Shown here: positions 1-29,734 of the stretch, piece after piece | How the letters are laid out: each line of letters begins with the position of its first letter | How positions within the stretch are numbered: the first letter of the stretch is position 1 | Virus record (IMG/VR): IMGVR_UViG_2850756110_000009 | DNA length: 29,734 bases | Reading direction: 5' to 3' (one strand) | DNA from: a virus | Taxonomy: Duplodnaviria; Heunggongvirae; Uroviricota; Caudoviricetes | Position numbers and translations under genes: made by a program | Notes under the pieces: model-generated | The model's input: only the letters and a program-made list of their open reading frames with translations | Database searches by the model: none | Told to the model about the DNA's origin: nothing

Positions 1-525
1 TCAACGCGGCAATAATAGCCCCAACCGAACCCAACAGGTCCCGAGCACATGCAATGCCGCTGCACGTACGTTGAGGTTTTTCTCTTCGCTGCCGTGATGA
101 AGTAACCAGAAAGAAAGTATATTTGCCAGCAACCCAGCCACGGCAATTGCCATCATCATGCCGCCCTCGACCGGACGCGGCGTGCGGAAGCGTTCTATCG
201 CCTCCCAGACAATCAAAATGGTAATTACCACGAGGGCGATGGTATTCACAAACGCCGCGAGCGTGGTCAGTCTTAGCCAACCGAAAGTGTGGCGAATGGT
301 GGGAGGACGACGTGAAAATTGCACGGCGAGTAGGGCGAAAAGCAGGGCGGCAGTATCGGTCAACATATGACCCGCATCGGCCAGCAATGCCAGAGAACCA
401 GAAAGAAAACCACCAACGACTTCTACCAGCATAAACCCGGCAGTCACGCCGAAAGCATACAACAAGCGACGAGCATTATTATCTTCTGGCAGGTGTGAGG
501 ACGTGTGTGAGTGTGAGTGCGCCAT
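1..525 (-). CDS. zitB: Zinc transporter ZitB (cation diffusion facilitator), N-terminal part; reading frame breaks near the window start
   Basis: ORF starts [27 protein letters not shown] with His-rich N-terminus and CDF-type TM helices. The last 13 codons diverge and a stop falls at 1-3; adding one C to the C3 run at 40-42 restores the conserved CDF motif [17 protein letters not shown]. Confidence 0.85.
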
Positions 526-629
526 GACGAGTCATCCCTTAATTATTCTCACTTAACTGTAAGCGTACAGCCTGAACCGTCTGGTCAGAATCTGACGAAT
601 TAGACAAAGTGGTGTCCACCAAATAAGTA

Positions 630-1031
630 GTGGGAACCAAAGTGTCAGATATGCAGAAAAATGTGAATCCCGGCAGGCGAAAAGGCTGCCCTAATTATCC
701 TCCCGAATTTAAACAGCAGCTCGTTGCTGCCTCCTGTGAACCCGGGATATCCATCTCAAAACTTGCTCTTGAAAATGGCATTAACGCCAATCTGTTGTTC
801 AAATGGCGACAACAATGGCGCGAGGGAAAGCTGCTATTACCTTCTTCAGAGAGCCCCCAGCTACTTCCTGTGACTCTCGATGCAGCTGCCGAACAGCCAG
901 AATCGCTCGCAGAGGATCCGGAAACCCTCAGTATCAGCTGTGAGGTAACGTTCCGGCACGGGACGCTCCGCTTCAATGGCAATGTCAGCGAAAAGCTCCT
1001 GACTCTGCTGATACAGGAACTGAAGCGATGA
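630..1031 (+). CDS. IS66-family accessory protein TnpA (orfA)
   Basis: 133-aa ORF in first position of the three-gene IS66 arrangement; identical protein in all three copies. Confidence 0.8.
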   Translation: MGTKVSDMQKNVNPGRRKGCPNYPPEFKQQLVAASCEPGISISKLALENGINANLLFKWRQQWREGKLLLPSSESPQLLPVTLDAAAEQPESLAEDPETLSISCEVTFRHGTLRFNGNVSEKLLTLLIQELKR

Positions 1032-1375
1032 TCCCGTTACCTTCCGGGACCAAAATTTGGCTGGTTGCCGGTATCACCGATATGAGAAATGGCTTCAACG
1101 GCCTGGCGGCAAAGGTGCAGACGACGCTGAAAGACGATCCGATGTCAGGTCACGTTTTTATCTTCCGTGGGCGTAATGGCAGTCAGGTAAAGCTCCTCTG
1201 GTCTACCGGCGATGGACTGTGTCTGCTGACCAAACGGCTGGAGCGCGGCCGCTTCGCCTGGCCGTCAGCCCGGGATGGCAAAGTGTTCCTCACACCGGCA
1301 CAGCTGGCGATGCTCCTTGAAGGTATCGACTGGCGGCAGCCTAAAAGACTGCTTACGTCCCTGACTATGTTGTAA
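1028..1375 (+). CDS. IS66-family TnpB (orfB)
   Basis: 115-aa ORF MIPLPSGTKIWLVAGITDMRNGFNGLAAKVQ; its start overlaps the orfA stop, as expected for IS66 orfB. Confidence 0.85.
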   Translation: MIPLPSGTKIWLVAGITDMRNGFNGLAAKVQTTLKDDPMSGHVFIFRGRNGSQVKLLWSTGDGLCLLTKRLERGRFAWPSARDGKVFLTPAQLAMLLEGIDWRQPKRLLTSLTML

Positions 1376-1423
1376 GCCTCTTTATCCTGGTCGACGCTGA
1401 ATGAGCCTGGTAATATACCCGGT

Positions 1424-2962
1424 ATGAGCAGCTCACTTCCTGACGATATCAATGCACTGAAACGTCTCCTTGCCGAACAGGAGGCGCTGAACCGTGCCCT
1501 GCTGGAAAAGCTGAACGAGCGTGAACGCGAAATAGACCATCTGCAGGCACAGCTGGATAAGCTGCGCCGGATGAACTTCGGCAGCCGCTCCGAAAAAGTC
1601 TCCCGTCGTATCGCACAGATGGAAGCTGACCTGAAGGCACTTCAGAAAGAAAGTGATACCCTTACCGGTCGGGTTGACGACCCGGCCGTGCAGCGCCCGC
1701 TGCGTCAAACCCGCACCCGCAAACCGTTCCCCGAATCACTCCCCCGCGATGAAAAACGGCTGCTGCCGGCAGCGTCATGCTGCCCGGAATGTGGAGGCTC
1801 ACTGAGCTATCCGGGTGAGGATGCCGCCGAACAGCTGGAGTTGATGCGCAGCGTCTTCCGGGTTATCCGGACTGTACGTGAAAAGCATGCCTGTACTCAG
1901 TGCGATGCCATCGTGCAGGCCCCCGCGCCTTCACGGCCCATCGAGCGGGGTATCGCAGGACCGGGGCTGCTGGCCCGCGTGCTGATCTCAAAGTATGCAG
2001 AGCACACCCCGCTGTACCGCCAGTCTGAAATGTACGGCCGCCAGGGCGTGGAGCTGAGTCGTTCACTGCTGTCGGGCTGGGTGGATGCATGCTGCCGGCT
2101 ACTGTCACCGCTGGAAGAAGCGCTTCAGGACTATGTGCTGACTGACGGTAAGCTCCATGCTGATGACACGCCTGTCCCGGTGCTGTTGCCAGGCAATAAG
2201 AAAACGAAGACCGGGCGGTTATGGACCTACGTTCGTGACGACCGTAACGCCGGGTCAACGCTGGCGCCGGCGGTGTGGTTCGCTTACAGCCCGGACAGAA
2301 AAGGCATCCATCCGCAGACCCATCTTGCGGGGTTCAGTGGTGTACTGCAGGCGGATGCATACGCCGGGTTCAACGAGCTGTACCGGGATGGCCGGATAAC
2401 GGAAGCCGCCTGTTGGGCTCACGCCCGCCGTAAAATCCACGATGTGCACGTTCGCACCCCGTCAGCCCTGACGGAGGAAGCGCTGAAACGGATCGGCGAA
2501 CTGTACGCCATCGAGGCAGAGATAAGGGGAATGACGGCGGAGCAGCGCCTTGCCGAACGTCAGTTGAAAACGAAACCGCTGCTGAAATCCCTGGAAAGCT
2601 GGCTGCGTGAAAAGATGAAAACCCTGTCGCGACACTCAGAACTGGCGAAAGCGTTCGCATACGCCCTGAACCAGTGGCCGGCGCTGACGTACTATGCAGA
2701 TGATGGCTGGGCTGAGGCGGACAATAACATCGCTGAAAATGCGTTGCGGATGGTCAGTCTGGGCCGCAAAAACTACCTGTTCTTCGGTTCGGATCATGGA
2801 GGAGAGCGGGGAGCGCTGCTGTACAGCCTGATCGGGACGTGCAAACTGAACGGAGTGGAGCCAGAAAGCTACCTCCGCTATGTACTTGACGTCATAGCCG
2901 ACTGGCCGATAAACCGGGTCGGCGAACTGCTCCCCTGGCGCGTAGCACTGCCGACTGAATAA
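1424..2962 (+). CDS. IS66-family DDE transposase TnpC (orfC)
   Basis: 512-aa ORF with the CWAHARRK region typical of IS66 transposases; intact in all three copies. Confidence 0.9.
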
Positions 2963-2999
2963 CACATCCCCGTCAATACGGTTCTTGCTGCACGCTTAC

Positions 3000-3007
3000 G
3001 ATTTTGC
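3000..3007. repeat. Half of a split 8-bp target-site duplication GATTTTGC (partner, inverted, at 28473-28480)
   Basis: Octamer beside the right end of IS66 copy 1 equals the reverse complement of the octamer beside the left end of copy 3. Confidence 0.85.
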
Positions 3008-3415
3008 CAGCATGACTACCGGGGACAGGCGGCCCAGTGAGTCGGGACCAGCATTCCAGATACGACCGTTCCATTCAAACGTGAACGGCTTCGCCTCCTG
3101 TTCTGCGCGCCATGCTTCAATTTCCTGACGTCTGGCCTCTCTGGCCGCTTCCTGCATTTCTGGTGTCACAGTGAATGGGGCTATCTCACCCCATTTGCCG
3201 CTTTGCAGTTCCTGCCAGATTTGCTGACCCGTCGGAGCGACATCATCAGCGGTGGCTGTGTAGGGGACTGCCTGGTCCCTGTCGTCAAAAAAAACGTCAC
3301 AGTCTACTGCGCCACTTTCGGTATAACGGGGATTAATGATTTTTTTAGTTTCCACGGTGCATTCCTCACGATGTGCGAATAAAAAGCCCGGGCATTGCGC
3401 CAGAGACATGTGCAT
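3000..3415 (-). pseudogene. Tail-fibre assembly protein (Tfa-like), N-terminal 138 codons, cut by IS66 copy 1; C-terminal part lies at 28481-28688
   Basis: ORF ends ...SPVVMLAKS with the stop supplied by the IS end (TAA from GTAAGCG). Reading continues in frame across the 8-bp target duplication into 28481-28688 on the opposite strand. Confidence 0.8.
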
Positions 3416-4778
3416 CCGGCACCCCGGACAGGGCGCAATATGACCCCGGTAATGAATGCTCTGAACATCCCGTAATGAAAAATTGTGGGGATGCTATATA
3501 CGTTCCGGTGGGAGTACTGGGCACTGAAATCCCCACCGGTCCCAGTCGTGAGCCTCTGTATGACTGCCCCCTGACAAGTCTGATGACTTTATCACCGTCA
3601 GCTTCTCCCTGGTACGCAGCAATAATCAGCCCGCCAATGTCAGGGGCTCCCCATCTGTTGCGGACAGAGCTCGCCACGATTCTGTAAATAATATCTTCTG
3701 TGGTTATATTTATTTTCACCCAGTCAGTCAGTCTGGATATGGGCCAGTAGCAGTAGCGGGTGTGATAAATGGGGCCGTTAATGCCGTAAAAAGTAAGGGA
3801 TTTGGCTCTGTACCGCGGTTCTGTTGTCTCAGGGCGTGCATCAGTCCACCGGATGCTGAGCACCCCTTCAAACCGTGTGTCGGGTATGATGCCCAGGCGG
3901 CCAGCAACGGAATACTCACCTGGCAGCGCATTCCTTACCCAGGCCAGGAAATCACTCTTAGTGTCAAAACGGATAACATCTTCAGGCAGAAAAGCACACC
4001 CAAAGCCGAATGCGCCGGGTATCGCCAGACGGCCTTTTGTCCGGTCGTAAATGTCGCTCTGTGCTTCCATCGTGGCCGCACTTTTCAGCCCCAGATTATC
4101 CCGGGACTTCTGTTGTGCCTTTTCGCCTGCTGCTGCGATTTCTGACAGATGGTTAGCCATTTTCAGAGTGCCGGTAAGCGCAGCATCAATGTCATTTTTG
4201 GCCTGTTCTGCTGCGCGGGCATAACCTGCGGCATCCTGTGCGCTCTGTCCGGCTGCGGCTGCATTTGCTCCTGTGCTTGTCACATCTTCCGCAGTGGCCT
4301 TTCTGTCCTCAGCTGTGACGGTTGCATCCTGTCTGGCATTCTCCGCAAAACGTTGTGCATCATCACGGGCCGTTGCGGCTGCCGCCACATCCTGCGCCGT
4401 CTGCTGTGCGTTTCCGGCTGCGGCCCCGGCGCTCTGCTGCGCCTGCACCACCATTTCCTCAAAGCGTTTGACGACATCCGGTTTCAGGTCGCCCTCATCA
4501 GGAGCAATCAGAAAGTCATTCAGCGTGCCGGGCTTTGAGTCCTCATATACAGCAATGTCGCCAACGTTGTACTCGTTGTGCCAGCCCGGTTTCAGATACA
4601 CACCATATTTTCCAGTCCGCGCATGGAAACAGTATTCACCATCGTTTCCTGTCATCACATCAGCAACAGTGTGCATCACCACTTCCGGGGTGTTTACCCG
4701 GGATTTCAGAATAATATGGTATCCGGACATGGGGATACCTGCGCCATCAGTCAGCGCACCTGATATCACTACAGACAT
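3366..4778 (-). CDS. Side tail-fibre protein (lambda Stf-like N-terminal domain, Ala-rich central region)
   Basis: 470-aa ORF; segment IAVYEDSKPGTLNDFL matches the conserved Stf N-terminal motif ITVYEDSQPGTLNDFL; the stop overlaps the downstream tfa start. Confidence 0.7.
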   Translation of the reverse strand: MSVVISGALTDGAGIPMSGYHIILKSRVNTPEVVMHTVADVMTGNDGEYCFHARTGKYGVYLKPGWHNEYNVGDIAVYEDSKPGTLNDFLIAPDEGDLKPDVVKRFEEMVVQAQQSAGAAAGNAQQTAQDVAAAATARDDAQRFAENARQDATVTAEDRKATAEDVTSTGANAAAAGQSAQDAAGYARAAEQAKNDIDAALTGTLKMANHLSEIAAAGEKAQQKSRDNLGLKSAATMEAQSDIYDRTKGRLAIPGAFGFGCAFLPEDVIRFDTKSDFLAWVRNALPGEYSVAGRLGIIPDTRFEGVLSIRWTDARPETTEPRYRAKSLTFYGINGPIYHTRYCYWPISRLTDWVKINITTEDIIYRIVASSVRNRWGAPDIGGLIIAAYQGEADGDKVIRLVRGQSYRGSRLGPVGISVPSTPTGTYIASPQFFITGCSEHSLPGSYCALSGVPDAHVSGAMPGLFIRTS

Positions 4779-4801
4779 AGTTTTTCTCGCGATAAATTAA
4801 A

Positions 4802-5347
4802 TCAGGAAGAAATTTCCGGAGAGGCGGGCCATTCAATGGCGTTGTATGAGGTTTTATCAGTGATGACACTGAAATCCATCGCCTGCAGCGATTTCGCGTA
4901 AATGCGGTACGCTTTCAGTTTTTCCCGGTCTTCGTCGCTGATTAGCCCCAGCAGCAGGTCTTCTTCCCATTCCCCTGTCCGGGCACTGACCTGAGCCAGA
5001 AGGGCATCACGCTCATCTTCCGCTTTGAGTCTGTAGTCAAAGACAAATTCATCATTGCGGTAAAACCAGTAACCCGGCGCGGTAATGCGGCGGTTGGCGG
5101 TAATATCAGGAACTTCAATAACACTGGCGTTACGGGGTTCAATGCCTGTCACATCCTTACCGACCCACACCACGCGACCGTCTCCGGTGTAAGTTATTTT
5201 AATTGTGTCGCTGGCGAAATTCTTCAGCTCTTCATACCAGTTTTTTCCGTCTTCCGAAAAAAGCCAGGTGACATCATATTGTTTTGTCAGCTGATATTGT
5301 TCCACGGTTTTCGGATTGCCCGCAGTAATATTTTTTAAATGCAACAT
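4802..5347 (-). CDS. Tail-fibre assembly protein, P2 gpG-like
   Basis: 181-aa ORF [40 protein letters not shown] closely resembles the P2 G N-terminus ([40 protein letters not shown]). Confidence 0.8.
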   Translation of the reverse strand: [181 protein letters not shown]

Positions 5348-5349
5348 TG

Positions 5350-6734
5350 TTAAACACTCGCCACGTTATACCAGGTGCCATTAATCAGTTTCTGAAGCGG
5401 GCGGTAATACACGCCGTTGACGTTATCCGCTGAGTCACGGCCGGTATCCGATATCGCTATCCCTGACAGCCCGTGTCCCGAAGGTGCGCGAAATCTCCAC
5501 GAAACGGTGTTACTGCCGGGGCTGTAATACATTTCATGGCCATACCGTACATCCTGTACCCCCTCTGTTCGATATTTATAGCGGGCATCGAAGTTTCCGT
5601 AATTTAACGGAATTACCTGTCCGTTTACGGCGAACGTGATGCTGTTATCTGTATTCCTCTGGCTGAAAAAATGCCAGCCTGAATCATCGCCAAGCTCTGC
5701 AACAACAGACCTGGATGGATTACCCCACAAATAAAATGCTGCATTTTTCGTGGAGTTGTTGGCGCTGGATAACGTGAATTTTCTGGCAGTTCCGGCCTGA
5801 ATATTCTTAAAAGCAATAGCCACTCCATTCTGAAAGCGGAATACACGCTGACTATTAGCATAAACATCCAGAATACCGTCTCCATTCTGTTTAAATCCGG
5901 TGTCATTATCACCAAGAACAATTGAATTCCCCCCAGGGCGTTCTGAACGCCGATACCCAGCGCACCATTGACCTGCGAACCACCGCCAACAGACACTTTA
6001 TGCGACATGGATATTTCACCCGTCCGCAAATTAATGGTGAACGGGCGCAGGGGACCAATATCGCCATTTTCCCCCTGACCTTCACTGGTGGGAATAAGGT
6101 GCAGGCACTCTTCCGAACGACGAAAAATCAGGCCAAAAGCTTCGTTGAAAATCCTCAGCGCATTAACACCACGGATTTTCAGCTCTCCGGTTATTTTATC
6201 GCCTTCCCGATGAACATAGCGTTGATCTGACTGCTCTTTACTGTAAACCTGAAGATTATCCCGTGCCGTCCCTTTATTCTGAAGGTCTGACAGATTGTTC
6301 TTCTGCCGCAGGAATATCCTTTTCGGATCCTCAAGAAGATTTACCCAGCCCGCACTGTCGGAGCCTTCAGGATCGGTCAGGTTATCGTCTGTGGTATTCA
6401 GCCAGACCGCTGTTGTTGCGACTCCGGCGAGAATGGCTCCTTTTGCATATCCACCAATGGCCCCCGCAAAACCGGCATTATACGTGTACAAACCGCCAGC
6501 TTGGGCGAACCGTATTGCTGCGGTAATATCGTACATCAGACCGTTAAAATCCTTGCCGTGTGGCGGTATACCTCCCGCTGAGACCGCTGTCATGGTCACC
6601 GGAGGAAAACCTGAATCATACGCAGCATTACCGCTCTCTCTGGTCTGCTGTGTCGCCTTGTCCGGGATACGGTTTTTATCTCCGGTACTCGCAAAGGGGA
6701 CCGCCAGCTGGCGGGGTTTATCACTGGCCTTCAT
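5350..6734 (-). CDS. Tail-fibre protein (P2 H / Mu S position), apparent frameshift in a C6 run at 5929-5934
   Basis: ORFs 5625-6734 and 5350-5823 are the same gene in two frames. Adding one G to the G6 run (sense strand) joins ...VQNALGG to [43 protein letters not shown]. Confidence 0.65.
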
Positions 6735-7134
6735 TACGGGACTCCTTTAAAACTACTGAAACATAAACACCCGGCGGGGACGGCAGTGCACCCGACGACT
6801 GGATAATCGCCAGTTCTGCCAACGAGAGCGCGGACTCAAAGATGTAACTCATCCTCAGCCCACCATTATTCAGAACATAAGCCCGCCGTTTTTTTCCGAA
6901 CATAAATCTCAGCATCCGGTTAATATCCGGAACGGAACAGTCAGTAATGTTCGACATGGCTTTCATCAGTATCAGCCGCCGGTATACAGCATCAGACAGG
7001 TCAACAGTCCGGGTATCCGATTTTCCGTTGTAAAACGGTGCCTGATTAGACTGGCCCCCTGAATCTCCAGACAACCAGTATCACTTAAATAAGTGATAGT
7101 CTTAATACTAGTTTTTAGACTAGTCATTGGAGTA

Positions 7135-7503
7135 CAGATGATTGATGTCTTAGGGCCGGAGAAACGCAGACGGCGTACCACACAGGAAAAGATCGCAATT
7201 GTTCAGCAGAGCTTTGAACCGGGGATGACGGTCTCCCTAGTTGCCCGGCAACATGGTGTAGCAGCCAGCCAGTTATTTCTCTGGCGTAAGCAATACCAGG
7301 AAGGAAGTCTTACTGCTGTGGCCGCCGGAGAACAGGTTGTTCCTGCCTCTGAACTTGCTGCCGCCATGAAGCAGATTAAAGAACTCCAGCGCCTGCTCGG
7401 CAAGAAAACGATGGAAAATGAACTCCTCAAAGAAGCCGTTGAATATGGACGGGCAAAAAAGTGGATAGCGCACGCGCCCTTATTGCCCGGGGATGGGGAG
7501 TAA
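7135..7503 (+). CDS. IS2 OrfA (InsC-like)
   Basis: Translation [56 protein letters not shown] is the IS2 OrfA sequence; the track ORF starts 14 codons upstream at 7093. Confidence 0.85.
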
Positions 7504-8366
7504 GCTTAGTCAGCCGTTGTCTCCGGATGTCGCGTGCGCAGTTGCACGTCATTCTCAGACGAACCGATGACTGGATGGATGGCCGCCGCAGTCGTCACAC
7601 TGATGATACGGATGTGCTTCTCCGTATACACCATGTTATCGGAGAGCTGCCCACGTATGGTTATCGTCGGGTATGGGCGCTGCTTCGCAGACAGGCAGAA
7701 CTTGATGGTATGCCTGCGATCAATGCCAAACGTGTTTACCGGATCATGCGCCAGAATGCGCTGTTGCTTGAGCGAAAGCCTGCTGTACCGCCATCGAAAC
7801 GGGCACATACAGGCAGAGTGGCCGTGAAAGAAAGCAATCAGCGATGGTGCTCTGACGGGTTCGAGTTCTGCTGTGATAACGGAGAGAGACTGCGTGTCAC
7901 GTTCGCGCTGGACTGCTGTGATCGTGAGGCACTGCACTGGGCGGTGACTACCGGCGGCTTCAACAGTGAAACAGTACAGGACGTCATGCTGGGAGCGGTG
8001 GAACGCCGCTTCGGCAACGATCTTCCGTCGTCTCCAGTGGAGTGGCTGACGGATAATGGTTCATGCTACCGGGCTAATGAAACACGCCAGTTCGCCCGGA
8101 TGTTGGGACTTGAACCGAAGAACACGGCGGTGCGGAGTCCGGAGAGTAACGGAATAGCAGAGAGCTTCGTGAAAACGATAAAGCGTGACTACATCAGTAT
8201 CATGCCCAAACCAGACGGGTTAACGGCAGCAAAGAACCTTGCAGAGGCGTTCGAGCATTATAACGAATGGCATCCGCATAGTGCGCTGGGTTATCGCTCG
8301 CCACGGGAATATCTGCGGCAGCGGGCTTGTAATGGGTTAAGTGATAACAGATGTCTGGAAATATAG
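7461..8366 (+). CDS. IS2 OrfB transposase (InsD-like)
   Basis: 301-aa ORF with the IS3-family DDE region; overlaps orfA in the -1 frame as expected for IS2. Confidence 0.85.
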
Positions 8367-8663
8367 GGGCAAATCCACTGATTAAACGGACAGGGATCAT
8401 CCATTACCGGGGTGTCCATCCTGGACTCGCTGAAGCCCAGGTAATTAAAATCGTCCTTTACCGTCAGCCGGCGACTGACACCCACAATCTTTCCCCAGAC
8501 ATCAAGACCATACTTTTCTGCGGTATCGATGTTCCAGATAAGACCATAAAAATCACTGATAAAACTGTCGGGGGAAAGCGCTGCGTTAAAGCTGTTAATG
8601 AGGGCATTGAGTCGGGGGCTGGCAGCATACTGCGCAAGCACAGTGGCAGCCACATTCTGCACG

Positions 8664-9901
8664 TTATGCCTCCTGGAGTTTCACACTGATATCCGACACA
8701 TCCAGAACCGGAATCTCATCTATCCCGAAAGTGACAGCCGTTGTCCATGACGAACCGTCACGGCTCACAGTAAGGCCCAGAATATCAATATGTTCCGGAT
8801 CGGTTTTGTAAATGCCGGCATAGTAGCGCCCGGCAGAGACAACAGAGGCAACCCTTGCCCGCAGACCACCATCTGTACCATTAAATGCGTCCAGCACGGA
8901 TTGCTGTACCTGTCGGGTAATATCTGAAGGCAGGTAGTCACTTTTTTTCAGCGTCACACTGACATGCAGACTGACGGGTTTGAGTGTCTGCCAGCTGATT
9001 ACGTATTCAGGATACGGCGGATCGTACTCCTTATCTGCAACAGTGAACGTTGTGTTGCCATTCATATCAATACCCGGCGGAGCCTTACGCCAGATGGCCG
9101 CCGCGATATCTGCCGGGCTGCCGCCGTACACGCCAACATAAAGCGAACCGGGTGTTAATGGATACTGACTGACTCCGGCTTTTTGTTCTGTTTTTTTCGG
9201 ATTATGGGTGACGTAAACATCCACCACGTTTTCTACCGTGGAGAGTATTTCACCCCGGATGGCTTCCAGAATATTCCGGGCATTACGGGCAACTGAATTA
9301 CGTCGGCGGTTTTCAAAGTCCGCACGGGTTTCCTCATCGCTGCCCGGCACACCGGCACGGGCGTTAGTGACACCTGACCAGCCAGGTATTGCCTTATAAA
9401 TTTTATTCAGCGTCCCCACAGGACAGCCGACGGGGCCGGTGGACAAATTCAGAAATACCGCATCAACCTGCCCTGATGCGCCGATAGTGACGTCTGACTG
9501 ACATACTTATAACCGGCCTCATCCTGCCCCATACTGCCCGCCGGGATCAGCGTGCCAACCAGCCCGGTACAGGTCGCTGTTACTGTCGTACCTGTGGCCC
9601 CACGGCGCTCCAGGAAATAAATCCTGCCTATTGCATCCTGAAAGCGACCACTGGAAAAGTCAGGGTTGATCTGGTTAACGATATACAGCAACTGATCGTT
9701 TTTATCCGCAATAATGGCGCTTTCGCTGGATGCAAGTTGTCCCTGCGGACTGCTCAGACTGGTACTCATGGCCCCGCCCAGCGCCGCCGAAAAATCAGCA
9801 AGCCTGCCGCTCAGAATATCCGCTTCATCCGGCACATTCAGCCCGCTATCCGAAATCTGTACAGCGGGCACTGCGGTAGAAAAAGATTTATTTTCACTCA
9901 T
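8664..9901 (-). CDS. Baseplate J-like protein (P2 gpJ / Mu gp47 position), apparent frameshift near 9471-9502
   Basis: ORFs 9449-9901 and 8664-9446 are adjacent in different frames. One extra G in the G3 run (+ strand C3 at 9471-9473), or a third GTCA unit at 9495-9502, restores a single ORF of about 410 aa. Confidence 0.6.
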
Positions 9902-10253
9902 AGCAGTACCGTAAAAATGTCATTATTGGTATCTGTAATACGCAGCACACCTGTTACTGTCCGGGTTTGATCAGCTGTGACCTGGCAGACAGCGGCGCTC
10001 ACGGTCGGCAGTTTAAGTGCTTCCTGTTGCAGAGTGGCATTCACCAGTTGTGTGCCGGGCCAGTGTCCGAGGATGCGTGGCCAGTAAGGTATGCCAGCCG
10101 TTGAGTCGTACCAGCACTCCCCAGAAAAGTACTGCACGCACACGCCACATCCTGAGCTACCGCATGGGGATTATCAGTAATGGCAAGATTTCCGGTATCA
10201 TCAAGCAGGATATCCCATGTCCCGGTGTCAAGAAGAAGTGATCGTGACTGCAT
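9898..10253 (-). CDS. Baseplate wedge protein (P2 gpW / Mu gp46-like), apparent frameshift in a C4 run at 10119-10122
   Basis: 70-aa and 81-aa overlapping ORFs; adding one G makes ...VAQDVACACSTFLGECWYDSTAGIPYWPRILG... continuous, giving a product of about 115 aa. Confidence 0.55.
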
Positions 10254-10265
10254 GTTTTCTCCTGT

Positions 10266-10943
10266 TTACCGGGATCCCTGCGTGGTTGAGCCGCCGGACT
10301 CAACGCCGCCGTGAACGTGGTTTCCAAAATCAATACCCCCGATGTTCGAACCGCCGGAAAGCCTGGACTGCCCGGTAACGTCAAGCCCCTTACTGACGGC
10401 GGTATCGCCGTTCAGCGCAATTTGTGGTGAGTTAACGGTGAAGCTTTTCGGCGCATTAATCACCCCCTCAGGCGCGGATATCTCCACTTTCCAGGGAGAT
10501 ACAATCCGTATCTGGTTGTCATCAAATACCACAAACTGGACGGGATCACCGTTGAGCACGCCACCCAGCCAGATGGCATCAGCATAATTATGGGTACGCT
10601 TTGATCCCGGCATCGCAGCCTGACGCGTGGCTTTTACCGCACTGATATCCCGATCGCAGATGGCAAGAAAACCGATATCCCCCACATGTGGCGGGATAAT
10701 CACCGCATTACCGCCCCCCTGTAGTCGCCATACGGGAATGTTATAAATCACCTCATGTTCAACCGGGGAACCGTCTGCTGCAACGCCCATTACCATCGGT
10801 CGGGCCTCAATAAATCCCTCTTCCACGGCTACCACCCGTCCCAGAGTGATAAACGCATGACGTCCGAGAAACTGCCGCAGCATAAAGTCCTGTGCATTGA
10901 TTTCGCTGTTCACGTCTGTCGGGTTACTGAGTGGTTGTGCCAT
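10266..10943 (-). CDS. Baseplate spike/assembly protein (P2 gpV-like)
   Basis: 225-aa ORF directly upstream of the W/J/I-like genes; Gly-rich C-terminus with NHVHGGVESGG resembles gpV-family spike proteins. Confidence 0.55.
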   Translation of the reverse strand: MAQPLSNPTDVNSEINAQDFMLRQFLGRHAFITLGRVVAVEEGFIEARPMVMGVAADGSPVEHEVIYNIPVWRLQGGGNAVIIPPHVGDIGFLAICDRDISAVKATRQAAMPGSKRTHNYADAIWLGGVLNGDPVQFVVFDDNQIRIVSPWKVEISAPEGVINAPKSFTVNSPQIALNGDTAVSKGLDVTGQSRLSGGSNIGGIDFGNHVHGGVESGGSTTQGSR

Positions 10944-11793
10944 TTTCTTCAGCCCTCATCATGGTACAGTTGGAACTCCACGGACCGCCCACGGTTCGCG
11001 AAGTAATGGTGTGTATCACCCCTGTGATCGTATAATCGCCCGTCATATCAGGCAGTGACGATTCCAGATGCGCTGGCCTGCCAGTAAAGAGATCGGGGCA
11101 GAATATCGTGGTGGCGCTGAGTCCGGTCATGGTGTAAACCGGATAGCCAGTCAGTCCGTGATCCGGCGAAATCAGTACCGGCGGAATATTCCGGTTCTGC
11201 CCTTTCGGCCAGATGGTGACTTTCTCCACATTCCCCAGATCAATGTTAATATCGGCGGCTGAAGCGACATCCAGCATTTGTTGTACAACATTACCGGAAA
11301 AATGCGGGTCAGACAGACTGCGGCTGACCCCCTGGTTTTCAAATCCAAGCCCGACAGTTGACGCCAGCGCACGGATAATATCTGCAACCGCAACATCGCC
11401 CTTTGCGCTGAAATCTGCCGCCGGCTGATTACGCAGATTAAAATGAATCTGTCCTGTCAGAATGAGCGGAATATCCGGCGCCTGGTTGTAGTCGGCGTAT
11501 GCATCAGTAATATCACCTTCAAAAATAAGCCGCCCGTCGGCCCACAGCCGCATTTTATTTGCGGTACTCTGCTCCTGTCGCCACACACCGCGCCAGCTTA
11601 AATTCGTCATATGCGCCGGTGACATTCCCCAGATATACAGCGTGATTTGTGTACCAGCCACCCCTCCATATACGGCAATACTGGCAAAACAGCTTGCGTC
11701 GGTAATGGTCAGCATATTGCCCTGGCCATTACCAAACGTTCGTCCGTCTGAAAGAGTGAACTCCACCGTTATTTTACGTTGTCTGTAGCTCAT
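10924..11793 (-). CDS. Hypothetical phage tail/baseplate protein (289 aa)
   Basis: Long ORF in the tail-module operon, translationally coupled to neighbours by overlapping stop/start; function assigned by position only. Confidence 0.4.
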
Positions 11794-12092
11794 ATCAGTT
11801 CCTCAGGTAACAGCCAGTAGAGCCGGTACCGGGATCCGAGCCCCCGCCAGTCAGGGTCACTATTCCCCTCCGTGTCGGTAAAAAACAGATCCCCCTGAAA
11901 CGGCAGGTATCCGTACCGGACAATCCGGTTATTATTCAGACACAGCACGCCATACAGGCACGGTTCACCATTAACAATGATATCGATATACATCCCCGTA
12001 GTACGCTGATTCAGGCGAATGGTGCAGACCTGAGCGCCCAGTGTCACCGTAAACTGCTGGGCTTTAACGGGAGATAAAACAATTTCCAGCAT
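11790..12092 (-). CDS. Hypothetical phage tail protein (100 aa)
   Basis: ORF with ATGA stop/start overlap to the upstream gene, inside the tail module; no family recognised by eye. Confidence 0.35.
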
Positions 12093-12802
12093 CAGGTGAT
12101 CCCCCTGTTCGTGGCGCTTCGTCTGTCAGCGTCTGACGGTTGTGTCTCCGACGCCGTAACTGGCTGCGTTTTAACCGATGCGGCCCCTTTTGCTTTATCG
12201 TTGTCCGTGGGAGACGACTTATCCGTACTTCCCACTGACACCTCTCCTGTATTCATTACGGTCTGAAATACCGCAGTAACCGTCAGTAAGGTCGGACCAT
12301 TATTACTTCGCATTCGGTAGTCATATTTCACAAGGTCGCAGGATGTCCATGTCTTGTCCGGCGTCTCAATATCGTAGAGTCCTGCCGTGGTACGCATCCT
12401 TTCAAGCGTTTCCAGCACATTCGTCCGCGAGGTGGTGGAAAAATTTGTCAGGTTCGGGACGGATCCGGAAAAGGCCGTCCACCCCTCTACAGTGAAAGTC
12501 ACATGCAGTTCCGGCGATCTCTGGATTTTATTAAAGGTGGTATAAGCCCCCTGCTCCACGGGGACGGTGGAAACAGAAGCCTCCGCGCCCACCTCAACGA
12601 CAACAAAAGAATCCGGGGAGAAAGGTTTACCACCCTTCTGATGGGCACCTGCCGGATCATTCCGTGCGTAATAAATACCGAATGACGGTGCCAGTACACT
12701 ATTAATGAGTCCCAGGACACAGCCGCCACGAACTGCACTCAGTACGTTACTTTCACTGAGCGAAAAGTTATTCAGGGAAATATTATCGAAAGAAAAACTC
12801 AT
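12092..12802 (-). CDS. Hypothetical phage tail protein (236 aa) downstream of tape measure
   Basis: ORF starts 4 bp before the tape-measure stop; function assigned by position only. Confidence 0.4.
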
Positions 12803-14819
12803 CCTGTTACCCCGCTGGAATAAACCGACACAAGCGCCGAATTCGTGATACGCCGACGTGCGTCATCGGTAATACCCTTCACATTGTCCGACGTTGTGGT
12901 GACATTCAGTGTCCCGATATGCGTGGTTTCCGTTACGGTGGACTGCGATACAGGCGCAGGATGGAGCGACCGTATGGCCATTGCCGCACCCGGATAAGGC
13001 AGGTTCGCCAGCACCCGCGGAATATAGTTGCGGGTCTCCTCCGGAGCAGCAGCCAGTCCCTTACGCTGAACATTTCCCTCTCCACAGTTATATGCCGCCA
13101 GAGCCTTAGCCAGATCGCCATGAAAAAAACGTATCAGGCCACCAAGTTTTCTCGCGGCGGCATCAGCGGCTTTTTCGGGATCAAAGGCATCGTTCCCCCT
13201 CAGACCAAATTCACTGGCCGTCTTCGGCATGAACTGAAACAGTCCCATCGCACCAGCAGGTGAGACGGCAAACTGATTACCACGGGATTCGGTGATCGCA
13301 ACGCTGCGCAGCAGTCCGGGCGGCAGGTTATATTTTTCCTCCAGTTGAGACAGTTTCGGTTGCAGCCAGCCTAACAGGGCTTCCCCGGTCTTCGTCGGTC
13401 GCTGGCGGTTTTGCATGGCATTACCGAGTTTTTCCTGCGTCGCACGCATACCCTGTAGCCAGGATTCACCGAAGGCTGCTTCCCTCCCGGTTGCCTGAGA
13501 AGCCTGAGTATCCAGCATGCCCTGCTGCCATACTGTGGGTGATTGTGCCCGGGTGATGTTGCCAGGCTTTTCTCCGGCATCCAGTTTTGTCTGATACGTC
13601 TCCATCTCTTTCTTATTGAAAAAGAAAGTCCCGTCTGAAGCCCAGAAAAAACCATGTGAATCCAGCCAGTCCTTATTTTCCCTGCCAACAATGGATGTCA
13701 GTAATCCGTCAACAACCGGGTAAAGCGCCGTTATCGCAAAAAGAAGGCCTCCGGGGCCACTGAGGGCTTTTGTCAGCCCCCGCACCCATGACGCCACTTT
13801 CAGCCCGATCAGCGTAATAATGACATTCTGCCAGCCCCCCAGTTCTCCGGCAGCCTTATTCGCTAGGGAGGCCACTGACTCAACGTCATTCAGAAATGTG
13901 GTGATAAACCTGTTCACTTCCTCCGGATGTTGCTGCATCCAGTCACCGAGTGTCTCCAGCCAGTGGCTGAGCTTCAGCGCGTACGGCATCAACGCGGTGC
14001 TAATCGTCATCCCGATGCCGGACCAGGTCTGATCGAGCTCAACAAGCTCTTTTCGTAGCTTACGGGCCAGCGCTGTACGCCCCGGCGTAACCTGCGAACG
14101 GGAAGTAAATTCGTCCACATCTTTCAGCGCATGACCGGAGCCAAGAAACTGCTGTCCGGCATAACTGAAGCCCAGCGCGTTGCCGTAGGCAGTTTGTTCG
14201 GACTTTGTCAGTCGCGGAAAAATAACCGCCAGCTTGCGCATGATGGCTTCAGTGCTGTCAGTATTTAAATCAACACTAATGCCCGCCCTGGCTGCAACCT
14301 GAAACAAATCCTGTAACACAGGATCAAAGGACCTTCCGGCTCTGAAGGCCGCTTTTGCATTTGCAAGCCGGGAAAATGCCCCAGACATTTCCCCTTCATC
14401 AACATTATTTGCCCGCGCAGCCCGTAACCATCCGTCCAGATTTCTGGCCTTCATGCCAAAAGCATCGGATTCCACGGACAGACGGTTCAGATCACGGGCA
14501 AAACCTGTTACCAGGTTCTTCAGCCCCCCAGCGTCAGACTGACACCCGCAAGAGCCAGAATCTCGCTACGGATTCCTGAAAAAAAACGGGACGCCCGTTT
14601 CCCGGCATCTTCCATTCGACGGGCCGTTTTATCAGCATCTTTTCCGGTTTTTTCCAGTGATTCACTGGTTTTCTTCTGTCCCTGACTGAATGTGTCAGCG
14701 ACACCTTCCATCACCGTCGTGAGCCGGTTAAGGGCAGCATGTACTGCCTGTTCCCCGGCAGTAAAGTCCCTGTCATCAATCCCGAGGGACAGAACAAGCT
14801 CATCAAGTACCTGCGCCAT
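12799..14819 (-). CDS. Tail tape-measure protein with lytic transglycosylase (SLT) domain, apparent frameshift in a C6 run at 14524-14529
   Basis: 99-aa N-terminal ORF (14520-14819) and 558-aa ORF (12799-14475) join in frame if the sense G6 run is G7 (...SLTLGG + LKNLVTGFARDLNRLSVESDAFGMKARN...). SLT-like segment ITESRGNQFAVSPAGAMGLFQFMP...AYNCGEGNV. Lies downstream of the chaperone pair. Confidence 0.65.
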
Positions 14820-15430
14820 TTCTGTTCTCCTGTATCACCTGTTCGTTATGGGCATCCACATGAATTATTTCCAGCAGATCCCATAAGTCCTGCACACCAA
14901 GGACAGAATCCAGTTCAGCTTTTGAAGCCTTACCGGAGGAGATAACGGTCGCAATGGTACGGGGAACATTAACGTAATCCACCACCCCGAACGGTCTGTC
15001 GGGGTCGAGATAACGCGGGGGATATCTAGCTGACGACGGTAGCGAAAAAATCCACATGCAGCTTAAAGACCTCCGCACGCAGATTAAGACGGGTAATGAT
15101 TTCTTCAATATCCTCTTCAACAAGCGGTCTCCGGATGCTGCGTTTTTTCGGATCGGGAACAAACTGCACACAGTCCATCATTTCATCCATCAACGGACGC
15201 GCCTCATCAGGCGGAATTTTCGATAATGCTTTCAGCCCTTCAAGGGCAAGCGCAGCCATCCCCAGACTACGAACATCATCCGGTAACTCCACGCCACCAC
15301 GCCCCATTGCCATAATGGCACGCATCGCCCACCATTCCGCCTGTGAGGCAGACATTTCGGTAAGATGAAATACCTTGCCCTTATCCCGTCCCTGACCTTC
15401 AATAGTGATAAATTTCTCTTTACGGGCCAT
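14803..15430 (-). CDS. Tail assembly chaperone pair (lambda G/GT, P2 E/E' analogue): 134-aa ORF 15026-15430 plus overlapping +1-frame extension to 14803
   Basis: Two overlapping frames immediately upstream of the tape measure. The extension (SLPSSARYPPRYLDPDRPFGVVDYVNVPRTIATVISSGK...) is protein-like. A T6 run (+ strand A6 at 15045-15050) lies in the overlap. Confidence 0.55.
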
Positions 15431-15768
15431 CAGTTAAAAACCTCCGGAGTAATGGTTTCCCACTCAATAACCGCCTGCCCTGGCTGCAACGTACGAGCTG
15501 CATCAGGCAGCGCTTTCCATTGTTTGAGTACGCCATTCACGCAGGTATATTTACGGCCAATCGCCGGAAGCAGGACGACAGCGTTACAACGGAATACAGC
15601 CCGACTGGCCCGGATGTGGTTGACCAGGTATCAAAAATATCCCGGCTGGGGGAATCCGGCATGATATGAAACGTCTGGATAATGTTGCTGTACACAAATC
15701 CCGCGGACAGTTTGGTAATGCTGCCAACTTACTGATTTAGTGTATGATGGTGATTTTAAGGTGCTTGC

Positions 15769-16044
15769 GTGGCTTCCATTTCCATCAGATGTCCTTCCTG
15801 CTCCGCTACTGAAGGCGTGGTGCGTAACGGCAAAAGCACTGCCGGACATCAGCGCTATCTCTGCTCTCATTGCCGTAAAACATGGCAACTACAGTTCACT
15901 TACACCGCCTCTCAGCCCGGTACGCACCAGAAAATCATTGATATGGCCATGAATGGCGTCGGATGTCGCGCCAGTGCACGCATTATGGGCGTTGACCTCA
16001 ACACGGTTTTCCGTCACTTAAAAAACTCAGGCCGCAGTCGGTAA
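15769..16044 (+). CDS. insA: IS1 InsA
   Basis: 91-aa [46 protein letters not shown] matches IS1 InsA. Confidence 0.9.
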
Positions 16045-16070
16045 CCTCGCGCATACAACCGGGCAGTGAT

Positions 16071-16466
16071 GTGATTGTCTGCGCTGAAATGGACGAACAG
16101 TGGGGCTACGTCGGTGCTAAATCACGTCAGCGCTGGCTGTTTTACGCGTATGACAGGATACGGAGGACGGTTGTGGCGCACGTCTTCGGTGAACGCACTC
16201 TGGCCACACTGGAGCGTCTTCTGAGCCTGCTGTCGGCCTTTGAGGTCGTGGTATGGATGACGGATGGCTGGCCGCTGTATGAATCACGCCTGAAGGGAAA
16301 GCTGCACGTTATCAGCAAGCGTTACACTCAGCGCATTGAGCGACATAATCTGAATCTGAGACAACATCTGGCAAGGCTGGGACGGAAGTCACTGTCGTTC
16401 TCAAAATCGGTGGAGCTGCATGACAAGGTCATCGGGCATTATCTGAACATAAAACACTATCAGTAA
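16071..16466 (+). CDS. insB: IS1 InsB reading frame (expressed as InsAB' by frameshift)
   Basis: 131-aa ORF ...[54 protein letters not shown] matches IS1 InsB. Confidence 0.85.
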
Positions 16467-16983
16467 GTTGGAGTCATTACCGACAGTTTACCGTCAATAC
16501 CGCGGGCAGTTTCCGCCAGTACCAGTGGATCGGTGCCATAAACGTTATCTGTTGCAAATCCCTGAAGTCGTACGCCGGAGGGATACAGATTATTCACTGT
16601 CAGCGTGATAATGGCATCCGCCGCAGTGATGGTGTTGTTGTTACCCGACATTTACTGGACCTCCGTGGATGCAATAACAAGTTTCTGGATACTACCGCCG
16701 TCACAGTACCAGAGCGTACAGGACGGACTGCTACGGGTTGCCCGCAAAGAGGGAAGCATATCGCCGATATACAGGTAATAGCCGGTGGCAAACAACGTTG
16801 AAGAAACATCTGCCTCCACAACATTGTTAATCTGTTTCTTCTGCGCCTCCGTCAGTGTCACCCCTTCACGGATCCCTCCCCAGCGTTTGTACTGCTGGAT
16901 AACGTCACTCATTGACGCTGCAACCAGCGCCCGCCCTTCATTGTTGTAGGGGACCGTCTGGTTTGACTTGAATAATGCGATCA

Positions 16984-17262
<279 letters not shown>

Positions 17263-17785
17263 TTACCATCAGTCGCGAAAACAGGTACAACAGAGCTGTA
17301 GTTATTGACAGCAATTATCTGGTAAGCGATGTGTTCAGTACTGCCTTTTACTCTGGCGTTGCCGCTGGTTGTCCATGCCACATAAAAGTAACGCTTGCCC
17401 TGCCCGTTTGCCCATGCAGAAAACGCCAGGTGTTGCTCGTCAGTGACCTCAGATACCGTGGAAAAACCCGCCCATTGCTGGGAAGCGGCCTTAATGGCTG
17501 CCATTGTGTCAGGGACATCAGATACAGGCGCGCCCCGGGATATCACCGCACCGGTGTTACTGGTCATCTTCAGGAGTTCTGCTGCCGATCCACTGCCGAA
17601 CGTTATCGTGGTACTCCCGGGTTTCGCCCCGGCGACAGTAATGACAAAAGCATTCTGTGTGGTATCGAATACCACTGTAGCCACTGCTGCGGTCAGCGCT
17701 GTCTGTAGTGCCGTTGCAGCAGCGGCGAAGCTGGCGACACCGTTAAAATTCACTTCAATGCTGACGCTTTTCCCGTTAATACTCA

Positions 17786-17793
17786 GCATCAGC
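17786..17793. repeat. 8-bp target-site duplication GCATCAGC of IS66 copy 2 (partner at 20235-20242)
   Basis: Identical octamers directly abut both IS ends. Confidence 0.9.
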
Positions 17794-17830
17794 GTAAGCG
17801 TGCAGCAAGAACCGTATTGACGGGGATGTG

Positions 17831-19369
17831 TTATTCAGTCGGCAGTGCTACGCGCCAGGGGAGCAGTTCGCCGACCCGGTTTATCGGCCAGTCGGCTATG
17901 ACGTCAAGTACATAGCGGAGGTAGCTTTCTGGCTCCACTCCGTTCAGTTTGCACGTCCCGATCAGGCTGTACAGCAGCGCTCCCCGCTCTCCTCCATGAT
18001 CCGAACCGAAGAACAGGTAGTTTTTGCGGCCCAGACTGACCATCCGCAACGCATTTTCAGCGATGTTATTGTCCGCCTCAGCCCAGCCATCATCTGCATA
18101 GTACGTCAGCGCCGGCCACTGGTTCAGGGCGTATGCGAACGCTTTCGCCAGTTCTGAGTGTCGCGACAGGGTTTTCATCTTTTCACGCAGCCAGCTTTCC
18201 AGGGATTTCAGCAGCGGTTTCGTTTTCAACTGACGTTCGGCAAGGCGCTGCTCCGCCGTCATTCCCCTTATCTCTGCCTCGATGGCGTACAGTTCGCCGA
18301 TCCGTTTCAGCGCTTCCTCCGTCAGGGCTGACGGGGTGCGAACGTGCACATCGTGGATTTTACGGCGGGCGTGAGCCCAACAGGCGGCTTCCGTTATCCG
18401 GCCATCCCGGTACAGCTCGTTGAACCCGGCGTATGCATCCGCCTGCAGTACACCACTGAACCCCGCAAGATGGGTCTGCGGATGGATGCCTTTTCTGTCC
18501 GGGCTGTAAGCGAACCACACCGCCGGCGCCAGCGTTGACCCGGCGTTACGGTCGTCACGAACGTAGGTCCATAACCGCCCGGTCTTCGTTTTCTTATTGC
18601 CTGGCAACAGCACCGGGACAGGCGTGTCATCAGCATGGAGCTTACCGTCAGTCAGCACATAATCCTGAAGCGCTTCTTCCAGCGGTGACAGTAGCCGGCA
18701 GCATGCATCCACCCAGCCCGACAGCAGTGAACGACTCAGCTCCACGCCCTGGCGGCCGTACATTTCAGACTGACGGTACAGCGGGGTGTGCTCTGCATAC
18801 TTTGAGATCAGCACGCGGGCCAGCAGCCCCGGTCCTGCGATACCCCGCTCGATGGGCCGTGAAGGCGCGGGGGCCTGCACGATGGCATCGCACTGAGTAC
18901 AGGCATGCTTTTCACGTACAGTCCGGATAACCCGGAAGACGCTGCGCATCAACTCCAGCTGTTCGGCGGCATCCTCACCCGGATAGCTCAGTGAGCCTCC
19001 ACATTCCGGGCAGCATGACGCTGCCGGCAGCAGCCGTTTTTCATCGCGGGGGAGTGATTCGGGGAACGGTTTGCGGGTGCGGGTTTGACGCAGCGGGCGC
19101 TGCACGGCCGGGTCGTCAACCCGACCGGTAAGGGTATCACTTTCTTTCTGAAGTGCCTTCAGGTCAGCTTCCATCTGTGCGATACGACGGGAGACTTTTT
19201 CGGAGCGGCTGCCGAAGTTCATCCGGCGCAGCTTATCCAGCTGTGCCTGCAGATGGTCTATTTCGCGTTCACGCTCGTTCAGCTTTTCCAGCAGGGCACG
19301 GTTCAGCGCCTCCTGTTCGGCAAGGAGACGTTTCAGTGCATTGATATCGTCAGGAAGTGAGCTGCTCAT
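17831..19369 (-). CDS. IS66-family transposase TnpC (copy 2)
   Basis: 512-aa protein identical to the copy 1 orfC product. Confidence 0.9.
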
Positions 19370-19417
19370 ACCGGGTATATTACCAGGCTCATTCAGCGTC
19401 GACCAGGATAAAGAGGC

Positions 19418-19765
19418 TTACAACATAGTCAGGGACGTAAGCAGTCTTTTAGGCTGCCGCCAGTCGATACCTTCAAGGAGCATCGCCAGCTGTGCCGGTG
19501 TGAGGAACACTTTGCCATCCCGGGCTGACGGCCAGGCGAAGCGGCCGCGCTCCAGCCGTTTGGTCAGCAGACACAGTCCATCGCCGGTAGACCAGAGGAG
19601 CTTTACCTGACTGCCATTACGCCCACGGAAGATAAAAACGTGACCTGACATCGGATCGTCTTTCAGCGTCGTCTGCACCTTTGCCGCCAGGCCGTTGAAG
19701 CCATTTCTCATATCGGTGATACCGGCAACCAGCCAAATTTTGGTCCCGGAAGGTAACGGGATCAT
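19418..19765 (-). CDS. IS66-family TnpB (copy 2)
   Basis: Identical 115-aa product to copy 1. Confidence 0.85.
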   Translation of the reverse strand: MIPLPSGTKIWLVAGITDMRNGFNGLAAKVQTTLKDDPMSGHVFIFRGRNGSQVKLLWSTGDGLCLLTKRLERGRFAWPSARDGKVFLTPAQLAMLLEGIDWRQPKRLLTSLTML

Positions 19766-20163
19766 CGCTTCAGTTCCTGTATCAGCAGAGTCAGGAGCTT
19801 TTCGCTGACATTGCCATTGAAGCGGAGCGTCCCGTGCCGGAACGTTACCTCACAGCTGATACTGAGGGTTTCCGGATCCTCTGCGAGCGATTCTGGCTGT
19901 TCGGCAGCTGCATCGAGAGTCACAGGAAGTAGCTGGGGGCTCTCTGAAGAAGGTAATAGCAGCTTTCCCTCGCGCCATTGTTGTCGCCATTTGAACAACA
20001 GATTGGCGTTAATGCCATTTTCAAGAGCAAGTTTTGAGATGGATATCCCGGGTTCACAGGAGGCAGCAACGAGCTGCTGTTTAAATTCGGGAGGATAATT
20101 AGGGCAGCCTTTTCGCCTGCCGGGATTCACATTTTTCTGCATATCTGACACTTTGGTTCCCAC
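19762..20163 (-). CDS. IS66-family TnpA (copy 2)
   Basis: Identical 133-aa product to copy 1. Confidence 0.8.
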   Translation of the reverse strand: MGTKVSDMQKNVNPGRRKGCPNYPPEFKQQLVAASCEPGISISKLALENGINANLLFKWRQQWREGKLLLPSSESPQLLPVTLDAAAEQPESLAEDPETLSISCEVTFRHGTLRFNGNVSEKLLTLLIQELKR

Positions 20164-20563
20164 TACTTATTTGGTGGACACCACTTTGTCTAATTCGTCA
20201 GATTCTGACCAGACGGTTCAGGCTGTACGCTTACGCATCAGCGTGCCGGAAAGTTTTTGTAGCTGTTCAACAGTCGCGCCCTTAAACGAACCGCTACGTA
20301 ACCAGGCCGCCGATGGGGCAGGACTGAAACGGGAAAACAACAATTGCCCCGGCGTCCTGGTGGCATTTTTGAAGCCCTGGAAATAAAGCTGAGCGCGTGC
20401 GTACTCATCGGATAATGCACCAAAATACGCGGCCACATCATCCGGAGAGGAAAACGGAACCACAGTGCCGACCGGAAGTAACGGATTACTGGTCAACAGC
20501 AGGCCGTTAAGATCGACGGCATTACCCGCCACAGCCAGCACACCGGGATTTATCTGTACATCT

Positions 20564-21109
20564 TTACTGAGTGGAATTGGCATTATCAGCCTCCGTTGTC
20601 CGGGTGATCACGTTGTCAAAAAACATCAGGGAAGTTGTGACCACAGGGTTAATCTGCATCTGAATATCAAGCGTCCAGCGCGGTTCATACTGTTGCTGAC
20701 CGTTGGGGAATGTGGTGTTAAAGGGCTCTGAGCAATACAGCGGGGAAATCAGCCCACCGCCCTGCCGGAAAAGCCGTACGGAAAATTCAGACCGGAAAAG
20801 CGTTGCCAGCACCTGAGCGTTATCTGCCGCGTGAGGGCCGTAGAAATCAAGCTGGCAACGCCATTTTGTGGTACGGGTGATATGCTGAGAGCCCTCACCA
20901 GCCTGCGCTGGCGCAGAATATGCCACTACCGCAGTGGATAATCCGGTAACATCAATGCCCGTCATGGTGATGAAATTCCCCTGAGGCATCGGGACCTGGT
21001 TCTGCTGCGTTCGTTCAATCCCGGCATCAGAAAAAAGCCCCCGGTGATAATCACCGAGGGCCTGATAAAGAGCGCTTTCCGTAACGGAGAGGGTCACACC
21101 TGAAGGCAT
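20564..21109 (-). CDS. Hypothetical phage structural protein (181 aa), immediately upstream of sheath
   Basis: ORF overlapping the sheath start; typical position of a tail completion/neck protein; assignment by synteny only. Confidence 0.4.
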   Translation of the reverse strand: MPSGVTLSVTESALYQALGDYHRGLFSDAGIERTQQNQVPMPQGNFITMTGIDVTGLSTAVVAYSAPAQAGEGSQHITRTTKWRCQLDFYGPHAADNAQVLATLFRSEFSVRLFRQGGGLISPLYCSEPFNTTFPNGQQQYEPRWTLDIQMQINPVVTTSLMFFDNVITRTTEADNANSTQ

Positions 21110-21459
21110 ACAATAACCCTCGTCCAGTCAGGCCAGATTTCCAGTACCTCAATCACCAGCCACGTTTCATCGCCAATAACAAATTTATCGCCTCCCTGTT
21201 GCCGGGCACGGTTAAGCCCGCACCAGTTACCATCGGTATACAATGTGGCGAAAACTCCCTGCTGGTTAAGATTATCAAGATGACGTAAATCAGCCTGGGT
21301 GACAGCCTGCTTTTGCCCCCTGACGGAAACCGGATCTTCATACTCAGGTACGCGGGAATAATCTGCCTGCTGTGTACTCCCGCGGGAACGATAAACCAGC
21401 GCGTCTGTAAAGGGATTTACCCGACGTACTGCGCCGGAAACAATACCGTGAAAGTTCAT
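21094..21459 (-). CDS. Hypothetical phage head-tail joining protein (121 aa)
   Basis: Tightly packed ORF in the neck region; no motif recognised. Confidence 0.35.
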   Translation of the reverse strand: MNFHGIVSGAVRRVNPFTDALVYRSRGSTQQADYSRVPEYEDPVSVRGQKQAVTQADLRHLDNLNQQGVFATLYTDGNWCGLNRARQQGGDKFVIGDETWLVIEVLEIWPDWTRVIVCLQV

Positions 21460-21710
21460 TTTTTGCCCCCGTCTACAGAATAATCAACGCTGTCCATCAT
21501 ATGTCCGGTTTCAATAAGCGGGTTGTTAAAACCCTTTTGCCGGGCAGTGGATGCAGCGTTGGACGGACTTTCCCAGTCGCGAACAGACATCTGCAACTGC
21601 CCTTTGATATGTTCTCCCATACACACCAGAGCGGTCGCAGTATCAAAATCATTCGCCCGTAATAAGGTCGCCATTTTTTCGCCCCATTCGGGACTTTTAT
21701 GTTCGATCAT
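21456..21710 (-). CDS. Hypothetical phage protein (84 aa)
   Basis: Small ORF with overlapping start/stop to neighbours in the neck region. Confidence 0.3.
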   Translation of the reverse strand: MIEHKSPEWGEKMATLLRANDFDTATALVCMGEHIKGQLQMSVRDWESPSNAASTARQKGFNNPLIETGHMMDSVDYSVDGGKK

Positions 21711-22039
21711 CTTACGGAAGAACGGACGGGGGGAATGGTGACCGTGTGCTCAGGAATAACCACATCCTGAACAAAATTCCCTTTACCGGCTTTGACAAAG
21801 CGGTGCCCGGTTTCTCCCGTTTTTTCGTTATAGCGAAAGTGGAGCGTCTGCTCACGGGCGGGTATGACCGCTCTTCCACCAAACTCCTGAACTGCGGCAA
21901 TATAAGCCACTGACGTACCGTCAGGGTAAGTTGCTCCCTCAAGAAAACCCACTTTGAGTTTTTTACCCAATGAAAGGTTCGCGGCAACCTGTTTCAGCTT
22001 CTGCCGGAACTGTTTGCCACCTGTGACTTTATTTACCAT
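21707..22039 (-). CDS. Hypothetical phage head-tail adaptor-like protein (110 aa)
   Basis: ORF in an operon-like array with 4-bp overlaps; assignment by position. Confidence 0.35.
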
Positions 22040-22488
22040 CGACGCCCCCTCCCGTATCCCCGGTAATAATGCCCCGGATATCGCGAAGGTGCCCCCCCGG
22101 AATGATACTGCATTGAGCGGTATGGCGCTGTCGCCTGCCAGTAGTCAGCACCCCAGGGGGTCTGGAGATACCACCACGACGCATCATTACTGCCGCTATT
22201 ATCCACCGATACCGATACAGAACCTTCCGACGCACTGGTGATACGCCCCACCAGACCAGCCTGCCCGTCTCTCCCGTTTCCCAGCCCCCGCAATGCGCAC
22301 AGATGCGCAACCAGCAGGAACAGAAGCTGTTCCCGCTCCTTCAGGTCGGTAACCGGACTGTCGTCCGTGTTATCCAGGTACAACGCGGTCGCCCGGTTAA
22401 ACACCGCCGTCAGTAGCTCCGGTGTCACCGTGGAAAACTCCGGGTACAGACTGACAAACATCCGACAGTCAAACGTCACCGTACCCAT
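22033..22488 (-). CDS. Hypothetical phage neck/connector protein (151 aa, Gly/Arg/Tyr-rich C-terminus)
   Basis: [43 protein letters not shown]...; position between head remnant and tail genes. Confidence 0.35.
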
Positions 22489-22493
22489 AGCGT

Positions 22494-23357
<864 letters not shown>

Positions 23358-23366
23358 ATGGCGACA

Positions 23367-23582
23367 TTATTCACCTCTCGCAGCCTTACGCTTATCTTCT
23401 CTTATTTTGAAATACAGATTCGTCAGATAAGTCAGAAGCCCCAGAAGCAGACTTCCCAGCACACCAATCGCAGCCCACTGTGATGGACTGACCTGATCCA
23501 ACCACTGCAAAAACCAGTAGCCGGCACTGCCGGCGGAGGTGCCGTAGGCAATGCCCGTTGAAATTTTGTCCATGGATTTCAT
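23367..23582 (-). CDS. Class II holin/pinholin, phage 21 S-type (71 aa, dual-start MKSM)
   Basis: Translation [71 protein letters not shown] matches the S21 pinholin as I recall it; SD GGAGGTGA upstream; Met1 and Met4 starts present. Confidence 0.85.
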
Positions 23583-23742
23583 AGCCTCACCTCCGCAAAT
23601 AACGGATGGCGTAGTTTTACACTGAGAAATGAAAGGGATTTGAAAAGAAAAAAACGCAAAAGCGGGCGAAACGATATATACAGTAAGGAAAGCACTCTAT
23701 CCAACAAACCACCCACAGTTAATCGGAATAAAAGCAGAGTGC

Positions 23743-29734: not shown

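Follow-up and report, generated by a model that had tools for sequence, protein, structure and literature searches.

The four genes at positions 3000 to 6734 of the window, the whole 29,734-nt stretch of DNA analysed here, are best explained as a conserved host-recognition module that encodes two receptor-binding fibres, each with its cognate chaperone, and that is now defunct; we place the probability of this reading at about 0.75. The genes all lie on the minus strand, in the order fibre 1, Caudo_TAP chaperone, fibre 2 and DUF4376 gene, at the end of an insertion-sequence-riddled contractile-tail prophage remnant in a Shigella-type genome. The original prediction of two tandem fibre and chaperone cassettes survives in so far as each of two fibre genes has a small gene directly behind it, whereas the second chaperone is not a Tfa and fibre 1 is frameshifted. 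The two small genes are separate, 1.4 kb apart, rather than parts of one fused gene. The features discussed below are as follows.

559..2999, plus strand: IS66-family element, copy 1, abutting the cut DUF4376 gene
3000..3355, minus strand: 5' two-thirds of the DUF4376 gene (first ~118 codons), presumed fibre 2 chaperone, cut at 3000 by IS66
3366..4778, minus strand: fibre 2, 470 aa, with a lambda Stf-type collar domain at the N-terminus
4802..5347, minus strand: 181-aa ORF, a Caudo_TAP protein (P2 gpG / Mu U / U' type) that serves fibre 1 as tail-fibre assembly chaperone
5350..6734, minus strand: fibre 1, baseplate-type tail fibre with a P2 H / Mu S-like tip
6721..8662, minus strand: baseplate wedge gene (DUF2612, XM1 gp17 homologue), just upstream of fibre 1
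26032..28472, minus strand: IS66-family element, copy 3, in the opposite orientation to copy 1, abutting the DUF4376 3' piece; inversion partner
28473..28688, plus strand: 3' third of the DUF4376 gene, moved and inverted
28688..28798, plus strand: relic of a Caudo_TAP gene, C-terminal half, 53% identical to Mu U aa 86-145

A baseplate-type fibre and its Caudo_TAP chaperone

The matches of both fibres and of the Caudo_TAP chaperone in Pfam, in the PDB and by identity score far above chance. The tip of fibre 1 (aa 255-461) is 61% identical to P2 gpH 477-669 by BLASTP, the fibre matches the Mu fibre S (PDB 5yvq_A, E=2e-14), and its shaft (aa 142-304) shares 81% identity with phiP27 L54. The first ~140 aa are specific to the backbone, and the N-terminal anchor that P2 gpH possesses (PF12571) was not found in fibre 1 by Pfam search. 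The downstream 181-aa protein was correctly predicted to be a gpG-like chaperone: it belongs to Caudo_TAP (E=1.7e-25), shares 41% identity with both P2 gpG and Mu U and 46% with Mu U', and finds Mu Tfa (PDB 5yvq_B) at E=5.5e-39. Fibre 1 and its chaperone both match the solved Mu fibre-Tfa complex. The proposed comparison with the SfV and e14 fibre regions gave no protein matches at E<1e-3.

Fibre 1 presumably docks on the DUF2612 wedge protein, which matches XM1 gp17 (7kh1) at E=3.9e-8. By analogy with Vibrio myophage XM1, where the baseplate spike gp18 sits on wedge gp17, the N-terminus of fibre 1 would attach to this wedge. In this reading its tip is folded by the Caudo_TAP chaperone. The wedge gene itself is split by IS2 (~7056-8377) into 6721-7074 and 8291-8662, and the list of genes broken by IS2, IS66 or a stop codon extends to those for the sheath and baseplate J, in addition to the DUF4376 gene. 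Head genes are absent from the prophage in the window. The prophage is dead and the fibre module in the window does not work.

A second fibre with a lambda-type collar domain

Fibre 2 begins 23 nt after the Tfa stop codon; its collar domain (aa 1-131) leads into a coiled coil rich in Ala and Gln, and aa ~231-470 form the C-terminal tip. The lambda Stf-like N-terminal domain proposed for this 470-aa ORF is borne out by the assignment of residues 1-131 to Pfam phage_tail_N (E=3.4e-67, 225 bits). Residues 1-92 match the Ur-lambda StfN collar (9e7m, E=4e-15), residues 1-190 match the XM1 gp40 collar spike (7kjk_A3, E=3e-8), and the N-domain is 42% identical to the collar domain of lambda Stf; the distal part of fibre 2 does not resemble the C-terminal part of lambda Stf (orf-314). 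Fibre 2 has an Ig-like collar domain of lambda Stf / XM1 gp40 type joined to a different tip. It resembles the lambda Stf-Tfa system (Ur-lambda; 9e7m) in having a collar domain, a coiled coil, a tip and a chaperone gene directly downstream, but the lambda chaperone is a Caudo_TAP protein (Tfa), whereas the putative one of fibre 2 is a DUF4376 protein.

The collar domain of lambda binds the junction of tail tube and gpM, and in the myovirus XM1 the homologous domain is mounted on the neck via gp40, so both solved homologues dock on tail or neck rings (PMC12617516, PMC10457771). The collar site of lambda is covered on a contractile tail. Since the window virion would be contractile-tailed, the lambda docking site at the gpV/gpM junction would not be exposed in the same way. 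The collar domain of fibre 2 is 78% identical to that of phiP27 and 97% identical to the copy in a lambdoid Shigella/EIEC prophage (L018), and no similarity was detectable between the neck, sheath and baseplate proteins of the window prophage and those of phiP27. Such conservation across unrelated backbones is hard to reconcile with a backbone-specific docking site. Docking on the neck as in XM1 is suggested as the best analogy, though the match of the tail terminator to XM1 gp5 is weak (E=0.6). With a wedge homologous to gp17 (7kh1) and a fibre 2 N-domain homologous to the neck-binding domain of gp40 (7kjk, E=2-3e-8), both phages would carry two receptor-binding sets on different anchors, although the XM1 proteins are spikes rather than fibres with chaperones, and gp40 is encoded apart from the baseplate genes.

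Disruption and presumed role of the DUF4376 gene

An IS66 insertion cut the DUF4376 gene, and an inversion between two IS66 copies then left its 3' end 25 kb from the rest. The 8-bp target duplication is found at 3000-3007 (GATTTTGC) and again, in reverse complement, at 28473-28480; the flanks of IS66 copy 1 differ (ACTTAACT / GATTTTGC), which identifies this copy as recombinant. The likely start of the gene is the GTG at 3355, with a GAGGA ribosome-binding site ahead of it. The joined pieces encode 187 aa, or 207 aa from an upstream ATG, and the 207-aa reading is 93% identical to an intact EIEC orthologue. The original view of a split Tfa for fibre 2 is thus right about the split (3000-3355 and 28473-28688) and wrong about the family. 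Assignment to Caudo_TAP or lambda Tfa was rejected because Pfam assigns DUF4376, a domain that occupies the C-terminal half of the protein with 60.2 bits (Pfam cut-off 25). Directly after the DUF4376 stop codon lies the Caudo_TAP relic, whose match is interrupted by stop codons on its upstream side; it is the scar of a past recombination.

Experiments have established DUF4376 proteins as fibre chaperones elsewhere: in the Alteromonas phages V22 and A5, as well as in Campylobacter CJIE1, fibres require them or interact with them (PMC7289586, PMC10579305, PMC7882524). V22 gp27, A5 gp9 and the gene that follows the CJIE1 H-fibre share with the window protein the Pfam DUF4376 C-terminal half, a length of ~190 aa, a variable N-terminal part and a position directly after a fibre gene, but no similarity is detectable outside the domain, and the window protein is a putative chaperone. 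In 32 non-redundant pairs, the identity of the fibre 2 tip co-varies with that of the DUF4376 N-terminal part (r=0.86), a correlation that may partly reflect linkage because the two segments are adjacent; the relation is weak between tip and C-terminal part (r=0.33) and between fibre N-domain and DUF4376 N-terminal part (r=0.13). The family phrog_11571 matches both the N-terminal part of the Caudo_TAP protein and the C-terminal part of the DUF4376 protein, which indicates equivalence of these domains. Profile comparison and structure searches linked DUF4376 neither to Mu Tfa nor to intramolecular chaperones; the structure model used a shallow alignment of 25 sequences at >=71% identity and reached a pLDDT of 82. 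We presume, by analogy with the phages above, that the window protein is the chaperone of fibre 2: its variable N-terminal part would recognise the tip, and its conserved helical C-terminal part would presumably drive trimerisation.

Purifying selection acts on the collar domain as well as on the DUF4376 gene, with dN/dS of 0.03-0.09 for the former among myovirus-resident copies, and 0.10-0.21 for the latter in all divergent pairs (0.42 in one close pair).

Distribution of the block and placement of the second fibre

The same four genes occur in identical order in phiP27 (L54-L57), Rac-SA53 (tail1-4), vB_Apl-pPE4 (gp67-70) and EIEC strains CFSAN029787, RMDEC465 and VL40. In the Stx2e phage phiP27 (NC_003356) they lie at the right end of the genome, as in this prophage, with identities of 81% for the fibre 1 shaft, 74% for Tfa, 46% for fibre 2 overall (78% in its N-domain) and 73% for the DUF4376 protein. 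The two differ in the tips of both fibres and in their backbones, phiP27 having a Mu-type baseplate and neck and the window prophage an XM1/E217-type tail. The phiP27 block is intact and lacks the Tfa relic and ipaH, whereas that of the window is disrupted by insertion sequences.

In a survey of 80 viral contigs, a Caudo_TAP gene directly preceded the Stf-N fibre in 37 of 39 myovirus-context loci. Counting loci of every context, a Caudo_TAP gene stood upstream in 45, and in 41 of these the spacer measured 23 nt. The gene after the Stf-N fibre, where visible, encoded a DUF4376 protein in 22 loci and a Caudo_TAP protein in 2. The block is conserved on several backbones, namely myoviruses of the XM1/DUF2612, Rac-SA53, Mu/phiP27 and P2 types, and it is found also in lambdoid prophages; in lambdoid J-Lom-Stf loci, the position of lambda's Tfa is held by DUF4376 (19 loci) or Caudo_TAP (6 loci). 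Tips of the fibre 2 type (35-49% identity) are also fused to the P2 gpH-type anchor PF12571 or, in phage 18-1-2, to another N-terminus without an assigned family, and a DUF4376 gene followed these tips in every case checked. The P2/HP1-like prophage L103 has the order fibre A, Caudo_TAP, fibre B, DUF4376; its fibre A shares 75% identity with aa 144-459 of window fibre 1, and its DUF4376 protein shares 70% with that of the window. Both distal fibre parts and both chaperones thus recur on at least five backbones with different N-terminal anchors, in agreement with the dual fibre set or modular exchange originally envisaged.

The same distribution bears on whether fibre 2 belongs to the myovirus virion at all. 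It could be a lambdoid side-fibre cassette that was brought in by recombination within the conserved Tfa gene, stays outside the virion together with DUF4376 and owes its intactness solely to continuing exchange with lambdoid prophages. The siphovirus-specific tube/gpM surfaces bound by the lambda domain would fit this, as would the nearly identical cassettes in lambdoid prophages (L018 and L046; 97% in the collar domain), the constant 23-nt junction, pointing to a single ancestral joint that recombination has spread, the downstream Tfa relic as a trace of illegitimate recombination in the neighbourhood, and the fact that the backbones carrying the cassette share no neck or baseplate proteins. 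We consider it unlikely, however, given the low dN/dS between myovirus-resident collar domains, the intact ORFs in at least 22 myovirus-context loci and in the viable phage phiP27, and the homologous domain on the neck of XM1. P2/HP1-like prophages, moreover, keep the second tip and DUF4376 on a P2-type baseplate anchor, which argues that the second fibre is wanted and not merely carried.

A branched fibre, in which the collar domain of fibre 2 docks on fibre 1, at its shaft or its Tfa-capped tip, instead of on the tail, would make the cassette backbone-independent, because its docking partner would be encoded in the module. The collar clade always stands second, directly after Caudo_TAP (37 of 39 myovirus-context loci), also in lambdoid prophages, where the lambda-type collar of first fibres is ~43% identical to the second-position type; and the fibre 1 shaft, Tfa and fibre 2 N-domain are conserved at 74-81% between phiP27 and the window on unrelated backbones. 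Common descent explains the constant junction equally well, however, both solved collar homologues dock on rings of the tail or neck, and the second fibre of L103-L106 uses a baseplate anchor, all of which makes branching improbable.

Frameshift in fibre 1 and the question of a switch

The H-like fibre gene expected at 5350-6734 (1385 nt) holds for its tip but is not a single ORF: a -1 frameshift within a C/G run of 6 bases (5929-5934) splits it into 5625-6734 (369 aa, with an out-of-frame tail) and 5350-5823 (157 aa). In the near-identical assembly GCA_900618175.1, the run has 7 bases and fibre 1 is an intact 461-aa protein. Across 12.8 kb, this assembly and the window differ by 0 mismatches and 3 indels, all of them C-runs shorter in the window and all breaking ORFs; the other two single-base losses are in the chromosomal gene zitB and the sheath-initiator gene. 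This shared pattern points to sequencing error and not to regulation, and the frameshift is most likely a sequencing or assembly artefact, although it could also be a genuine mutation.

The position of the break in a homopolymer might otherwise speak for phase variation of fibre 1 by G7/G6 slippage, and a pinE pseudogene just past ipaH in the related EIEC prophage VL40 for an ancestral Pin-type inversion working from outside the window. Either form of switch is highly improbable in view of the losses in zitB and the sheath-initiator gene and of the region past the window end, where ipaH is followed in the source lineage by pgl and ybhD and by no recombinase. The inversion system is absent from the window: tblastn with Mu Gin gave no match, and no crossover repeats were found in 2900-7200, where the longest inverted repeat has 25 nt at 72% complementarity. 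Together with the co-directional genes, this upholds the earlier statement that the region is not a Gin/Pin-type switch. Mu G, P1 C and e14 P (Gin/Cin/Pin) resemble it in the adjacency of two fibre tips and two chaperones, but both sets in the window are complete genes in the same orientation, without crossover sites or invertase; Mu S-U likewise differs by its invertible segment and gin.

Proposed function of the module

The late operon of a temperate myovirus with an XM1/E217 'simple contractile tail' would have its distal end here, and the tip of fibre 2 would be folded by the DUF4376 chaperone. Known already from phiP27 and from many prophages of E. coli, the block is ordinary, and its gene order and conservation indicate an inherited, fixed four-gene module rather than a local peculiarity. 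Both fibres may have been mounted on one virion, and such a phage would have had two receptor specificities together, with no alternation by inversion.

Two fibre genes and their chaperone genes

The four genes of the fibre module are co-directional, and the original prediction saw in them two tail-fibre plus chaperone cassettes in tandem, in dual or modular use. This interpretation holds, as the pairing is kept while the anchors are exchanged on several tail backbones; the observation itself calls for three corrections, which concern a frameshift in fibre 1, the family of the second chaperone and the split of its gene.

Genes of the fibre module
5625-6734 and 5350-5823, minus strand: overlapping ORFs of 369 and 157 aa that span fibre 1
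4802-5347, minus strand: Caudo_TAP gene, 181 aa (Pfam PF02413, E=1.7e-25)
3366-4778, minus strand: fibre 2, 470 aa (Pfam phage_tail_N, PF08400, on residues 1-131, E=3.4e-67)
2996-3415, minus strand: truncated DUF4376 ORF, 139 aa, ending at an IS66-family element

The H-like fibre gene proposed at 5350-6734 is not one ORF in the window, where it is frameshifted; the intact 466-aa orthologue of E. coli RMDEC465 makes the stretch one gene minus one base in a G-run. With the base restored, fibre 1 has 461 aa in three parts, i.e., a backbone-specific N-terminus (aa 1 to ~140), a shaft (aa 142-304) with 81% identity to phiP27 L54, and a tip with 61% identity to P2 gpH 477-669, which bears out the H-like character. 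Fibre 1 also matches the solved Mu fibre 5yvq_A (E=2e-14), and its tip is, by these similarities, evidently homologous to the receptor-binding tip of the P2 gpH and Mu S baseplate fibres. The N-terminal 177 aa matched only phrog_11982 and phrog_12796 in PHROG, and Pfam gave no match in fibre 1 to the P2-type N-terminal anchor PF12571 (DUF3751).

The sister assembly GCA_900618175.1, found by exact-protein look-up, has IS insertions and a zitB flank identical to those of the window, and its fibre 1 is intact at 461 aa. A 12.8-kb comparison of the two assemblies gave 0 mismatches and 3 single-base indels. In every case a C-run (at 39, ~5928 (5928-5934) and ~10118) has one base fewer in the window, and the indels break the ORFs of zitB, fibre 1 and the sheath initiator. 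Because the only differences are such ORF-breaking C-run losses, the frameshift is most probably an assembly artefact from homopolymer under-calling in the window assembly; a programmed frameshift or real decay is a less likely source of the two overlapping ORFs.

The gpG-like chaperone predicted at 4802-5347 was confirmed. The 181-aa protein scores 90.2 bits with the Caudo_TAP model (cut-off 22.1), has 41% identity with P2 gpG and Mu U and 46% with Mu U', and matches Mu Tfa 5yvq_B (E=5.5e-39); these similarities assign it to the Caudo_TAP tail fibre assembly proteins.

The lambda Stf-like N-terminal domain expected in fibre 2 was also recovered, with 225 bits for phage_tail_N on residues 1-131 against a cut-off of 26.6. 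The first 121 residues have 42% identity with the lambda Stf N-terminus, residues 1-92 match StfN, the collar chain in the structure of Ur-lambda (9e7m, E=4e-15), and for residues 1 to ~190 the match is gp40, which forms the collar spike in Vibrio myophage XM1 (7kjk_A3, E=2-3e-8). The alternative that the 470-aa protein is a non-fibre tail protein fails against these matches, which identify it as a fibre at the level of sequence. Beyond the collar domain follow an Ala/Gln-rich coiled coil and a tip of ~240 aa. The collar domain is common to fibre 2 and the lambda Stf-type side fibres; unlike these, fibre 2 has no similarity to the lambda Stf distal part (orf-314) and is followed by a DUF4376 gene in place of a Caudo_TAP Tfa gene. 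Homologues of the tip (35-49% identity, full coverage) are fused to other N-termini, including the P2 gpH-type anchor PF12571. Among myovirus-resident copies the collar domain is under strong purifying selection (dN/dS 0.03-0.09). The fibre regions of SfV and e14, suggested for comparison in the original prediction, gave no protein matches at E<1e-3.

In Escherichia phage 18-1-2 (OK136180.1), a ~79-kb phiTE-like phage, a fibre with a fibre-2-related tip (31% identity) and its DUF4376 gene occupy 4001-5820 among head genes, with the major capsid protein gene on one side and a head-fibre gene on the other. This gene position hints at a head- or neck-mounted fibre.

A Gin/Pin/Cin-type invertible fibre switch, already discounted in the original prediction, can be ruled out. 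The module genes are all on the minus strand, tblastn with Mu Gin found no match in the window, and the search for direct and inverted repeats returned only short ones at chance level, the best inverted repeat being 25 nt with 72% complementarity. An inversion has moved the DNA originally downstream of the module to 28473 and beyond, where it continues past the window end. At locus L099, from the same lineage, the 3' part of the DUF4376 gene is followed by a Tfa relic, a complete 608-aa ipaH and then chromosomal pgl and ybhD, with no recombinase beyond ipaH. A pinE-like invertase pseudogene with 77% identity to Mu Gin and an internal stop lies just past ipaHb at the prophage end in the related EIEC strain E. 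coli VL40 (NZ_CM177011.1; 3660-4214 of locus L009), and was seen in VL40 only.

The DUF4376 protein as predicted chaperone of fibre 2

The second fibre had been credited with its own, split Tfa. The gene is indeed split by the inversion; its product is a DUF4376 protein, not a Caudo_TAP protein. The truncated 139-aa ORF reaches 23.1 bits with the DUF4376 model, under the cut-off of 25, and BLASTN against the intact locus of EIEC CFSAN029787 places the rest of the gene on the opposite strand at 28473-28688, the two pieces (3000-3355 and 28473-28688) overlapping by 8 bp. Both pieces adjoin IS66 ends, and the 8 bp GATTTTGC stand in inverted orientation at both junctions. It follows that an IS66 insertion duplicated an 8-bp target in the gene, and that the segment between this IS66 and another, inverted copy was later flipped when the two recombined.

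The gene lies 10 nt after the fibre-2 stop codon. Reconstructed, it encodes 207 aa from an upstream ATG or, more likely, 187 aa from GTG 3355, which has a GAGGA ribosome-binding site in front of it; in the structure model, residues 1-19 of the longer form are disordered, and phiP27 L57 starts at the equivalent of its residue 21. The reconstructed protein has 93% identity with the EIEC orthologue and 73% with phiP27 L57, and scores 60.2 bits with Pfam DUF4376 (PF14301; cut-off 25). Membership of the Caudo_TAP/Tfa family is ruled out: neither the truncated nor the reconstructed protein has a Pfam match to Caudo_TAP (PF02413), BLASTP found none to gpG, U, U' or lambda Tfa, and hhalign gave a probability of 0.6% between the two family profiles.

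Position, co-variation, domain equivalence, selection and experiments in other phages all point to this protein as the predicted chaperone of fibre 2. The DUF4376 protein gp27 of V22 is essential for active fibres, gp9 of A5 forms a complex or 'cap' with its fibre, and the H-fibre of CJIE1 needs the downstream DUF4376 gene (PMC7289586, PMC10579305, PMC7882524, cited jointly); a need for the protein in fibre folding or activity is shown for V22 gp27 and the CJIE1 protein only. Among 80 surveyed viral contigs that encode a fibre-2 N-domain relative, DUF4376 came directly after the fibre in at least 41 loci and Caudo_TAP in 8, and the two never stood there together. Lambdoid J-Lom-Stf loci carry DUF4376 in the exact place of lambda Tfa. 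PHROG 11571 has matches in both chaperones, in the N-part of the Caudo_TAP one and in the C-part of the DUF4376 one; therefore, there are proteins with a DUF4376 domain in place of the conserved Tfa C-domain.

Across 32 non-redundant pairs, identity in the last 150 fibre residues correlated with that in the DUF4376 N-part (Pearson r=0.86, to which the physical adjacency of the two regions contributes) and weakly with that in the C-part (0.33), and the fibre N-domain showed no correlation with the N-part (0.13). Mu Tfa and Pam3 gp25 have been described as modular in this same way. The DUF4376 gene also stays directly next to fibres with the same tip on other anchors, both with PF12571 (loci L103-L106; 70-71% identity with the window protein) and in phage 18-1-2, where the N-terminus has no assigned family (36% identity). 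Its dN/dS is 0.10-0.21 in all divergent pairs and 0.42 in the close pair of the window and CFSAN029787.

Decay of the prophage and the neighbouring ipaH gene

The module in the window is defunct: IS66 disrupts the DUF4376 gene, and the adjoining baseplate genes are damaged.

Insertion sequences, damaged genes and relics
559-2999 (plus strand), 17794-20234 (minus strand) and 26032-28472 (minus strand): copies 1, 2 and 3 of an IS66-family element of 2.44 kb
6721-7074 and 8291-8662: DUF2612 wedge gene just upstream of fibre 1, split by IS2 (~7056-8377)
8664-9901: baseplate J gene, in-frame stop at 9449-9451, leaving ORFs of 150 and 260 aa
22846-23349, 24266-25530 and 25475-25918: former left end of the prophage, with IS3-family transposase pieces and a 147-aa integrase N-terminal fragment
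28688-28798: Caudo_TAP relic
28868-29734: convergent ipaH gene, just behind the DUF4376 gene (608 aa in the same lineage)

The baseplate J stop is shared by GCA_900618175.1, and the intact protein has 413 aa in CFSAN029787. IS66 copy 2 lies inside the sheath gene with an intact 8-bp duplication, GCATCAGC. The flanks of copies 1 and 3 do not match (ACTTAACT/GATTTTGC and GATTTTGC/TCTGAGAC), which shows that about 3000-26031 was inverted and that at least one further rearrangement took place. Other genomes (L100-L102) have the order ybgS-IS66-DUF4376-3'-ipaH-pgl instead. The place of the early genes is taken by the integrase fragment and IS pieces only, and no head genes (portal, terminase, capsid) were found in the ORFs examined. 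The closest full-length protein relatives come from Shigella flexneri, S. sonnei, S. dysenteriae, S. boydii and EIEC.

The relic before ipaH matches Mu U aa 86-145; several other prophages have a second relic piece, matching aa 130-175, ~2.9 kb further on. An ipaH gene thus positioned inside a Caudo_TAP relic is found at loci L019, L046, L052, L054, L076, L077 and L098, and XM1-type, Mu-type and lambdoid backbones all have the DUF4376-relic-ipaH unit. From this distribution, ipaH paralogues seem to have spread by recombination in fibre modules.

One pairing on several tail backbones

Phages phiP27 (L54-L57), Rac-SA53 (tail1-4) and vB_Apl-pPE4 (gp67-70) and several EIEC chromosomes share the gene order fibre 1, Caudo_TAP, Stf-N fibre, DUF4376. 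The contig survey located the block on XM1/DUF2612-type, Rac-SA53-type, Mu/phiP27-type and P2-type baseplates and also behind the Stf-Tfa pair of lambdoid prophages. A Caudo_TAP gene stands directly upstream of the Stf-N fibre in 37 of the 39 myovirus-context loci, and in 41 of the 45 loci with an upstream Caudo_TAP gene, 23 nt separate the stop codon of that gene from the start of fibre 2. The record of the phage vB_Apl-pPE4 (PP818812.1), which has 85% DNA identity with the window fibre module over 1.3 kb and the Rac-SA53 gene order, names an Actinobacillus host, an assignment that may deserve checking.

Anchors are exchanged around this pairing in two ways. The P2/HP1-like prophages L103-L106 (E. 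coli and E. albertii contigs) encode fibre A, Caudo_TAP, fibre B and DUF4376, with the same two distal fibre parts and two chaperones and with a P2 gpH-type anchor (PF12571) on both fibres; fibre A has 75% identity with aa 144-459 of window fibre 1. Fibres A and B of these prophages would compete for the same baseplate sites. Four lambdoid viral contigs (L018, L046, L058 and L062) carry two Stf-type fibres in tandem, in the order J-Lom-Stf, Caudo_TAP, second fibre, DUF4376. Their first Stf has a lambda-type collar domain (88-100% identity with lambda) and their second fibre a collar domain of the other clade (~43% identity with the lambda type); in L018 and L046 the tip of the first Stf is 91% identical to that of window fibre 1. 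Because the same tips and chaperones stay paired while the anchors are swapped, the comparison supports a dual fibre set, with two probable receptor-binding sets conserved together, over a recombination accident.

Promoter and terminator scans of 2900-7200 and the intact orthologous region found nothing that clearly marks off one cassette from the other as a unit. Promoter-like sites numbered no more than expected from shuffles. Terminator-like sites in window 2900-7200 exceeded the expectation (8 against 3.9 +/- 1.6), and most of them lie inside coding regions.

Tail type and attachment of the two fibres

The host element is a myovirus, since it encodes a sheath (DUF3383), a sheath initiator, baseplate J and a DUF2612 wedge, and its tail belongs to the 'simple myovirus' type of XM1, E217 and Pam3. 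Further tail parts are a neck terminator, a collar protein like E217 gp28, a plug like Pam3 gp18 and a hub like E217 gp41. For the wedge protein the match is XM1 gp17 (7kh1, 7kh1_A2; E=3.9e-8), and the tail terminator matches XM1 gp5 only weakly (E=0.6).

The baseplate spikes of XM1, gp18, are held by gp17, the product of the neighbouring gene, and its gp40 attaches to the neck through the N-terminal ~100 residues, which bind at head completion protein gp4 and tail terminator gp5 (PMC10457771). The collar of Ur-lambda, located at the gpV/gpM junction, is made of twelve StfN domains (PMC12617516). The window has homologues of the wedge gp17 and the collar-spike N-domain of the XM1-like two-site adsorption apparatus. 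By analogy, the DUF2612 wedge would carry fibre 1, and fibre 2 would sit on a ring-shaped collar, for which the neck is the most plausible site. This arrangement is weakened by the identity of the collar domain with two other copies: 78% with that of phiP27, a phage in which the neck, sheath and baseplate proteins have no detectable similarity to their counterparts in the window prophage, and 97% with that of the lambdoid Shigella/EIEC prophage L018. These identities leave room for a docking surface of a generic kind, for docking of the collar domain on fibre 1 or its Tfa, and for the fibre 2 cassette being a passenger on some backbones.

A bolder reading, to which we give a probability of about one in eight, is that the second-position collar fibre and its DUF4376 chaperone are a portable, backbone-independent add-on receptor-binding cassette. 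One anchor-domain clade (78-97% identity) occurs directly after Caudo_TAP in four unrelated backbones with contractile tails and also on the non-contractile tails of lambdoid prophages, where the first fibre already carries the different, lambda-type collar domain. If such a portable cassette exists, its anchor would dock on something common to all contexts, either a generic hexameric ring surface or the Tfa-capped fibre 1, giving a branched fibre; either mode would be an attachment principle undescribed for temperate coliphages.

Implications

The block in the window adds one more copy, a decayed one, of a module that phiP27 and many annotated prophages already carry; its components come from known families, and it tells little of host biology beyond documenting prophage decay. 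Literature searches found no description of the tandem module as such. Many temperate E. coli and Shigella myoviruses encode a lambda Stf-type collar fibre; its position on the contractile tail is a concrete target for cryo-EM and is relevant to host-range engineering. Shigella and EIEC ipaH effector genes travel within a Tfa relic directly behind the module, which offers them a simple recombinational route among unrelated prophages. Comparative support from more than 60 loci and three kinds of N-terminal anchor suggests that DUF4376 proteins, still labelled 'domain of unknown function' in RefSeq, are the cognate chaperones of one class of fibre tips.

Follow-up and report, generated by a model that had tools for sequence, protein, structure and literature searches.

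The 29.7-kb window, i. e. the whole stretch of 29,734 nucleotides analysed here, is 100% identical to the Shigella dysenteriae assembly CP026805.1. The proteins that depend on the IS junctions have identical matches in records named as Shigella dysenteriae, and the species was assigned from these names; the lineage is a non-type-1 one. The window very probably represents what is left of a prophage that carries ipaH and has a contractile tail of the E217 type, a view that forms part of the neutral-decay reading developed below. About 11 kb of it is IS-derived. A DNA search of the tail module against a phage collection gave no match, and an exact-protein look-up of the truncated tape-measure ORF returned no record, probably because gene callers took another start codon. 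The relevant features are the following:

559..2999, plus strand: ISEc22-like copy 1; right flank GATTTTGC at 3000-3007
6721..7046, minus strand: wedge gene (DUF2612/Phage_Wedge1), C-terminal part; left CTGAT copy at 7042-7046; Pfam DUF2612 E 2e-31
7047..8377, plus strand: IS2 (IS3 family), 1331 bp; 5-bp duplication CTGAT
8378..8662, minus strand: wedge gene, N-terminal part; right CTGAT copy at 8378-8382
8664..9901, minus strand: baseplate J gene; real 4-bp deletion (three CTGA units reduced to two, near 9494), stop at codon 151
15430..15713, minus strand: tail tube gene, C-terminal part; left GACAGTTT copy at 15706-15713; real -1 frameshift at 15612
15714..16481, plus strand: IS1, 768 bp; 8-bp duplication GACAGTTT
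16482..16651, minus strand: tail tube gene, N-terminal part; right GACAGTTT copy at 16482-16489
16652..17793, minus strand: tail sheath gene (DUF3383), C-terminal part; left GCATCAGC copy at 17786-17793
17794..20234, minus strand: ISEc22-like IS66-family element, copy 2, 2441 bp; 8-bp duplication GCATCAGC
20235..20583, minus strand: tail sheath gene, N-terminal part; right GCATCAGC copy at 20235-20242
22839..23357, plus strand: partial IS911 (3' half), where the head module is missing
24319..25570 (right end approximate), minus strand: full-length IS911-like element in the orientation opposite to that of the partial copy
26032..28472, minus strand: ISEc22-like copy 3; right flank GCAAAATC at 28473-28480

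The original prediction held that three IS types with intact target duplications interrupt the wedge, tube and sheath genes, and the element ends, the duplications and the empty sites in orthologues bear this out: (i) The wedge gene is split by an element with the ends TAGACTGGCCCC and GGGGCAAATCCA and with CTGAT on both sides. It shows all the features that define IS2, i. e. a length of about 1.33 kb, imperfect terminal inverted repeats, two overlapping transposase frames (7093-7503 and 7461-8366) and a 5-bp duplication; moreover, it matches the NCBIfam model 'IS2 transposase TnpB' with 726 bits (cut-off 597) and is 99.8% identical to an IS2 copy in strain VL40. Removal of IS2 and one CTGAT yields a complete ORF of 201 amino acids, and the C-terminal part aligns with positions 12525-12850 of the IS-free orthologous locus of E. 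coli CFSAN029787. The gene had been called gpI-like, a label that fits its position next to baseplate J but not its family: a Pfam scan gives DUF2612/Phage_Wedge1 only, so that membership in the P2 gpI family was rejected. The gene matches solved baseplate wedge proteins, and a PDB sequence search led to 'baseplate wedge protein gp17' (7KH1); it thus belongs to another family of baseplate wedge proteins. (ii) The tube gene is interrupted by IS1, an element defined by a length of 768 bp, terminal inverted repeats of about 23 bp, insA/insB and an 8-9-bp target duplication. It was assigned by its 768 bp, the inverted repeats at 15714-15736 and 16459-16481 and GACAGTTT on both sides; the NCBIfam IS1 transposase match reaches 136 bits (cut-off 100). 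The intact orthologue of the gene matches Pfam E217_Gp32 (E 2e-17, 64 bits, cut-off 27), and gp32 of phage E217 is the tail tube protein (PMC10329688). This match and the location directly downstream of the sheath gene identify it as a tail tube gene of the E217 gp32 type; a sequence search of the protein against solved chains found no match. The N-terminal part is called as a 63-amino acid, E217_Gp32-matching fragment in other assemblies. (iii) The sheath gene contains copy 2 of the ISEc22-like element, which is 99.8% identical to elements annotated as ISEc22. Elements of this type are recognised by a length of about 2.4-2.7 kb, tnpA/tnpB/tnpC, terminal repeats starting with GTAAGCG and an 8-bp target duplication; the 2441 bp of the copy, its three ORFs (133, 115 and 512 amino acids; IS66 transposase match of 465 bits) and its 8-bp duplication place it in the IS66 family. 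Without the element and one GCATCAGC copy, the gene is a complete ORF of 494 amino acids in the error-free NCTC assembly of the same clone. The protein matches Pfam DUF3383 over residues 6-491 (E 2e-140) and PHROG 'tail sheath' (E 2e-115), and its nearest sequenced phage counterpart is the annotated sheath of Pantoea phage PA-1 (52% identical). This full-length match and its place in the tail operon, immediately upstream of the tube gene, define it as a contractile tail sheath gene (DUF3383 / E217 gp31 type).

It had also been claimed that all three genes were intact when hit. This holds for the wedge and the sheath genes; the tube gene carries a real -1 frameshift, GGG to GG at position 15612, that introduces a stop at codon 113 once the IS is removed, and its intactness at the time of the IS1 insertion is not established. 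All S. dysenteriae loci in which the site is covered (about 20), short-read assemblies included, have the frameshift. The baseplate J gene has a real lesion as well: the loss of one CTGA unit from a tandem repeat is not a homopolymer change, and is thus the kind of inactivating mutation that, according to the original prediction, would speak for decay preceding the insertions; by its own measure, the prediction is in part contradicted. The deletion is found in all S. dysenteriae loci and also in the S. boydii ATCC 9905-type remnant.

Two further ISEc22-like copies record a fourth insertion and a rearrangement. The flank of copy 1, GATTTTGC, represents one of the two duplication copies within a tail-fibre gene (DUF4376); the flank of copy 3, GCAAAATC, is its reverse complement and adjoins ipaH. 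The duplication has been split by an ISEc22-mediated inversion that displaced ipaH relative to the tail genes in this strain. One strain (L031) keeps the un-inverted arrangement, and the site is empty in the S. boydii loci. The head module was lost by an IS911-associated deletion: Between the two IS911 copies, there are a holin gene and four tRNA genes, and every S. dysenteriae locus covering this site has the same gene order. The holin region alone remains of the lysis cassette. Since four tail genes are broken and only the holin gene is left for lysis, no particle can be made.

A survey of related strains had been proposed to order the insertions. In the IS-free E. coli CFSAN029787 locus each target occurs once, at the matching position, and 35-mers that span the empty sites occur in those copies of the enteroinvasive E. 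coli (EIEC) type that retain the sites, but in none of the S. dysenteriae copies. The three IS junctions are common to all of the 20+ S. dysenteriae loci examined, and S. boydii Sb227-type loci have an identical IS2-wedge junction. IS1, the tube frameshift, the sheath ISEc22 and the head deletion are fixed throughout the S. dysenteriae genomes analysed. In contrast to these shared lesions, a second IS2-sized insertion at the wedge gene and IS1 copies at two positions of the tail-fibre assembly gene are limited to subsets of S. dysenteriae strains. The sheath ISEc22 probably arrived after the split from S. boydii; the S. boydii copies cannot order IS1 and ISEc22 relative to the other lesions since they have lost the sheath and tube regions. 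Related copies occupy several positions on Shigella and EIEC chromosomes. The assumption that the tail genes were hit after the head genes had been lost was not confirmed: in EIEC relatives, IS elements entered tail genes at a stage when the head modules were not yet interrupted.

Taken together, we consider it highly probable that the locus reflects the neutral, cumulative and stepwise decay of a dead, ipaH-carrying prophage in an IS-rich genome. This was the first of the two options originally considered, and it is supported by the conservation of the junctions, the lesions other than the three IS elements, the nested ages of the lesions and the scattered IS hits in relatives. A very large IS population together with ordinary small deletions would have dismantled the prophage piece by piece, each IS transposing once into a tail gene and leaving its usual duplication (5 bp in the case of IS2, 8 bp for both IS1 and the IS66 family). 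The lesions would have built up over a long time: after the old shared ones, IS hits specific to the lineage would have come next, succeeded by deletion and inversion mediated by IS elements and finally by strain-specific insertions. They would be kept because the phage no longer makes virions, so that nothing selects against them, and we infer that they are selectively neutral. The S. dysenteriae branch, polarised with outgroup copies, has 15 non-synonymous and 10 synonymous substitutions, numbers too small to demonstrate a complete relaxation of constraint. The median number of IS copies on Shigella chromosomes is about 200-290, and selection acts against insertions into functional coding sequences (PMC7373316). 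With about 12 kb of DNA once the IS elements are removed, three insertions are not clearly an excess over chance in this lineage. The surroundings of ipaH copies often contain prophages and pseudogenes (PMC9046306).

The second option was that the contractile tails of a headless prophage, being tailocin-like or costly, harm the cell, so that selection favoured inactivated sheath, tube and baseplate genes. We regard this as improbable, as it has no specific support. In its favour, the sheath gene, about 11% of the tail region, received seven of the approximately 22 mapped IS events and was hit in three independent lineages (ISEc22 in S. dysenteriae, IS600 in VL40, and IS600 and IS421 in O121/VL7S7, with IS1 also in O121 and IS2 and IS1 in one VL7S7 copy), and the EIEC head modules carry one IS only. 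However, five of the seven sheath events cluster in one EIEC lineage, so that the events are not independent and the excess is nominal; counted by lineage, the sheath was hit in three of about ten, with a chance of about 0.09. Among the relatives, hardly any tail gene has escaped (the mapped events lie in the fibre, fibre-assembly, wedge, hub, tape-measure, chaperone, tube and sheath genes, with one in the head module). Timing argues in the same direction: the IS2 in the wedge gene and the baseplate J frameshift are old baseplate lesions shared with S. boydii copies, and the later sheath ISEc22, possibly also the tube IS1, would have struck a module that was already unable to build a baseplate. 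Insertions are still arriving in the fibre and fibre-assembly genes of the defunct module. Finally, the knock-out of a tail gene does not stop lysis of an induced cell, which makes a benefit to the cell doubtful. A narrower form of the idea, that the sheath is a true recurrent target, silenced by different IS elements in each Shigella/EIEC lineage as tail expression without virion completion is harmful, seems if anything slightly less probable; if true, it would mean convergent, selected silencing of the contractile-tail module.

Compared to neutral decay, it is also unlikely, a little more so than the two preceding ideas, that small mutations had killed the genes before any IS arrived. At first sight, the window invites this conclusion: Over 12 kb, it differs from the IS-free orthologue by eight one-base deletions (two in the sheath and one in the tube gene) and one 4-bp deletion. 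But six of the eight one-base deletions are confined to some PacBio-era CP0268xx assemblies and are absent from the NCTC assembly and from short-read contigs, and the housekeeping gene zitB is broken by such a deletion too, in this assembly only. The NCTC assembly has no other substitution relative to the window over 22.8 kb. The sheath deletions at 16987 and 17242 are such assembly errors, and in error-free assemblies the C-terminal fragment is continuous (379 amino acids). In all, nine homopolymer deletions of the window, counted besides the real lesions of the tube and baseplate J genes, are missing from another assembly of the same clone and from short-read contigs, and are thus errors of this assembly; the distrust of homopolymer frameshifts voiced at the outset was well founded. 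We rejected the argument that the one-base deletions are real because the IS copies lack them: the chance of finding none in the IS sequence is about 0.05, and long G/C runs are scarcer in the IS elements. It was the comparison across assemblies that decided which deletions are real. As judged from this comparison, the tube frameshift and the 4-bp deletion in baseplate J are the only real small lesions, and both spare the sheath and wedge genes. The lesson for method is that most frameshifts seen in the window are homopolymer errors of long-read-only data: pseudogene counts from this record would be inflated, and the extra frameshifts are open to misreading as point-mutation decay that preceded the IS hits. 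That the assembler misplaced IS copies while resolving repeats is extremely improbable: the homopolymer errors, as is typical when long reads alone are assembled, and the presence of three almost identical ISEc22 copies might raise the suspicion, but the six junction 30-mers recur in many independent assemblies, short-read contigs end close to the boundaries of IS1 and IS2 (e. g. a 7394-bp Logan contig covering 8350-15740 of the window), and the target duplications are perfect with matching empty sites in orthologues.

The decay of this prophage can be compared with several known systems. Like R-type tailocins, it is a chromosomal contractile tail cluster without head genes; unlike them, it owes this state to an IS911-associated deletion rather than to a domesticated architecture. 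A functional R-type tailocin has intact sheath, tube, baseplate and lysis genes and no head genes, and this assignment was rejected as sheath, tube, wedge and baseplate J are disrupted and most of the lysis cassette is gone. With Pseudomonas phage E217 (PMC10329688), it shares, in the same order, Pfam families that were built on this phage and its relatives (gp31 sheath/DUF3383, gp32 tube, gp41 hub, gp27, gp28 and the tail terminator), although the sequences are only distantly related and the copy in the window is non-functional. As in cryptic ('grounded') prophages with useful cargo (PMC6379469; PMC9046306), a T3SS effector gene, ipaH, ends the decaying prophage; here, ipaH has been moved by the ISEc22-mediated inversion. 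The closest parallel is the IS-driven pseudogenisation and genome reduction in Shigella (Hawkey et al. 2020, PMC7373316; Seferbekova et al. 2021, PMC8072062): In both cases, expanded IS families (IS1, IS2, IS911 and the IS66 family here, IS600 and others in the relatives) disrupt dispensable genes with target duplications left behind, an IS and a second inactivating mutation occur together in some genes, IS elements mediate inversions and deletions, and the insertions are in part fixed in a lineage and in part strain-specific. Nothing substantial distinguishes the two, except that we describe one locus, and a prophage rather than a metabolic gene. Thus, the IS-driven prophage decay seen here is already known biology and of little wider import, and the locus provides a clean worked example of the dismantling of a Shigella prophage that delivered an ipaH effector gene.

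The window matches GCA_002949415.1/CP026805.1 with 100% identity over 20.7 kb, and identical junction-specific protein fragments carry the name Shigella dysenteriae at their sources. About 11 kb of the 29.7-kb window is IS-derived, including three near-identical 2441-bp copies, revealed by repeat finding, of an IS66-family element that is 99.8% identical to elements annotated as ISEc22. The landmarks, from left to right, are:

Left end: zitB (family scan)
559-2999, plus strand: ISEc22-like IS66-family element, copy 1, 2441 bp (repeat finding, family scan)
7047-8377: IS2 (family scan)
15714-16481: IS1 with terminal inverted repeats (repeat finding, family scan)
17794-20234, minus strand: ISEc22-like IS66-family element, copy 2, 2441 bp (repeat finding, family scan)
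22835-23357 and 24319-24840: inverted 523-nt repeat pair, IS911-like, IS3 family (repeat finding, family scans)
23875-24185: tRNA genes for Gly, Thr, Arg and Met
25475-25918: integrase-like ORF, 147 aa
25905-26031: IS1 end fragment, 127 nt, cut by ISEc22 copy 3
26032-28472, minus strand: ISEc22-like IS66-family element, copy 3, 2441 bp (repeat finding, family scan)
Right end: ipaH (family scan)

The space between the IS elements is filled by a contractile-tail module, all of it on the minus strand, which comprises tail fibres, a fibre-assembly protein, the DUF2612 baseplate wedge protein, baseplate J, sheath initiator, spike, hub, plug, a Dit-like protein, a tape-measure protein with a lytic transglycosylase domain, a chaperone-like gene, tube, sheath and tail terminator. 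The tail genes fall into Pfam families derived from Pseudomonas phage E217, whose sheath is gp31 and whose tube is gp32 (PMC10329688). The segment 22839-26031 stands in place of the head module and of most of the lysis cassette; it is made up of a partial IS911, the holin gene with the four tRNA genes, a full inverted IS911, the integrase-like ORF and the IS1 fragment.

Three different IS types had been proposed to interrupt tail genes with intact target duplications, and all three junctions could be read directly: GTGC CTGAT / TAGACTGG...IS2...CAAATCCA / CTGAT TAAACGG in the wedge gene, CGCG GACAGTTT / GGTAATGC...IS1...GTCATTACC / GACAGTTT ACCG in the tube gene, and ACTCA GCATCAGC / GTAAGCG...ISEc22...CGCTTAC / GCATCAGC GTGCC in the sheath gene. 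The orthologous prophage of enteroinvasive E. coli (EIEC) CFSAN029787, which is 99.6% identical and free of IS elements, has a single copy of each target at the corresponding position. Therefore, the three insertions with their duplications are real. The span to which they had been assigned, 6721-20583, runs exactly from the stop codon of the wedge gene (6721) to the start codon of the sheath gene (20583).

Compared to the IS-free orthologue, the window lacks a single base in eight G/C runs and 4 bp at one further place. As read, these deletions break the frame of the sheath at two points, and also those of baseplate J, the sheath initiator, the tape measure, the tube and a neck-region gene. 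Comparison of these sites one by one over about 30 assemblies yielded two classes. Six of the eight one-base deletions turn up in CP0268xx assemblies only, and in a patchy subset of these; the NCTC assembly (GCA_900618175.1) of the same clone lacks them, as do a short-read Logan contig, an older draft and a more recent complete genome. Aligned over 22.8 kb, the window and the NCTC assembly show no substitution, but nine single bases are missing from the window (40, 5929, 10119, 14524, 15017, 16987, 17242, 21728 and 22726), all in G/C runs, and one of these losses breaks the housekeeping gene zitB. The nine are consensus errors of CP026805.1 and inflate the apparent pseudogene count of that assembly. 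By contrast, two lesions are present in every assembly and are thus real: baseplate J has lost 4 bp (CTGA x3 to x2), and the tube gene carries a -1 frameshift at window 15612 (GGG to GG). At window 22045, the whole lineage has C5 where the EIEC copies have C4; this +1 difference lies towards the 3' end of the DUF4054 gene, where the gene overlaps the start of the next one, alters no more than the final few codons (151 aa versus 152 aa) and is probably tolerated.

When each IS and one copy of its duplication were excised, the wedge gene became a complete 201-aa ORF that agrees with its EIEC counterpart at 199 of 201 residues, and the sheath gene, reconstructed from the NCTC sequence, a complete 494-aa ORF (491/494 identical). 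In the tube gene, the frame is lost after residue 88 with a stop at codon 113, and baseplate J has a stop at codon 151 without any IS. Thus, the original statement that all three genes were intact when hit is supported for the wedge and the sheath but not established for the tube. Inactivating lesions other than insertions are present in the tube gene and baseplate J, and none is found in the wedge and sheath ORFs; the baseplate J deletion is no homopolymer change and so agrees in part with the refuting observation named beforehand, inactivating mutations unrelated to homopolymers.

A survey of related strains allows some of these events to be ordered. The three IS junctions are common to all S. 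dysenteriae loci examined, and the order partial IS911, holin, IS911 is the same in every such locus that extends over the head boundary. The identical IS2-wedge junction recurs in S. boydii Sb227 (CP000036) and in two related genomes, with flanks 99.65-99.70% identical to the window, and in the ATCC 9905-type S. boydii genomes the remnant, 0.5% diverged, also carries the baseplate J deletion. Both baseplate lesions thus probably predate the split between the S. boydii and S. dysenteriae lineages concerned; the baseplate J deletion may also have arisen by independent slippage at the CTGA repeat. The S. boydii remnants are differently truncated (Sb227-type loci L038, L039 and L042; ATCC 9905-type loci L017-L022). 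The IS1 and the frameshift in the tube gene, the ISEc22 in the sheath gene and the head deletion are all fixed in S. dysenteriae, and the corresponding regions are lost from the S. boydii copies. In subsets of S. dysenteriae strains, the wedge site has taken a further insertion the size of IS2, or IS1 copies are present at two different sites of the fibre-assembly gene.

A fourth insertion, of ISEc22 into the DUF4376 tail-fibre gene adjoining ipaH, is specific for S. dysenteriae, the site being empty in S. boydii. CP026842.1 has kept the un-inverted state, with one ISEc22 lying between the two copies of the 8-bp duplication. In the window, the halves GATTTTGC (3000-3007) and GCAAAATC (28473-28480) adjoin the inverted copies 1 and 3. 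A duplication split in this way is the mark of recombination between inverted ISEc22 copies, and the resulting inversion parted the tail genes from ipaH. In other strains, copy 3 is joined to yet different partners.

The tail module is present in only nine of 5426 complete E. coli genomes, all of human origin, and the inspected copies adjoin ipaH genes, which marks their hosts as EIEC-type strains. Among these and further copies added from NCBI genomes, the module is free of IS elements in three EIEC copies. Elsewhere, the chaperone-like gene is interrupted by ISCro1, the tape measure by an IS66-family element, and a fibre gene and the hub by IS110-family elements. VL40 has IS2 in a fibre gene and IS600 in the sheath. 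In O121 and VL7S7, the sheath has been hit by IS600 and IS421, to which O121 adds IS1 with an IS66-family element nested in it and one VL7S7 copy adds IS2 and IS1. Assorted IS-bounded deletions also occur. IS600 is present in one head module, and some copies with uninterrupted head modules already have IS hits in tail genes; prior loss of the head genes is thus not required. The sheath gene, 11% of the tail region, accounts for seven of the roughly 22 IS events mapped. Since five of the seven belong to one lineage, this may be clustering rather than a true hotspot, and counted per lineage the excess is not significant. The EIEC sheath hits are IS600 at two different sites, IS421, IS1 and IS2 (L006 9065-16645; L002 22011-24762; L043 13565-15356; L044 16427-19483). 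Salmonella enterica genomes very often carry intact module members (494-aa sheath, 236-aa Dit-like protein), so the phage family is widespread and apparently alive there.

Taken together, the data fit a neutral, cumulative decay of a prophage remnant with ipaH as its sole retained asset, one of the two options originally considered. Agreeing with this are the nested ages of the lesions, the older shared with S. boydii and the younger strain-specific, the mixture of IS and non-IS lesions, the new insertions that the module keeps taking although already defunct, and the scatter of the hits in relatives over it. The other option, selection against a costly or lethal tail particle, is not needed and is disfavoured, since two lesions had already broken the baseplate in the ancestor shared with S. 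boydii and since, going by general phage biology, tail-gene knock-outs do not save an induced cell from lysis.

In Shigella, the median number of IS copies per chromosome is roughly 200-290, and selection acts against those that land in functional coding sequences (PMC7373316), so that IS elements pile up in dispensable DNA. Copies of ipaH are known to sit among prophages and pseudogenes (PMC9046306).
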